This document shows, piece after piece, positions 1 to 64,000 of a DNA stretch of 64,000 nt (position 1 is the first letter of the stretch; each line of letters opens with the position of its first letter). The stretch comes from Candidatus Berkelbacteria bacterium Licking1014_7 (GTDB lineage Bacteria; Patescibacteriota; UBA1384; GWA2-35-9; CG2-30-39-44). The DNA is taken from positions 2,085-66,084 of the forward strand of contig VMGK01000005.1 in NCBI GenBank assembly GCA_007376535.1, in the 5' to 3' direction. The position numbers were made by a program, and so were the translations under genes. The notes beneath the pieces were generated by a model. The model had not been told where the DNA came from, searched no databases, and was given only the letters and a program-made list of their open reading frames with translations.

Positions 1-2
1 TG

Positions 3-281
3 GTGGATAGCCGACGGACTGGCGACAGCGGCGGGACAAATAAAGACGAAAGCATTCCAGCCGGCGAGATGGTTTCAGTGGTAACGTTGGGCGCTTATAA
101 TTTTGTCAAAGTGGATGCCGGCAGTAAAGCGATTGCGGTCGGCGACTATTTGAAATCGTCCAGTAATCCGGGATACGCAACGCGGGCAGACCAGCCCAAG
201 CAGAGTTATACTTTTGGTCGCGCGCTCGGCGCTTGCCCTAAAAACACCACCTGCGAGATACCGGTTTTGATTTTAAGATAG
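3..281 (+). CDS. C-terminal fragment of an unidentified protein; the 5' end lies outside the window
   Basis: Open frame runs from the window edge to a stop at 281. No recognisable motif. Confidence 0.3.
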   Translation: MDSRRTGDSGGTNKDESIPAGEMVSVVTLGAYNFVKVDAGSKAIAVGDYLKSSSNPGYATRADQPKQSYTFGRALGACPKNTTCEIPVLILR

Positions 282-398
282 ACAACAAACTTCATTCTTA
301 AATCTGTAGAGCAATGATTATCAACCTGGCGCTTTTTGTGTTGTCAACCGTTGGCTTCGGCGTTCAGCAAATTTACGCCGGTGTCTGAGGTATAAATA

Positions 399-1004
399 AT
401 GTCTAAAACAATTCTTTTTGTTGACGGTTCGAATTTATACGGTGGTTTCACAGAGATATTAAAACCGGGAGAATATTTTGATTTTTCATCTTTTCTTAAG
501 ATTATGGAAAAAGATTTCAAAATAGATCAAGTAAATTTTTACGGCACCTATATGCGAATAGATAAAAGAAAATCAAAAGAAATTCATAAATTATCGGTTA
601 TGGCTCAGAAAGCGTTTTTTGACAGCGCCAAAAGAAATCCTAAGGTTAAATTTACCAAAGGGCATTTTTCGGGTTTTGGCAAAGAGAAAGCAGTGGATGT
701 GAAACTGGCGGTTGATATAGCAGTCGGCGCGGCGAGGAATGAATATAAGGAGGCGATTATAATGACAGGAGACGCTGATTTTATCTATGCGGTTCGGACC
801 GCAAAAAACGAAGGCAAACCAGTGCATTTGGCGGCGTTTTGCACTCGCTTTCCATACGGAATGTTTTTTTCCGCAGATCAAAAAATCGTTTATGATTTTG
901 GCAGATATTTTAAGAAACACATTTTGCCTAACCTGAAATTCAAGCCCAAGAACCTGATTATTAAAGAAATCAGCCCGAAAATTAAAATTAAAGTGATAAA
1001 ATGA
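399..1004 (+). CDS. NYN-domain (LabA-like, PIN-like) predicted RNA nuclease
   Basis: N-terminal FVDGSNLYG, with a downstream acidic cluster EKAVDVKLAVD and MTGDADF, both typical of NYN/LabA domains. Confidence 0.65.
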   Translation: MSKTILFVDGSNLYGGFTEILKPGEYFDFSSFLKIMEKDFKIDQVNFYGTYMRIDKRKSKEIHKLSVMAQKAFFDSAKRNPKVKFTKGHFSGFGKEKAVDVKLAVDIAVGAARNEYKEAIIMTGDADFIYAVRTAKNEGKPVHLAAFCTRFPYGMFFSADQKIVYDFGRYFKKHILPNLKFKPKNLIIKEISPKIKIKVIK

Positions 1005-1109
1005 AGAACCCGACACTTTGTGCCGGGTATGTTGTTTATAGTATAATAAATTAAATTAATGCTGTCAAGAGGGAGTTATCCACAGAAAATAATCTCAAAT
1101 GATAAAACT

Positions 1110-1284
1110 ATAATATCAATTTTCAAAATTATCTTGTTTGAAACATTGATAATTGAAACATTGTAAATTCAATGCCTGCCCGCCATAATTGCCTGAATGG
1201 AACACGAATGAATAATTCGAGTGGAATATCAAGCAATGAAGGTGGGAAAATTGAGAATTGAAAATTGAATTCAAGATTTTAAAC
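1110..1284 (+). repeat. About 170-bp repeat (core GAAACATTGTAAATTCAATGCCTGCCCGCCATAATTGCCTGAATGGAACACGAATGAATAATTCGAGTGGAATATCAAGCAAT...), copy 1, upstream of the LamG gene
   Basis: About 93% identical to 7170-7356, upstream of tyrS. Confidence 0.65.
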
Positions 1285-1338
1285 TTTACATTGTCATTTT
1301 GAGATTTGAATTTTGAGATTTGAATTTGAGATAGATTT

Positions 1339-2775
1339 ATGAAAAATTTCAACAAAAAACTCATTTTGTTCATTCTGGCGCTTTTTGTGTTGTCAACCGT
1401 TGGCTTCGGCGTCCAGCAAATTTACGCTTCGTTTTTGCGCGTTTCAAATTTGAATAAAGGTTTAGTCGGGCAGTGGGATTTGTCAAAAGAGAGTATGAAG
1501 TCGGCAACTGTTTTTGGGGACAGAACCCCTTACGGAAACAACGGCACTTCGGCAAACACTCCCACCCTTACCACTGACCAAAAAGGTCAGGCGAACAAGG
1601 CTTTGAGCTTTAATGGGACGAGTGATTATGTGGGAACTGGGACGAAAGTGTTATCTTCTTTCACTGCCATTACTGTAAGTGCTTGGGTTAAGTTTAATAC
1701 AACCGCAAATTATGACGGTTGGGTTAATCAGTGGGGGTCAGGCGTCTATAATGGATATGCTCATAGGATTTCAGATTCAGCCCCATATAAACAATACTTT
1801 GAGGTAAGTATAAACGATGAGAATCATGCTATTGGCGCTACGACTTTATCTACAGGAACTTGGTATCATCTTGTCGGGACGTGGACTAGCGGAGATAATG
1901 TTAGGGTTTATCTTAATGGAACATTAGATGGTACAAGCGCAACTGTGAAGACAGGAACTATTACGCCAAACAAAAATTTTGGAATAGGTTTCCTGCAATG
2001 GAGTGGAGCGAACCCTGCGAACTATCACAACGGCTCCATTAACGATGTGCGTATATACAATCGGGCGTTGACCCAAACCGAAATCACCCAACTTTACAAT
2101 CAATACGCTCCCAAACTCCAAGTCAACTCTTTAAGCAAAGGACTTGTCGGGCAGTGGAAACTCTCGCAGGCAAGCAAAAAAGGAACATTATACGGCGACT
2201 CCACCCCTTATTCCAACGACGGAACACCAGTAGGCACAACCCCCACCACCGACAGGCACGGACAAAGCAATATGGCTTTAAGTTTTAATGGGACGAGTGA
2301 TTGGGTGGATTTAGGAAATTTTTTAACGAATTGGCAACCACAAAGTATTTATACATTATCAGTTTGGTTTAAAACTACACTATCAGGTACAAACCAAGCA
2401 GTATTTGGTAATTTACAAAGTGGAGCACATGGCTATATTATTAGGATGCAAAATGAATCTATTTCTTATACTGTCTATGGTAGTGGAGTCAACGGAGTAT
2501 CTGCTTCAGCAAACTGGGTTAATATCCCAGATTCTAATTGGAATCATCTAGTCGTAATTGGAAATAATAAGGTTTTTAGTTTTTATCTAAATGGAAATCT
2601 CGTTCCAATAACTTCAAATAATTTAGTAGATGCTTCTTATACAGTGGGTGCTACACAAAGCACTAGAATAGGAGATGCATGGGTTTTTAAATTTACCGGC
2701 TCCATCTCCGATGTCCGCATTTACAATCGGGCGTTGAGCGCCGCTGAAATTTTGCAGTTGTATAATTTGTACTAA
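1339..2775 (+). CDS. Secreted protein with two LamG-like (concanavalin A-like lectin, Laminin_G_3) domains
   Basis: Signal peptide MKNFNKKLILFILALFVLSTVGFGVQQIYA. Two repeats of LVGQW.LS ... ALSFNGTSD.V ... DVRIYNRAL..EI.QLYN. Confidence 0.7.
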   Translation: MKNFNKKLILFILALFVLSTVGFGVQQIYASFLRVSNLNKGLVGQWDLSKESMKSATVFGDRTPYGNNGTSANTPTLTTDQKGQANKALSFNGTSDYVGTGTKVLSSFTAITVSAWVKFNTTANYDGWVNQWGSGVYNGYAHRISDSAPYKQYFEVSINDENHAIGATTLSTGTWYHLVGTWTSGDNVRVYLNGTLDGTSATVKTGTITPNKNFGIGFLQWSGANPANYHNGSINDVRIYNRALTQTEITQLYNQYAPKLQVNSLSKGLVGQWKLSQASKKGTLYGDSTPYSNDGTPVGTTPTTDRHGQSNMALSFNGTSDWVDLGNFLTNWQPQSIYTLSVWFKTTLSGTNQAVFGNLQSGAHGYIIRMQNESISYTVYGSGVNGVSASANWVNIPDSNWNHLVVIGNNKVFSFYLNGNLVPITSNNLVDASYTVGATQSTRIGDAWVFKFTGSISDVRIYNRALSAAEILQLYNLY

Positions 2776-2801
2776 TCCTCATCCTTTCACCTAACCCAAT
2801 T

Positions 2802-2840
2802 TTACGACACGGAGTGTCGTAAATCGTATTTTCATTTTTT
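2802..2840 (+). terminator. Putative rho-independent terminator of the LamG gene
   Basis: Perfect hairpin TTACGACAC-GGA-GTGTCGTAA followed by a T-rich tract. Confidence 0.5.
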
Positions 2841-2857
2841 AACGAGGCTCCATCTCC

Positions 2858-2895
2858 TTGACCCGTTAGTAGTGTTCCGCACTACTTTACGGGTC
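2858..2895 (+). repeat. 38-bp palindromic mini-insertion (CCCGTtAGTAGTG-TTCCG-CACTACTttACGGG core)
   Basis: Near-perfect inverted repeat sitting exactly between codons of the LamG remnant. Removing it restores the reading frame. Confidence 0.5.
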
Positions 2896-2911
2896 GATGT
2901 CCGCATCTACA

Positions 2912-3205
2912 CCCTGTGAAATTTGTAAATTTTTGAAGATAAGATGAAATTTTATTATACTTATATCCTTAAAAGTATAAAAGACAATAAATTGTATACT
3001 GGTTCAACAAAAAATTTACAAGAACGATTTGAGCAACATTGTAAGGGAAAAGTTTTTTCAACTAAGCATCGCAGACCATTAGAATTGATATACTATGAAG
3101 CTTGCTTAAATGAAAATGATGCTCGTCGCAGAGAAAGAGTATTCAAATCTTACAGAGGTAAAATGTTTATAAAAAGAAGGCTCAAATCGTATTTCACAGG
3201 GTAAA
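2912..3205 (+). mobile_element. 294-bp GIY-YIG nuclease cassette bounded by 11-bp perfect inverted repeats CCCTGTGAAAT / ATTTCACAGGG
   Basis: Inverted repeats at 2912-2922 and 3191-3201. The segment length is a multiple of 3 and removing it restores the LamG remnant frame precisely. Confidence 0.55.
2944..3204 (+). CDS. GIY-YIG domain nuclease (UPF0213/YhbQ-like small stand-alone GIY-YIG protein)
   Basis: YTYILKS...KLYTGSTKNLQERFEQH...RRPLELIYYE...RRRERVFKSYRG matches the GIY-YIG motifs (GIY, YIG, Arg and Glu core residues). Confidence 0.75.
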   Translation: MKFYYTYILKSIKDNKLYTGSTKNLQERFEQHCKGKVFSTKHRRPLELIYYEACLNENDARRRERVFKSYRGKMFIKRRLKSYFTG

Positions 3206-3316
3206 ATCGCGCCCTCATCGCCGCCGAAGTCCAACAACTCTACAATTCCTACTAATCCCATTATTCTCTTAAACTTTTATACTCTTACACTTTGAAACTT
3301 TACCCTTGTATACTAT

Positions 3317-3413
3317 GAACCCATTGCAAATCTCTCCAATCTACTACAATATGCCACATTTGGCTACAAAATACTCATCGTTCGTCATCGTCCGCCTTGG
3401 CGGATGCTTCCTC
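3317..3413 (+). mobile_element. MITE copy, 5' half only (terminal repeat GAACCCATTGCAAA), abutting and truncating the four-helix-bundle gene
   Basis: 97 bp nearly identical to 21725-21821 and 24893-24988. Confidence 0.6.
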
Positions 3414-3696
3414 TTCCGTCTCAGTGATGAGCAATCTCGCCGAGGGTTTTGAGCGCGGAACGCGCGAAGATCAAATTTATTTTTACTATATCGCCAAAGC
3501 ATCAGCCGGTGAAGTTCGTTGTCAGCTTTACATCGCGTATGACCAGAATTTCATTACAAAACAAGAATTAGACGATAACCTTACTCTTTGCAAAAAAACT
3601 TCCGCCACAATTTACCGCTTCATTGAGAGTGTAAAAGTTTCAGAGTATAAGGGTTTAAAGTTCAGAAAACCGATTAGAATTTTGGAAAAATTATGA
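3397..3696 (+). CDS. Four-helix-bundle protein (23S rRNA intervening-sequence protein family), N-terminally truncated. The first codons derive from the MITE
   Basis: SNLAEGFERGTREDQIYFYYIAKASAGEVRCQLYIA fits the IVS four-helix-bundle consensus. The usual N-terminal half is missing. Confidence 0.5.
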   Translation: MADASSSVSVMSNLAEGFERGTREDQIYFYYIAKASAGEVRCQLYIAYDQNFITKQELDDNLTLCKKTSATIYRFIESVKVSEYKGLKFRKPIRILEKL

Positions 3697-3796
3697 CAAA
3701 CCCAAATTACGGCACTTAATTCCTACCGAATATCGTGATAAGATATTAAAGAAAGGTAAAAACTCTTAAACAGGAAAAGGGGAAGGAGAGATAGAT

Positions 3797-6637
3797 CTAC
3801 TTGGTCTTGAAATTGTAAATAGAACTGGTGGCGGAGTTGGCGCTGCTGTCTTGCGAAACGATCTTAAAATAATATACGGTGGCGCTATTGAGATTGGCAA
3901 GCGTCAAAGAGTGGTTAGTAAATCCAGTTGTTTCTGTGACGGTTTTGGCATTAAGCGTGGTATTAATCAGTCCGTATTGGATATAACTTTGGCTAGGTTT
4001 GTCTGTTGTAAAACTAATTATGGCGGAGTTGGCAGTGGCTGAAACCAAGATATTGGAAATTTTAGGACCACTAGTATCAGGAGATACCAAAAATTTTATT
4101 TGTTTGTAAGCGGACGCCCCATTTTTATCAAAAGCAAAAGCGGTTAAAGTATGTTCTCCGACTGATAATCCATTCACATTGTAGGCGAGAGAGTAGGGGC
4201 TTGATGTGGCTTTGCCTATTTCAATATTATCAATTGAAAACGCCACTTCCCTGATTTCAAAATGCGCAGACGCAGATGCGGAAAAAACGGTTTCGCCTGT
4301 GGTCGTAGAATTTTCAGTCGGCGCAATTATTTCCATCACCGGCAATTTGTCTAACGAATTATACATATCGTCTTTTTCAGTCGGCGGCTGGTTGTCCATT
4401 CCTCGTTCAGCCGCCCACGCCAAAACCGGTCCCTCCCAGTTGCTGTTTTGCGGTTTTTCCGAGTGAATTTCTGTGTATAATTTTTCCTCAATTACTTCTT
4501 TAGGGGTAAATTCAGTGGCTAATTTACCATTTAATTTATTGATTTTAACCCGAATATGAATGTCGTCTTTTTTATCTGGCGCCTGCCAAGAGGTAAAAAT
4601 GTCCTTGATAATTTCCGGTGAATCAGCGGTAGGAAGTTTGTTGGATAATTTGTCAACTTCTATTTCGCGAATGCCCGACGGCTGATCAAAGCCCTTATTT
4701 TCTTTAGACAGCAGAAAACTTTTCATAAAAGCATTCCAAATCGGCGCGGCCACCACTGATCCGTCCGCGCCTTTTTTCATTCCGTCATTATTAGTATTTC
4801 CCACCCAGACAGCGGTTGAAATTTGCGGGGTATAACCCACAGTCCAGGCATCGTGAAACTCTTGAGTGGTGCCTGTCTTGACTGCCACTGTCTTGCCCGG
4901 AATGCTTAAATTATTGGTAAATCCAAAGACAGCGCCGCGGGCGTGATTGTCTGATAAAATATTGTTGATTTGGTAAGCGATTTGCGGATCAAGCACTGGT
5001 TTTGTTTCAAGATTTTCTGTCTTAAATTCTTCAAGTATTTTTCCGTTGTCGTCCTCGACTTTTAGTATGCCGGTGAGGGGCGCTTTTTTTCCTCCATTGG
5101 CAAAGACGCTAAAGGCGCCTGCCATTTCAATCGGTTTGACTTCGCCGCCGCCTAACACCAGAGAAAGTCCGTATCTGTCGGGTTGGGTTAAAGTGGTAAT
5201 TCCCAAATCCGCAGCGGTTTCCAGCGCTTTTTTAACGCCGACTAACCCCAATGTTTTGACTGCGGGAATGTTCAGAGAATTAGCCAGCGCCAAGCGCATT
5301 GAGACCGGACCGCGCTTGGAGCCGTCATAATTGTTGGGTACATAACCGCCGCCAAAATCAGTCGTAAGGTCAAAAAGAGTAAAAGCTGGGTTGTATTTAT
5401 CTTTGAAAGCAGTGGCGTAGACGATGGGCTTAAAAGACGAGCCCGGTTGGCGATTAGAAGTGGTGACATTTACCTGCCCATCAATGTCATCGTTAAAATA
5501 ATCGCGCGAGCCCACCATTGCCAGCACTTGTCCAGTGCTGGGGTCAATGGCGACCAGAGCGGCATTGTTGGCGCCATAGCGGTCTAATTTTTTACTGCCG
5601 GCTTCAATTGCGTCTAACGCTTTTTTTTGCGTATCAATATCTAATGTGGTGGTGACTTTCAGCCCGCCTTCTTCAACCATTTTTTCTCCATATTTTTCAG
5701 CCAGATATTCACGAATATAAAAAACAAAATGAGGAGCGATTAATGACTCGGACAGGGGGGTAAAGGTGATTTTGGCTTGCCGGGCTTTTTCCGCTTCATC
5801 TTTGGTGATATAGCCCAATTTTGCCATTTTTTCTAAAACCAGATCTTTTCGTTTGAGCAGTTTGTCTTTGTTAGCGCCATAAGGCGAGTAAAAAGTGGGC
5901 GCTTGCGGAAGCGCGGCAAGAGTGGCTGATTCTTCAAGTGTTAGATTTTTGGCGGGCTTGCCAAAATATTTACGGGACGCGGCTTCAATCCCATAAGCGG
6001 TTGAGCCATAAGGAATTTCATTTAAGTACATTTCTAAAATTTTGTCTTTGGAGTACATCATTTCCAATTCTAAAGACAGGATGAGTTCTTTAATTTTGCG
6101 CGAATAGGTTTTTTTCGGATTCAGAAGCGCGTTTTTGACATATTGTTGGGTAATGGTGGAGCCGCCTTGGGTAAAGCGCGATTTGCCAGTTAAGTTGTAA
6201 TAAATGGCGCGAAAAACGCCGGAAAAATCTAATCCGCGATGCTGATAAAAATCTTGGTCTTCAATGCTAACCGCAGCTTTTTTAACATAGTCGGGAATTT
6301 GGTCGGACGGAATAATCATCCGTTGTTTTTCGCCAGAAATAGCGTATAAAAGTTCGCCGTTTCGGTCAAGTATTTGGGTGGACTGCGCAGATTTTAGGGT
6401 TTTAAGTTTGGAAATGGCTGGCAGATCTTTGGAATACCAGACGAAAAGAACAACAATTGTCACAAAAAATCCCAGCGCCACTTTGCCGAAAAGTTTTAAC
6501 CAGCCCCTGAATCCTAATTTTTTGAGTTTGCGCCAGATCCTGTGGGGATTTCTAAGGTGGTTGATATGGCGCTTTATTCCGTGAGAAATTCCTAATGGGT
6601 TGAAAAGTCGTTTAATAAATTTCATGATAAAATTCAT
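3797..6637 (-). CDS. mrcA: Class A penicillin-binding protein (glycosyltransferase GT51 plus transpeptidase) with a C-terminal fibronectin-III/Ig-like extension
   Basis: EDQDFYQHRGLD and GGSTITQQ (GT51); SGSSFKP, SLN and KTGTT (transpeptidase). N-terminal TM anchor. Confidence 0.9.
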   Translation of the reverse strand: MNFIMKFIKRLFNPLGISHGIKRHINHLRNPHRIWRKLKKLGFRGWLKLFGKVALGFFVTIVVLFVWYSKDLPAISKLKTLKSAQSTQILDRNGELLYAISGEKQRMIIPSDQIPDYVKKAAVSIEDQDFYQHRGLDFSGVFRAIYYNLTGKSRFTQGGSTITQQYVKNALLNPKKTYSRKIKELILSLELEMMYSKDKILEMYLNEIPYGSTAYGIEAASRKYFGKPAKNLTLEESATLAALPQAPTFYSPYGANKDKLLKRKDLVLEKMAKLGYITKDEAEKARQAKITFTPLSESLIAPHFVFYIREYLAEKYGEKMVEEGGLKVTTTLDIDTQKKALDAIEAGSKKLDRYGANNAALVAIDPSTGQVLAMVGSRDYFNDDIDGQVNVTTSNRQPGSSFKPIVYATAFKDKYNPAFTLFDLTTDFGGGYVPNNYDGSKRGPVSMRLALANSLNIPAVKTLGLVGVKKALETAADLGITTLTQPDRYGLSLVLGGGEVKPIEMAGAFSVFANGGKKAPLTGILKVEDDNGKILEEFKTENLETKPVLDPQIAYQINNILSDNHARGAVFGFTNNLSIPGKTVAVKTGTTQEFHDAWTVGYTPQISTAVWVGNTNNDGMKKGADGSVVAAPIWNAFMKSFLLSKENKGFDQPSGIREIEVDKLSNKLPTADSPEIIKDIFTSWQAPDKKDDIHIRVKINKLNGKLATEFTPKEVIEEKLYTEIHSEKPQNSNWEGPVLAWAAERGMDNQPPTEKDDMYNSLDKLPVMEIIAPTENSTTTGETVFSASASAHFEIREVAFSIDNIEIGKATSSPYSLAYNVNGLSVGEHTLTAFAFDKNGASAYKQIKFLVSPDTSGPKISNILVSATANSAIISFTTDKPSQSYIQYGLINTTLNAKTVTETTGFTNHSLTLANLNSATVYYFKIVSQDSSANSATSSIYNFKTK

Positions 6638-6760
6638 ATTAAATTAAAATTAAGAATGCAGAATGAAGAAATTAAATTATAATTAAGAAATTTTTGATTT
6701 GCCTGCCCTGCCAGAATGAAATCTACCGCGCCCGCCAAAGTGAAATCTAATTTGAGAAGA

Positions 6761-6801
6761 CCTGCCCGCCATCGCTATCGCTCAGGCGATTAGCAGGCGG
6801 G
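6761..6801 (+). repeat. REP-like nested hairpin CCTGCCCGCCATCGCTATCGCTCAGGCGATTAGCAGGCGGG
   Basis: Homologous copies at 7067-7107, 31930-31970 and, inverted, 46944-46984. Confidence 0.6.
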
Positions 6802-7169
6802 GGAATTATCACCTAATTCTGGAAGAGATTGAATGCGGGCGGGGTTATTTCAATTCTTAATTCTTCATTTTTATTTCTTATTTTGCATTTGCATTATAGC
6901 ATAAAATGGATTACAATAAAATAAAATAAAGCAATCTCAAATCTCAAATTTCAAAACATTAAAAAGATTTAAGAATATAGAATAATCCTAATTATACGAC
7001 TGACGCAAAACTACCTTTTTATATTTTCTTGGATAATCGCTAAAAGCAATCTCAAAATCCAAATCTCCCGCCCGCCATCGCTAGCGCTCAGGCGCTTAGC
7101 GGGCAGGCAAATCTCAAAGTGTAATGCAATGTCTAAAATAAAGGGGATTAAACCGCATTTTCAAATATT

Positions 7170-7356
7170 CCATATCAATTTTCAATGACACAATTTTCAG
7201 ATATTCCTGTTTGTTACATTGAAACATTGTAAATTCAATGCCTGCCCGCCATAATTGCCTGAATGGAACACGAATGAATAATTCGAGTGGAATATCAAGC
7301 AATAAAGGTGGGTAAATTGAGAATTCTAAATTGTAAATTGAATTCAAAGTTTTAAG
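7170..7356 (+). repeat. Copy 2 of the same repeat, ending 7 nt before tyrS
   Basis: See 1110-1284. Confidence 0.65.
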
Positions 7357-7362
7357 AATAAT

Positions 7363-8553
7363 ATGAGTAAATTAACAGCGAAAATTAGCGATTTATTGAC
7401 CCGCGGAGTTTCAGAAATTATTGTTAAGCGCGATTTGGAAAAGCAACTTTTATCCGGGAAAAAATTAAGAATTAAACTTGGGCTTGATTCAAATATTCCT
7501 GATTTGCATTTGGGGCACGCAGTCAATCTGAGAAAATTGCGCGCGTTTCAGGACTTGGGGCATCAAGCGATTTTGATTCTGGGCGATTATACCGCCGCGA
7601 TTGGCGATCCGTCTGGACAAGATAAAACCAGACCGGCGGTTGATGTTTGCCAGACAAAAAAAAACGCGCGGGAATTTTTGAGGCAAGCCGGCAAAATTTT
7701 GGATAAAAATAAAACCGAGGCGCATTGTAATTCCGAGTGGTTTTCTAAAATGAGTTTTTTGGATGTTTTGAATTTGGCGTCCAAAATGACAGTTAAGCAT
7801 ATTTTGAGTCATGACACATTCAGACGAAGAATTAAAAAAGACCAGCCATTTTTTATGCACGAGTTGATGTATCCTTTGATGCAGGGTTATGATAGCGTGA
7901 TGGTGGCTGCTGATGTGGAGTTGGGCGCCAGCGAGCAGAAATTTAATTTGCTTTCTGGCAGGCGGTTGCAGAGGGCATTTGGGCAAAAAGAGCAAAATAT
8001 TTTGATGATGAGGTATTTGATTGGCACAGACGGAAAAGAAAAAATGTCTAAGACACTTGGTAATTTTATCTCTTTGCGCGACAGCGCCAGCGAGATGTAC
8101 GGAAAAATAATGTCAATTCCAGATGTATTGATGCGTGAGTATTTTGAATTATGCGCTGATTTGGAAGTTGGGGAAATTGACAAGTTGATGGTTTCAGCCA
8201 AAACAGAGCCCAAAAAAGTTAAAGAACGATTGGCTGGCGAGATTGTTAAAATGTATTATAGTGAAAAAGATGTTCAATTGGCAAAGCAAGAATTTGATAA
8301 TGTTTTTGGCGCGGTTAGCGGCGCTCCCAGCAAAATTCAGGAAGTTGGTCTGGGCGCAAAAAAAATTGTCTTACTGGGCGCGTTGGTGAAAACCGGTTTG
8401 GTTTTGTCGCGCTCCGAAGCGCGCAGATTAGTCGTCCAGGGCGGGGTGAAAATTGATCAGCAAAAAGTTGATGATGTCAATTTGATAATTGATTTGTCGC
8501 GTCCGAAAATTTTGCAAGTGGGAAAAAGGAAGTTTGTTAGGATTAAAAGTTGA
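7363..8553 (+). CDS. tyrS: Tyrosyl-tRNA synthetase
   Basis: HLGH (DLHLGHAV) and KMSKT (EKMSKTLGN) class I motifs, plus a C-terminal S4 domain. Confidence 0.9.
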   Translation: MSKLTAKISDLLTRGVSEIIVKRDLEKQLLSGKKLRIKLGLDSNIPDLHLGHAVNLRKLRAFQDLGHQAILILGDYTAAIGDPSGQDKTRPAVDVCQTKKNAREFLRQAGKILDKNKTEAHCNSEWFSKMSFLDVLNLASKMTVKHILSHDTFRRRIKKDQPFFMHELMYPLMQGYDSVMVAADVELGASEQKFNLLSGRRLQRAFGQKEQNILMMRYLIGTDGKEKMSKTLGNFISLRDSASEMYGKIMSIPDVLMREYFELCADLEVGEIDKLMVSAKTEPKKVKERLAGEIVKMYYSEKDVQLAKQEFDNVFGAVSGAPSKIQEVGLGAKKIVLLGALVKTGLVLSRSEARRLVVQGGVKIDQQKVDDVNLIIDLSRPKILQVGKRKFVRIKS

Positions 8554-8849
8554 TATTTTAAAATTGGAAGTGAAATGGCAATAAACCCAAGTAAAGAATG
8601 CCGAGGGCAAAGCCCGATGATTCTTTACTTATATTTTGAGGTATAATTGATTTTCAGCACGCCCGCCCACTTGCATTCAATCTCTTACAATATCCTGTCA
8701 AATCCTAAATTATACAATGTCAAAGTCCAAAATCCAAAGACCAAATCAAATCCTAATGATTCAATGTCAAAGTCCAAATTTTTTGACATTAAGATTTTGG
8801 ATTTTGGTATTCATTTGGCATTTGGAACAATTTGGATTTTGACATTTAT

Positions 8850-8927
8850 TTGCCTGCCCCGTAAAATTTCTTAATTGCCTGCCCCGTAATCCGCCTCAGG
8901 CGGATGTGCGGGGTAATTTAATTTCTT
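8850..8927 (+). repeat. 78-bp palindrome-containing repeat TTGCCTGCCCCGTAAAATTTCTTAATTGCCTGCCCCGTAATCCGCC..GGCGG...CGGGGTAATTTAATTTCTT
   Basis: Second copy at 33737-33815 (upstream of pilB). This copy is upstream of argS. Confidence 0.6.
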
Positions 8928-9104
8928 CTCCGTCAGCTGACGGACTTCATCCTTAATTCTTATTTAATTTTGTAATAAAAAAAATATGCCAAGCAGTGGT
9001 GGGTCAAAAACCCCGGATTTTAATCCATGCGTAGTTGATTGTATGTCTTTGTTTGTTGTAGGCATATTAATCATTGTAGGGATATTAAAAATAATTTTAT
9101 AGAG

Positions 9105-10703
9105 ATGGATTTAGTTAAAAAAGTTATAGATGGAGCAGTTTTAAGATTGTACAAGTTGCGATCGCAAAAATATTCCTTGGATTATAAAGAGCAATTTGGC
9201 GATTTGTCTACTAATCTTGCGTTTGTTTTGTCGTCGCAAATTAAAGATGCGCCACAAAAAATTGCGATCGCAATTAAACAAAAAATTGAAAAAGAAAAAT
9301 TTTTTGAAAAAGTTGAAATCGCTAACGCTGGATTTTTAAATTTCACTTTATCAGGCGACACGATAATGAAAATGCTTGAAAGCGAAAATTTTAATCATTC
9401 AAAAAAAAGCGATCGCAAAAAAATACAAATTGAATTTATTAGCGCTAATCCAACCGGACCGCTTACTCTTGGCAACGCGCGCAATGCTTTTACTGGCGAC
9501 GCGATCGCAAAAATTTTACGTTGGTCAGGACAAGATGTTCAGACCGAATATTATGTCAATGATATGGGGAATCAGATTGAGACGCTGGGGGAATCAGTAA
9601 TAAATTCAAAACTCAAAACGCAAATGTCAAAACCACCCCTAAAAAATCAAAAATTTTATGTTGGAGAATATATTGAAGAAATAGGCAAAAGGATTAACGG
9701 GAAAAATGTGCAACAAATAGGGGAGCGGGGAGCAAAAATTATTTTACAGGATTATATAAAACCGCTGATTAAAAAATTAAAAATACATTTTGATCGTTGG
9801 CAAAGTGAAAAAGCATTACATCAAAGGTACGACATTGAACAAGAGGTTGAAAAATTGCGATCGCAAAAATTTATCCAAGAAAAAGAAGGCGCGCTTTGGT
9901 TTTTGACTAAAAAATTTGGCGACGATAAAGATCGGGTGCTCAAGAAAAAAAATGGGCAGTGGACATATTTGGCGTCTGATCTTTTGTATTTGATTGACAG
10001 AAAAAAGAGGGGATTTGATAAAATTATCATTCTTTTAGGCGCTGATCATTCTGGTTATATCAAACGAATTTTGGCTTTGGGGCAGTCGTTGGGTTTTAAA
10101 AAAGATCAAATAAAAATTTTAATTTGTCAGTTGGCGCGGATTAAAAAAGGCGAGAAAAGTTTGAGAATGAGCAAACGCGCTGGCAATGTGATATACTTAG
10201 ACGAGTTAGTTGGTAAAGTCGGGCTGGATGCGAGCCGATATTTTTTCTTGGAAAAAAATCCTAACACTCATCTTGATTTTGACGGGCAAAAAGCGCTGAA
10301 AAGGGATTTGACCAATCCGGTTTATTATATTCAATATGGATATGTTAGAGCGCAAAGTATTTTGCGCAAATGTCAAATTTCAAATATCCCTGCCCCGAAG
10401 CAAGCGGGGAAATATCAAACAAATTTCAAATCCCAAATTCTAAATTCTCAAGAAAAGCGGTTGGCTTTGAAAATTTTAGCCTTACGCCCTGCCCTGTCCG
10501 ACATATCCCAGACTTTAGAGATTTACCGGTTGCCTCATTTGGCGCTGGATTTGACGCGCGCGTTTAGTAATTTTTACGAAAAAGAAAGAGTGATTGATGG
10601 CGAAACAGTAAATCCGCTGAATTTGTTGCTTACTCAAAAATTTTATACATCTATTGATTTGCTTTTAGACATGATGGGAATTTCCAAACCGGAAAAAATG
10701 TAA
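9105..10703 (+). CDS. argS: Arginyl-tRNA synthetase
   Basis: SANPTGPLTLGNARNAFTGDAIAKIL (HIGH region), MSKRAGN, C-terminal anticodon-binding region. Start placed at MDLVKK (9105) rather than the ORF-track 9039. Confidence 0.9.
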   Translation: MDLVKKVIDGAVLRLYKLRSQKYSLDYKEQFGDLSTNLAFVLSSQIKDAPQKIAIAIKQKIEKEKFFEKVEIANAGFLNFTLSGDTIMKMLESENFNHSKKSDRKKIQIEFISANPTGPLTLGNARNAFTGDAIAKILRWSGQDVQTEYYVNDMGNQIETLGESVINSKLKTQMSKPPLKNQKFYVGEYIEEIGKRINGKNVQQIGERGAKIILQDYIKPLIKKLKIHFDRWQSEKALHQRYDIEQEVEKLRSQKFIQEKEGALWFLTKKFGDDKDRVLKKKNGQWTYLASDLLYLIDRKKRGFDKIIILLGADHSGYIKRILALGQSLGFKKDQIKILICQLARIKKGEKSLRMSKRAGNVIYLDELVGKVGLDASRYFFLEKNPNTHLDFDGQKALKRDLTNPVYYIQYGYVRAQSILRKCQISNIPAPKQAGKYQTNFKSQILNSQEKRLALKILALRPALSDISQTLEIYRLPHLALDLTRAFSNFYEKERVIDGETVNPLNLLLTQKFYTSIDLLLDMMGISKPEKM

Positions 10704-10707
10704 GGAT

Positions 10708-10811
10708 CACGACTGACACAAAAACTTAAATGTTAGTCCTTTTATATTTTCTTGGATAATCGCTTCTCAGCACGCTCGTCGCCCCAGCACGGCTCCTCGC
10801 TCGTCCTCGCC
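10708..10811 (+). repeat. Copy of the ACGACTGAC..TTCTTGGATAATCGCTTCTCAGCACGCTCGTCGCC... repeat
   Basis: About 90% identical to 46098-46195. Supplies the predicted start of the TIGR00725-like gene. Confidence 0.6.
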
Positions 10812-11393
10812 TCGCTCGGTCGCCGCGGCGAAAAAAACAAGGATTATCTAAAGTATAAAATTGGGGTTTCAGGATCTGCCAAAGACAATTGCGCGCCCGG
10901 TGCGTTTAAGAAAGCGTATGAAGTTGGTCGTGAAGTGGCGCGCCAAGGCGCGATATTGGTCAACGGCGCGACAACTGGTATTCCGCAAAAAGCGGCCGAG
11001 GGCGCCAAACATGCCAACGGATTGGTGATTGGGATTTCGCCCGCGGTTTCTAAAAAAGAGCATTTGAGAAAATATAAACTACCGATTGATTATTGTGATT
11101 TGATTATGTATACCGGTATGGATTACGCGGGTAGAAATTTTTTGTTTATTCGCTCAACTGACGCCACAATTTATATTTGCGGACGGATCGGCACCTTAAA
11201 CGAATTTACCATTGCTTTTGAGGATAATAAACCAATTGGGATTTTAACCAATACTGGCGGCACAACCGAAGAAATTGCGGATTTGCTACGTGTGGCAAAG
11301 CGCGGAAAAGGCAAAATTGTCTGGGACGACGAGCCAAAACGATTAGTGGAAAAAGTGATAGAGATGATTAGGGAGAACGAGAATCATCATTAA
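10752..11393 (+). CDS. TIGR00725/LOG-like Rossmann-fold protein (SLOG superfamily)
   Basis: IGVSGSA, VNGATTGIP and ICGRIGTLNEF motifs. The annotated N-terminus (MDNRFSARSSPQHGSS...) is encoded by an interspersed repeat, so the true start is uncertain. Confidence 0.5.
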   Translation: MDNRFSARSSPQHGSSLVLASLGRRGEKNKDYLKYKIGVSGSAKDNCAPGAFKKAYEVGREVARQGAILVNGATTGIPQKAAEGAKHANGLVIGISPAVSKKEHLRKYKLPIDYCDLIMYTGMDYAGRNFLFIRSTDATIYICGRIGTLNEFTIAFEDNKPIGILTNTGGTTEEIADLLRVAKRGKGKIVWDDEPKRLVEKVIEMIRENENHH

Positions 11394-11474
11394 TAATCTC
11401 AAATCTCAAAATTGCTCCGCCATCTGGCGGAAGCTTTCGGGGAGATTTACTTTTTGCTTTTTAATATAGATTTT

Positions 11475-12827
11475 ATGACCATAAAATTCCTTGGCGCTAA
11501 TCGGGAAGTGACCGGGTCCTGTTATTTATTAGAAAACAAACAAAAATCAAAAATTCTAATTGATTGCGGATTTTTTCAAGGCGGAGATAAAAGTCAAGCG
11601 CGCAATCGGCAGAAATTTAATTTTAAGGTACAAGAGATTGATGCGGTTTGCATCACCCACGCGCATCTTGATCATATTGGCAGGTTGCCAAAATTGGTAA
11701 AAGATGGCTATCACAAAATGATTTACGCTATTGCGCCGACGATTGATTTGTCTCGGTTGGTGCTCGAAGACACGGTTAAAATCGCGCAAGAAGAATTTCG
11801 CCATACCGGCGAGCATAAGATTTTTGACGAATATGATGTGGTGCGAGTAATGGGATTATTTTCTGCGGCGGAATATAATAGGTTGTTTGAGCCAGCGCCT
11901 GGTTTTAAGGTTCGGTTTAGAAATGCCGGGCATATTTTGGGCTCGGCGTTTTTAGAAATTGAAGCCGATAATAAAAAGTATATTTTTTCCGGCGATCTGG
12001 GAAATCCTGATATGCCATTGCTTCTGAGCGCGAGCGCGCCGGCGCCAGCAGATGTTTTGGTGCTTGAGTCAACTTATGGATCTGTGGTGCATGAAAGAGG
12101 GGTTTCTCGTACCGTAGAATTGCAAGAAGCGATTGAGCAAACCATAAAAAATCGCGGCGTCTTGATGATTCCCGCTTTTGCTTTGGAGCGGACGCAAGAA
12201 ATACTTTTAGCCATCAATGGCCTAGTGGAAAACAAAAAAATTCCTCACGTGCCGGTTTTTTTGGATAGTCCGATGGCGATTTCTGCGACTGAAATATATA
12301 AACGATACGCAAAAACCCATTTTAGTCGAAAATCATTACAGGATTTGTTGGTTGATAGGGATTTATTTGATTTTGAAGGTTTTAAGTATTGCGATACAGT
12401 CGAGCAGTCAAAACAGATTAATCACACCCCGTCACCCAAAGTGATTATTGCTGGTTCGGGAATGATGGAGGGGGGCAGGATTTTGCATCACGCCAAAAGG
12501 TATTTATCCGATCCACGGTCAACTTTGCTTTTTGTTGGCTATCAGGTAGCCGGCACGCTCGGCAGACAACTTTTTGAAAAAGCCCGTCGTGTTTTTATCC
12601 ATGGCGAGCGGATAGCGGTGCACAGCCGAATTAAGTCCATCGGGGGATTGAGCGCGCACGCGGACAGTATTGATTTGGTAAAATTTGCTGAAAAAACGAA
12701 GACAAGTTTGCGAAAAATTTACCTGACGCACGGGGAGTTAGAACGGGCGCGAGGTCTCAGAAAAACTTTGTTAAAATCAGTTAAAGCAGAAATTGACATT
12801 CCAAAAATGGGAGAGATGGGGGAATAA
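11475..12827 (+). CDS. β-CASP family MBL-fold ribonuclease (RNase J / CPSF-like)
   Basis: HAHLDHIG (HxHxDH) plus downstream β-CASP and RNA-metabolising MBL C-terminal motifs. Start at MTIKFLGA. Confidence 0.8.
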   Translation: MTIKFLGANREVTGSCYLLENKQKSKILIDCGFFQGGDKSQARNRQKFNFKVQEIDAVCITHAHLDHIGRLPKLVKDGYHKMIYAIAPTIDLSRLVLEDTVKIAQEEFRHTGEHKIFDEYDVVRVMGLFSAAEYNRLFEPAPGFKVRFRNAGHILGSAFLEIEADNKKYIFSGDLGNPDMPLLLSASAPAPADVLVLESTYGSVVHERGVSRTVELQEAIEQTIKNRGVLMIPAFALERTQEILLAINGLVENKKIPHVPVFLDSPMAISATEIYKRYAKTHFSRKSLQDLLVDRDLFDFEGFKYCDTVEQSKQINHTPSPKVIIAGSGMMEGGRILHHAKRYLSDPRSTLLFVGYQVAGTLGRQLFEKARRVFIHGERIAVHSRIKSIGGLSAHADSIDLVKFAEKTKTSLRKIYLTHGELERARGLRKTLLKSVKAEIDIPKMGEMGE

Positions 12828-13111
12828 TCGCAAAATTCACATAAGATACAAGAAACAAGATACAAGATACAAACAATATTCAAAATTCAAAATCAAAACA
12901 ATTCAAAATCCAAAAATATTTTTGACTTAAGATGATAGAATATAGATTTAAGAATGTCCGCCATCTGGCGGATTAGAAGTTAGAATGCGGGGGGTTTTAT
13001 TCTTTATTCTACATTCTTGATTCATTCATAAATCTTGAATCTTACTTCTTGAATCTTTTTGAAAATTGTGTCATTGAAAATTCGTAATTAGAAATTTTAT
13101 TTCATCATTCC

Positions 13112-15382
13112 TCACAAATCCACCTCATAGCCATTTCCATCGGCTAAAATCCAGACCTTTTTACCTTTGTGATCCACTTGGAAACAAGTGGGTTTTTTGA
13201 TTGCGGGAGGAAAAAGATATTGTTTTAAGTAATTGCCGTCTTTGTCAAATTCTAAAACGCGCGCTTTGGTTTGGTCTAAAATATAAAGTGAAGAAATGGA
13301 TTCAGCTGTGTAGATATCAATCGGATTGGATAAATCATCAAACGTTTTGGGTAGATTTTTAAGTCGAAAATCAGTGGCCGCGCCCTTGCTAATTTTCAGG
13401 ACTTTATTTGGTAAAAGCGCGTAAATAGAATTGTCAATCGTAAGCGCGACTGCTTTTGACATCTGGTTTGCCAGCGCCGAGCCAGTGTAGGAGACCGGGT
13501 CTTGATAATTATTTTCGTTTTTGTTAAATTTCCAGATTTTCGCATCTTTTGCTGAAAACGCGTAAATATTGTCGGCAAAAATATCAAAATCAATCAGCGC
13601 GCCAGTTTTATTTTGAGGGAGATTAAGAGCGATTAGCCGTTCGTCCTCAGCATTGAAATTGTAAATTTCTCCGGCCTGAGTTAAAAGGTAAAAATGGCGA
13701 TCGTCAAATTTGATAAGGTCTTGCCATTTGCCAGCAATGGATGGAATTTCTTGCTTTTTACCAGATAAGATATTGATTTTTATAATTTTTTCATTTTCCA
13801 AAAGAAAGGCAGAGCCCTGAAAGGTGAACATTTTTTCACCTTTTAAGTCCGTGGCAAAGGGCGTCAAATTGAAATATCTTTTTGTCTGAGTGATTGAGTC
13901 GGCTTGATTGCTGGCTTGGCTGATAATTTTTTCCGCTTCGGTTTTGTACTCAGAGTTTTGAATTTTTTGCGCCAAATTTATCGCGTTTTCAAAAAGTTCA
14001 GTTGCAGTTTGCTTATCAGATAAAATTAAAGCGGATTTTCCTTCATCTAATTTTTTTTGCGCTTGGGATAGTGTCTCGGACTTTTGTTGGCTGGCAAGTT
14101 TTTGCGCTTGTTTTTTTCTTTGCACGCTGATAGAAACGATTAAAACGAAAATCAGTGTTACGGCGCATATCACAATCATTAACGGTCGTTTTTTGCTGGA
14201 TGAGTAATTTTTTCTAAAAAAATACCAAGCATTGTCGATTTTGATAATTACTTTTTTAATTGTTTGGTTGGCGGTTCTGACAATTTTTTTTGCGCTTGAT
14301 GTATGCTCATTTCTGTAATCATTGATGGTATAAATCGAGCGACCGATAAATGAATCGTTTTTGGTTGACGCGATTTCTGCCCCGTCCTTTTTAATTTTAA
14401 CTAAATTATCTCCAATAAATTTTTTGGCGCCGCCGCCGGTTTTTTGAATGATGGGTTTGGCTTTTTGAAAATATTCGCGCGATAATTGCCGAGAACGGTC
14501 TGACGCGGTTTTTAGAAATTTTTTACTTTGGGGAAGGTAGCGCGTTTTTGTCTTATTGATGCTGGCTTTGAGGTACTGATGGGTGTTTTGTCCGGTTTTC
14601 TTAACCCAGGGCAAAATATATTTTTTAGAAAATTTTATTGCTTGGCTCAACGCTGAGGCGGATTGTTTATCAACCGTCAGTTGAATATCTTGCACGGCTT
14701 GGTTTTCTACCGGGATTTCGACATTAAGAGTAAAAAAAGCGATCGCTTTGTCGCGCGTTTTTTTGAAGAAAGTAAAAATGTTTTCGCCTGCTTCAATAAA
14801 GTTTTGATTTGCGAAAAATTGCTTGACGATTTGCGAGGATAAGTGATTAAGCGCTTGAGAGTTGGCAAAAATTAATAAGTCGTTTGCATCAATGGAACCA
14901 GATGTGATATTAGAAAAGGTTTTAAGCGGATGGGGTCCGATAATTTGAATTTTTGAGTCAACAATTTCTGAAATTTTGTCATTGCGAATCAGCCAGGTCT
15001 TGATTTTTCCCGAGGTAGCAAGGTGTACTTGGTTTTGGATAGATAAGCAAAATATTGCGTTGAGGTTGCCGATCCAGCTGGTTTCGCCGTTTTGGCTGAT
15101 ATGCGCCAATGTTTCGTTAACTGACTTGAGCGCTTGTTCAAAATTCTGCAAATCAGAGGTGGATTCGCCAGAATAATAGGCGCGTTTTAGGGTATTAAGT
15201 ATGGTCTGTCCGATTTGGCGGTGGATTGAAGTGGCTTGCAAAATTTCTAACAAAACATAGATTTTGCCCATTTCCTGATGAATTTTGTCAGGCGATTCTA
15301 AAATTTGAGCCGTGATAAAACGCCCGGGAATTTGTCCAGAGTGTAAAATTTTGAGCGAGTTGAGGGTGAGGTTTTTGAGCAT
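13112..15382 (-). CDS. Large hypothetical membrane-anchored protein (single mid-protein TM, coiled coil, C-terminal β-propeller-like repeats)
   Basis: TM segment RPLMIVICAVTLIFVLIVSISV. Repetitive β-strand-rich C-terminus. No confident family. Confidence 0.45.
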   Translation of the reverse strand: MLKNLTLNSLKILHSGQIPGRFITAQILESPDKIHQEMGKIYVLLEILQATSIHRQIGQTILNTLKRAYYSGESTSDLQNFEQALKSVNETLAHISQNGETSWIGNLNAIFCLSIQNQVHLATSGKIKTWLIRNDKISEIVDSKIQIIGPHPLKTFSNITSGSIDANDLLIFANSQALNHLSSQIVKQFFANQNFIEAGENIFTFFKKTRDKAIAFFTLNVEIPVENQAVQDIQLTVDKQSASALSQAIKFSKKYILPWVKKTGQNTHQYLKASINKTKTRYLPQSKKFLKTASDRSRQLSREYFQKAKPIIQKTGGGAKKFIGDNLVKIKKDGAEIASTKNDSFIGRSIYTINDYRNEHTSSAKKIVRTANQTIKKVIIKIDNAWYFFRKNYSSSKKRPLMIVICAVTLIFVLIVSISVQRKKQAQKLASQQKSETLSQAQKKLDEGKSALILSDKQTATELFENAINLAQKIQNSEYKTEAEKIISQASNQADSITQTKRYFNLTPFATDLKGEKMFTFQGSAFLLENEKIIKINILSGKKQEIPSIAGKWQDLIKFDDRHFYLLTQAGEIYNFNAEDERLIALNLPQNKTGALIDFDIFADNIYAFSAKDAKIWKFNKNENNYQDPVSYTGSALANQMSKAVALTIDNSIYALLPNKVLKISKGAATDFRLKNLPKTFDDLSNPIDIYTAESISSLYILDQTKARVLEFDKDGNYLKQYLFPPAIKKPTCFQVDHKGKKVWILADGNGYEVDL

Positions 15383-15478
15383 AATAATCAAATCAAAAGT
15401 TATAAGTCCCCGAAGACAATGTGCTATCACTTGGCTTCAATCCTACGGATTGTAAAATTTTTGTAGCATTCATAGTTT

Positions 15479-16066
15479 TTATTTCTCCCAAATTATATGG
15501 CAGTTGATATTGTGTTTCTCATAATCTTTTAATACATCGGCGCAAAAATCCATCAACTCCTTATTTTTCTCGCTTTTGGCCAATTCATATAAACGAATAA
15601 ACATCTTTTTACCAGTTTCGGTCTGTTTGAGGTGTTTTTTAATAAAGTTGTGTTGAGCACATAAGGTCTGTCCATTTTCAACTATTGCTTTACCGCCTTC
15701 ATATCTTGATTTAATGTGATCAACTTGTAACTCAACTCCATCCTCTCTGCCTCGTCCACACAGGACACATTTATAGTCATCTCGTTTTAAGATAAATTCT
15801 TTTTGTTCAGGTGTAAAATCCTCTAAAATTCGTTGATTGACCATTTCGGGATCATATCTATATATTCCCTTATTTACTTTAACCAAAAAACCAACTTCGT
15901 GAAGATTTCTAATTGATCGCCAGGTATCTCTCGGTTTTTTATTATAAAGCCGCATGTACTTTGCTTCAACCCAATCAACAACTGGACCGTGTGGCATATC
16001 CTCTTTTGGATGTGCCTTGAAGTATTCAATAAGCAGGTCTCGTATTGATTTGTTTTTCTTTTTCAT
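15479..16066 (-). CDS. HNH endonuclease (probable restriction endonuclease partner of the adjacent methyltransferase)
   Basis: CVLCGRG...ELQVDHIKSRYEGG...NGQTLCAQHN (HNH with zinc-finger cysteines). Start at MKKKNK. Confidence 0.7.
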   Translation of the reverse strand: MKKKNKSIRDLLIEYFKAHPKEDMPHGPVVDWVEAKYMRLYNKKPRDTWRSIRNLHEVGFLVKVNKGIYRYDPEMVNQRILEDFTPEQKEFILKRDDYKCVLCGRGREDGVELQVDHIKSRYEGGKAIVENGQTLCAQHNFIKKHLKQTETGKKMFIRLYELAKSEKNKELMDFCADVLKDYEKHNINCHIIWEK

Positions 16067-16074
16067 AGTTATTA

Positions 16075-16914
16075 TTAAGTTAATAAATTTGGTTGATCTA
16101 TTTTTGCTTCTACCCGTAATCGCCTGATTGCTAAATCGCAATATTCTTTGTCAATATCAACACCAATTCCTTTTCTGTTGTGCAAATATGAAGCAATAAG
16201 CGTTGTTCCGCTACCCAAAAATGGGTCCAAAACTGTATCACCAATAAAACTAAATAATTTTATACATCGTCTCGGCAATTCAACCGGAAATGGCGCAGGA
16301 TGTCCGCCCGCCCCCTTTTTACTTTGGCCGGAGAATGTCCAAACACCATTTGTCCAATCCATAAATTCCTGCTTTGTAATGTCATTTTTCCTACTCCCGC
16401 CAGTTTTTTTCCAGCTGTCTTTATATAAAACTAAAATCAATTCAACAGGGGCAATGACATAAGGAGCTGAGGCAGACATATATGAACCCCAAGCGGTGCG
16501 GCGAGAAATATTTCCCTCGTTCCAGATAATCGTTGAGTGATATTTCCAGCCAATATCTTTTGCGATTTTTGTAATATCAGCGCCGACTGATTTTTGGCCA
16601 CCTTTATTTTTATCAAGAGGAATATTTAGCAAAAATCGTCCTTCCTTTTTTGCTAAATCAAAACATTTCTTAATCCATTTTTTGGTAAATTCTAAATAGT
16701 CTTCGTAAGTCAAATTGTCAGCGTGGGAATTGTAATGAATGTCAACATTATAAGGCGGTGAAGTAATAATTAGATCAACTGAATTTCCGGGTATGGCTGT
16801 AATCTTCAAAATATCGGCTTTGAAAATAGAAATTCCGTCTTTTTCAAAATATGGTTTTTGAGATTTCATCTCATCAATATTGCTAACTTGTTTTTCCGCC
16901 ATTATATTTTGCAT
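16075..16914 (-). CDS. β-class N4-cytosine/N6-adenine DNA methyltransferase
   Basis: Motif IV IITSPPYN near the N-terminus and motif I DPFLGSGTT near the C-terminus (N6_N4_Mtase order). Confidence 0.85.
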   Translation of the reverse strand: MQNIMAEKQVSNIDEMKSQKPYFEKDGISIFKADILKITAIPGNSVDLIITSPPYNVDIHYNSHADNLTYEDYLEFTKKWIKKCFDLAKKEGRFLLNIPLDKNKGGQKSVGADITKIAKDIGWKYHSTIIWNEGNISRRTAWGSYMSASAPYVIAPVELILVLYKDSWKKTGGSRKNDITKQEFMDWTNGVWTFSGQSKKGAGGHPAPFPVELPRRCIKLFSFIGDTVLDPFLGSGTTLIASYLHNRKGIGVDIDKEYCDLAIRRLRVEAKIDQPNLLT

Positions 16915-17204
16915 AAAATTTTTGTGATAAGCACAGCAACAGGGTTTATATCAATAGCAATTGATGGTCGTCCCATTACTTTTGATTCAACAAGCGTTGT
17001 GCCGCAACCACCAAATGGATCAACAATAGAATCACCCTCTCGCGTATATTTTTCCGCTAAGCGAGAGACAATTTGCGGAATAAACTTTGCGGGGTAGCGA
17101 TGATAGCCGTGCGTGATATACGTCGTGTCCTTCCTTGTTTTATCGGAAAAAGACCACGAATAATCAATTTTTGTCTTTGCGAGTAATGTTGTTATTTGTC
17201 TCAT
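16902..17204 (-). pseudogene. C-terminal fragment of an N6_N4 DNA methyltransferase (AdoMet-binding half only)
   Basis: HRYPAKFIPQIV...DSIVDPFGGCGTT...IAIDINP corresponds to the last ~100 aa of the N6_N4_Mtase domain. No DPPY motif. Confidence 0.5.
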
Positions 17205-17300
17205 AGCTTTTTTTTGTTAATTCCTCAATTTTCAAAATGTCTGAATTGGTCGCCTTTCGACTTGGCTCAAGGCGACTCTGAGATTGTCGTCTGGTCGTAA

Positions 17301-17313
17301 TTACTGAACGAAG
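17301..17313 (+). repeat. Left arm of a 13-bp inverted repeat TTACTGAACGAAG (partner at 18708-18720, next to tRNA-Pro)
   Basis: Exact 13-mer with extended 17/19 match. The two arms bracket the MTase fragment and the Bro-N gene. Confidence 0.5.
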
Positions 17314-17378
17314 CTCGAACCCCTTTCCTTTTTGCCCGCCCTCGCTTTCCGATTCCGATTTTACCGCCGCCGGAATCC

Positions 17379-17723
17379 TTATATCACTTGTAATTCCATC
17401 TGTAAATTTTTTCTCTCCGCTTTCCCCGTCTTAAACAAATTCGCTTTTTCATCCAATTCTTTTATTCTTCTTTCGGAAATTTTGACATACTTTTCGTTAG
17501 TATCAATTCCAATATTTTTTTCCCCTAACTTTTTTGCTGCCACAGCAGTTGTTCCGCTACCCATAAACGGATCAAAAACTAAATCACCCTTATTGCTTGC
17601 GGAAAGTAAAACTTGCTGAATTAACTTGAGCGGTTTTTGCGTTGGATGTGCTTTTATTCCATTTTCATCTCTTAATCTTTCTTGCCCTCTATACACACCA
17701 AAAACCCAATCAGTATCTTTCAT
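17379..17723 (-). CDS. Stand-alone C-terminal half of an N6_N4 DNA methyltransferase (HPTQKP...DPFMGSGTT)
   Basis: AHPTQKPLKLIQQVLLSASNKGDLVFDPFMGSGTTAVAAKKLGEKNIGIDTNEKY. The catalytic DPPY half is absent. 4-nt overlap with the upstream Bro-N gene. Confidence 0.5.
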   Translation of the reverse strand: MKDTDWVFGVYRGQERLRDENGIKAHPTQKPLKLIQQVLLSASNKGDLVFDPFMGSGTTAVAAKKLGEKNIGIDTNEKYVKISERRIKELDEKANLFKTGKAERKNLQMELQVI

Positions 17724-18562
17724 TTGTTATTCAAGTTTTTTCTTCTCTTTGCTTTCAGTAAATAATTTTTATTCGTCGGAACTTTTTTACCGCTTTTTCT
17801 TTCCAAATCTTTTCGTGCTTTGCCGGCTACACTTCCGCCTTCTTGCGCAACAATTTTATTTTCATTAAAACCTTGGGCATTTTTATTTTGAGCAATTTCC
17901 GTTGTTGACGCCTCTCCGAGCATTGAAAAAATTAACTCCAAATCATTCATATGATCTCGTAAATTCTCTCGCTTGAGTCCTTTGAATTTCTGATATTCGC
18001 TCGGCGTCATTCCAAAAGTTGCTTCGGAAATTTCAGCGGTTAAAATCGCGTATTCTTGGCCTTCCCTTACATCTCGTTTTTTCCATTCATTAGTCAGTGT
18101 TTCGCGAACTTCAATACCTCGCATCCTTTTTTCTATCCATGTATCAGAATATCCTTTGGCTTTATAAAGAGCTCGGGTTCTCTTAGTGGCTAACTCGGGG
18201 TCTTCAATTTCCTGTATTCTTTCATAGCCAACTCGAGCCAACCAACGTTTAAACGGTTCAGCTTTTGGCGACGGAATTGATTGAATAATGCGGAAAATGC
18301 CTTCCGTATTAGCGCTGGTTATCTTTCTTTTTTTGCCATCTTTAGCCACCATCTCAAGGAGGGGACAATTTGTCCCCCAGTAGACATTTAGCTCTTTGTC
18401 TCTCTTTCTCATCTTTTTTATATAATCTCTAACATCTACTGTATCGGTGAGCGCCCCAACTACATCCGCAACCGAAAACCACCATTCGTTTTTATGAATG
18501 ATTTTGCGAATTTCCTTTTTTTGGAAAATGGCAATTTTTGTAGTCGTAATTTTTCTGTTCAT
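17720..18562 (-). CDS. Bro-N domain protein (DinD / phage antirepressor-like)
   Basis: EWWFSVADVVGAL Bro-N signature. The C-terminal part resembles DNA-damage-inducible protein D. Confidence 0.55.
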   Translation of the reverse strand: MNRKITTTKIAIFQKKEIRKIIHKNEWWFSVADVVGALTDTVDVRDYIKKMRKRDKELNVYWGTNCPLLEMVAKDGKKRKITSANTEGIFRIIQSIPSPKAEPFKRWLARVGYERIQEIEDPELATKRTRALYKAKGYSDTWIEKRMRGIEVRETLTNEWKKRDVREGQEYAILTAEISEATFGMTPSEYQKFKGLKRENLRDHMNDLELIFSMLGEASTTEIAQNKNAQGFNENKIVAQEGGSVAGKARKDLERKSGKKVPTNKNYLLKAKRRKNLNNK

Positions 18563-18707
18563 AAAATTAAAATTTTAGTTTTTCTAACTCTAATCTCTTG
18601 TTGTAATAATTTATAATCTCATCATAATCTTTTACAACAAAACGATCTTCCAAAATTGAATAGGGTTCTCGCTCAAAATAGGTTCCCTCCAAAGGCGGGC
18701 AGGCGAT

Positions 18708-18720
18708 CTTCGTTCAGTAA
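18708..18720 (-). repeat. Right arm of the 13-bp inverted repeat TTACTGAACGAAG, immediately 3' of tRNA-Pro
   Basis: Reverse complement of 17301-17313. Confidence 0.5.
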
Positions 18721-18722
18721 AT

Positions 18723-18795
18723 TCGGGGTAGCCGGACTCGAACCGACGATCTTCGGACCCCCAGCCCGACGCTTTACCAACTAAGCTATACCCCG
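18723..18795 (-). tRNA. tRNA-Pro: tRNA-Pro (anticodon GGG)
   Basis: Cloverleaf read by hand: acceptor CGGGGTA/TACCCCG, D-loop AGTTGGTAA, anticodon loop CTGGGGG, T-loop GGTTCGAGTCC. No encoded CCA. Confidence 0.8.
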
Positions 18796-18912
18796 TTTGC
18801 ATCTCAAAAAACTCAAATTTCTTGCTTAATTTCATTATAACCTAAAATTTTGCGAAATCAAAAACCCGACCCTTCGACAAGCTCAGGGTCGGGAGTGATG
18901 AAAGATGAAATG

Positions 18913-20022
18913 TTATTGATGCAAGCCGTTACTGAGTTGTTGTCTAATGCGTAAAACCTCAGCGGCATCAATTGCGTCTTGGGTTGCTTCGGTTTCTATT
19001 CTGGCTAATTCAGTATCTACTAATGCGGTAGTGTCTGTGTTTCCCAGAGTAGATAATTCTTTAAGTAATTGTTTCGCCTCAGCGATTCTTGTATGAATTA
19101 CTTGTTTTGCATCTTCGGTTTGAGATAAACGCAATTCATGTTCTAATCTTACAATTTGACTTGTGATTTGTCTTTGCAATTTGCCAAATTGTTTTGTCAA
19201 ATCATCGTTGCCCAATTGTCTGCGCCATTTTCTGCTTTTTAATCTTCTGGTAATTCTGTAGTAAAGAAAGCCCAAGTCAAATGATTTGGTTGCGTCGAAA
19301 GACCGCTTGATGAGCGCGCTAACTAGTCGGAATGTTCTAAACAAGATATAAACAATGCCGTCATAAAGAGCGACGATTAATATTCCGGGAAGTGAAAAAA
19401 TCATTACGATAGTAGAACTGATTACAGATAATCCGTTCCAAAATTCGCGTAATCCGCATCCCACACGTAGATATAAACCCAAAATCAATCCGCCCAATGC
19501 CCAAATAGTCAAGGGAAGCGATTTCCAGTGGCTATGTTTAAGATATGTTGGCGGTTTTAGCTTTTGAACCTTTTTGATCATATCTTGGGCATTAGTTTTG
19601 CCCAGCGCTACTTTTTCAAATTCAGGCGATTGAAGGTAATCGGGATTAACATTTGCCAACACAAATTGTAGTGCAGCCAATTGTTTTTTGGGGTCTTTTT
19701 CATCCAAAAGGGCTTTGGTTTGCCTGCCTCGCTCAAAGGCAATAATCGTGTCCTTTGGAGAATTTTTGGGGATCTGAATACCAACGTATCCTTGCCAAAA
19801 AGCGTTATTGTCAACAGCGGTTTGATAGGTTTCATATTTTCGCGTGAATTCTTGTCTTGTGTCATAATTGTCTATGCCTTTCGAAGACGAACAAAGCAAC
19901 GGCAGCACAATTATACAAACAATTATTAGAACTGAAAATTGTCCAAAAAATTCTGTATATATGGCTTCAGAAAATTTTAGATAATTTTTTTCTTTTGTTC
20001 TTCCTTTTGTTCTCATTGTCAA
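18913..20022 (-). CDS. Hypothetical membrane protein (N-terminal TM, two central TMs, C-terminal coiled coil)
   Basis: Hydrophobic segments plus a heptad-rich C-terminus. No family recognised. Confidence 0.4.
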   Translation of the reverse strand: MTMRTKGRTKEKNYLKFSEAIYTEFFGQFSVLIIVCIIVLPLLCSSSKGIDNYDTRQEFTRKYETYQTAVDNNAFWQGYVGIQIPKNSPKDTIIAFERGRQTKALLDEKDPKKQLAALQFVLANVNPDYLQSPEFEKVALGKTNAQDMIKKVQKLKPPTYLKHSHWKSLPLTIWALGGLILGLYLRVGCGLREFWNGLSVISSTIVMIFSLPGILIVALYDGIVYILFRTFRLVSALIKRSFDATKSFDLGFLYYRITRRLKSRKWRRQLGNDDLTKQFGKLQRQITSQIVRLEHELRLSQTEDAKQVIHTRIAEAKQLLKELSTLGNTDTTALVDTELARIETEATQDAIDAAEVLRIRQQLSNGLHQ

Positions 20023-20119
20023 AGTGCCTCCTCTGTTTTTTTTGGATTAGACATATAAAATATACTATAAAACAAGACAGATGTCAACTCTTCGCACCTT
20101 TTTCATAATGTTTTCGGTA

Positions 20120-20752
20120 TTAGAATCCAATCTGTCCGTTGGTAATGAGTCCAAATAAAAAATTACTGGGAGTATAAATGATTGTTTCAAAAATCGGCAA
20201 GCCAAAATATGTAAGAAAGAGTAAAGCGATTAAAATCCAGAGTCCGTTTTGTGAAAAACGCCAATACATTTCTTCCGAAATAAACAAACGCAAAATTTTT
20301 GAACCGTCTAATGGCGGAATAGGCAAAAGGTTAAAAATCATTAAAATTAGATTGATAAAGGTTAAGAGAGAAAACAGGACTTGTAAATTGTCTGAAATGA
20401 TGTTGCCCGCAAATCGCAGTGTTAAGCCGAAAATTATTGCCAGTGCGAAATTTGTCAAAGGTCCGGCCAGACTAGATAGAAATTCATCGCGATGGGGGTG
20501 TTTGAAATTATGCGGATTAATCGGCACTGGCTTGCCCCAGCCAAAACCGAAAAAAAGCAAAAACAGGGTGCCGATTAGATCTAAATGCGCCAGCGGATTG
20601 AGTGTGGTTCTGCCAAATTTTTGCGCGGTGTCGTCGCCTAATTTGAGCGCGCTAAAAGCGTGCGCCGCTTCATGAAAAGAAATGGCGACTATCAGCGCGA
20701 TTAAAAAACTCAAAAAAAGTATGGGGTTGGTAAAGAGTGTTTGAAAAAGCAT
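20120..20752 (-). CDS. Site-2 protease family zinc metalloprotease (peptidase M50)
   Basis: HEAAHAF (HExxH) in a TM helix and a downstream LDG motif (PPLDGSKIL). Confidence 0.8.
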   Translation of the reverse strand: MLFQTLFTNPILFLSFLIALIVAISFHEAAHAFSALKLGDDTAQKFGRTTLNPLAHLDLIGTLFLLFFGFGWGKPVPINPHNFKHPHRDEFLSSLAGPLTNFALAIIFGLTLRFAGNIISDNLQVLFSLLTFINLILMIFNLLPIPPLDGSKILRLFISEEMYWRFSQNGLWILIALLFLTYFGLPIFETIIYTPSNFLFGLITNGQIGF

Positions 20753-20848
20753 AATTAGAAATTGAAAATTGAGAAAATTGACTTTTTAGTGTCAAATATG
20801 TTATGATATTATCATAATCAAGATAGAATAACAATAAATTTTTCAATT

Positions 20849-21067
20849 ATGATTCGTTTAAGAATTCCAAAACAAGTTTGCGCAATTTGCAATAAGGGTT
20901 CGGTTATCGGTTATAATCGCCCGAAATCTTTGCATCGGACTAAAAAAGTTGTCAATCCAAATTTGCAAAAAATGAAATTTGACGGCAAAATCCAAAGTTT
21001 GGTTTGCACCGGTTGTATGAGAACGATGAAGAAGAAATCAGACCCACTGCGAAATAATTTTTTGTAG
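20849..21067 (+). CDS. rpmB: 50S ribosomal protein L28
   Basis: CAICNKG...GYNRPKSLHRTKKVVNPNLQK matches the L28 family. Confidence 0.75.
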   Translation: MIRLRIPKQVCAICNKGSVIGYNRPKSLHRTKKVVNPNLQKMKFDGKIQSLVCTGCMRTMKKKSDPLRNNFL

Positions 21068-21279
21068 CGTCCCGACAAAATGTCGGGATGAGCGAAAACA
21101 ATGAGGGGCGACGAAGCGTTGTGGGTCTGTCAACAAATATGCTTTTGTAACGAAAATTGACAAATTTGTAACGAAAATTCTTAAAAGCGACGATGTTTAT
21201 CAGTTTATGATAAGCAGAGGAGCTTTTGAGGATTTGCAGTCAAAGTTGTCAATTTGCAGTCAAAATGATATTTGTTGGC

Positions 21280-21374
21280 AGACCCATTAATGGAATATAG
21301 CGTAAGGAGCCCTGAATTGTTTGCAGCCAAAATTACTATGTTGTAGTAGAAAAGGTTATTTTGCAGTGGGTCTA
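21280..21374 (-). mobile_element. Short (about 95 bp) inverted copy of the MITE
   Basis: GACCCATTAATGG ... TTGCAGCCAAAATTACTATGTTGTAGTAG ... TTGCAGTGGGTC. Its internal core is the reverse complement of the 21725 copy. Confidence 0.45.
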
Positions 21375-21659
21375 GTATAGTTTCTCCCTAAATTTTTTCT
21401 CAAAACATTCTGCGCATAGGACTGAGGCAGGGTCGCGCGGAGCAAATGGCACTTTATCTACTGATTCGCATTGAGAGCATTTGATTTGCGCTTCCAGTTC
21501 GCCTTTTTCCATTTTATCGCGAAATGATTTTCTGCACTCTGGACAACGAGATGGCGGATTTTTTAGACCTTTTTTATCAAAAAACTTTTGCTCGCCGATG
21601 GACCAGACGAAATCTTTGGCGCAATCGCGACAACTGATTTTTTTATCTTTATATTCCAT
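21372..21659 (-). CDS. Small zinc-ribbon protein (four CxxC pairs)
   Basis: CRDC...CPEC...CSQC...CAEC. Confidence 0.5.
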   Translation of the reverse strand: MEYKDKKISCRDCAKDFVWSIGEQKFFDKKGLKNPPSRCPECRKSFRDKMEKGELEAQIKCSQCESVDKVPFAPRDPASVLCAECFEKKFREKLY

Positions 21660-21724
21660 AAATTAAATTCTATCAGATAAATAAAAATTGTCAAAAATTG
21701 TTGGTTCTGCTATGATGGTTATAA

Positions 21725-21877
21725 GAACCCATGGCAAATCTCTCCAATCTACTACAATATGCCACATTTGGCTACAAAATGCTCATCGTTCGTCATCGTC
21801 CGCCTTGGCGGATGCTTCCTCACGTTTCGTATTTTTCGCTCAAATGTGATCATATTTCGCTACGATTGAGAGTTTTG
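21725..21877 (+). mobile_element. Complete MITE (153 bp) with 14-bp terminal inverted repeats GAACCCATgGCAAA / TTTGCAATGGGTTC
   Basis: Terminal inverted repeats with a single mismatch. Internal CCGCCTTGGCGG hairpin. Homologous copies at 3317, 24893, 29093, 29291 and others. Confidence 0.7.
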
Positions 21878-21904
21878 CAATGGGTTCTATGGGAGAATTC
21901 AAAT

Positions 21905-22627
21905 ATGCTTAATTTTCTGAGAGAAGAAATATACTCGTATCTGTTGATTGGCGATGAGAAAAATATTTTTGAAAATCTGATTCAGGCGCTCAGGCAAAAA
22001 GGAGTGAAGCAATACCAGATTCTGGATATATTGGATAGAGAGAAATCAATCATAACCATTGGTTGCGTCAGAAAGTTGAGAAAACAAATCAGCCAAAAGC
22101 CGTTTGACCAAAAAGATGTCTGGTATTTACTAATGAGGGCAAGTTGGCTTAAACATCCGGGCGGAATCGCAACACAAAACAGTTTGTTAAAAATTATTGA
22201 AGAGCCGCCCAAGTTTTTAAAAATTTTAATTGTTTGTCAGGATCCGAGGTTGATTTTGCCAACGATTGTGTCTCGTTGCGCGCGCGTTAGAATTGCCAAT
22301 GTCGGCCAGACCGCTATTTCCGTTGGCGAAAAAAATATTGATTTAAGGGATTTGGCAAACAAAAAATATTTTGAGATTTTTCAGTTTTCTCAAAAATTTG
22401 CCACAGATGAAAATTTGGCGGAAAAAATTGATAATTGGATAAAAGAATTTGGTAAGGGGTTGACAAAAGAAAGCGGGCGGGTTATGACAAAGAAAAGGCA
22501 AAGAATTCTAAAAGCGCTTTTGAAGGCAAAGGAGCATTTAGTAGAAACGAATGTAAACCGCAGATTGCTTTTGGATAATTTATTTTTAAAGATTAAAGAA
22601 TCTGACAGATTAAGATCCGTACAATAA
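21905..22627 (+). CDS. holB: DNA polymerase III delta' subunit-like (clamp-loader AAA+ with degenerate P-loop)
   Basis: LLKIIEEPP and TIVSRC sensor motifs. Start moved to MLNFL, downstream of the MITE. Confidence 0.6.
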   Translation: MLNFLREEIYSYLLIGDEKNIFENLIQALRQKGVKQYQILDILDREKSIITIGCVRKLRKQISQKPFDQKDVWYLLMRASWLKHPGGIATQNSLLKIIEEPPKFLKILIVCQDPRLILPTIVSRCARVRIANVGQTAISVGEKNIDLRDLANKKYFEIFQFSQKFATDENLAEKIDNWIKEFGKGLTKESGRVMTKKRQRILKALLKAKEHLVETNVNRRLLLDNLFLKIKESDRLRSVQ

Positions 22628-22630
22628 AAA

Positions 22631-23245
22631 ATGACATTTGAAATTATTATCATCTTGGCGGTAGCAATTATTTTTGTTATTTTGGTGCGTAAAATGCCTG
22701 ATGAGAGCGCGCAAAATTTAATAAAATCAGTTAAACCAAAATGGGGTTTTAGTTTGCCGAGCATAAAATTTGATTTGCCGAAAATGCCCAGATTTTCCAG
22801 TTTATCCCGCTTAGCGGGGTTAATAAAAAAAGAGCGCTCTAAGCAAAATTTTGATCCGTTTGAAGAAGAAAAGGAAAATTTGCCAGACGAGCAGAAAAAG
22901 GAATTTGACATTGAGAAATTAAAACAGGCAGATGATTGGTTGGCAGAAGGGAAAATGGACGAGGCGGAAAAAATGTATGTGCAACTTGGCGCTGAATTTC
23001 CCGGAGAACTGAGGATTTTCAATCGTTTGGGCGTGGTATATTTGAAACAGAAAAATTTTGCCGACGCGCGCGACAGTTTTTTGCAGGCGTTGAAAATTGA
23101 TGACACTCAGGCCAGCCGGCATTATAATTTGGCAATGGCATATTTGGGAATGGGGACGCGGGAAAAAGCCAGAGTATGTTTTAAGAAAGCGATTGAGATA
23201 GATCCCGGGCGAGAAAAATATCAAAAAGCGCTGGAAAAAATATAA
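22631..23245 (+). CDS. TPR-repeat protein with N-terminal TM anchor
   Basis: N-terminal hydrophobic helix and three TPR-like repeats (A..Y..G.....A...F..A). Confidence 0.6.
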   Translation: MTFEIIIILAVAIIFVILVRKMPDESAQNLIKSVKPKWGFSLPSIKFDLPKMPRFSSLSRLAGLIKKERSKQNFDPFEEEKENLPDEQKKEFDIEKLKQADDWLAEGKMDEAEKMYVQLGAEFPGELRIFNRLGVVYLKQKNFADARDSFLQALKIDDTQASRHYNLAMAYLGMGTREKARVCFKKAIEIDPGREKYQKALEKI

Positions 23246-23409
23246 GAGCCTGTCTGATAACTACTCTTGAAGCGAGAACGAGATTATTTTAGGCGAAAAA
23301 TGTGAATTGCGAGGAAAGATAGCCAAAGCTACCTTGACGAGTAATTCGCATTTTGCAGCCAAAATAAGTTATTCGCAGCTATCAGATGTAGTTATTAGAC
23401 AGGCTCTGA
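23246..23409 (-). mobile_element. MITE-family variant with 19-bp terminal inverted repeats AGAGCCTGTCTGATAACTAC / GTAGTTATTAGACAGGCTCT
   Basis: The inverted repeats flank 164 bp whose core (TTTTGCAGCCAAAAT...) matches the MITE in inverse orientation. Confidence 0.5.
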
Positions 23410-23540
23410 GGGGAATAGTTCTAAGTATCGGTTTGTTATGGGTTTGGGTGGTGATTTTGTTTTGACAGAGGAAATTTTTTAGAGTAAAATACAATTAACG
23501 CCTCCTTGCGATAGTTTTGCCTGCCCGCCAGTCGCCGAGC

Positions 23541-23616
23541 GCCGAAGTAGCTCAGTGGTTAGAGCAACTGTTTTGTAAACAGTAGGTCGTGGGTTCGAAT
23601 CCCACTTTCGGCTCCA
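23541..23616 (+). tRNA. tRNA-Thr: tRNA-Thr (anticodon TGT), CCA encoded
   Basis: GCCGAAG acceptor, anticodon loop TTTGTAA, T-loop GGTTCGAATCC, 3' CCA. Confidence 0.85.
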
Positions 23617-23843
23617 GGCAATCGGCAGGCGGGTAAACTGCCAAGGTTCCGGTTCAAGCCCGGTGGTGGGCTTAGGCGATAGCAGGCGGGTAAACTATTG
23701 GCGTCAGTTAGATTCTGACAGGGGGCTTACTCTGGCGGATTGGGGTAAACAGCCGCAGGTTTCCCGCCTGATTTTGGCAAGAAACCGATGATAAAATAAT
23801 TTTTTCATTTTTCATTTTGATTTTTAATTTGTATATAGTATAT

Positions 23844-23930
23844 GCTAGGGTTCCAGAGTGGTCAAATGGACCTGACTGTAAATCAGGTGGCTTTGTGCCT
23901 TCGGGGGTTCGAATCCCTCCCCTAGCACCA
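23844..23930 (+). tRNA. tRNA-Tyr: tRNA-Tyr (anticodon GTA), long variable arm, CCA encoded
   Basis: Acceptor GCTAGGG/CCCTAGC, anticodon loop CTGTAAA, type II variable arm, GGTTCGAATCC. Confidence 0.85.
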
Positions 23931-24012
23931 ATCGCTTCGCAGTGGAAATCCGAAATTTGAAATTTGAAGTTTAGTATATGCTATATTCGAACCGTATTAT
24001 TTTTTTTGCAAT

Positions 24013-24084
<72 letters not shown>

Positions 24085-24215
24085 AAGTAAAAATTAATTT
24101 TTCGAAATTCAAGTATTGTAATTTGAGATTTACCTATTCCGTTTTCGTAAAATGCGAAATTTCGGGATTTCTGATTTCGTGCTTTGGATTTCGAATTTAC
24201 TCCGTAGGAGTTGTT

Positions 24216-24401
24216 GTGCCAAAAAATAAAAAAAGACCATCAATTTATTTGAAATGCGAAAAGTGCAAAAGTTTGAATTATTTGTCAGTTCGCAGTGTCA
24301 TTAATACTCCGGAAAAATTGGAATTGAAAAAATTCTGCAAAAAATGCCGGGCGCACACTTTGCATAAAGAAGCGAAAATTTCCAAGCCCCGTAAGAAATA
24401 A
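24216..24401 (+). CDS. rpmG: 50S ribosomal protein L33
   Basis: CEKC...TPEKLELKKFCKKC...HKEAKI matches L33. GTG start 5 nt after TAGGAG. Confidence 0.8.
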   Translation: MPKNKKRPSIYLKCEKCKSLNYLSVRSVINTPEKLELKKFCKKCRAHTLHKEAKISKPRKK

Positions 24402-24553
24402 ACCGAAAAGATTGAGTTAAGCAAGATGTATATTGCAATCGCGAGAATATAACCAATCAAGCCAAGAGAACAAATTTCTAACGGGGCAAGGCGAAGAAGT
24501 AAGAATCACCAATATTGTTTGTATCTTGTAATTTGGAATTTATGAAAAACTAC

Positions 24554-24627
24554 GGGGGCGTGGGTTAGTGGTAAACTATCGGTCTCCAAAACCGATGCCG
24601 GAGGTTCGATTCCTCCCGCCCCTGCCA
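24554..24627 (+). tRNA. tRNA-Trp: tRNA-Trp (anticodon CCA), CCA encoded
   Basis: Acceptor GGGGGCG/CGCCCCT (G-U closing pair), anticodon loop CTCCAAA, GGTTCGATTCC. Confidence 0.8.
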
Positions 24628-24892
24628 GTTGGTAAAAGAAGAGTTTGGCTCGGTCGCCACAGGCGACCTCGCCAGCCGATTTTTGGTTCAAAATCAAATT
24701 TTTTGCCTTTGTCCCCCACTAAATTTTAGTGGGGGACGCCAGAAGCGGGTTTTTCCTTAAAGTCCGCACAAAGCTTGGCTTGACCCGAGACGATTTAGTG
24801 AGAAAGTCAGCCGTCCAACACACAACCCTTACAAAAATTGAGAGTAATGTGATGAGAGTAATGTGATTAAAAAACCGTCGGTTATTACTCTG

Positions 24893-24988
24893 AACCCATT
24901 GCAAATCTCTCCAATCTACTACAATATGCCACATTTGGCTACAAAATACTCATCGTTCGTCATCGTCCGCCTTGGCGGATGCTTCCTC
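24893..24988 (+). mobile_element. MITE copy (5' half) between tRNA-Trp and the methyltransferase gene
   Basis: About 97% identical to 3317-3413. Confidence 0.6.
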
Positions 24989-25006
24989 AGACTTGATTAA
25001 ATAAAT

Positions 25007-26011
25007 ATGGAAACAAAATCAAAAAATCGAGCATCAAGAAATAGAACCATAACTTTAGATAATGGCGAGATTTCTCGCTTGAGAAAGAAACTTGTCAAAA
25101 TAGATAAGCCGGTTTCTATTTCGGATATTGAGAATAAAACTATCAATCAAGATATTTTTCAGATTTTGGATTTTTTGCCAGATAATTTTGTTAATTTAGT
25201 TTTTGTAGACCCACCTTATAACTTAAACAAAACTTTTAACTTAACTGCTTTTAAGGCAATGGAGTCCGAAAAGTATGAGGAGTGGTTAGATTCGTGGGTT
25301 CAAAAAATAATCCGTTTATTAAAACCAAATGCATCGGTTTATATTTGTGGTGATTGGAAATCATCGGGAGCAATTTTTAATGTGGTAAAAAAATATTTTC
25401 AAATTCAAAATAGAATAACTTTTGAAAGAGAAAAAGGGCGGGGCGCAAAATCAAATTGGAAAAATTGCTCGGAAGATATTTGGTTTTGTACATTTTCAGA
25501 CAAGTATAACTTTGATGTTGATGCGGTAAAAATGACAAGGAAAGTTATTGCTCCATACAAAGACGAAAACGGAAATCCGAAAGATTGGGAAATAACGGAA
25601 AATGGAAATTATCGCATAACCCATCCCTCTAATATTTGGACCGACATTACAATTCCCTTTTGGTCTATGCCAGAAAATACTGACCACCCGACACAAAAAC
25701 CAGAAAAATTGGTTGCCAAAGTTATTTTGGCCAGTTCAAAACCAAATGATATTGTTTTTGATCCGTTTCTTGGTTCAGGCACAACATCTGTTGTGGCAAA
25801 AAAACTTGGTCGTAAATATGTTGGTATTGATATAGATGAATTATATTGTTGTTTGGCAGAAAAACGGCTTGAGATGGTTGATAATGACAAGACAATTCAG
25901 GGATATTCTGACGGAGTTTTTTGGGAAAGGAATACATTAAACGAACAAAATAATGGTAAAAATAAAAAGTCGGAAAATAATCATAATTTACTTTTTGATA
26001 AACTATTATAA
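25007..26011 (+). CDS. β-class N4C/N6A DNA methyltransferase (full length)
   Basis: VFVDPPYNL (motif IV) then HPTQKP...DPFLGSGTT (motif I). Confidence 0.85.
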   Translation: METKSKNRASRNRTITLDNGEISRLRKKLVKIDKPVSISDIENKTINQDIFQILDFLPDNFVNLVFVDPPYNLNKTFNLTAFKAMESEKYEEWLDSWVQKIIRLLKPNASVYICGDWKSSGAIFNVVKKYFQIQNRITFEREKGRGAKSNWKNCSEDIWFCTFSDKYNFDVDAVKMTRKVIAPYKDENGNPKDWEITENGNYRITHPSNIWTDITIPFWSMPENTDHPTQKPEKLVAKVILASSKPNDIVFDPFLGSGTTSVVAKKLGRKYVGIDIDELYCCLAEKRLEMVDNDKTIQGYSDGVFWERNTLNEQNNGKNKKSENNHNLLFDKLL

Positions 26012-26013
26012 AT

Positions 26014-26673
26014 ATGAAAAGTCAAATATTTTACGCAGATGAGTATAAAAAATTAGAAAAGAAAATCACCGAGTTTCTTAATTCTCAAACTGATTTTTTA
26101 TCTCCACGCACAATCGACAGCCCTCGAGCTGTCGGCGACGCAATACAGGATTTATTGGCAGATAATTTTGGTAAAATTCTAGGCGATTTAAGCTCAAATT
26201 ATTCTTCGGATTTTGCCAGACGCGCCATGGCGGATTTAGCCTTTAATGACAAAGATGGGTTTTATTATGTTGTTGATGTAAAAACCCATAGATTAGATTC
26301 AAGTTTCAATATGCCAAATCTTACATCAGTTGAAAGATTGGCAAGATTTTATGAAGATGATAAAAATTATTTCATAGTATTAAAAACCGATTATAAAATT
26401 CAAAAAACAAAAATAATTATAGACAAAGTTAATTTCGTTCCGATTGAATTTTTGGGCTGGGATTGTTTGACGCTTGGTGCTCTCGGTTGGGGGCAAATAC
26501 AAATCGCTAATTCAAATAATGTTAGTATAGTTGCTAAAAACAGCAGAAAAAAGTGGATGTTGGAATTATGTGATTCTCTTTTTGAATTTTATCCAAGAGA
26601 GATTGGAAAAATAAACGACAGAATTTTATATTTCAAGCGTGTTAGAAAATACTGGGAAGGTAAAAAGGGATAA
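26014..26673 (+). CDS. Putative type II restriction endonuclease (PD-(D/E)xK)
   Basis: Begins 3 nt after the methyltransferase stop. D...VDVK arrangement (DLAFNDKDGFYYVVDVKTH) fits PD-(D/E)xK. No other homology recognisable. Confidence 0.5.
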   Translation: MKSQIFYADEYKKLEKKITEFLNSQTDFLSPRTIDSPRAVGDAIQDLLADNFGKILGDLSSNYSSDFARRAMADLAFNDKDGFYYVVDVKTHRLDSSFNMPNLTSVERLARFYEDDKNYFIVLKTDYKIQKTKIIIDKVNFVPIEFLGWDCLTLGALGWGQIQIANSNNVSIVAKNSRKKWMLELCDSLFEFYPREIGKINDRILYFKRVRKYWEGKKG

Positions 26674-27127
26674 TGAAGAATTCGCCGCCCCTTCGATCCA
26701 TTCAACGAGTTCAGGGTCGCACTGAGGAAATCGAAGGGCGATAAACTCAGGGCAGTTTTGGGCGAAATCTGTTCGGATTTTGTTCAAACAGACACCGCCA
26801 TATCTTGTTTTCAGGGAGGTGGAGGCAATGCGATTTAGCAGTAGAAGTTCTTTAACAAGAAGGCAAAGACGAAATAGAAAATTGAGCCGAACAAGGACAA
26901 ATAAGAGATTGAGACAAATGAGCAGCGGCGATTATTACATCTTATATTGTGTATTAAAACAAGCCAAGCGGGAAGAAGAACGAAAATGAAATGGCTGGTA
27001 GTAGTGTGCGATCCTAATCTTTATTGTGGTTGCTTCGGAATCAGTATCTCAATGTTTGGCGTCTAAATATGCCCCAAATGTTAAGCCGCCGATCGCATCT
27101 TTGATGTTTTAGGGCAGGTCAATTATA

Positions 27128-27161
27128 GCGGTAAAAAGAAATACTTTTTCCGCTTTTTTTT
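27128..27161 (+). terminator. Hairpin plus T-run (GCGGTAAAAAG-AAATA-CTTTTTCCGC TTTTTTTT)
   Basis: 10-bp stem followed by eight T residues. Confidence 0.4.
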
Positions 27162-27226
27162 ATTTCAACAATTTCAACAATGTTTCGATGTGACGACTAA
27201 TTCCAGAATTTAGTGCAACTTTGGTT

Positions 27227-28030
27227 TTATTTTTTGATAAATTTCTGCGCAAGTTTGGCGATAACGGCGCTGGAATCATTTTTTTCAAAAGCGCGCAGGA
27301 TTTCGATCGGTATAGCAAAAATTACAGTGTTTGATTGATCTGACGAAAGATCGTTTAAGGTATTTAAAGTTCTAAGATGCAGGGCGCCGGTTGATGATGA
27401 CAATGTTTGCGCCGCCTTGGCTAAATTTTTTGAGGCGATCACTTCACCTTCTGCTTTGGTGATAACCGCGCGTTTTTCTCGTTCTGCCTCTGCTTGTTTG
27501 GCAATCACCCGTTGCATTTCTTGCGGAAGGGAAACATCTTTCAGGTCAACATTTTCCACAGTGATGCCCCAAGGATCAGTGAGTTTGTCAACAATGGTCT
27601 TAATCTGATTAGACACATCGTCGCGTTTGGAAAGCAAAGTGTCCAGATCAACTGAGCCAACAATATTTCGCATCGTGGTTTGGGCTATCTGCGAGATAGC
27701 GTAGTAAAAATTTTCCACTTCAAGTACAGCTTTCGACACATCAGCAACTTTGTAGTAAATGACCGCGTTGATTTTGACTGAAATATTATCGCGCGTGATG
27801 GCTTCTTGGTCTGGCACATCCACTGCTTTGACACGAATATCCACTTTGATTAGCGATTCAATGATTGGCAAAATTAGTCGCCAGCCCGGATTAATAATAT
27901 TGACAAATTTTCCCAGCCGAAATTTGACACCGCGTTCAAATTGGTTAATTTGGCGAATACTAACCAGGATTATGATTAAAATTACAATCGCTATAACTGA
28001 AAGGATGAGAGTGTCTAAAAAAAAGTTCAT
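27227..28030 (-). CDS. SPFH/band-7 (stomatin/prohibitin-like) membrane protein
   Basis: N-terminal TM then the characteristic RGVKFRLGKF...DLK..SLP and coiled-coil EAEREKRA region. Confidence 0.8.
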   Translation of the reverse strand: MNFFLDTLILSVIAIVILIIILVSIRQINQFERGVKFRLGKFVNIINPGWRLILPIIESLIKVDIRVKAVDVPDQEAITRDNISVKINAVIYYKVADVSKAVLEVENFYYAISQIAQTTMRNIVGSVDLDTLLSKRDDVSNQIKTIVDKLTDPWGITVENVDLKDVSLPQEMQRVIAKQAEAEREKRAVITKAEGEVIASKNLAKAAQTLSSSTGALHLRTLNTLNDLSSDQSNTVIFAIPIEILRAFEKNDSSAVIAKLAQKFIKK

Positions 28031-28155
28031 AATTTTTTTTGTTTATTTTTGTTTATTTATGATATTATACAAAGAAATTGAGAAAGATGTCAAGGGATCC
28101 AATTTTGTGATGATTTTTAGAGGACTTTGTGATATATTTGTGATATAATACAATT

Positions 28156-28461
28156 ATGCAGAAAGAAAAAAATAAATTTCCCAAATTCTTAAAACGATAT
28201 TTTTGGGACACGGATTTTTCATTGCTTGATAGGCAAAAAAACCAAAAATATATTATTGAGCGGATTTTGGATTGGGGCGATGAACAGGGTATTGAATGGT
28301 TGTTTCAGACCTATTCAAGCCAAGAAATTAAAGCGGTGGTATTAACATCGCGAGAATTATTTAAGAAAAGCATTAATTTTTGGGGAATCATTTTAGAGTT
28401 AGGAGAAAAATGGAGGAAAGAGGCATTAGCGAAAAGACAAAACAAAATTTGGAATTATTAG
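28156..28461 (+). CDS. Small hypothetical protein upstream of and overlapping the AbiEii-like gene (possible antitoxin partner)
   Basis: 101-aa ORF with a 52-nt overlap with the downstream gene. No recognisable domain. Confidence 0.35.
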   Translation: MQKEKNKFPKFLKRYFWDTDFSLLDRQKNQKYIIERILDWGDEQGIEWLFQTYSSQEIKAVVLTSRELFKKSINFWGIILELGEKWRKEALAKRQNKIWNY

Positions 28462-29051
28462 CCAAAACACATTTTATTGGACAATTTTATTTAGCCGGCG
28501 GAACGGCTTGCGGTTTGTATTTTGGGCACAGAATTTCTTATGATTTAGATTTTTTTTCCGAGCGAAAATTTAACGCGCAGAAAATCAGAGATGAGTTAGA
28601 AAAAATGGGCGAACTCAAAATAGACATTATTGACGAAAATACTTTTTTGGGTTTTTTGAATAAAGTAAAGATAAGTTTTTTTTATTATAAATATCCGCTG
28701 ATTGGCGAGACGCAGGTCTATAGAGGGGTGAGGATTGTTTCAAAAAAGGACTTGCAGGCAATGAAAATTGACGCTTTGCAGTCGCGCGGCACAAAAAGGG
28801 ACTTTATTGATTTGTATACGATTTTGCAAGCAGATAATTATTCTATAAAAAACGCATTAGATAATTTTAAGGAAAAATACCAAAAGGCAAATTATAATAT
28901 GGAGCATATTTTGATGAGTTTGGTATATTTTGAAGACGCGGATAGGGATAATCGTCTCAATATGTTGGTATCATACGACTGGGAAAAAATAAAAAATTAT
29001 TTTATTGAGGACGTTAAAGCATACGAAAAAAATAGATTAAAAATCGATTAA
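28410..29051 (+). CDS. AbiEii/AbiGii-family nucleotidyltransferase (DUF1814-like) toxin candidate
   Basis: LAGGTACGLYFGHRISYDLDFF resembles the GG(T/S)AL...R.S.DIDF motif of AbiEii toxins. AGGAG RBS 4 nt upstream. Confidence 0.5.
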   Translation: MEERGISEKTKQNLELLAKTHFIGQFYLAGGTACGLYFGHRISYDLDFFSERKFNAQKIRDELEKMGELKIDIIDENTFLGFLNKVKISFFYYKYPLIGETQVYRGVRIVSKKDLQAMKIDALQSRGTKRDFIDLYTILQADNYSIKNALDNFKEKYQKANYNMEHILMSLVYFEDADRDNRLNMLVSYDWEKIKNYFIEDVKAYEKNRLKID

Positions 29052-29092
29052 ACAGGCTCTAAGGAGGGAAATTGGCGCGGCATTATCCCTTA

Positions 29093-29290
29093 GAACCCAT
29101 TTCAAAAATCCATATATTGCACATCCATCGTCTGGCTGAATGGGCAGCTGCAACAGCAGATATTCTGGCTGCAAAGATTAGAATAATTCGTCAACAGAGC
29201 TTCTGGCTATGCTTCCTCATTATTCTAACTTTTCGCTCATAATCTCTACTGTTTCGCTCCTCAATCAACCAGACGATGGATGTGGGTTCT
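29093..29290 (+). mobile_element. Complete MITE copy (about 198 bp)
   Basis: Begins GAACCCATTTCAAA and ends GGATGTGGGTTC. Confidence 0.55.
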
Positions 29291-29424
29291 TTTATCTGCT
29301 ATTTTGGCTGCAAACAATTCAGAGCTCGTCAGTGTCCGCCAAGGCGGATGCCTTCTCGCTCTTCATTGTTTTCGCTCAAAATATCAAATAAAATTATCAA
29401 AAGAGAGTTTTATAATGGGTTCCT
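29291..29424 (+). mobile_element. Second, 5'-truncated MITE copy in tandem. Its 3' terminal repeat TTTTATAATGGGTTC contains the ATG of the downstream gene
   Basis: TTTTGGCTGCAAA ... TCCGCCAAGGCGGATGC ... TTTCGCTCAAA ... ATAATGGGTTC. Confidence 0.55.
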
Positions 29425-31862
29425 ACAATTCGTTTGAGAATTTTATTCATAAAATAAAAAGGCGAACTTATTTATCGTTATTTTTGTCGGTTTTGGTGGT
29501 GGTTGGTTTTGGCGCGGGATTGATTTTTTGGTCTAAAAATGTTTCACGCGGGGCGACTACTTTAAGTGGAACTATCAATGGCTTACGGACAATTAGCGGA
29601 GACGCGGTGATCAAGACCAACCAAACAGTCACTCACGATCAGGGAAATACTACCGGAGGAACAGGATTGGGAGTGAATGTGAGTGGCACTTTAACCTTGG
29701 AAGCCGGCGCCAAAATTGATGTGAGCGGGAAGGGATATAAGGGGGGATATATTTTTTTTAGCATGAATAATATAGGTGGTTATTATTATACAGCTTTATT
29801 TCCGGCTAAGGGAAGCAAGGATGGCAACGCTCCTCAACAGCAAAATCAAGCTGGTGCCGGCGGAGACTGGGAAAATGGCGGGGCAGGCGGCGGCACAGGA
29901 TATAGAACGGCAAATAGACTGGGCGTTGGCGGCGGCGGCGGCGGCGCGTTTGGCTATGGCTCAGGCGGAAAAACCAACCATTCTTCGGCAAGCCCTGGAT
30001 GTTATGGCGGCGGCGGCGCGGGCTGGAAAGGCAAGGGCGGGGCAGGCGTTTGTTCTGGATCGGCGGTTAACGGTGCAGTAAGCGCCAGCATAAATTTTTC
30101 TAATGACAGTTGGTATAATAACGAGATTCTTTTTGGCGCTGGCGGCGCCAGCGGATTTACCATTACGCAGGATAACTCGGAGGGTGATGGCGGCAACAGT
30201 GAATGCGTCAAAGGCGGCAATGGCGGAGGGGCGGTAAAAATAAAAGCCAAAAAATTAAAAATTGAATCCGGGGCAAGCATATCGGCGGCAGGAAAATCGG
30301 GCGGAAAAATGTGCGATCTGGCTTATAGAGTAAAGTGGTTAACTTTTGGACAATTTACTTTGGGAGCGGCTGGGGGAGGCGGAACAATTTATATTGAGGT
30401 TGACGAATTGGAATTGCCTAGCGGTAATGATTATAATTTTGATGTTTCAGGCGGCGATGGTTGGGGGGCGCTGAGCGGGTCGATGTGGGCATCTTCCGGA
30501 GCAGGAGGCGGAGGGATAGTTGTAATTAGAATCGCAGGGGGAGGAAAAATAAAAATCGGGAATAATTATGTAGATAACTTTGCGACGGTTTACGCCAGAG
30601 CAGATTCCAACAAAGGCATGCTTCGCAATATCATAAACGATGTTTATATTTTAACCCAGAAAATACCTGATAGTGCTTGGGGGGGAGACGGCAAAGAAAT
30701 TTTTGCCGGCAATCCGACCATTCCCGGTGGTTCCACCACCTGCGACACATCAAAAATTAAATTGACTGATCCGTCGTTTTCCAGCCAACCGGCGGCGAAT
30801 TCTCATTACCAGCGCGGTGATACTTTTTCCTATAAGGCGCAATATATTAGTCAAGACAGCGGTTCAAATTGTTCTGGCAAGTATCAATTATATTTCCAGA
30901 CCGCTTTATCAAATGATTTAGAATTTATTGGTGGCAGTAAATTGACTCCCGGAAATTTAGATCCAACAATAGGTGGCGGTTTATTTTCAACTCAACATTG
31001 GGAAGTAAATTCAGCCGGTTCTTACACTGGTGATATTAAGATAAAAATAAAAGATAATGCTTGCAATCAGGCAGGCGGCGGCGTTGAGAACAAAATTCAA
31101 ATTTATCAAAAATACGATAATGGTGTGCTGATGGCGCCATCATCAGGAAATCCAGTTTACTCTAATGCGAATATAATTGTTGATTGTCCGGGCGTGGCGA
31201 TTTCCGGCAATGTTGGCGCAAGCAGTATAACTACGCCCGATCTAAAAATTATCGGTAATTCAGTGGTGGCGATTACGGGTTCCTCGTCAGCCACGCTTGA
31301 TTCACAAGTAGTAAATTTATCTGGTTATACCCATTCAATCAATTTTTCCGACATAAATACAAATTTTGAAGCGCTAAAAACCCGGCGGGCAATTAAGCCG
31401 AATCCTTGGACAAATAATTTTAATTTGAATAAGTACAATAAACCCGAAGGTGGAGTGTGGAAAGAACATCCTACCCCTATGAATAGAACTTTTCTGCAAG
31501 GGTCGCGAGGCACGATATTTCATACTGGCGATTTGACAATAGATGGAATTTCTTGGCAAGGCGCGACGGCTGGTGTTTTGGGCATCGTGGTGAAAGATGG
31601 TAATGTGATGATCAAAGATTTAAATTTAAAAAATGTGGCGATTTACGCGTACGACACCGGTGGCGCGGAAGACGGAAAAATCACTTTTGGCACGGGCGCA
31701 ACGGACGAAACATTAGACATGACCGGTTCGTTTGTCGCTAAAAGCATTGAAATTAAAAGTAAGAAGGGTAATATTAAACATTCGGACGGATTAGATAAAA
31801 ATCCTCCGCCCGGATTTTCTAACTTGCAGTCGCAAATAAAAATTTTAGAAAAAGCGCGGTAG
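29415..31862 (+). CDS. Large glycine-rich secreted/surface protein (N-terminal signal anchor, predicted β-helix/adhesin-like)
   Basis: TM segment LSLFLSVLVVVGFGAGLIFW followed by long GGxGGxG tracts and NxxG repeats. Confidence 0.55.
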   Translation: MGSYNSFENFIHKIKRRTYLSLFLSVLVVVGFGAGLIFWSKNVSRGATTLSGTINGLRTISGDAVIKTNQTVTHDQGNTTGGTGLGVNVSGTLTLEAGAKIDVSGKGYKGGYIFFSMNNIGGYYYTALFPAKGSKDGNAPQQQNQAGAGGDWENGGAGGGTGYRTANRLGVGGGGGGAFGYGSGGKTNHSSASPGCYGGGGAGWKGKGGAGVCSGSAVNGAVSASINFSNDSWYNNEILFGAGGASGFTITQDNSEGDGGNSECVKGGNGGGAVKIKAKKLKIESGASISAAGKSGGKMCDLAYRVKWLTFGQFTLGAAGGGGTIYIEVDELELPSGNDYNFDVSGGDGWGALSGSMWASSGAGGGGIVVIRIAGGGKIKIGNNYVDNFATVYARADSNKGMLRNIINDVYILTQKIPDSAWGGDGKEIFAGNPTIPGGSTTCDTSKIKLTDPSFSSQPAANSHYQRGDTFSYKAQYISQDSGSNCSGKYQLYFQTALSNDLEFIGGSKLTPGNLDPTIGGGLFSTQHWEVNSAGSYTGDIKIKIKDNACNQAGGGVENKIQIYQKYDNGVLMAPSSGNPVYSNANIIVDCPGVAISGNVGASSITTPDLKIIGNSVVAITGSSSATLDSQVVNLSGYTHSINFSDINTNFEALKTRRAIKPNPWTNNFNLNKYNKPEGGVWKEHPTPMNRTFLQGSRGTIFHTGDLTIDGISWQGATAGVLGIVVKDGNVMIKDLNLKNVAIYAYDTGGAEDGKITFGTGATDETLDMTGSFVAKSIEIKSKKGNIKHSDGLDKNPPPGFSNLQSQIKILEKAR

Positions 31863-32121
31863 TCAAATATAAATCAAAAAGCAAATCCGCCAGCTGGCGG
31901 ATTAATCTCAAATCTCAAAATTCAAATCTCCCGTCCGCCATCGCTATCGCTCAGGCGATTAGCGGGCAGGCAAAATGACAATCCAAAATTCAAAACTCTA
32001 AATCCTAAATTCTAAATTCTAAGAAAATTATGTTCCCCATTTTCAACAACATCAATCACCAAAAATTTGACAAGCAAAACGGTTAGGTTGTATAATAGAG
32101 TTAATCAAAAGGAGAGGGAAA

Positions 32122-32685
32122 ATGGATCAAATAATCAGACCGCAAAATAGCGAGCGACCGGTAAGCTCGGCAGAAATTAAGAATACAATTCGCCTAAAAA
32201 ATCTGGCGACGGTTTTTGGTATTATTTCAATTTCCGTAATTATTTTATCGGCGCTTTCGTTCTTTATTGTCTGGCAAAAAAACAGCCAAATTTCATCAAT
32301 TCAAGATACCATCGATACCAAAAATCAGGGCTTGGACGTCTCGTATAAAACCATTATTTCTCAGCAGGAAACCCTCAAAAAACAAATTGCGGTTTTATCT
32401 GAGCAGGATACATCGTCAATTGATTACACCCAAGAATTGTGGGAAGAATTGTCTAAATCAGCAGTTAAAAATGTTCGATTGGTCGGTCTCACATTTGACA
32501 ATAAAACCATTTCTTTAGAAGGGCAAGCGGGAAGTTTTTCTGACATCGCGCGCCAGTTGGTGGCGTGGCGCCAGGCGACTAATTTTTCCAATGTGGAACT
32601 GGCATCTATCACTACTGCGGATAATGGACAAAAACAATTTGGCGCCCAGTTAAGCTTTAAGGTCACCCAAAAATCAAACGACTAA
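32122..32685 (+). CDS. pilN: PilN-like type IV pilus assembly protein (bitopic, coiled coil)
   Basis: Single TM after about 30 residues, coiled coil, position upstream of a PilO-like gene and pilB. Confidence 0.45.
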   Translation: MDQIIRPQNSERPVSSAEIKNTIRLKNLATVFGIISISVIILSALSFFIVWQKNSQISSIQDTIDTKNQGLDVSYKTIISQQETLKKQIAVLSEQDTSSIDYTQELWEELSKSAVKNVRLVGLTFDNKTISLEGQAGSFSDIARQLVAWRQATNFSNVELASITTADNGQKQFGAQLSFKVTQKSND

Positions 32686-32697
32686 TCCCCAAAATCA

Positions 32698-33351
32698 ATG
32701 ACCAGCGCGTACGAACAAAATCGTCAAAATTCGTCTTTAATTTTTCTTGAGGTGATTATTATAATCGCCGGATTGTATTTTGGCGTGTGGTGGCAGATGA
32801 ATAAAAACCGCGTCTTATCGCAAAATTTAAGCAGTAAACAGCAGGAATTCGCGATAGTAAAAGACAAAGAGGCGAAATTAGAAACATTAAAGCGGGAATT
32901 TTCCACGCGCAAATCAGAACTGCAAAATTTTAATATCGCGGCGCCTGAGATGTCAGAAATTCCCGAAGCGCTGATGATGATTGAGGCGATTGTGAGTCGC
33001 TCTGGCGCTGATTTGACGAATTTAACTCCCCAGAAACCCACTGGCGGCCAGGTTGAAATTGATTTGTGTCTGGCGTCAAATTATGAGCAGATGAAAACAT
33101 TTTTTACTATTTTGAAAAATAATTTAAGACCAGTGTCAGTTGATTCAATTAAGGTTTTAGCCAGTCAAGATGCCAGCGCCGCGCAAGCCAAATCGCTGTC
33201 TGTGTCAGTAAAATTAAAAATGCCTTATATGGTCAAAAATAACGACAAGACCTCTGATGGTTCAAGTAATAACCCGAGCGATAACTTAAGTAATAATCCC
33301 GGCGCCGGTCCAAGCGACGGGCAAACCATAAATAACACACAAAACGAATGA
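32698..33351 (+). CDS. pilO: PilO-like type IV pilus assembly protein
   Basis: N-terminal TM, coiled coil, position in the pilus operon. Confidence 0.45.
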   Translation: MTSAYEQNRQNSSLIFLEVIIIIAGLYFGVWWQMNKNRVLSQNLSSKQQEFAIVKDKEAKLETLKREFSTRKSELQNFNIAAPEMSEIPEALMMIEAIVSRSGADLTNLTPQKPTGGQVEIDLCLASNYEQMKTFFTILKNNLRPVSVDSIKVLASQDASAAQAKSLSVSVKLKMPYMVKNNDKTSDGSSNNPSDNLSNNPGAGPSDGQTINNTQNE

Positions 33352-33596
33352 TGATAAAATACAATAATTTTTTAATTGGGATGGGTATTTCTATAGTTCT
33401 GATAATTCTTTATATTTTTTTGTTAGTGTCGGGCAGGTCTGTAAGCGATAAAATCCAAGTTCAATCCGATATGTTAAATCCGCAGGAATTTCAAAATGGT
33501 CTCAACATCATCAGTAAAAAAGAAAAAAACGGGGATTTGCCAGTCAATACCAATGACGAATTACTGCAAAGAAGCGATCCGTTTGAAGGATTGTAG
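33348..33596 (+). CDS. Small membrane protein in the pilus operon (PilP-like?)
   Basis: N-terminal TM. Translationally coupled to the upstream gene. Confidence 0.3.
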   Translation: MMIKYNNFLIGMGISIVLIILYIFLLVSGRSVSDKIQVQSDMLNPQEFQNGLNIISKKEKNGDLPVNTNDELLQRSDPFEGL

Positions 33597-33736
33597 GATA
33601 GAAATTCAAATCTCAAATCTCAAATCTCAAAGCCACAGCGTAAAACTTAAAACCATTTTAAATTATCTAAGTTTTTACATTTGAGTTGTGGTTTTGAGTT
33701 TTACGTTTTAACATTTATGATTAAATTAATGTCATT

Positions 33737-33815
33737 TTGCCTGCCCCGTAAAATTTCTTAATTGCCTGCCCCGTAATCCCGCCAAGGCGGGATCTTCGGG
33801 GTAATTTAATTTCTT
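33737..33815 (+). repeat. Second copy of the 78-bp repeat
   Basis: See 8850-8927. Confidence 0.6.
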
Positions 33816-33861
33816 AATTTTTCATTCTTAATTCTTATTTATTATATTGGAGGGAAATTAG

Positions 33862-36093
33862 ATGGTTAATATTATTAAGTCACGCGACAAGAGAGATATT
33901 TTGGATGTCTTGCGCTCTAAAAATATTATTGATGAGTTAACCTACAATTTTATTAGCAAAAACTTTAGCACTAATGAAACGCGCATTCAGGCGCTGGAAA
34001 AAAAGAATATTGTTTCGCAGGAGGATTTATCCAAAGCCGCGGCGGAAATTTTTAATCTTCCGTTTGTCCATATTCAGGGAAAAAAGTTGGATTTTGAGGT
34101 ATTGAATTTAATTCCGTTTGAAATTTGTCAAAAATATAAAATTGTTTGTCTTGAAAAAAAGGGCAATGCCTATCAAATCGCTGTTGCCAGACCGTATCGT
34201 TTGGGCGGCAAAAAATCAGGACTATTGCACAACATTGAAAAAGAAAGATCAGTGGAGTTTCATTTGTCTGCCAGCACTGAGCCAGATGTTGATTGGGCTT
34301 TAAAGATTTATGAAAATTTTTTGTCTGAGCGGGCGGAAAAAAATACTCAGACCAACCTACCGTCCGCTCGGACTGATAAAGTGAAAATTTCTAATTTGCC
34401 TAGGGCTAAATTAGACGGACGATTTGATTTATTGGAAACAATCAGAAAAATTCCGCTGGAAATTATCAGACGTTATAAAATCGCGCTTTTTGAAATTTCA
34501 GATGAAAATATTTTTAAGATCGCCATGCTGGATTCGTTTGATCCGCGCGCCAGAGAAATTATCAATTTCATCAGTCAAAAAAACGGGGTGAAAGTTGAGC
34601 AGTATCAAATTGAGTCAAGGGATTTGGATTGGGTTTTGCAAAATTACAATTCTGCCGCGGCCGTTCAGCCAAGCGCGTCTAAAAACATTGAATCAGAAAA
34701 ATTAGCGCCGGATCAAGGCGCGCCCGACTCATCATCGTCAAAGGAAGTGATTGAAAAAAACGGTATGTTCACTATTCCTGAGGAAGCGATTGCCAAGCCC
34801 GGTTTATCCGGCGGCGAGGTGGACTTGGCTCAGGCAGACAAAACGGGCGCGATCAATCAAGATGAGATTGAAACGGATTTAGATACTTTTCTGGGGAAAC
34901 TGGTTACTAATGCCAAAGAATTGACGCAGATTATTGTGGAAGGTTTTGTGCCTAAAATGGTGGCGGGAATTTTGTCTTTGGGTATTAGTTTGCGCGCCTC
35001 TGATGTTCATCTGGAAGCCACCAGAAAGGGTTTGCGTCTAAGATATCGGGTTGATGGCGATTTGTTGGATTTTATTTATATGCCGATTGCTTTGCATCCG
35101 CCGATTATTTCCAGAATAAAAATTTTATCCGGTCTCAAAATTGATGAGCAGAGAATTCCCCAAGACGGCCGGTATAATGCCAAAGTCCAAAATCACGAAA
35201 TTGATGTTCGGGTTTCGTCATATCCGACAATTCATGGCGAAAAAATCGCCATGCGTCTTTTAGATAAGACCGCCAGCCAGTACAGTTTAGAGGATTTGGG
35301 GTTGACAGGCGCGCCGCTGGAAAAAATTAATCAAGAGATTATCAAGCCCTGGGGAGTGGTGATCATTACCGGTCCGACTGGTTCAGGTAAAAGCACGACT
35401 TTATACGCGATATTGAATGCAATTTCAAGTCCCAAAATCAATATCGTCACTTTGGAAGATCCGGTTGAGTATGATATTCCCGGGGTAAATCAAGCGCAAA
35501 TTAAGCCCAAAATCGGTTTTTCTTTTGCCGAAGGGCTAAGATCGATTTTGCGTCAGGATCCCAATGTGATAATGGTGGGCGAGGTGCGGGATTCTGAAAC
35601 AGCCAATCTGGTCACGCATGCGGCTTTAACCGGTCATTTGGTGCTTACCACTTTGCATACCAATGACGCGTCGTCCGCCCTGCCGCGATTAACCAATATG
35701 AAGGTTGAGCCGTATCTGATTACCAGCGCGATCAATGTAATTATTGCCCAGCGACTGATTAGAAAATTATGTCAGAAATGCAAACAGCCAATTAAAGTTC
35801 CCGCGCCGGTCCTAGAGTCAGAAGGGGTAAAAGACGTTAACGAGATGAAATTTTTTGGTCCGGGCAAAGGTTGCGGTGAATGCCGCAATGGTTATAAAGG
35901 CAGGATTGGAATTTTTGAAATTTTGGTGATGACTGACGCGATTGAGAAATTGGCGATAAATCACGCCCCGGTGTCGGAAATTTTGAAGCAGGCGATACAA
36001 GACGGAATGGTATCGTTAAAAGAAGACGGGATTGCCAAAGCCAAGCAGGGGATGGTGTCTTTGTCTGATATTTTGCAAGCAGTGAATGAGTGA
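33862..36093 (+). CDS. pilB: Type IV pilus assembly ATPase PilB (GspE family)
   Basis: GPTGSGKSTT Walker A, C-terminal tetracysteine CQKC...CGEC, N-terminal GSPII_E domains. Confidence 0.9.
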   Translation: MVNIIKSRDKRDILDVLRSKNIIDELTYNFISKNFSTNETRIQALEKKNIVSQEDLSKAAAEIFNLPFVHIQGKKLDFEVLNLIPFEICQKYKIVCLEKKGNAYQIAVARPYRLGGKKSGLLHNIEKERSVEFHLSASTEPDVDWALKIYENFLSERAEKNTQTNLPSARTDKVKISNLPRAKLDGRFDLLETIRKIPLEIIRRYKIALFEISDENIFKIAMLDSFDPRAREIINFISQKNGVKVEQYQIESRDLDWVLQNYNSAAAVQPSASKNIESEKLAPDQGAPDSSSSKEVIEKNGMFTIPEEAIAKPGLSGGEVDLAQADKTGAINQDEIETDLDTFLGKLVTNAKELTQIIVEGFVPKMVAGILSLGISLRASDVHLEATRKGLRLRYRVDGDLLDFIYMPIALHPPIISRIKILSGLKIDEQRIPQDGRYNAKVQNHEIDVRVSSYPTIHGEKIAMRLLDKTASQYSLEDLGLTGAPLEKINQEIIKPWGVVIITGPTGSGKSTTLYAILNAISSPKINIVTLEDPVEYDIPGVNQAQIKPKIGFSFAEGLRSILRQDPNVIMVGEVRDSETANLVTHAALTGHLVLTTLHTNDASSALPRLTNMKVEPYLITSAINVIIAQRLIRKLCQKCKQPIKVPAPVLESEGVKDVNEMKFFGPGKGCGECRNGYKGRIGIFEILVMTDAIEKLAINHAPVSEILKQAIQDGMVSLKEDGIAKAKQGMVSLSDILQAVNE

Positions 36094-36272
36094 TAGAAAT
36101 TGAAAATTGAAAATTGATGTGGAATGTTTGAAAATTGTGTTATTGAAAATTGATTGAAAATTGAAAATTGAAAATTGAAAATTTCTATATAGATAGTTTT
36201 AAGTTTTACGCTGTGGCTTGGATATTTTACATTTTACTTTTCAGATATAAAATATGTTATAATGAATTCATT

Positions 36273-37340
36273 ATGCAGATAATTAATGAAAAATTAGTTC
36301 AGTTTATTGATGAGGCGTTGAGATTTCAGGCATCGGATATTTTACTGATGACGGGCGTTTTCCCCAGTATTCGGATAAATGGCAATCTGCGCGCCATCTC
36401 AAACACCACTGCGCTTGCTCAAGGCGAGATGGACGATATTTTGAAAAGTATTTTATCTGATGAGACCTATCAGAAGTTTTTGAAAGACAAAGAAGCTGAT
36501 TTTTCATTTTCTCATCCGAAGGTGCGATTTCGGGGCAATGCCTATATGCAACGGGGAAAACCGGCGGTCTCTTTGCGTATTATTCCCCGGCAGATTCCTA
36601 ATTTTCAACAACTCGGCTTGCCGCCGATTGTTGAGAAAATCGCTTCGCACTCGCAGGGTTTTGTGTTAGTGACCGGTCCGACCGGGCATGGAAAGTCAAC
36701 CACTTTGGCTTCAATTATTGAGCATATTAACCAAAATCAAGCCAGTCATATTATCACGATTGAGGATCCAGTTGAATTTGAATTCGTTAATCAAAAAAGT
36801 ATTATTTCCCAGAGGCAAGTGGGGGTTGATACCGAAAGTTTTTCCCGGGCGTTAAAATCAGTGCTGCGCGAAGATCCCAATGTGATTTTAATCGGCGAGA
36901 TGCGCGATTTAGAATCAGTCAAATCAGCGCTTACCATAGCGGAAACCGGGCATTTGGTCTTGTCCACACTCCACACCAACAGCGCCAGTCAGTCAATTGA
37001 TAGAATAATTGATATTTTTCCGTCAGGCGAGCAACAGCAGGTTCGCCAGCAGTTAGCTTCTACCTTACTGGGTGTTTTTTCTCAACGTCTCTTGCCGCGC
37101 GCCAGTGGCAAAGGCAGGATTTTAGCCAGTGAGGTTTTAATCACAAATTCCGCGACAAGGAGTTTGATTCGGGAAGGCAAAGTTCATCAAATAGACAATG
37201 TCATATCCACTTCTGCGGCAGAGGGGATGATAAATTTGGACAAGGTTTTGGCAGAATTGGTTTCGCAAGGGGAAATTACTTTGGAGACCGCCCTGTCGTG
37301 GGCGGTTGACGCCAACACAGTCAAGCAATTAGTTTATTAG
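36273..37340 (+). CDS. pilT: Type IV pilus retraction ATPase PilT
   Basis: GPTGHGKSTT, Walker B IGEMRD, AHLV-type C-terminus. Start at MQIINEKL. Confidence 0.9.
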   Translation: MQIINEKLVQFIDEALRFQASDILLMTGVFPSIRINGNLRAISNTTALAQGEMDDILKSILSDETYQKFLKDKEADFSFSHPKVRFRGNAYMQRGKPAVSLRIIPRQIPNFQQLGLPPIVEKIASHSQGFVLVTGPTGHGKSTTLASIIEHINQNQASHIITIEDPVEFEFVNQKSIISQRQVGVDTESFSRALKSVLREDPNVILIGEMRDLESVKSALTIAETGHLVLSTLHTNSASQSIDRIIDIFPSGEQQQVRQQLASTLLGVFSQRLLPRASGKGRILASEVLITNSATRSLIREGKVHQIDNVISTSAAEGMINLDKVLAELVSQGEITLETALSWAVDANTVKQLVY

Positions 37341-37388
37341 TGTGTTACAAGAGGGCGCAGACAGAGGATCATTTTATGAAGAAAAATT

Positions 37389-38447
37389 ATGAAGAAAAAA
37401 GATTTTATTTTACTTAAAAAGGTTTCAACGGAAGAAAAAGCGTTTTTTTCCAAGCAATTAGCCGTAATGATCGGCGCTGGTTTGCAATTGGCAGGCGCGG
37501 TTAATATCTTAAAAAATCAGACCAGAAATCAATATTTTAAGCAGGTTTTAACCAAAATTTACGATGATTTGGAGCAAGGCAAGAAATTTTCCGAGGCGCT
37601 GGCAAATTATCCCAATGTTTTCAATCGCGTCTACATAAACATTGTATTTTCCGGTGAAAATTCTGGTAAATTAGACAAAGTGCTGGCAGAGTTAGGCGAT
37701 CAATTAACGCAAGAAAATGATTTTACTTCCCGTCTGCGCGGCGCAATGATATATCCGATGATTATTTTGATGGCGTTGATTGGGGTGGCGATTTTTACAT
37801 CAGTTAAACTCATTCCAAGTTTACAGCAAATGTTTTCTGAGGCAAAATCCGAATTGCCGTGGACAACGAAAATTGTATTTGGGTTTTCAAATTTTTTGAT
37901 TCATAGTTGGCTGTGGGTAATTTTGATAATTGTGGCGGGAGTGGTTTTGGTTATGTATTTTTTGCGCACCGCGCCCGGAGAAATGTTGCTTCACCAAATT
38001 CTGCTGAAAGAGCCGTTTGGTCTATTTAAAAAAATTTATCTCTTGCGTTTTACCCGTACGCTCGGATCTTTGCTTTCTTCCGGCGTGCCGATTATTGACG
38101 CGTTGAATATCACTTCCGAAGTGGTGGGCAATGATGTTTATCGCGAGGAATTGCAATTTTTTGCCAATGAACTTGAAAGAGGCGCTCCCTTGTCTGTGCC
38201 GGTCTCGCGCAGCAAATTGTTTCCGTATTTTATTTCGCAAATGATTATTGTGGGCGAGAAGACCGGGCAGACCGATAAAATTTTAGTTAATTTAGCCGAA
38301 AATTTTTACAAAGAAACCACTTATCAGATTGATAATTTTGCTAAGACCTTTGAACCGGTTATAATATTAATAATTGGAATGGGTGTGGCGCTGTTGGTTT
38401 TCGCGGTGATTATGCCGATTTACCAATTCGCCCAATTTGTGGGATAA
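37389..38447 (+). CDS. pilC: Type IV pilus platform protein PilC (GspF family)
   Basis: Duplicated T2SSF domains with three TM segments. Confidence 0.85.
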   Translation: MKKKDFILLKKVSTEEKAFFSKQLAVMIGAGLQLAGAVNILKNQTRNQYFKQVLTKIYDDLEQGKKFSEALANYPNVFNRVYINIVFSGENSGKLDKVLAELGDQLTQENDFTSRLRGAMIYPMIILMALIGVAIFTSVKLIPSLQQMFSEAKSELPWTTKIVFGFSNFLIHSWLWVILIIVAGVVLVMYFLRTAPGEMLLHQILLKEPFGLFKKIYLLRFTRTLGSLLSSGVPIIDALNITSEVVGNDVYREELQFFANELERGAPLSVPVSRSKLFPYFISQMIIVGEKTGQTDKILVNLAENFYKETTYQIDNFAKTFEPVIILIIGMGVALLVFAVIMPIYQFAQFVG

Positions 38448-38730
38448 TAGTTTAAAGTGAAATTTTCAATTTTCAATTTTCAATTTTCAATGAATTCTCA
38501 ATGTTCAGATTGAATGAATTAAATCAAACAGCCCCGAAGATAAATTTCAAAGTCCAAATTTCAAATATCAAAACATTAAAAAGATTAATGAAACCCCCGA
38601 CATTCTAACTTTTAATCCGCCAGTGGGCGGATGGCGGACATTCTTAAATCTAACATCTTAAATTTTAAATCTGTAAAACTTTTACTTTTTGCTGTTTGCA
38701 TTTTGGATTTTGACATTTACTCAAGGGATT

Positions 38731-38767
38731 CCTTCAAAATATAGTATATATTAAAATATAAAGTAAA
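38731..38767 (+). promoter_or_regulatory. Promoter-like 37-bp repeat CCTTCAAAATATAGTATATATTAAAATATAAAGTAAA upstream of the 841-aa gene
   Basis: Near-identical copy at 41432-41469, upstream of pilA. Contains TATAAT-like hexamers. Confidence 0.45.
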
Positions 38768-38815
38768 GAATTTGCGGAAAAAAACCGCAAGTAAAAAATT
38801 AAGAAAGGAGAAAAT

Positions 38816-41341
38816 ATGAAAAAGATAAAGTTAGGCAAAATTAGAAAGTTCTTTTCGGAGTGGTCGCGCAAGAAAGCAATACTATTTGCGGGCGGTGTCG
38901 CGCTCATTATTCTGGCTGGCGCAGCCGGTTATGTGGTCTATAAGCAAAGGGCCGGCGCGGATGTGCTTAAGCAATTTGAAGATGCGAAAATAAATATTGA
39001 AGCCTCGGCTGATTATTTCCCGATATTTAATCCCCCAATAGTTTCCATAAAACCAAATGCTCCGGCTGAAGTTAACACTGATGTGTATATAAAAGGAGGT
39101 CAGAAGGTTGCCGACCTTAATGCGCTCACATTCTCATGGGAAGAAACTTCTGGCGCTGAATTGTTAACTGGAAAAGATTTTGGAAAAACCCTTGATATCA
39201 CCTCCACTGGCGATGGAAAAATAAAAATTTCAGTCAAAGATTCGCTTAAAAACAGCATTAAGGGAAGAATATACACCTTTATTAAAGTAACAATCGCCAA
39301 ATCAAACACAACGGCTAAAACCCAAATCACCGAATTGCCAGTTATTATCAATCCTACAACACCTGCCTGGAATCAATTTGAGATTACTGTCAGATCCAGT
39401 GACGGCGGCATCACCGCTTACAAGGCCTGGGATACTGACGGCAAATTAATTCCATTGAATAAGCCGCCGGTCACGAATGATTATGCTAATTCTAGCGTTG
39501 GGGGGTGGAGATACGCTGATTATTATATTCTCAGATATAAATTTTTTTCTCCTGAATATGGAGATATTATTACTCCGTTTACTGAAATAAGATACTGTTT
39601 CGGCTTTAATTGGTGTGGTCGACCATGGCAATTTTCTGATGGCGAAAATGGACTAACCACGACAATACCCGACTATGGTCACGCAATAAATAATAACTAC
39701 TTGAATGGAATATTTACTACACCAATGTCAGCTTTTATAGTAACCGGCTTCGGATCGTTTCAATCAGGCTATATATCAGGTGGATGGTACCCTATACTTC
39801 GTAAAACGATCAAAATAGCGCCTGATTCCATAGAGTGGACGGTAAATAGTGATAAAATAAAAATTGCCAAAGGAGATAAATCACCCATTGTTTATCTATA
39901 TAATCTTGTCTCCGATAAACCAGATGATTATAAAATTAAACTTAATGCCAAAATTGATATAGGCGGAAAAAAAATTCTTCTTCAATCATCTGATTTCAGA
40001 TACAGTGGTACCTATACCTCTTTCCAAATATTTTCTCCCTCCGCCGCATCTTCCACACCCACCACCACCCCCACCACCAGCACCGTCACTTCGGCTGAAG
40101 AAATCAAAGCCCGCGACACCCAAAGAAAAGCTGACATAACCTCTATCCAGCAAGCATTGGAAAAATATTATCAAGCCAAGGGAACTTATCCGGATGCCAC
40201 AGGAGCCGCAGCGCCCAATGGTTCGTGGACTAACAGCGCCGATGATAGTTGGGATAAATTGACTGACGAGTTGAAACCCTATTTGTCCAATCTTCCCGAA
40301 GATCCGTCCAATACCGCCAATACCAGCAATGCCAATTGGACCGGTGTAGGCGAAGGAGATGCCTATAGTTACTCATATTTTTCAAAAGGTAATGGCAAAG
40401 ATAGTACCTGCCAATGGTATATGTTGGTTTATAGAATGGAAGACAAAGCCAACTCAGCCGGCATAACAAAAGGAGCAACCGCTTGCGATGCTAAAAAATA
40501 TAATTATGTTGGCAAAGACAGTTCGGTTGTGACAGTTGGCAATATGATTAAAAAATCTACCTCCACCACCACAACTCCGACTACCACTCCAACTGCTACT
40601 CCTGATCCTAAAATAGACCAGCAACGTCTCAAAGACATAGAAACCATTAAATCAGCCCTTGAGAAATACAAAACCGCCAAAGGGAGTTATCCGAGTACAA
40701 AAGGAGCTTCAAAACCGAATGGCAGCTGGTCAAGCAGCAACGATGACAGCTGGGCAAAGTTGGAAAAAGAACTTAAGCCCTATCTTGCGGCTGGAGTATT
40801 GCCCAAAGACCCGGTCAATACCAGTGGCGGTTGGGCGTTTTGGGGCAACACCTACACATACAGCTATTTCTCCGAGGGTTACGGCAAATCGTCTTCCTGC
40901 CAATGGTATATGCTGGTTTATCGGCTTGACGACGTTAAACTCAAAACCAGTCCGGGAGTAAAAGCGTGCAGTGGAACAAATTTCCAATACGGCAATGGAG
41001 CGATTACCGAGGGCAAAGTTGTCAACATAACTTCAACGACCACCACTCCGACCGTTAAAATCAACCAGGCCAACTTAACTCAATATACAACAGGAACATG
41101 GATTAGAAAAACCTATTACAAACTTGAAGCCAAGTGGACTGGCAGTGATAAAGAAGATGGAACCAATCTGACTTACCGCTATAAAGTAGATAATGGCAAA
41201 TGGAGCGCTTGGTCAAAAACCACATCTGCCACTATTAAAGCACTGAATGGCGTCAAACACTCTCTTACCGTAGAAGTCAAAGACAGCCAAGGGGCTGTCG
41301 GACAGGCAACTGCTTCCGCTTCATCTAAGGATTTTGACTAA
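38816..41341 (+). CDS. Large (841 aa) membrane-anchored protein with two tandem pilin/pseudopilin-like globular domains and Thr/Pro linkers
   Basis: Two repeats of RKADITSIQQALEKYYQAKGTYP ... CQWYMLVYR, matching the post-helix region of the pilA gene here. No prepilin leader. Confidence 0.6.
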   Translation: MKKIKLGKIRKFFSEWSRKKAILFAGGVALIILAGAAGYVVYKQRAGADVLKQFEDAKINIEASADYFPIFNPPIVSIKPNAPAEVNTDVYIKGGQKVADLNALTFSWEETSGAELLTGKDFGKTLDITSTGDGKIKISVKDSLKNSIKGRIYTFIKVTIAKSNTTAKTQITELPVIINPTTPAWNQFEITVRSSDGGITAYKAWDTDGKLIPLNKPPVTNDYANSSVGGWRYADYYILRYKFFSPEYGDIITPFTEIRYCFGFNWCGRPWQFSDGENGLTTTIPDYGHAINNNYLNGIFTTPMSAFIVTGFGSFQSGYISGGWYPILRKTIKIAPDSIEWTVNSDKIKIAKGDKSPIVYLYNLVSDKPDDYKIKLNAKIDIGGKKILLQSSDFRYSGTYTSFQIFSPSAASSTPTTTPTTSTVTSAEEIKARDTQRKADITSIQQALEKYYQAKGTYPDATGAAAPNGSWTNSADDSWDKLTDELKPYLSNLPEDPSNTANTSNANWTGVGEGDAYSYSYFSKGNGKDSTCQWYMLVYRMEDKANSAGITKGATACDAKKYNYVGKDSSVVTVGNMIKKSTSTTTTPTTTPTATPDPKIDQQRLKDIETIKSALEKYKTAKGSYPSTKGASKPNGSWSSSNDDSWAKLEKELKPYLAAGVLPKDPVNTSGGWAFWGNTYTYSYFSEGYGKSSSCQWYMLVYRLDDVKLKTSPGVKACSGTNFQYGNGAITEGKVVNITSTTTTPTVKINQANLTQYTTGTWIRKTYYKLEAKWTGSDKEDGTNLTYRYKVDNGKWSAWSKTTSATIKALNGVKHSLTVEVKDSQGAVGQATASASSKDFD

Positions 41342-41431
41342 TTTTAGAATAGTCCTTGATGGCACATTGGCATTTTCATTCTCTGTTATTCTGAGCCCCG
41401 CTATCTAACGGGATAAACTCCGCCGAAGGAT

Positions 41432-41469
41432 CCTTCCAAAATATAGTATATATTAAAATATAAAGTAAA
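41432..41469 (+). promoter_or_regulatory. Second copy of the promoter-like repeat, upstream of pilA
   Basis: See 38731-38767. Confidence 0.45.
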
Positions 41470-41741
41470 AATAATTATCCCCCGTCATTCAATCTCTTGC
41501 AATATTCTGACCCGTCTTGCCGACGAGGCAGGTTGCAGGTATTTGCAAGTAGATTTTCCGCCAGAGGCGCCCGCCTGCCGGACGGGCAGGGATCTGCCTT
41601 TGGCACGACATTTCGGGGGACTTTCTGAACTTGCTTTCTGCTGCGCCCTACCGAAGCACGCACTGTGAGTACACTATGTAATAGGTTTCACAGTAAGTGC
41701 GAAGGAGGGTTGGGAAACGCAATTCAGGAGCGGGAGAAAAT

Positions 41742-42185
41742 ATGTTAGAAAAAGCAAAAAGGGAAGTAAAAAGAGGATTTTCGCTCATTGAGCTTTTGGT
41801 CGTGATTGCCGTCATCGGCATTTTAGCCGGGATTTTGCTGATTGGCTTTAACAGCGCGCGTATCAAAGCGCGCGACGCCGACAGGAAAAGCGAGTTGGTG
41901 CAACTTAAAACATTGGTAGATATTTATATGACCGATAATACCAATGCGCCCGCCGGCACCGACATCAATGTTTCAGCGATAAACAATGATAATCCTGTGG
42001 GTGTATTTCCGGATTATAAAGCCGGTTTGGCAACTGGTCCCAACGGAACTGAAGATGAGTATAAATATACTGCCAGCGGGACCGATTTTACTCTTGGCGC
42101 AAAACTTGAGATTGCTCCAAGCAGTACGCCTAAACCATGCCCCACCGCTTTTGGCGCAACTTATAATTACTGCCTCGGCAATTAA
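41742..42185 (+). CDS. pilA: Type IV major pilin
   Basis: Class III leader MLEKAKREVKRG|FSLIELLVVIAVIGILAGI (G-1, F+1, E+5). Confidence 0.8.
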   Translation: MLEKAKREVKRGFSLIELLVVIAVIGILAGILLIGFNSARIKARDADRKSELVQLKTLVDIYMTDNTNAPAGTDINVSAINNDNPVGVFPDYKAGLATGPNGTEDEYKYTASGTDFTLGAKLEIAPSSTPKPCPTAFGATYNYCLGN

Positions 42186-42944
42186 TTGATGTTTGCAGAT
42201 TTAATCATAATTTTTATTTTTGGCTTAGGGCTGGGGTCGTTTGCCGGGGTGATTATTTGTCGCAGAAAAACCCCTTTTCTGATAGTTGCCAAACCCAGCC
42301 ACTGCGATTATTGTAAGCGCAAACTGGGATTTTTGGATTTAATCCCAGTGGTAAGTTTTGTCTTGCAAAAAGGAAAATGCCATTATTGTTGCAAAAAGAT
42401 CAGTTGGTTTTATCCGGGCGTTGAAATTTTATCTGGTATGGCTTTTGCCATAAATTGGTATTTTTTCAAATCGCAAAATCAAGATATCTCGCATTTGGTT
42501 TTGTCTAATGCGCTGATTTTTATTTTAATCATTATTGCGTTTATTGATTTTAAGCAGATGATTGTGCCTGATTCGTTAGTGCTGATTATTTTGTTGATCG
42601 CGCTTGTCAAAATGTTTTTGGGAAAGACCTACCTGGCAGGTTTTGAGGGATTGGCGCTGGCAGGCGGTTTTTTAGCAGTATTGGCTATCGCTGGCAGGGG
42701 CAATTGGATGGGTTGGGGCGATGTGAAATTAGCCGGCGCGCTCGGCATATTTTTGGGATTTTCTGGTTCGCTGGCAATGATTTTTAACGCCTTTATCATC
42801 GGCGCTTTAGTGTCAGTATTTTTATTGATAATCAAAGATAAAAAACTCAAAGATCATATTCCTTTTGCTCCTTTTATTGTGATCGGCGCTTTTTTGGCGC
42901 TATGGTTAGACCAGATAATATCAAATTATGTTTTATGGTTTTAA
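42186..42944 (+). CDS. pilD: Prepilin peptidase PilD (A24 family)
   Basis: N-terminal CDYC...CHYC zinc motif and conserved Asp-containing TM helices. Confidence 0.85.
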   Translation: MMFADLIIIFIFGLGLGSFAGVIICRRKTPFLIVAKPSHCDYCKRKLGFLDLIPVVSFVLQKGKCHYCCKKISWFYPGVEILSGMAFAINWYFFKSQNQDISHLVLSNALIFILIIIAFIDFKQMIVPDSLVLIILLIALVKMFLGKTYLAGFEGLALAGGFLAVLAIAGRGNWMGWGDVKLAGALGIFLGFSGSLAMIFNAFIIGALVSVFLLIIKDKKLKDHIPFAPFIVIGAFLALWLDQIISNYVLWF

Positions 42945-43437
42945 GAATGAGAAAGGTTTGTCTCTAATTGAGTTGGTTATTTCTATTTCAATCATCAGTA
43001 TTTTAACAGTGGCGGGCGTGATTTCTTTGAGCAAGACCAAGACATATCAAAATGTGGATATTGCCACAGGTGAATTGAAAGTCACGATTATAAAAGCCAA
43101 AAATTATGCGCAAAATCCGCCGGAAAAATACCAAGGATTGGATTATAAACAATATGGCGTAAAGATTGACAAAACAAATAATAAATATTGGTTAGTGGCT
43201 AAAAAAAGCGATGGCGGCAACACAGATTTAATAGAATATAATTTGCCAGATAAAGTTATTTTTGGCAACATAAATTTGAAAAAAAACACCGCTGTGCTTT
43301 CCGAAATTATTTTTGATATTGAAAGCCGAGCCAAAATTACTAACTTAGGTGAAGACGGGACCATTGAGATAAAAAATAATGTAGACACAAAGACCATAAT
43401 TATAAAATATCCGTATGGATCAGTTGAAGCGCGGTAA
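42928..43437 (+). CDS. Minor pilin / pseudopilin
   Basis: Leader ...NEKG|LSLIELVISISI. Confidence 0.6.
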   Translation: MFYGFKNEKGLSLIELVISISIISILTVAGVISLSKTKTYQNVDIATGELKVTIIKAKNYAQNPPEKYQGLDYKQYGVKIDKTNNKYWLVAKKSDGGNTDLIEYNLPDKVIFGNINLKKNTAVLSEIIFDIESRAKITNLGEDGTIEIKNNVDTKTIIIKYPYGSVEAR

Positions 43438-43837
43438 AAAATGGGGTTTTTCGCTGATTGAAGTGGTCATTGCCACCGGAATTTTAGCGATGAGCGTGTC
43501 GTCAATTATGTCATTGGCAATTTATACGCAAAAAAACACTCAATTTTTGTTAGAAAAGACCTACGCGACCATTCAAGCGTCAAATGGAATTGAGATGGTT
43601 CGGGTTCAGCGCGATCAGAATGTTAGTGATTCAAATTCAGCCACCGATTGGAATAACGGTTCTAATGACACAGCCAATTTTTCAAGCGATTCGTTTAATT
43701 TTTCAGGCAAAACATTTACCCGAACGATTATTTTTAAGACAGATGGAAAAATTACCAGCGCGGTCGCTTGGGGCGCTGGCGGTAGTAATAAAATTACTCT
43801 TGTTGCTCAATTAACTGATTGGAAATTTGAAAGATGA
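43415..43837 (+). CDS. Minor pilin / pseudopilin
   Basis: Leader ...KKWG|FSLIEVVIATGI. Confidence 0.65.
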   Translation: MDQLKRGKKWGFSLIEVVIATGILAMSVSSIMSLAIYTQKNTQFLLEKTYATIQASNGIEMVRVQRDQNVSDSNSATDWNNGSNDTANFSSDSFNFSGKTFTRTIIFKTDGKITSAVAWGAGGSNKITLVAQLTDWKFER

Positions 43838-44304
43838 AAAACACTAATCGTAAAACCGGATTTAGTTTGATTGAAATTGTGATTGCCACTGGTATTTTTG
43901 CTTTTGCCTTGGTCGCGGGTTTGTCGTCCTACCAAAGTTTTAATCGGACCTATAAAGCCACTCAGGCGAAAAGAGAAGCGACCCAGACCCTGCAATTTAT
44001 TTACGAAACCATTTCTCGCGAGGTCTGGTCTGCGGATAAAATTGTATTTGATGTTGCTAATACTAAAAAAGCCACGATCGGCAGTGTTGTTTTGGAGTAT
44101 AAAAATAATGAAATTCAAATAGGAGCCGTACGGCTAAATGATTCGGCAAAAGTTAAAATTGATGATTTTACTTTGTGTCCAGATAAAAATAGCGTAAGAA
44201 TCGACGACTGCACAACGGATAGAAATTTGGTGGTTCAATTTCAAATGGATTTTTCAGGCCGGCAAGAAACCATAAAATTTGTTAATACTTTGCGAAAATT
44301 ATGA
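43834..44304 (+). CDS. Minor pilin / pseudopilin
   Basis: Leader ...RKTG|FSLIEIVIATGI. Confidence 0.65.
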   Translation: MKNTNRKTGFSLIEIVIATGIFAFALVAGLSSYQSFNRTYKATQAKREATQTLQFIYETISREVWSADKIVFDVANTKKATIGSVVLEYKNNEIQIGAVRLNDSAKVKIDDFTLCPDKNSVRIDDCTTDRNLVVQFQMDFSGRQETIKFVNTLRKL

Positions 44305-45062
44305 CATTTAAGAAAATTAAATCAGGAAAGTCGCAATCAGGCAGCGCTTTGATGACGGTTTTGGTGGTGGTGTCAATAATGACCATCGTTTCGCTTTCTG
44401 GCTCAAAAATTTTAATGATGCAGTTTGAAAATATTCGCAATTTTGCCTCGTCGCGCGCCGCGTTTTATCTGGCAGAATCAGGCATAGAGCAAGGTCTTTA
44501 CGATTTTAGAAGAGATCGTCGGGAAGAGAAGAGTGATCAAAAGATTTCTTTGGGGGCGATTGATGGCAAGAATTTTGATTTTAATTATTCGTCAATTTTT
44601 TGGGTGAATGAAGTTGCAGATGTGAATGTGGGTCAAGATAATGTTTGGGATCAGGAAGTAAGTACCGGAGAATTACAAAATTTGCAATATAAATGGGCTT
44701 GGTTGGCAGGTGTCAATAATGATAACCGTCGGGCGCAGATTTTACATTATACAGATAGCGGAGAAGCAATTTCCGGCGCGGTGGTGGTGGCAGCTCCGGC
44801 GCCGTCTGCTTTTCAATCTATTCCTTTTGATACTCAAACCAAAAAATTTCGCTTTCTAATGTTTGGGGCAGGGATAAAAGATTTTAACTTAAAGTGTAGC
44901 GTTACAACATCAAAGTGTTTGGCTGATACACAAAATACCATTACCAGTAAGGCGTCTTATGGCGGGATTTCGCGAAAATTAGAAGTAAAAGTTGATCGCC
45001 AGACCGGCGCGTTAATAAGTTTGTTTGACTATACTTTGTATAGTGTTGGCGAAATTAAATAA
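44301..45062 (+). CDS. PilX-like minor pilin / pilus assembly protein
   Basis: N-terminal SGSALMTVLVVVSIMTIV helix typical of the PilX N-domain. Confidence 0.45.
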   Translation: MTFKKIKSGKSQSGSALMTVLVVVSIMTIVSLSGSKILMMQFENIRNFASSRAAFYLAESGIEQGLYDFRRDRREEKSDQKISLGAIDGKNFDFNYSSIFWVNEVADVNVGQDNVWDQEVSTGELQNLQYKWAWLAGVNNDNRRAQILHYTDSGEAISGAVVVAAPAPSAFQSIPFDTQTKKFRFLMFGAGIKDFNLKCSVTTSKCLADTQNTITSKASYGGISRKLEVKVDRQTGALISLFDYTLYSVGEIK

Positions 45063-45149
45063 ACAATCTGGGCTCGCAATAACCAAAATAAAAAAATTTG
45101 ACAATTTTTTGTTTTTGTGTAATAATGGAATAGACTTCTTCCGGAATAA

Positions 45150-45300
45150 TTTTTCGTAGCGAAACGCAGTAATTTTGAGCGAAAATTGTGAAGAACGAGG
45201 AAAGGTATATGGAATATCCATTGACGAGTTATGAACAATTTGCAGCCAAAATTACAAGTTGTAGTAGAAAAGGTTATTGTGGAAGAAGTCTAACAAAAAA
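45150..45300 (-). mobile_element. Degenerate inverted MITE copy downstream of the pilus operon
   Basis: TTTGCAGCCAAAATTACAAGTTGTAGTAG and GCGAAAATTGTGAAGAACGAGGAAAG match the MITE core in reverse. Confidence 0.4.
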
Positions 45301-45469
45301 TAATCCGTAGACAGCAAGCGAGGTTCAGATTTCTGATTTTGGAAGAAGTCTAGTAAGTCTTGCCGAGGAAATATTGTTAAATTGTTTTTAACCTTGAATT
45401 TCGTAATTCAAGGTATTTAATCAATATTTACCAACTGCGGAAACCGCAGTTTTTTAAAACGGGAACAAT

Positions 45470-45994
45470 ATGAAACTTTCAAAAGAACAGAAAAAACAGT
45501 TTGTAAAAAAATTAGCCAAAAAGGTTAATCAGGCAAAGGCGGTGATAATTCTCGGATTTAAGGGCACTGGTATGAGCCAGATGACTATTTTGCGCCAGGC
45601 GCTTCGGGAAAAAGACATTGAGATGTTTGTGGTAAAAAATAGTTTGCTTGAACGCGCGTTTCGCGATCAAGGCGCCTATTTGCCGCCAGAAATTTTAAAA
45701 CAACCGTTGGCGATTGTGATTGGTCTGACTGATGAAGTTGAACCAGCCAGGCAAATCGTGGAAATTGGTAAAGAAGTTGAGACCATCAAGCCATTATCAG
45801 GAATTTTTGAAGGTCAAATAGTGGACGAGCAATATATTCGAGAATTGGCGCAGTTGCCCAGTAAAGATGAAATTAGAGCAAAATTAGTTAGCGCGATTAA
45901 AGGTCCGATTACCAGCATGCATAATGTTTTGCGATACAATTTAGCGGGTTTGATTGAAATTTTGAAACAGAAAAGTCAGATGGCTAAATTCTAA
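45470..45994 (+). CDS. rplJ: 50S ribosomal protein L10
   Basis: Conserved L10 N-terminus (K.V.ELA.K....AVIILGFKG.GMSQMTILRQALR). Confidence 0.85.
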   Translation: MKLSKEQKKQFVKKLAKKVNQAKAVIILGFKGTGMSQMTILRQALREKDIEMFVVKNSLLERAFRDQGAYLPPEILKQPLAIVIGLTDEVEPARQIVEIGKEVETIKPLSGIFEGQIVDEQYIRELAQLPSKDEIRAKLVSAIKGPITSMHNVLRYNLAGLIEILKQKSQMAKF

Positions 45995-46097
45995 ACTCTT
46001 CAGCCAGAGGCTGATCCGCCTTTGGCGGACAATGTTTCAATGTTTATTGCATTAAATCAAAAATCAAACAGCAAAAAGCAAAAACAAATATCAAAAT

Positions 46098-46195
46098 TAC
46101 GACTTACGCAAAATTCGGCTTTATGTTATATTTTCTTGGATAATCGCTTCTCAGCACGCTCGTCGCCCCAGCGTGGCTCCTCGCTCGTCCTCGCC
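46098..46195 (+). repeat. Interspersed repeat family (ACGACTtACgCAAAA ... TTCTTGGATAATCGCTTCTCAGCACGCTCGTCGCCCCAGC..GGCTCCTCGCTCGTCCTCGCC) in the rplJ-rplL spacer
   Basis: Copies at 10708-10811 and, truncated, at 6996-7041. Confidence 0.6.
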
Positions 46196-46402
46196 TATAG
46201 ATTTTCCGCCAGAGGCGGATCTGCCTTTGGCATGACACTTTGACGGGCAGGCATTTTGATTTATCATTTTTGATATTTGATTTATTATTGTGTTATTAGA
46301 AAATATTATACGAAATTACGAAAATTAAAATAATTTTAACTTTGGGTTGTCATTTTGCATTTTGAGATTTGCATTTTGCATTTGACGACCGAAGGGAGGA
46401 AC

Positions 46403-46849
46403 ATGTCAGAAGAAAAGCGAACAAAAACCGAAACAAGCAAGGAGGAGAAAAAAGAAAAGTTAGCGGCTTTTTCAGAAATTGTGGAAAAGATTGAGAAGTT
46501 GTCTGTCAAGGACTTGGCTGATTTTGTTAAAGGATTAGAAGATCGTTGGGGTGTGCAAGCAGTTGCAACTGTTTCTGCTGGCGCTGGAGCCACTGCGCCC
46601 GCGCAGCCAGGCGCGCCCGCGGACGCGGATGAAAAAGCCGAATATACTATTCATTTGGCAGATAGCGGCAGTCAAAAAATCGCAGTGATTAAAACGATTC
46701 GCGAAATCCGTAATGACCTTGGACTCAAAGAAGCCAAGGATTTGGCAGATGGCGCGCCCAAAGATATTAAAGAAAATGTGCCCAAAGAAGAAGCGGAAGA
46801 AGCCAAGAAAAAGCTGGAAATAGCAGGTGCTAAGGTTGAATTGAAATAG
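46403..46849 (+). CDS. rplL: 50S ribosomal protein L7/L12
   Basis: Alanine-rich hinge and C-terminal KIAVIKTIREI...GLKEAKDLAD...KEEAEE.KKKLE.AGA.VELK. Confidence 0.9.
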   Translation: MSEEKRTKTETSKEEKKEKLAAFSEIVEKIEKLSVKDLADFVKGLEDRWGVQAVATVSAGAGATAPAQPGAPADADEKAEYTIHLADSGSQKIAVIKTIREIRNDLGLKEAKDLADGAPKDIKENVPKEEAEEAKKKLEIAGAKVELK

Positions 46850-47044
46850 ATTTCAATTCAACCAGAATTTCAATGTTAGATGCTATATTTTAGAATATTA
46901 AAATGATATTCAAATTTTTAGAAATAAATTTTAAATTTTACATTGTCATTTTGCCTGCCCGCTAATCGCCTGAGCGATAGCGATGGCGGGCGGGAGATTT
47001 GTGTCTTACATTTTGAGATTGAGGCAATTTCTATCAAATCAAAT

Positions 47045-48088
47045 ATGAAAATGCTAAAATCTAAAGTAGACCAATTAAGATTAATCCATGGCACTGTCCA
47101 ATTGCCTTGCTTTATTCCTTGCGCCACGCGCGGGGTTTTGCGCGGGATTTCTTGGGATGAGTTAAGCAAAATTGGCTATAATATGATTTTGGTAAATGCT
47201 TACTATATGTATTTGTTCCCGGGATTAGAAACAATCAAAAAACTGGGCGGTTTGCATCAGTTTATTGGTTGGCAGGGCGCGATTTTATGCGACAGCGGCG
47301 GCTTTCAGGTTTTTTCGCTAAAGCCAAAGATAGGGGATAGGGGAGTTAGATTTAAATCGCATATTGATGGCAGCGAGCATTTTTTTACGCCAGAGTTGGT
47401 TTGGCTGTCTAACGAGGTTTTAGGCGCTGACATTGCGATGCCATTAGACGATTGTCCGCCGGGCGAGGCGGATAAAAAAAGAGTTGAGCAGGCGGTTAAT
47501 AGAACTCATAATTGGCTTTTAAGAACTATTAACGCCAAAGAAAAAAGCCCTGCCAGAAAAACCGAACAAATACCGAAACTATTCGGAATTGCGCAGGGCG
47601 GAATATATCAGGATTTAAGAGAAAAATCAGTAAAATTTGTGGTAGATTTGTATAAAAGAAAAATGATTGACGGAATTGCCATCGGCGGCGTGGCAGTAGG
47701 CGAACAAAAGGCGAACATCAGGCAAGTTATTCGTTATGTAAGCAAGTGGTTGCCCAAAGACGCGCCCAAATATCTGATGGGGATTGGCGAGCCAGAAGAT
47801 ATAATATTTGCAGTTAGACACGGTTTTAATATGTTTGATTGCGTTTTGCCGACACGAATGGGGAGACATGGGGTCGCTTATCAGCGACAAATTTCAAAAT
47901 CCAAATTACAAATTCCAAATATTAAATACGAAAAATTGGATCTCAGGAAAAGTAAATTTAAAACTGATAAAAAGTGGGGATATTTGAGTTATTTATTGCG
48001 GATTGGCGATATGCAGGGCGCTCGGTTGGCGAGTTTAGAAAACTTGCGAGTGTACTATAGTTTAATGCAGAAATTGCGAAAAAAATAA
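47045..48088 (+). CDS. tgt: Queuine tRNA-ribosyltransferase
   Basis: DSGGFQ, GIGEPEDI and LPTRMGRHG motifs. Start at MKMLK. The canonical C-terminal CxCxxC...H zinc site is not evident. Confidence 0.8.
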   Translation: MKMLKSKVDQLRLIHGTVQLPCFIPCATRGVLRGISWDELSKIGYNMILVNAYYMYLFPGLETIKKLGGLHQFIGWQGAILCDSGGFQVFSLKPKIGDRGVRFKSHIDGSEHFFTPELVWLSNEVLGADIAMPLDDCPPGEADKKRVEQAVNRTHNWLLRTINAKEKSPARKTEQIPKLFGIAQGGIYQDLREKSVKFVVDLYKRKMIDGIAIGGVAVGEQKANIRQVIRYVSKWLPKDAPKYLMGIGEPEDIIFAVRHGFNMFDCVLPTRMGRHGVAYQRQISKSKLQIPNIKYEKLDLRKSKFKTDKKWGYLSYLLRIGDMQGARLASLENLRVYYSLMQKLRKK

Positions 48089-48354
48089 TCAGAATTGTTA
48101 TTGCGAACAGATTCATCTTAATGTCATTTATGTTTAGTATATATTAAGTTTTTATGTGGATTGTGGCGTCTATTCGTCTAACTGATTAAAATTAAAATCT
48201 TTAACATTTTAGTGCGATCGCATCAGTTTGTTAAAGATTCCAATAAATTTAATTGAGGAATAGCGCGCAAAAAAATAGCATGCCTTGACATTTGTCAGGG
48301 TTTTATAGTATATTGTTGATGATTTAATAAAAGCACATTGACAAGGAGGTAGAC

Positions 48355-48579
48355 GTGATGGATGTGGAGGTGCCGAAAGAGACAATTAGCACGTTATGTA
48401 GAACGATAGCCGAGTTATTTCAGAAGAATAGGGAATTGAATCTTAGTTTGAGGCGAGAAAAAGCCGAAAAGCAAGTGCTACGAGAGCAACTGTGGGCGAA
48501 GAAAATAGAAACTGGCCAAGACGAACTTTTGGAATATTTGGCAAAACAGATTGACAAGGAGGAAGGACGCGATGGGTAG
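48355..48579 (+). CDS. Small coiled-coil hypothetical protein
   Basis: Heptad-rich ORF in a compositionally distinct segment. Weak evidence only. Confidence 0.3.
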   Translation: MMDVEVPKETISTLCRTIAELFQKNRELNLSLRREKAEKQVLREQLWAKKIETGQDELLEYLAKQIDKEEGRDG

Positions 48580-48808
48580 AGAGGAAGAGCCATATAAAAC
48601 AATTGATGAGTTGCTTAATGATATTAGTGAGTTGAAATCGAGTTTAAAACGAGTAACAACCGAAAAACGAGCATCGGAAAAATCGTTGCTATCGGCGCAA
48701 GCAAGAATTATAGAATTGGAAGAGCAATTGCAAAAAACGCAGGCAATAATTGGTGCCCGTGAAAGAAAATCCAAGAAAGTACTAAATGAACTTAAGGTAG
48801 CACTCTAG
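48551..48808 (+). CDS. Small coiled-coil hypothetical protein
   Basis: Overlaps the upstream ORF. Heptad-rich. Confidence 0.3.
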   Translation: MTRRKDAMGREEEPYKTIDELLNDISELKSSLKRVTTEKRASEKSLLSAQARIIELEEQLQKTQAIIGARERKSKKVLNELKVAL

Positions 48809-49417
48809 ATAACATGAGAGGATGGACTAACCGAATCTGAGGTAGTAGACAACCTTATAGAGATTTTAACAGGAAAAGAGGAAGAAGAAAGAGTGATAGC
48901 AAGAATACCGGAACCTGCAGCAGAAGCGCTAATTGAAGATTTAGGTTTGCCAGATGGAGGTCTGAAATGACATTAAAAGCAGTCCGGGCAGATGAAATCA
49001 CCAGGCCCAAAAAGCCAAAATCCGAAAAACCGCTAACTTGCTGAGAGGTAGAACATACTTTATATTATGATTTGACCATTGAGGATTGTGATAATGTAGG
49101 GTTGCATCAGCATTTATCCAGATGTCCAGGTTGTTTGAAAATGTTGCTTCAATTGCGGGCGGACAGATTACTACATCGCGGGAGAGTAGAAAAACCTGAA
49201 TACGTTTGATCGTTATTTCAATAGCAGTTATTTCGTGGGGCGGGAGCGTTCAAAGACGTCTCGCCTTTTTTTATATTGTGAATGAGTGTGGTATAATGTA
49301 ATTAAATCAAAAGTCAAAAGTCAAAAATTAAAAATCAAAATGGCCCCGAACAATCCCGGCGGTAGCGGGATATACGGGGCAGGCAAATTTCAAAATGTAA
49401 AAAATGTAAAAAAAATT

Positions 49418-49846
49418 ATGGCGCAAGCAATATTAGATAAATCAGGGGGTAAAGAGAGTAAAGACGGCGCAAATTCAGTAACAGAACGGGAAAATGTAAC
49501 CGGTGCAACCGACGCGCAAGGTGAAAAAATAACCACAGCAACAGAAGCGAATTTATCGCAAACAGAAACAATAGTAGATAAAGATGTGACAGAAACACCA
49601 GTAATCGCTGGAAAAACCGAAACCGCGTCAGCGCCTGACGCAACAGTTGAAGTGGGCAATTTGCCAGAAGCGCCAAGCCAAAGCCAACCCGGCGCAGAAG
49701 AAAAAGTGATATTGACAGATACAACGGTCTATCCGGGTAGTAAGGAAAATTTAGCGGATGCTCATATTGCAGATGATTTTGTAAAAAGATTGTTAGCATT
49801 AAAAGAAGCCAACGAAAATCAAGGAGATGGGACAGAACAAGTTTAA
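49418..49846 (+). CDS. Acidic Thr/Glu-rich low-complexity protein preceding the first VirD4-like ATPase
   Basis: ORF-track start at 49286 runs through AT-rich tandem repeats and a REP hairpin. First plausible ATG is at 49418. Confidence 0.35.
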   Translation: MAQAILDKSGGKESKDGANSVTERENVTGATDAQGEKITTATEANLSQTETIVDKDVTETPVIAGKTETASAPDATVEVGNLPEAPSQSQPGAEEKVILTDTTVYPGSKENLADAHIADDFVKRLLALKEANENQGDGTEQV

Positions 49847-49980
49847 TCTCAAATCTCAAAATTCAAAATGACAATGTAAAATTCAAAATGATTTTGCATT
49901 TTGGATTATATTAAGCGATTTTTTCCCGCACTGCGATACGGGCGGGAATGCCAAGGCGGGGGAGTGTTAACAAAATTAAG

Positions 49981-52461
49981 ATGATTTTTATAATAATTTT
50001 CGGGATATTGATCTTGGTCTTTGGTATAGGACTGATAATTTTTAGTTTGCAAAAAGAAGCGGCGCGCAAAAAACGGATTTTATCAACAGTTACTTTGCAA
50101 ATTACTGTTCCCAAAGAATCAACCCGCCGCGACGATCAAGACACTAGCAACGAACCAAAGGATTTTCGCGAGGCGATCGCGCCGACCGATCAATTTTTTT
50201 CTTCGCTTTCCTCGCTTTTTAACCGCGACTTTCGCCGCCAAATACTATCTGATCAAGATTATTTATCATTTGAAATTGTCTCGTATAAAAATGAAATTTC
50301 TTTTTACATTGCCTGCCCTAAGGATTTGATGAGTTTGGTTGAAAAACAGGTCAATTCGTATTATCCTTATGCTAATATTGAGCGGGTGCGCGGTCATAAT
50401 ATTTTTGCCATTGGCAATGGCAAGGTTTCAGCCAGTAACATTAAACTAGTCAAAAGATTTATTTTCCCAATAAAAACCTATCGCTATTTGGATTCTGATC
50501 CATTGAACAATTTGACTAACGCGCTTTCTAAAATGGGACAAAACGCGTCCGGCGCAATTCAGTTTTTGATTAAACCGATTTCAAATAACTGGCGGATGGC
50601 GCCAACGTCTGCCGCCAAGCAAGTGATGGAAGGAAAAAATACTTATATGTATTCAAAATGGTGGCAAAAGGCGCTGAGTAATTTTTGGGAAGGAACTTCA
50701 AAAAGCGCTTCGCGCGCCGCCACACTGCCCGGTCAAACCATGCAAACCGACAGCCAAGGCAATCAGATGTATCGCCACACCCCGGCGCAGGAAGAATTGA
50801 TGAAAGCGTTTAATGAAAAAGCCGCTAAGCCCGGTTTTGCGGTTGAAGCGCGGGTGGTGGCAGTTGCGCAGGATGAACAATCTGTTAAAATGCTTAAAAA
50901 TAATATTGTGAGCGCCTTTGCTCAATTTAACGCGCCGGCGTGGAATAGTTTCAGAACCTCTTCGGCTGAGCAAAAGCAAATTATTTTGGACTATATTACT
51001 CGTAATTTTAATAAGGGAAATGTGCTCAATTCTGAGGAGGTGGCGTCGCTTTGGCATTTGCCAAATAAATTTATCCAGACGCCGAATATCAAATGGTTGC
51101 AATCGCGCACTTTGCCCGCGCCCACCAATTTGCCAGAACAGGGTGTAGTGATAGGAAAAAGCGTTTATCGCGGCGAGGAAAAGTTGATTCGTTTTAAGGA
51201 CGATGATCGACGCCGTCATTTGTTTATGATTGGTAAAACCGGTGTTGGTAAAACCACTTTATTTGAAAATATGATTATGCAAGACATTTCTCAGGGCAAA
51301 GGGGTTTGTTTTGTTGATCCATTGGGCGATGCGATTGAATCAATTCTGCAAAAAATTCCCACTCATCGCGCCCGCGATGTGATTGTTTTTGATCCGTCTG
51401 ACACTGATTATCCGCTGGGACTTAATTTGCTTAATTGGGAAAAACCAGAAGAAAAGGATTTTTTAGTGTCTGAATGGTTGGAAATTTTCTACAAACTTTT
51501 TGATCCGGGTCGCACTGGTATAGTGGGACCGCAGTTTGAGCATTGGGGGAGAAATGCCGCGCTTTCAGTTATGAGTTTGCCTGAAGGCGGGACTTTGATT
51601 GATATTCCCCGCATGTTCACTGATGATGATTTTCGGGACAGAGTGATTGCGAATGTAAAAGATCCGGTCGTTCTGGCTTTCTGGCAAAAGCAATTAGTGA
51701 AAACCGCTGATTTTCATAAGTCAGAAATGTTTAATTATTTTATTTCTAAATTTGGACGGTTTATGACCAATGATTTGATGCGTAATATTATCGGTCAGGC
51801 GCGATCTACGTTTAATTTTCGACAGGTGATGGATGAGGGGAAGATTTTACTGATTAATTTGTCAAAGGGAAAAATCGGCGAGATGAATTCCAATCTTTTA
51901 GGTATGATTTTAGTGTCAAAAATTCAGGCGGGGGCATTCTCGCGCGCAGACATTAGCGAAGAAAACCGACGGGATTTTTACCTTTATGTTGACGAGTTTC
52001 AAAATTTTACCACTGATACATTTGCGACAATTTTGTCTGAAGCCAGAAAATACCGCTTAAATTTGAATATTACCAATCAGTACATTGCTCAATTAACAGA
52101 GAAAATTCGCGACGCGGTGATTGGCAATGCCGGCACATTGGTGGTCTATCGGATTGGCGCGGCTGACGGTGAATTTATGTCAAAAGAATTTCCCGGGGCA
52201 ACGATTGACGATATGGTTAATTTAGATAGATTTAAGACATATGTTAAATTGTTGATTGATTTGACGCCTTCAAAACCGTTTTCTATGCTGGGCATAAAAA
52301 CGAATTATCCTTCAAATCCACAAATGTCAGAGTGGATAAAACAGAATAGCCGGGCGCTTCACAGCCGGGCAAAGACGCAAGTTGAAAAAGAAATCGGCGG
52401 ACGCGGCGGCTTGACTGCGCCGCCGGCGCCCGAGCCAACCGAGGCGCTTCGCCAAACGTAG
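49981..52461 (+). CDS. Membrane-anchored VirD4/TraG-like (type IV coupling-protein-like, FtsK/HerA superfamily) P-loop ATPase, paralog 1
   Basis: N-terminal TM; Walker A FMIGKTGVGKTT; Walker B FYLYVDEFQNF; ARKYRLNL and TNQYIAQL (Arg-finger and sensor-like). Start could also be 49948. Confidence 0.65.
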   Translation: MIFIIIFGILILVFGIGLIIFSLQKEAARKKRILSTVTLQITVPKESTRRDDQDTSNEPKDFREAIAPTDQFFSSLSSLFNRDFRRQILSDQDYLSFEIVSYKNEISFYIACPKDLMSLVEKQVNSYYPYANIERVRGHNIFAIGNGKVSASNIKLVKRFIFPIKTYRYLDSDPLNNLTNALSKMGQNASGAIQFLIKPISNNWRMAPTSAAKQVMEGKNTYMYSKWWQKALSNFWEGTSKSASRAATLPGQTMQTDSQGNQMYRHTPAQEELMKAFNEKAAKPGFAVEARVVAVAQDEQSVKMLKNNIVSAFAQFNAPAWNSFRTSSAEQKQIILDYITRNFNKGNVLNSEEVASLWHLPNKFIQTPNIKWLQSRTLPAPTNLPEQGVVIGKSVYRGEEKLIRFKDDDRRRHLFMIGKTGVGKTTLFENMIMQDISQGKGVCFVDPLGDAIESILQKIPTHRARDVIVFDPSDTDYPLGLNLLNWEKPEEKDFLVSEWLEIFYKLFDPGRTGIVGPQFEHWGRNAALSVMSLPEGGTLIDIPRMFTDDDFRDRVIANVKDPVVLAFWQKQLVKTADFHKSEMFNYFISKFGRFMTNDLMRNIIGQARSTFNFRQVMDEGKILLINLSKGKIGEMNSNLLGMILVSKIQAGAFSRADISEENRRDFYLYVDEFQNFTTDTFATILSEARKYRLNLNITNQYIAQLTEKIRDAVIGNAGTLVVYRIGAADGEFMSKEFPGATIDDMVNLDRFKTYVKLLIDLTPSKPFSMLGIKTNYPSNPQMSEWIKQNSRALHSRAKTQVEKEIGGRGGLTAPPAPEPTEALRQT

Positions 52462-52641
52462 ATAAATCAAATATCAAAAATTAAAAATCAAAATGACATA
52501 TCAAAAATTAAAAATATTTTTACATTTTAATATTTGTTTTTGATATTTGATATTTGATATTTGATTTATTAATAATAGGGAAAATAATTTCCACCATTGT
52601 TGATTAAAAATAATACAACAAAAACCTAAAATAATAATTTT

Positions 52642-53169
52642 ATGAAAAGTTTAGACGAAAAAGAACAAAAGTTGGCGCAAGAGTTTGAAAAAATGTTTTC
52701 TCATTTGGACTGCGCCATCTCGGCATTATCTGATTTGAAATCCGAGCTTTTTGAAATATACCAAAGTGAATTTTCTGTTCCGTCGGGCGCTAAACCAATT
52801 GATCAAAAAAATTTTATCGGTGTTTTTGACGGCAGATGCTTGAAGAGCGCGGATAAATTATTTCCGGTGCCAGAAAATTATATTTCAAAATCAAAAATTG
52901 TTGAGGGCGATAAATTAAAACTTACAATTGAGGCAGACGGAAGTTTTATTTTCAAACAGATTGACAGAGTAGAAAGAAAGAAACAAATAGGAAAAATTAT
53001 CGAAATTTCTGGAAAATATATGGCGCAAGTTAAAAAACGGCTTTATAAGGTTTTGCCTGCTGGCGTAAAATTTCATAAACCGTTGGTTGGCGATTTTGTG
53101 ACCATTGTTTTGCCGCGCGAGGGCGAAGCCAAGTGGGCGGTGATTGAAAATAAAATCGATAAAAATTAA
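52642..53169 (+). CDS. Hypothetical protein immediately upstream of the second ATPase (3-nt spacing)
   Basis: 175-aa ORF with the stop 2 nt before the next start. Possible OB-fold-like C-terminus. No confident family. Confidence 0.45.
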   Translation: MKSLDEKEQKLAQEFEKMFSHLDCAISALSDLKSELFEIYQSEFSVPSGAKPIDQKNFIGVFDGRCLKSADKLFPVPENYISKSKIVEGDKLKLTIEADGSFIFKQIDRVERKKQIGKIIEISGKYMAQVKKRLYKVLPAGVKFHKPLVGDFVTIVLPREGEAKWAVIENKIDKN

Positions 53170-53171
53170 AT

Positions 53172-56096
53172 ATGTTAGCCATAATAATTTTATTGGGTTG
53201 CATTTTGCTGGCGATAATCATCGGGATAATTTTGCTGATTATAAGAATGCAAAAAGAGGAGAATAATCTGGAAAATTTTGTTGACGAGCAATATGTTTTA
53301 CTCGAGATTCTGGTGCCCAGAAATAATGAAAAAGGACCTCCTCACTCTGAAAGTATGTTTGCCGCCTTGCATGGAATTTTTGATCCCGGCAAGAATTATC
53401 AAGATCATATTAGTTTTGAAATTACCTCAAAAAATAAATATATTTTATTTTATTGTTGGGCGCCAGAACGACTAAAGGACTTTGTTGAAGGGCAGATTTA
53501 CGCGCAGTATCCCACAGTTGAAATTCGCGAGGCGCCAGAGGATTATTCGCTAAATTTAAATGCTAACTTAAAATTTGCCGGCACTACTTTAGAGTTAAAT
53601 AAAAGTGATGTTTTCCCGATAAAAACCTTTCCCAATTTTGAAGTTGATCCGCTGGCGTCGATTACCAGTGTTTTGTCAAAGGTCTCTGGCGATCAGCAGG
53701 TTTGGATTCAACTATTGGTCCGTCCGGTTTCAGATGATTGGCGACAAAAGGGCATTAGTTATGTGCGAGCGATAAAAGCCGGAGAAAGTGTTGAAAAACC
53801 ATCGCTTTCTTCACGGATTATCTTGGGGGCGTTTGATTTTACTAAGGAAGTGGTTAAAACCGCTACTACTGTGACTCCCCAAGAATCAGGAGCAGGGGAG
53901 AGTGAGCCGCCCAAACTTTCCGGACCTGAGGAAGAAGCGCTGAGCGCCATTGAGCAAAAGGTGGTTAAACTTGGTTTTGAAGCAAAAATCAGAATAGTTG
54001 CTTCGGCTGAAAACGAGGTGCAAGCGCGCAGTAAATTGCAAAATGCGGTCTCGGCGTTTAAGCAATTTAACGCGACTAACATTAATGGTTTTGTTGCCAA
54101 AGAGATTTTGACTAATCAGGATATTTTAGAAAAATATCAGCAAAGATCTTTTCAGAAAGATGGCTATATTTTAAATATTGAAGAATTGGCGTCAATTTTC
54201 CATTTGCCGCATATTACTGTGGAAACGCCGTCAATTGCTTGGGCAGGCGCTAAAAAGGGAGAGCCGCCCAGCAATTTGCCGATTGCGGGCACAGTTGACG
54301 ATATTGATTTGACTCTATTTGGCCGGACAAATTTTAGGCATTTTAATCAAAAATTTGGGATTAAATCGCGCGACCGGCGCTTGCACTTTTACGCGATTGG
54401 CAAAACCGGCACCGGAAAAACAACGATGTTGGAAAATATGATTATTGATGATATAGAAGAGGGGAGAGGGCTGGCGGTAGTGGATCCGCATGGAGATTTG
54501 ATTGAGCATATTTTAAATTTCATACCCGAAAAAAGAATCCAAGATGTGATATATTTTGCTCCGCACGATAGGCAATTTCCGATTGGATTTAATATTTTAG
54601 AGAAAGTTGATGATGATTTGAAATCAATTGTTGCTTCTGGCGTGGTCGGGGTTTTCAAAAAAATTTTTGGCGAGTCCTGGGGTCCCCGATTAGAGTATAT
54701 ACTAAGAAATACGGTTTTATCGCTTTTGGACTTGGATGATGCCACTATGCTGGGAATAACCCGGGTTTTGGTTGATAAGGCCTATCGAAAAAAAATGGTA
54801 GATAAAATCAAGGATCCGGTAATTAAGGATTTCTGGGTGAGTGAATATGAGCAATACGATGCAAAATTTCGCACTGAGGCAGTCGCGCCCATTCAAAATA
54901 AGGTTGGTCAGTTTTTGTCTACTTCTACCATTCGCAATATTGTTGGACAGTCAAAATCAACCATTGACATTCGTGAAATAATGGACAATAAGCGAATTTT
55001 TTTGATTGATTTGGCAGTCGGTAAAGTCGGGGAGGATGTGTCGTCTCTTCTTGGCGCGATGATGATTACAAAAATCCAGTTGGCTGCGATGCAAAGAGCC
55101 AATGTTCCAGAAGATGAGCGGATAGATTTTTATCTTTATGTGGACGAGTTTCAAAATTTTGCGACTGAAAGCTTTGCGACAATTTTATCCGAAGCGCGCA
55201 AATATCATTTGAATTTGATAATGACCAATCAATATATTGCCCAGATGCCAGAAGTGGTGCGCGACGCGGTTTTTGGCAACATTGGTTCTTTGGTGAGTTT
55301 TCGGGTTGGCGCAACTGACGCGGATTTTTTACAGAAAGAGTTTGAACCGGTTTTTGACGCTAATGATTTGGTAAATATGGATAATTATGATATCTATGTA
55401 AAAATGGCGATTGACGGTGTTACTTCAAATGCATTTTCAGCGCAGACCCTGCCGCCTAAAACCAAAAGATTTGGACACCGCGATCAAATTATTGATTTTT
55501 CACGCCATCGCTACAGCCAGAGTAGGGAAGAGATAGAGGAAAAAATTCAGCAATGGTCAAATGCGCTCGCTCAAGAAAATATTGAAACCCACAAAAAAGA
55601 TACGGTTATCGGGCAGGAAAGATCCGAAAAAATTAAGAACTTAGGGTATCGTAAAATTAAAAGTTTAACGGGAAATGATTGGTATGTTAGAGAAAATCAA
55701 AAATCAAAAATCAGAAATCAAATAGAAAATGTCAGTCAAGATAAAGCTCCATTTGCAAAAATCCCCGAAAGCTTGCGCCATCCGCCCCTGGCGGAAGCGG
55801 AGCAATACGGGGCAGGCACCCGATTAGATAACTTTGTATCTAACGGGGCAGGCAAAAATCAAATAGAATTAGAATCAAAATCTAAAGATGAGAGTAATCA
55901 TAGCAGTGATGATAGTAGTGCAACAGAATCAAAATATCAGGATGTTAGCCAAGATAAAAACGAGCCAGCCAAACCCAAAATTCCCCCCAGATATAGTATA
56001 TACTCTAAAAAACCAAAGAATTATGCGAAAGTTGACAAAAGTTTTTTTGATTTGAATAGGTTCAATAAAAAAGAGGATACTAAAAGTCGCCGGTGA
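53172..56096 (+). CDS. Membrane-anchored VirD4/TraG-like P-loop ATPase, paralog 2, with a C-terminal low-complexity tail
   Basis: N-terminal TM; Walker A FYAIGKTGTGKTT; Walker B FYLYVDEFQNF; ARKYHLNL and TNQYIAQM. Collinear with paralog 1 over about 750 aa. Confidence 0.65.
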   Translation: MLAIIILLGCILLAIIIGIILLIIRMQKEENNLENFVDEQYVLLEILVPRNNEKGPPHSESMFAALHGIFDPGKNYQDHISFEITSKNKYILFYCWAPERLKDFVEGQIYAQYPTVEIREAPEDYSLNLNANLKFAGTTLELNKSDVFPIKTFPNFEVDPLASITSVLSKVSGDQQVWIQLLVRPVSDDWRQKGISYVRAIKAGESVEKPSLSSRIILGAFDFTKEVVKTATTVTPQESGAGESEPPKLSGPEEEALSAIEQKVVKLGFEAKIRIVASAENEVQARSKLQNAVSAFKQFNATNINGFVAKEILTNQDILEKYQQRSFQKDGYILNIEELASIFHLPHITVETPSIAWAGAKKGEPPSNLPIAGTVDDIDLTLFGRTNFRHFNQKFGIKSRDRRLHFYAIGKTGTGKTTMLENMIIDDIEEGRGLAVVDPHGDLIEHILNFIPEKRIQDVIYFAPHDRQFPIGFNILEKVDDDLKSIVASGVVGVFKKIFGESWGPRLEYILRNTVLSLLDLDDATMLGITRVLVDKAYRKKMVDKIKDPVIKDFWVSEYEQYDAKFRTEAVAPIQNKVGQFLSTSTIRNIVGQSKSTIDIREIMDNKRIFLIDLAVGKVGEDVSSLLGAMMITKIQLAAMQRANVPEDERIDFYLYVDEFQNFATESFATILSEARKYHLNLIMTNQYIAQMPEVVRDAVFGNIGSLVSFRVGATDADFLQKEFEPVFDANDLVNMDNYDIYVKMAIDGVTSNAFSAQTLPPKTKRFGHRDQIIDFSRHRYSQSREEIEEKIQQWSNALAQENIETHKKDTVIGQERSEKIKNLGYRKIKSLTGNDWYVRENQKSKIRNQIENVSQDKAPFAKIPESLRHPPLAEAEQYGAGTRLDNFVSNGAGKNQIELESKSKDESNHSSDDSSATESKYQDVSQDKNEPAKPKIPPRYSIYSKKPKNYAKVDKSFFDLNRFNKKEDTKSRR

Positions 56097-56468
56097 AGAA
56101 TCTTCTGATGAGTCAGAAGAAACCGGATTTTAAGCGGGGGAGTGGTTTTCGGGGGAGTGGTCAAATTTAGACCATAAATAATAAACAATAGATAATAATG
56201 TCGGGAGCGCGGAAGGACTGAGCAGGGCAAAATGCAATTTTTAAAAATTTTGAACTAATAATTTTTTTAATAAAAAAAATTATAAAAAAAATCAGAAAAC
56301 GTGTCTAACCTCAAAATGTCGTAAAATATACATTGTGCGACGATATATTAAAAACATCAGGGAACGCATCCGTTACAATATTCCGTTACAATATTTCGTC
56401 CTCGCCTTCCCGAACATCCTCGCTATCGCTCGGATTACGGGACAAGCGCTCTCGGCTGCCTGCCCCGT

Positions 56469-56882
56469 TTATAATTGTTTCTCTCTAATCTCTTCCTCAA
56501 TTCTCTTTTTGCCCAATATATTAGATAATAGCCAATATCTGATAGTTCCGATGTTGGCGAAAATTCTCAATGTAAAGACGATTATCACCGCCAAATATAA
56601 ATCCAAACTCAATTTGTCTCCCAAGTAAGTAATAGCGACAGCCAGTATCATATTAAAAATTAAACCAGAGACAAAAATTGAATGATTATATTTATGTTGC
56701 AAGTCCGCGCGCATCGCGCCGAATATTGAGTCCAGTATGCCTAAGATTCCAATGGCGGTATAGCGCGTAAATTCAATCGGTATTTCGTAAGGCAGCCACA
56801 CGCCCAGCGCAATTCCGATTATAAGACCAAATAATGCAAACCACATAAATGCTCCTTTCGTCGCATAAATTCCAAATTCCAA
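56469..56882 (-). CDS. Small basic protein (DUF1290/Sbp-like)
   Basis: Two TM helices and ILDSIFGAMRA ... YLGDKLSLDLYLA, as in Sbp/YlxX. Confidence 0.55.
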   Translation of the reverse strand: MEFGIYATKGAFMWFALFGLIIGIALGVWLPYEIPIEFTRYTAIGILGILDSIFGAMRADLQHKYNHSIFVSGLIFNMILAVAITYLGDKLSLDLYLAVIIVFTLRIFANIGTIRYWLLSNILGKKRIEEEIREKQL

Positions 56883-57110
56883 ATTTCAAATCTTTAATTT
56901 GAAAATTAGAATTTTTAAATTGTTTATAATTTGTTACTTATGATTTGTTATTTATTTGACTTTCGTGGTCAAATTAACAGGCTAAAACGCTCAAAATTGC
57001 GCTCTCAAGCGTTTTTTACATTATAGCCGACTCTTTGTATATCCGCAAGCGTTTTTTAATAATTTTTAATTTTTCAAATATTCTAAAATCTAAAATCCAG
57101 TTTCTAAATT

Positions 57111-58004
57111 CTATTTTCTATGCCAGAAAACTAAAATGGGAGTGGCAATAAAAATTGACGAATATGTGCCAGTAATCATGCCAATCAGCATGGCTACAAT
57201 AAATGGCTGAATGGTATTTCCGCCCAAAGTTAACATTACTATCAATACCAAAATAATTGTTAGCGAGGTATTAAGCGATCTGCCCATTGTTTGAACTAAA
57301 CTGTAATTAGCGACCGATTCAATATCGAGACCTGAATAGGGTGAATTGCTGTGAAAATTTTCCCGAATTCTGTCAAAAACAACGATGGTGTCGTGAACGC
57401 TGAAGCCCAAAATTGTAAGCAGAGCGGTGATAAACATTGAATCAATTTCATAACCCCAAAAATGACTCAGGATGCTAAAAGCGCCCAAGACAATCAGTAG
57501 ATCGTGCACTAACGCGATTATCGCGCTTATACCAAATTTCCAGGGCGATAAAAATTTAGGCAGGCGGCGAAACGCCAAAGCAATATAAAAAATTATGGCA
57601 AACATTGCTAAAATTATGGCAAAAATTGATTTTTGGCGCAAATTCTGCGAAACTGTTGGTCCGACTGTTTCAAATCTTCTTTCCTCGCTCTCCCCTACTT
57701 TGTTTTTAATGGCATTAATTATTTCATTTTTTTTGTTTTCGTCTATTTCTTTCATTTTCAAAACCCAACCCCCCTCCCCTATTTGGTATATACTTAGGTT
57801 TTCTATATTTTTGTCGGCAAGGGCTTGTTTAATTTTGTCATTGGAAAAATTAGTGTTTTGTTTGGTTTCAATTTCAATAATTGATCCGCCGACAAAATCA
57901 ATTCCCAGACGCAATTTGAAAATCAACAGAGAAATAATCCCAGTCAAAATTATTATTCCGGATATCGCTAAATACCAAATTTTTTTTCTACCGAGAAGAT
58001 TCAT
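57111..58004 (-). CDS. secF: Protein translocase subunit SecF
   Basis: GIDFVGGS and six-TM SecF architecture. 4-nt overlap with secD. Confidence 0.85.
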   Translation of the reverse strand: MNLLGRKKIWYLAISGIIILTGIISLLIFKLRLGIDFVGGSIIEIETKQNTNFSNDKIKQALADKNIENLSIYQIGEGGWVLKMKEIDENKKNEIINAIKNKVGESEERRFETVGPTVSQNLRQKSIFAIILAMFAIIFYIALAFRRLPKFLSPWKFGISAIIALVHDLLIVLGAFSILSHFWGYEIDSMFITALLTILGFSVHDTIVVFDRIRENFHSNSPYSGLDIESVANYSLVQTMGRSLNTSLTIILVLIVMLTLGGNTIQPFIVAMLIGMITGTYSSIFIATPILVFWHRK

Positions 58005-59290
58005 TTTTTTAATTTTTCTTTCAAAATCAGCAACATCAAAGTTTTTGAAATAGTAATGGCGGAAAACATTGAAACCAAAATTCCGATTAAAAGGGTGATG
58101 GCAAATCCTCGCACTAATCCGGTGCTTAACCAGATTAAAATTATGGCGGTGATAATTGAAGCCATATTTGAGTCGCGAATCGACAGCCAGGCGCGATCAA
58201 AGCCAGTTTCAATTGCCTCTTGGAGTGAATTCCCTTGTTTTAATTCTTCTTTGGTTCTTTCAAAAATTAAGATATTGGCGTCCACTGCCGCGCCGATTGA
58301 TAAAATAAAGCCGGCAATTCCAGAAAGTGTCAGGGTGATGGGAATCAATTTGAAAATCGCCAGCACAATTAAAGTATAAATAATGAGGGCAATGCCGGCA
58401 ATTAGTCCTGACAAGCGATAATAAAAAACCATATATACAAACACAACTAATAGCCCGATAATGCCAGCGATTAAACTTTTTTGAATTGATTCATTGCCAA
58501 GCGTGGCGCCAATGCTTCGCTCTGACACGACTTTGAGCGGCACTGGCAAAGCGCCGGAGTTGAGTTGCAATGCTAATTCGCGCGCGCCTTTTAAGGTAAA
58601 TTCACCAGTAATTACCGCGTCGCCAGCGCTAATTTCATTTTGCACAGTTGGCGCTGAAACGAGCGCGCCGTCTAACACGATCGCGACTGGTTTTCCAATA
58701 TTTCTGGCAGTTATTTCGCCAAACCGTCTTGCGCCTTCAGCATTAAATTTTAAGGAAATTTGTGGTTTATTATTGATTGATTGACTGTTAGCGCCAGAAA
58801 ATGTTACATCGGCTTTTGCCAGATGCGCGCCGGTCAGACCGGTTAAATTCCAGCCCGGAGCGCTGCCGTCTCCCCCGCCTTGACTCGGGTCTATCACTTG
58901 TTCTTCAAAAGTAAGTTCAGCGGTCTTGCCGATCGTGTCCAACGCTTCTTTGGGATTTTTTATTCCCGCTAATTCGACACTAATACCTTTTTTGTCGCCA
59001 TAAGATGTTTCGCGAATCGTTGGTTCGGATACGCCCAAACCATTGACTCGTTTTTCAATTACATTGATCGCGCCGGCCAGCGCTTGTTTTTGGTTGGCGG
59101 TCTCAATTTTAGAAAAGTCCGCTTCATATTCAATATGCACTCCGCCGGCCAGATCTAAGCCCTGGACAATATCAAGTTTTTTGTCAATAAACCAAAATTT
59201 TAAGTTTGGTCCAGATGGCATATCAATTAGAATCGCCAGCGCCAAAATTATTAGAATTAGGCACAACTTAGTAATAATATTTTTTTTCAT
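58001..59290 (-). CDS. secD: Protein translocase subunit SecD
   Basis: LGLDLAGG, a periplasmic domain, then the C-terminal six-TM bundle. Confidence 0.85.
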   Translation of the reverse strand: MKKNIITKLCLILIILALAILIDMPSGPNLKFWFIDKKLDIVQGLDLAGGVHIEYEADFSKIETANQKQALAGAINVIEKRVNGLGVSEPTIRETSYGDKKGISVELAGIKNPKEALDTIGKTAELTFEEQVIDPSQGGGDGSAPGWNLTGLTGAHLAKADVTFSGANSQSINNKPQISLKFNAEGARRFGEITARNIGKPVAIVLDGALVSAPTVQNEISAGDAVITGEFTLKGARELALQLNSGALPVPLKVVSERSIGATLGNESIQKSLIAGIIGLLVVFVYMVFYYRLSGLIAGIALIIYTLIVLAIFKLIPITLTLSGIAGFILSIGAAVDANILIFERTKEELKQGNSLQEAIETGFDRAWLSIRDSNMASIITAIILIWLSTGLVRGFAITLLIGILVSMFSAITISKTLMLLILKEKLKK

Positions 59291-59307
59291 AGTGAAAGCG
59301 CGGTTGA

Positions 59308-60387
59308 TTATAAATATTTATTAGTTTTATTTTTCTTTAGGATTTCAATTATCTTTTTTACTTCTTGCGAAGCGTGTTGATTGATAACCAAAATAGCGTC
59401 TGGCGTATCAATGATGGCAATGTCTTTTAGCCCAACCGTGGCAATCATTTTTTTGTGTCCCAGCACAAAAATATTTTCGTCATTATGCCCGATGTGGTGT
59501 CCTTGGGAGATATTGGTAACGCCAAGTTTTTTGGACAGGATATCATAGACCGATTTCCAACTGCCGACATCTGACCAATCCAAATCAGATGGGATCACGA
59601 GCATTTTATCTAATTTTTCCACAATGGCTGTGTCAATCGGTTCGTTAGGCATTTTTTCAAACAATCGATTAATTTTTTTTGGCTCATTTGTGGCGCGTAT
59701 TTTATTTAAGATATTATAAATTTTTGGTGAGTGCTTTTTGTATTTATTAAGTATTTGAGAAGCGCTAAAAATAAAATAAGATCCGTTCCAAAGGTATTCT
59801 AATGACTCAAAATATTTTTGCGCGGTTTCTTTATCTGGTTTTTCAACAAATTTTTCTATTCGAAAAATGATTTGTCCAGAAATTTTTTCAAATTCTTCGC
59901 CGATTTTAATATATCCATAGCCGGTTTCAGGATAAGTTGGTTTGAGTCCGATTGTCATTAAAAACTGCGGGTGTTTTTCAATTATTTTGAAGGCGAGTTT
60001 TAAATCAATGACAAAATTTTTCTCTTTTTGGATTTCATGATCTGAGGCAATGGTGGCTAAGATTGCTTGCGGATTTTTTTGATAAATTCGCAGGGTTGAT
60101 AGACCGATGGCTGGCGCGGTATTTTTTGCGACTGGTTCAACAATATAATTTTTTAGAAGAATTTGTGGCAGTTGTTGGCGTCCTAACGGAATAAGTTTTT
60201 TCCCAATGCTTAAAAAAATATTTTGCTGAGGAACAACTTTTGCCACACGCGCATAGGTCTTTTGGATAAGAGTTTTTCTACCGGTAAATTTCTGAAATTG
60301 TTTGGGGGTTTTTTGCCGCGAAAGCGGCCAAAGTCGGGTGCCTGACCCGCCTGCCATAATGACCGCGTAAAAATTTTGTTTTGACAT
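59308..60387 (-). CDS. manC: Mannose-1-phosphate guanylyltransferase (GDP-mannose pyrophosphorylase)
   Basis: AVIMAGGSGTRLWPLSR nucleotidyltransferase signature. Confidence 0.8.
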   Translation of the reverse strand: MSKQNFYAVIMAGGSGTRLWPLSRQKTPKQFQKFTGRKTLIQKTYARVAKVVPQQNIFLSIGKKLIPLGRQQLPQILLKNYIVEPVAKNTAPAIGLSTLRIYQKNPQAILATIASDHEIQKEKNFVIDLKLAFKIIEKHPQFLMTIGLKPTYPETGYGYIKIGEEFEKISGQIIFRIEKFVEKPDKETAQKYFESLEYLWNGSYFIFSASQILNKYKKHSPKIYNILNKIRATNEPKKINRLFEKMPNEPIDTAIVEKLDKMLVIPSDLDWSDVGSWKSVYDILSKKLGVTNISQGHHIGHNDENIFVLGHKKMIATVGLKDIAIIDTPDAILVINQHASQEVKKIIEILKKNKTNKYL

Positions 60388-60464
60388 AATGTTTAGTTTA
60401 ATTTTTTTAGAGTAAAGTTTGATTTTATGAGAACATTATATCAGTTTCAGCTTAAAACGCAAAA

Positions 60465-61151
60465 TTAAAATTTTAAAGATGCGAGATAGTGCAAAATTTT
60501 CCTTAAATCGTCAGAGAGCGGATCTTTGATACTGATGGTTTGTTCTATGGCGAGATGAGTAAAGCCCAAATAAACTGAATGTAAAAATTGTCGGTGTAAT
60601 CCAATTTGACGGCTAATTTTTTTAGATAATTTTGTGTTGTAGACCGGGTCGCCTAAAATCGGAAAGCCAATATTTGATAAGTGAATTCTGATTTGATGGG
60701 TTCGGCCGGTGGCGATTTTTACTTCAAGCAGAGATAGCGGATTTTTTTGAAAATTGTAAGAGCGAATTTTTTTGTACTCGCTTTTTGACCAGCGCCACTT
60801 CCCCCTATTTTGTCCCACTGGAATGTTGGAAAAAATAAACGGTTTTTTGCGCTGCGGATCGCGCGCTAAATATCCTTCAATGATGCCCTTTTCCGGGGTG
60901 TTGCCAATCACTAATGCTTGGTATTTTTTGATAATTTTTCTGGTTTTGAATTGGGCTTGAAGCGCTTTGAGAACTTTTTCGTTTTTTGCCAAAAGTAAAA
61001 TTCCAGAAGTGTTTTTATCCAAGCGATGGGCGGGAAATATTTGATTGGCGATTTTTTGCTTTTTGAGATCATTCGCGATATCACAAGTTTCAATTCCGGC
61101 TGGTTTGGATAGAGCGAGTATATCTTGATCTTGATAAATAATTTTAATCAT
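60465..61151 (-). CDS. RluA-family pseudouridine synthase
   Basis: HRLDKNTSGILLLAKN catalytic-Asp motif. Confidence 0.85.
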   Translation of the reverse strand: MIKIIYQDQDILALSKPAGIETCDIANDLKKQKIANQIFPAHRLDKNTSGILLLAKNEKVLKALQAQFKTRKIIKKYQALVIGNTPEKGIIEGYLARDPQRKKPFIFSNIPVGQNRGKWRWSKSEYKKIRSYNFQKNPLSLLEVKIATGRTHQIRIHLSNIGFPILGDPVYNTKLSKKISRQIGLHRQFLHSVYLGFTHLAIEQTISIKDPLSDDLRKILHYLASLKF

Positions 61152-61164
61152 AAGTATATTTTAT

Positions 61165-61640
61165 CCCCACACCTTTCCAGAATACCTCTCAGTTTGCTGC
61201 GAGGATGAATGGACATTATAAATTCTTTCGGCGGGGTTTAATACCTCGCCGAAAGGTGTGGGGATTTATCGCTAGACCGGCTGCGGCCTAATGGTGAGAT
61301 AAAGAAAAAGGCGCCCATCGCGCTGACTTTCCAGCGGGCCGGGTATGCTGGTTGGTCGGGGGTGCGCGAGGGGCGCCACGGGCACTACTTTTTCTGCTTT
61401 CGGAACGGAATCCGAACACAGCAGAGTGGGTTAAAGTAGCGCCCGGAGATGGGTGGAGCGTCTGGGGTTGTGCCCTAAGGGGCAGCACACACGGAAAGGA
61501 GAGGGTCCCGAGAGGGTCCCCCCAGACGCTCCGAAAATGAAAGAAGGGAAGGGGGCGGGCTGCAGTCGGAAGAGGAGTCCCTGCAACCCACCCAGAAGAC
61601 GGGAGGGTAGTGGGGAAAGGAGAACCCGCGCCCATCCGTC
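61165..61640. ncRNA. GC-rich (roughly 60-65% by eye) island with no credible ORF. Candidate structured RNA of unknown class
   Basis: Sharp local GC rise against an AT-rich background. Tandem GAGAGGGTCCC, a GCGCCCATC direct repeat, and a long-range hairpin CCCCACACCTTTC ... GAAAGGTGTGGGG at 61167-61265. Strand not determined. Confidence 0.4.
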
Positions 61641-61719
61641 CTTTCGTAAAGACAATCTAATCTTATCATACAATTGCTTTGCTTGTCAAGTTCCGAAAGG
61701 TCGCCAGACCGTGGACAAA

Positions 61720-62847
61720 TTAAATCAATTTGTCTTTGTCGTTTTTGGACTCTTCTAACATTTCCAATCCTTTGATTTGCGGGAAATTCGGTCCAGCAAT
61801 GCCGGTAATGCCACCATAGATATTAAACAATGATTTGAACATTTTATTGAGCTGAACTTCTCTTCGCTTCCATTGTGTTTCAAAAGCCACTTTTTCTTTG
61901 ATGATTTGCTCTTGCATTCCAAAATACGATTCTGCGATCGCTTCCATTTGCTGAGTGAACTCGTGGCTGTTCAGATATTCATATAATTCTTCGGCAGTGC
62001 TGGCACTTTGAGCTGAAATTGCCTTTTGTTTGGCGCCTTCCAGCAAGATATTACGCAAAAATGTTGCTAAGGCAATAAAATATTTTGGCGTGGTCACCCA
62101 AACTTTGTTAATAGGGATAATTTCCTTTGGAGCGTCTTTGGGTAAAACCATACTGACTAGCCCTGCGAACCTTGCTTTTTCCACGCGCTGATCGGAGCGT
62201 AATTTGTCAATCCATTTATTTTCCCAGTTTTTAGTCCGTTTGTTTTCCCATATAATTTTTCCAGCTATATTGCCCATTGGGGTTTTAACCAATTGAACCA
62301 AATCCGCGCCCCGTACGCCCTTTTTTACTTCTAAAATTTCGTCTTGGGGGAAAACGTTTCTCAGTGAATTTTCCAAATCCAATTCCAAAATTTCGCCTTG
62401 GGCTTGCTCAGAACCTTGTTCTGCTTTCCGTTTAAGTTCTTCGGCTACTTTTTTAAGATCAGCAATTTGTTTGTCTTTTTCTAAATTTTTTAGTCGATTT
62501 TCTTCGTTAATTTTTTGCGCTAAATTTTCTTTGGCTTTTTCTATTTCGTCAAAAATTTGTTTTTGACTTTTCAGTTCTCTTTCTTCGTCTTTTTCTCGTA
62601 GTAAGCGCAAACTTTTATTCAATTCTAAAAGTTGATTGCCAAGTTCACGGTTTCGCTTTTTTAATTCTTCTGCCTCATTTTCTTTATCTTTAATTTTCAA
62701 TTCCTGTTCCGCTAAAATTTTCTCGCGCAATTTTTGTTCAAAATTTTTTTCGATTTCCTGTTTTTGCTCCTCGCGAATTTGATCCGTAAGCGCTTCGCTC
62801 AGTTCAATTTCTTTTTGGCAATAGGGGCATTTGATAGTATTTATCAT
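61720..62847 (-). CDS. DUF2130-like coiled-coil protein with N-terminal CxxC zinc ribbon
   Basis: CPYC, a long EQK-rich coiled coil, and a conserved C-terminal globular domain. Confidence 0.5.
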   Translation of the reverse strand: MINTIKCPYCQKEIELSEALTDQIREEQKQEIEKNFEQKLREKILAEQELKIKDKENEAEELKKRNRELGNQLLELNKSLRLLREKDEERELKSQKQIFDEIEKAKENLAQKINEENRLKNLEKDKQIADLKKVAEELKRKAEQGSEQAQGEILELDLENSLRNVFPQDEILEVKKGVRGADLVQLVKTPMGNIAGKIIWENKRTKNWENKWIDKLRSDQRVEKARFAGLVSMVLPKDAPKEIIPINKVWVTTPKYFIALATFLRNILLEGAKQKAISAQSASTAEELYEYLNSHEFTQQMEAIAESYFGMQEQIIKEKVAFETQWKRREVQLNKMFKSLFNIYGGITGIAGPNFPQIKGLEMLEESKNDKDKLI

Positions 62848-63049
62848 AGTTCAAATATAACAAATTATTGTCTAAAAAACAAATCTCAAAAAGCAAAAGT
62901 TTTTTGACTTAAGATTTTTGATACTACGTTTCTCGGTTACTGCAACGATGCCCGTATCGTCTGACGTCTGACGTATTACGAAATTCATTCTAAAATCATA
63001 AATCCATATTCTTAAATCTTTTTAATGTTTTGAATTTTGAGATTTGAGA

Positions 63050-64000
63050 TTAGTTCTCAAAAAATGCGCACCACTGACAAGGTTTGCCCGGGGTTTCGCG
63101 ATGATCAAATTTTAGCGCTTGGATATTTTGCCAGACATCAATAATTTGTTTTTTGAAATCCTTCATTTCATTTTTGTCAAACGAAAAAATATGTTTGGCA
63201 AAACGATAATTTTCGTCCAAAAATTCAATTGCGGTCTCCCCTATTTTCCATTTGGTAAAAAAACGGTGATCCAATTCTCCCAAAAGCCAATAAAATTGCA
63301 GTTGCAATAAATAGTTGCGATCGCGTTTTTTTGTCAACCCCATTATTTCATTCCTGCTTTTGGCTTGCCCGGTTTTATAGTCAATCACCCGGACTAAATT
63401 TTTTCTTTTATCCAACCATTCAATTTTGTCAATTTTGCCAGTTAACGGTATACTGCCAAAGCGCACATTGTGAGGTCTGAAATTAAATTCAGTCCAAAGC
63501 GGTTTTTGAAAATTGTTTTTATTCCAAGACGGCGAATACCTCGGAGCTTGCTCCGAGTCCCGCCCCTTGGCGGGATCAAATGGCGGAACAAACGAATACC
63601 CCGCAGCTTGCTGCGTGGGTCGTTTATATTTTTCAAAATAATTGCTTAGCAATTTTTTACCCGCTTGTAAAAATTCAATCTTCTCTTTTTTTGATAAAAT
63701 TTCTTTTTCAATCGCCCGATCAAAATATTTTATCAAATCGTTTGCTTCGGGCAAGTAATTATTTTTTATATAATCGCGAAAAAATTCTTCTAATGCTTTG
63801 TGTATGGCTGTTCCATAACTTTGCGCCGCTGACTTGATTTGCGGCAGGCGAATAATGTTTTTTAGCAAATAGTCGCGCGGACATTTTAGATAAGTGGTAA
63901 AACCGGTCGGGCTCAGCGGTTGATTTTTGACAATATTTTTTAGCCAAGTTTTTTCCGCGCGCGGAAAATTAATTATCGCGGTGGCGCTTAATTCATCTAC
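63050..64000 (-). CDS. PD-(D/E)xK (RecB/AddB/Cas4-like) nuclease domain protein; the 5' end lies outside the window
   Basis: TYLKCPRDY ... IDYKTGQ ... QLQFY ... CQWC. The frame is open to the window edge. Confidence 0.5.
   Translation of the reverse strand, partial: VDELSATAIINFPRAEKTWLKNIVKNQPLSPTGFTTYLKCPRDYLLKNIIRLPQIKSAAQSYGTAIHKALEEFFRDYIKNNYLPEANDLIKYFDRAIEKEILSKKEKIEFLQAGKKLLSNYFEKYKRPTQQAAGYSFVPPFDPAKGRDSEQAPRYSPSWNKNNFQKPLWTEFNFRPHNVRFGSIPLTGKIDKIEWLDKRKNLVRVIDYKTGQAKSRNEIMGLTKKRDRNYLLQLQFYWLLGELDHRFFTKWKIGETAIEFLDENYRFAKHIFSFDKNEMKDFKKQIIDVWQNIQALKFDHRETPGKPCQWCAFFEN

Follow-up and report, generated by a model that had tools for sequence, protein, structure and literature searches.

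A GC-rich spacer upstream of an RluA-family gene in Candidatus Berkelbacteria probably encodes a minus-strand structured RNA

What does a GC-rich island without a credible protein gene represent in an AT-rich genome? The island lies in a 64-kb stretch of DNA (here called the window) from Ca. Berkelbacteria Licking1014_7, and a sequence-only reading had proposed it, at 61165-61640, as a candidate structured RNA. That reading put the surrounding GC content below 40%, in agreement with the values for the window (0.393) and the genome (39%). We found a GC content of 0.555-0.615 in 200-nt windows over 61200-61699, and at 150-nt resolution a peak spanning 61216-61673 with a maximum of 0.65. The island fills the spacer of 568 nt (56-61% GC) that separates a DUF2130 gene from the gene for an RluA-type pseudouridine synthase (Table 1). 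Other 150-nt GC peaks above about 0.59 in the window were also checked; one of them is a tRNA cluster, and the highest 150-nt peak, at 29784-30117, is a Gly-rich coding stretch. The ORFs across the island had been judged implausible, and this judgement held: they are Pro/Arg/Gly-rich, a Pfam search of four of them gave no significant match, and a six-frame segment comparison between the lineages described below found no conserved reading frame. Blastn of the island against phages and plasmids gave no match, and therefore no sign of a phage or plasmid origin, and the viral collections searched contained no match either. No part of the island was found a second time, either in the window or in the other loci compared.

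The repeats described earlier could all be located. The unit GAGAGGGTCCC occurs twice in tandem (61499-61520), the direct repeat GCGCCCATC has copies at 61311 and 61628, and the long-range hairpin corresponds to an inverted repeat of 15 nt without mismatch, in which 61163-61177 pairs with 61251-61265; four further inverted repeats of 13-14 nt in the island are 92-100% complementary. Folding of the 568-nt spacer gave z = -9.9 on the plus strand and -8.8 on the minus strand relative to dinucleotide shuffles, of which 0/100 folded as well. The island is thus real, as first read, while its span holds two separable things, a candidate RNA gene on the minus strand and a 103-nt inverted-repeat element, the latter being the long-range hairpin noticed earlier. 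Inside the element, a nested 13-bp hairpin competes for the CUUUC/GAAAG strands. The element is specific to the window, being absent from the homologous loci L003, L016 and L028, and has no second copy in the 64 kb. A MITE or repeat element was rejected as the identity of the island as a whole, which is single-copy in the window and carries terminal inverted repeats only on this sub-element.

Table 1. Positions of the island's features and of its neighbours in the window
Feature	Position	Strand	Details
DUF2130 protein gene (upstream neighbour)	61720..62847	-	Pfam PF09903, E = 7e-56
Predicted promoter of the RNA gene	61660..61689	-	-35 TTGACA 61689-61684, 18-nt spacer, TG, -10 TAAGAT 61665-61660; scan score 10/12 with TG
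Predicted transcript, ~355 nt	61299..61653	-	fold z = -8.1; 61% GC, C > G
5' region, small hairpin and weak stem	61594..61653	-	from alignment with L028
Hairpin H2	61553..61593	-	5' arm UGGGUGGGUUG conserved; UGGGUGGAUUG in L003 and L016
Hairpin H3	61455..61532	-	13-bp outer stem GGAGCGUCUGGGG with CCCCAGACGCUCC; two small hairpins inside
Hairpin H4	61379..61445	-	inverted repeat I6; within the model R1 match
Hairpin H5 and UUUUUCUUUAU	61299..61377	-	H5 61310-61377, UUUUUCUUUAU 61309-61299; inverted repeat I3; R1 match
Window-specific 103-nt element	61163..61265	-	perfect 15-nt inverted-repeat ends; inverted repeats I1 and I5; between putative RNA terminator and RluA start
RluA start codon and -10-like box	61149..61163	-	start codon 61151-61149, TAAAAT 61163-61158, exactly 6 nt between; read from sequence
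RluA-family pseudouridine synthase gene (downstream neighbour)	60465..61151	-	Pfam PF00849, E = 3e-29

Two other lineages have homologous islands upstream of their RluA orthologue. They are represented by three metagenome contigs, namely L003 and L016 (one lineage) and L028, whose RluA proteins are just 51% identical to that of the window. A DUF2130 gene is the upstream neighbour in the window, L003 and L016; in L028 this place is taken by a transposase fragment. A near-consensus promoter (TTGACA-18-TGnTATAAT) and a long terminal hairpin with a U-run are common to all four islands and have the orientation of the flanking genes (minus strand of the window). At the aligned position, the promoter scores 12/12 (TTGACA-18-TATAAT with TG) in L003, L016 and L028. 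A promoter of its own, conserved in position and strand as is typical of an independent bacterial sRNA gene, was therefore present in all four sequences. A further contig, L029, carries a GC-rich 3' fragment with a terminator-like hairpin, read by eye from the sequence.

The sigma-70 promoter, with its extended -10 element, would start transcription at the 5' end given in Table 1, which was placed about 7 nt past the -10 box, and the transcript would end at the U-run behind the GC-rich hairpin H5. Hairpin and U-run together are read as an intrinsic terminator; by eye, a U-run behind a long GC stem can be seen in the window (UUUUUCUUUAU), in L028 (10 U) and in L003/L016 (UUUUGU); a simple scan calls none of these hairpins, whose loops exceed its 8-nt limit. 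The RNA is predicted to fold into about five GC-rich hairpins (H1-H5), and for each of the four homologues the MFE fold and the centroid fold alike show hairpins that follow one another independently. Its first ~30 nt resemble the 5' end in L028 (UUGU-CUUUACGAAAGG versus UUGUGCCUUACGGAA), and the H1 stem of the other lineages was not recovered in the window by its model (R2, no match). The GAGAGGGTCCC tandem sits within H3, a hairpin that is absent from L028.

The sequence of the island is poorly conserved between the window and the other lineages, and blastn of the island against all loci misses even the true homologues, so that a search by sequence alone is too insensitive for this RNA family. 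A model of H4 and H5 built from L003, L016 and L028 only (R1) gave a single match in the 64-kb window, at 61445-61297(-), over the full model, with 24.9 bits and an E of about 4e-4. The covariation analysis proposed earlier was run on the alignment fitted to this model: 95% of cells pair and 13/35 pairs are altered on both sides, a result reached by 0/500 shuffles, while slid controls pair at 30-50% only. Between L003 and L028, H1 has 6/24 compensatory pairs. In H3, the outer stem differs from that of L003 and L016 by one C-G to U-A swap, and in its inner hairpin H3b 4/6 pairs vary and all are still paired. L003 and L016 are 97.8% identical overall, and 6/9 of their differences within the RNA fall in the 6-bp H3b with all 6 pairs kept. 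These statistics are weak, as the sample comprises three independent lineages with four full sequences, two of them near-identical, and the alignment (A9) was fitted to the model. Compensatory changes without a conserved ORF, another mark of an sRNA gene, were thus observed, in three lineages only.

At the corresponding position, synteny comparison found no island in the more distant relatives (L004-L010, L026, L027), and these loci contain no other non-coding GC peak. A DUF2130-based search of species-representative genomes returned no relatives, and the clade of the source genome is therefore missing from that collection. DNA pattern scans from the H3 stem gave 15 matches, of which L016 alone was real and the other 14 were chance hits in GC-rich genomes; pattern scans of viral contigs with the H4/H5 block gave chance matches only. 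The candidate RNA gene is confined to a small Berkelbacteria subclade, always just upstream of an RluA orthologue, and it evolves by keeping its stems while the sequence is replaced and whole hairpins are gained or lost. Taken together, these results make it probable (roughly 0.8) that the island is an independent minus-strand structured RNA gene. It matches no known RNA family, and its known range is a few related Berkelbacteria from groundwater.

A GC-rich spacer in an AT-rich genome is an established hallmark of genes for structured RNAs (PMC6429828), and in this respect the island resembles the loci of OLE, raiA, ROOL, GOLLD and HEARO, which are likewise long GC-rich spacers in AT-rich genomes (PMC6429828), multi-hairpin, lineage-restricted and without assigned function. 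It matches none of the Rfam models of these RNAs, its sequence is much less conserved, its hairpins come and go, no conserved multi-stem junctions or pseudoknots were identified in it, and its distribution, with three lineages found, is far narrower.

As to how the RNA may work, we rather favour a combined reading, in which a stand-alone structured ncRNA of ~355 nt from the minus strand acts in trans, by C-rich pairing or as a protein scaffold or decoy. Pyrimidine-rich, almost G-free single strands would be exposed between and inside the hairpins. They include a conserved CACCCC that is predicted to lie unpaired in the internal loop on the 5' side of H5 and, in other lineages, a C-rich H4 loop (CCCCUU). 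G makes up 5-6% of the predicted unpaired positions in the window, L003 and L016, and pyrimidines make up 78% in the window and about 62% in L003, L016 and L028. CACCCC aligns in the window, L003 and L016, with ACCUC in L028, and the C excess of the strand alone would bias this unpaired-C result; CCCCUU occupies the H4 loop in L003 and L028 and also occurs in L016. Such segments may pair with G-rich segments of target RNAs, as do the C-rich-box sRNAs of Firmicutes. At 260-355 nt, the RNAs described here lie in size between RsaE, which is smaller, and RNAIII, which has 514 nt. Binding of Shine-Dalgarno (SD) regions by unpaired UCCC/C-rich boxes is documented for RsaE and RNAIII (PMC2790875), and the likeness to this group (RsaE/RoxS, other Rsa RNAs and RNAIII) would extend to genes that run from promoter to terminator in low-GC genomes and to several stable hairpins whose loops and linkers present C-rich motifs (UCCC/CCCC) in unpaired form (PMC2790875). 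In contrast to that group, the RNA gives no match to Rfam models including RsaE and RNAIII, and it belongs to a CPR phylum and a host with few SD sequences. Membership of the RsaE/RoxS family was accordingly rejected for want of an Rfam match; the two are at most analogous, and the likeness is one of possible mode of action. Most genes of the window organism lack SD sequences, and an anti-SD mechanism is therefore weakened there. We regard C-rich base-pairing specifically as a tentative proposal for the mode of action, less likely than not.

Rather than pairing with mRNAs, the hairpin array with its pyrimidine-rich linkers might bind an RNA-binding protein, for example one of the KH or S1 type or the neighbouring RluA, and be its scaffold, decoy or sponge. 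Stems that are kept while sequence and hairpin number vary are what would be expected if shape outweighs sequence, the scarcity of SD sequences fits this proposal as well, and so does the adjacency to RluA, which is kept though the upstream neighbour changes. Against it, neither a repeated loop motif typical of sponges nor a candidate protein partner was found, and RluA-family enzymes are known to act as stand-alone enzymes. On balance, we consider protein binding in place of mRNA pairing rather improbable. A closer coupling to RluA, in which the RNA would, for instance, titrate or regulate the enzyme by mimicking its substrate, or direct it as a cofactor, appears highly improbable. The adjacency of the two genes is kept in every lineage with the RNA, even beside a transposase fragment, and on inspection no H/ACA-like pocket or box was seen in the RNA; if true, an RNA partner of a bacterial stand-alone pseudouridine synthase would be unprecedented.

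The constant position directly upstream of RluA, in the same orientation, also raises the question of whether the RNA is a cis-acting leader or attenuator of that gene, transcribed from the upstream promoter and with the terminator hairpin deciding on read-through. In the window, the 9-mer GAUGGGCGC occurs near the 5' end of the RNA and in the 3' arm of the terminator, so that anti-terminator pairing is conceivable, and the window RluA has no good -35 element, so that read-through from the RNA promoter may contribute to its expression there. However, conservation of the 9-mer repeat does not extend to the other lineages, an attenuator of 260-355 nt would be a long one, and no known riboswitch or leader family matches. 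Moreover, L003, L016 and L028 carry a TGnTATAAT box downstream of the terminator and 6 nt before the RluA ATG (TATAAT-ATACTC-ATG in L003/L016; TATAAT-TAAATT-ATG in L028), and the window repeats this layout with a weaker TAAAAT that lacks the TG. The boxes in these three loci therefore point to a promoter belonging to RluA itself, and the layout suggests a leaderless RluA mRNA. With a -10 box 6 nt before the ATG in all four sequences and no match to a leader or riboswitch model, a riboswitch or cis-leader of RluA was rejected as the identity of the island, and we hold a role of this kind to be unlikely.

It is also doubtful, to a similar degree, that the island encodes no functional RNA at all and is instead what is left of decaying GC-rich or mobile DNA acquired earlier, or just several stacked terminator hairpins that insulate two genes. 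The narrow distribution, with nothing at this position in the more distant relatives, the fast turnover, the transposase fragment that abuts the island in L028 and the extra element with MITE-like ends in the window would all be compatible with a remnant. On the other side stand a 12/12 promoter that is conserved in position, compensatory changes that maintain the stems, the lack of a second copy in the window and of any match in the phage, plasmid and viral collections, and a high GC content that persists in AT-rich genomes though the flanking proteins have diverged to 51-73% identity.

The strand had been left unsettled by the sequence-only reading, and the evidence now favours the minus strand. 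The 3' arm of H2 in L003 stays paired through three G-U pairs, which are possible on the minus-equivalent strand only; these and the G-U pairs of H3b become A-C mismatches if read on the opposite strand. L003 and L016 fold 8-11 kcal/mol better in sense than in antisense. For the window, it is the antisense that has the slightly better fold (-179 versus -163 kcal/mol), owing to the excess of C over G in the sense strand. G and A abound on the plus strand, which has many GGA triplets and, at 61131-61160, a promoter-like site; this would suit, for example, a CsrB/RsmZ-like sponge. Nevertheless, that site corresponds to the AT-rich -10 region of RluA in reverse complement, with a score of just 9/12 in L003, no terminator-like hairpin with a U-run is visible by eye past the island, the scan calls none on either strand, and the Rfam CsrB/Rsm models give no match. 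A functional RNA on the plus strand is thus very unlikely.

Finally, we considered a divergent housekeeping RNA, the other identity offered by the sequence-only reading, which had noticed P4-like and GGAA-loop strings; of its proposal, a structured non-coding RNA that fits no known family stands, and the RNase P/SRP/tmRNA alternative is unsupported. The Rfam check it called for was run on both strands: release 15 at the gathering score over the whole window gave no match at the island, E<=10 on 61000-61800 returned chance-level miRNA, snoRNA and lncRNA models only (10-18 bits), and E<=1 on the homologue loci returned chance-level matches only. The motifs do lie on different strands, as was stated: GGAAAGUC is read from the minus and AGAACCCG from the plus strand. 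The P4-like string GGAAAGTC lies in the 3' arm of the terminator hairpin, where it is aligned with CCAAAAUCC in L003 and hence is not conserved. AGAACCCG and the SRP-like GGAA loop are both antisense; the SRP-like string is the antisense of the H2 tip, whose sequence is unrelated in L003, L016 and L028. RNase P RNA (RF00010/RF00011) was therefore rejected, having no model match, no conserved P4 strands (GGAAAGUCC ... ACAGAACCCGGCUUA) on one strand and GGAAAGUC aligned to a non-matching L003 sequence. SRP RNA (RF00169/RF01854), with its domain IV (helix 8), GNRA loop and conserved symmetric and asymmetric loops, was rejected for the lack of an Rfam match and the antisense position of GGAA, and tmRNA, with its tRNA-like domain and tag-peptide frame, since ARAGORN found 5 tRNAs and no tmRNA in the window and Rfam gave no match. 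With E. coli 6S RNA, whose gene immediately precedes a co-oriented protein gene (ssrS-ygfA), the locus shares a stand-alone RNA gene with a strong promoter in the same arrangement; unlike 6S RNA (RF00013), it has no Rfam match, and its predicted fold is a row of separate hairpins, neither a rod closed by 5'-3' pairing around a central bubble nor a P4-centred core. Hairpins that come and go (H3 missing in L028, H1 undetectable in the window) also make it a poor fit to an essential catalytic core. Thus, although the island resembles RNase P RNA, SRP RNA and tmRNA in being GC-rich, structured and a few hundred nt long in an AT-rich genome, and although housekeeping RNAs in small genomes are sometimes missed computationally (PMC4779614), a highly divergent RNase P RNA, SRP RNA, tmRNA or 6S RNA overlooked by covariance models in a reduced CPR genome is largely refuted and extremely improbable.

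CPR organisms have tiny genomes and few recognisable regulators, and to our knowledge very few regulatory or structural RNAs have been described in CPR bacteria beyond the universal ones; a literature search for ncRNAs of CPR or Berkelbacteria returned nothing relevant. An RNA of 260-355 nt that has its own promoter, and whose GC-rich hairpins are held against an AT mutational bias, probably has a useful role. The family is narrow and has no assigned function, and its present importance is therefore moderate. Those who mine metatranscriptomes or wish to build a new RNA family have a concrete target in this locus, and it offers a small, clean example of a probable RNA gene that swaps whole hairpins yet keeps its promoter, its putative terminator and the pairing of its stems.

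The island occupies a 568-nt spacer between two minus-strand genes. One of the two encodes a DUF2130 protein with 100% identity to a protein from Candidatus Berkelbacteria bacterium Licking1014_7, and the contig is found in an ENA assembly as well. GC content at 61200-61699 was 55.5-61.5% in 200-nt windows, against 39.3% for the window overall, which bore out the GC-rich island that the sequence-only reading had placed at 61165-61640; the peak spanned 61216-61673, with a maximum of 65% at 150-nt resolution. Of the other GC peaks in the window, the strongest coincided with the tRNA cluster (about 23.5 kb) and with a Gly-rich stretch at 29784-30117; the latter, the only other strong peak, is coding and not RNA. 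It belongs to an 860-aa protein, encoded at 29280-31862 (+), the repeat region of which is very Gly-rich and GC-rich (up to 68%). All the repeats listed by the sequence-only reading, and its long-range hairpin, were found at the island, and on both strands the fold of the spacer surpassed those of dinucleotide-shuffled sequences by about 9-10 SD.

Homologous islands were identified in metagenome contigs. Contig L003, from Hainich groundwater, was found via synteny (DUF2130, 73% identical to that of the window, a 413-nt spacer and RluA), and L028 was found via its RluA homologue (51% identity; rve-type transposase fragment, 340-nt spacer, RluA). L016, a variant of L003 with 97.8% identity, was found with a DNA pattern from the best-conserved stem; the other 14 pattern matches were rejected as chance occurrences in GC-rich genomes. 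The cut contig L029 encodes the RluA nearest to that of the window (55% identity) and carries about 90 nt of GC-rich sequence, which ends about 110 nt before RluA and appears to terminate in a hairpin plus U-run. The island was absent from the syntenic position in the more distant relatives L004-L010, L026 and L027, the retrieved DNA of which held no other non-coding GC peak, and phage, plasmid and viral collections gave no match to it. The upstream place of DUF2130 is taken in L028 by an rve-type (integrase-core) transposase fragment (2-270), which represents the C-terminal part and whose stop codon, TGA, is contained in TTGACA, the -35 box of the promoter for the RNA. In the Hainich relatives, a heliorhodopsin gene (PF18761; L003 170-952, L016 2999-3781) lies directly upstream of DUF2130.

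The ORFs across the island were Pro/Arg/Gly-rich and had no significant match in Pfam, and no reading frame conserved between lineages was found, in agreement with the earlier view that no ORF there is credible. L003 and L028 resemble each other now in one frame or strand and now in another, the pattern that conserved non-coding DNA would be expected to give. The same promoter occurred at an equivalent position in all four full loci, oriented like the flanking genes, and at the far end of every island, on this strand, come a long GC-rich hairpin and then a U-run. These terminal hairpins were not called by a simple terminator scan because its maximum loop was 8 nt; on our own reading of the sequence, hairpin and U-run probably form a terminator. 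The predicted RNA is shortest in L028, at about 260 nt; L003 and L016 would each give about 310 nt, and the window about 355 nt (61653 to 61299).

Features of the island and its surroundings (window coordinates unless a contig is named)
Feature	Position	Strand	Detail
DUF2130 gene	61720-62847	-	neighbour of island
Promoter, window	61689-61660	-	TTGACA-18-TAAGAT with TG
Promoter, L003, L016, L028		flanking-gene strand	TTGACA-18-TATAAT with TG, 12/12 matches
5' region	61653-61594	-	
Hairpin H2	61593-61553	-	
Hairpin H3	61532-61455	-	
Hairpin H4	61445-61379	-	
Hairpin H5 and U-run	61377-61299	-	
Terminal U-run, window	61309-61299	-	UUUUUCUUUAU
Terminal U-run, L028			ten U
Terminal U-run, L003, L016			UUUUGU
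Tandem repeat	61499-61520		GAGAGGGTCCC, two copies
Repeat	61311 and 61628		GCGCCCATC
Inverted repeat	61163-61177 with 61251-61265		15 nt, perfect
Four more inverted repeats	in island		13-14 nt, 92-100% complementary
103-nt element	61163-61265		perfect 15-nt inverted-repeat ends, ATCCCCACACCTTTC / GAAAGGTGTGGGGAT
RluA start, window	61149-61163		TAAAAT-ATACTT-ATG
RluA start, L003 / L016	2554-2567 / 5389-5401		TGGTATAAT-ATACTC-ATG
RluA start, L028	597-611		TGTTATAAT-TAAATT-ATG
RluA-family pseudouridine synthase gene	60465-61151	-	neighbour of island

Each of the four homologues was predicted to fold, on the sense strand, as a row of hairpins. A covariance model (R1) was built with the window left out, solely on the H4-H5 module as present in L003, L016 and L028, and its search of the 64-kb window gave exactly one match, at 61445-61297 (-), over the full model (24.9 bits, E about 4e-4). 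When the window, L003 and L028 were aligned, standard pairs made up 95% of cells in H4-H5, and changes on both sides were seen in 13 of 35 pairs, in three sequences only and in an alignment that had been fitted to R1. None of 500 shuffles reached the observed pairing and covariation, and shifting the partners by 1-3 columns lowered pairing to 30-50%. Hairpin H1 showed compensatory pairs (6/24) between L003/L016 and L028, while a search of the window with its model found no counterpart; neither this model nor R1 recognised the L029 fragment. H3 is common to the window, L003 and L016, with an outer stem of 13 bp containing one C-G to U-A swap, and is absent from L028, in which CAGUUUGGAG leads straight into H4. 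Nine differences separate L003 and L016 within the RNA, six of them in the 6-bp inner hairpin H3b (U-G to C-G, and two C-G pairs to U-A), with all six pairs kept. H3b (L003 2374-2385, L016 5207-5219; both contigs are from one aquifer well, Hainich H43) has a GAAA loop in the former and GAACA in the latter, and its stem is evolving fast locally. The 5' arm of H2 stays G-rich (UGGGUGGRUUG), and C to U drift in its 3' arm in L003 gives three G-U pairs that are possible on the minus-equivalent strand only. The sense fold was better than the antisense fold by 8-11 kcal/mol in L003 and L016, but not in the window, because the sense strand there has 132 C versus 88 G.

At gathering score, Rfam 15 recognised nothing at the island and, in the whole window, only five tRNAs and the ribosomal protein L10 leader. 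This leader (RF00557, 45287-45428 (+), 46.6 bits; gathering score, 44) is the sole cis-regulatory RNA that Rfam recognised in the window. With permissive filters (E<=10), both strands of 61000-61800 gave only chance-level matches of 10-18 bits to eukaryotic miRNA, snoRNA and lncRNA models, upholding the opinion that no known family fits. The homologous loci had no Rfam match at E<=1, and ARAGORN found no tmRNA. The other suggestion, a divergent housekeeping RNA (RNase P, SRP or tmRNA), was not supported by the Rfam searches on both strands or by ARAGORN; the island lacked the membership features tested for RNase P RNA, SRP RNA, tmRNA and 6S RNA. The strings that had been likened to RNase P and SRP motifs do exist, and on opposite strands, but their counterparts in the homologues do not match or are unrelated: GGAAAGTC lies on the minus strand in the H5 3' arm, aligned with CCAAAAUCC of L003 in the model alignment, while AGAACCCG and GCAGTCGGAAGAGGAGTCCCTGC are on the plus (antisense) strand, GCAGTCGGAAGAGGAGTCCCTGC being the antisense of the H2 tip, which is unrelated in other lineages.

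In four loci (three lineages), a -10-like hexamer beyond the putative terminator precedes the RluA ATG at a spacing of exactly 6 nt, and none of these loci has a Shine-Dalgarno sequence before RluA. This suggests a leaderless RluA mRNA driven by a promoter of its own, in which case the island would be a separate transcription unit. In the window, the 103-nt element, of which the long-range hairpin is a real part, sits outside the predicted RNA gene, in the interval from the putative terminator to the start of RluA. Nested within the element is a 13-bp hairpin, in competition with the outer inverted repeat for its CUUUC/GAAAG strands. The element is single-copy within the window and is missing from L003, L016 and L028; a MITE-like insertion is one possible reading of it, and a regulatory hairpin acting locally over the RluA promoter is another. 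Elsewhere, the UvrD-helicase/PD-(D/E)XK gene carries a 23-nt direct repeat (63533-63555 and 63593-63615, 60 nt apart) that codes twice for [E/Q]QA[P/A][R/G]YS. Its copies differ in a compensatory manner in a 6-bp palindrome (CGGAGC-TT-GCTCCG versus CGCAGC-TT-GCTGCG), and the repeat has the look of a small insertion, able to form a hairpin, inside the coding sequence.

High GC persists in AT-rich genomes across lineages with flanking proteins 51-73% identical, and we infer a discrete, stable RNA that is probably abundant. At the predicted unpaired positions, G was scarce (5-6% for the window, L003 and L016) and pyrimidines prevailed (78% for the window, about 62% for L003, L016 and L028). CACCCC of the H5 internal loop is aligned in the window, L003 and L016, and CCCCUU forms the H4 loop of L003 and L028 and also occurs in L016. 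The nearest working analogy is with the C-rich-box sRNAs of low-GC Firmicutes: RsaE, other Rsa RNAs and RNAIII recognise G-rich ribosome-binding sites by pairing through UCCC motifs that are left unpaired in the sRNA itself (PMC2790875). By this analogy, the C-rich unpaired segments may pair with G-rich target sites, a mechanism that we put at only about 0.3 because recognisable Shine-Dalgarno sequences are absent from most other genes of the organism. A protein scaffold or decoy is a serious alternative, though a somewhat less probable one. A cis-leader of RluA is less likely since RluA seems to possess its own promoter, even if the poor -35 there in the window speaks for such a leader.

Many classes of structured RNA have come to light through a classic signature, the long GC-rich spacer in an AT-rich genome (PMC6429828); the island has the same signature and matches none of these classes. 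As far as can be judged from sequence, it has the generic features of an independent bacterial sRNA gene. Taken together, that the island is a real RNA gene is well supported, and we file it as a structured small RNA that is unclassified and lineage-restricted. No description of Berkelbacteria ncRNAs turned up in literature searches. Nothing found contradicts existing knowledge of bacterial small RNAs, and the island represents a candidate RNA gene, of narrow distribution, in a poorly explored phylum.
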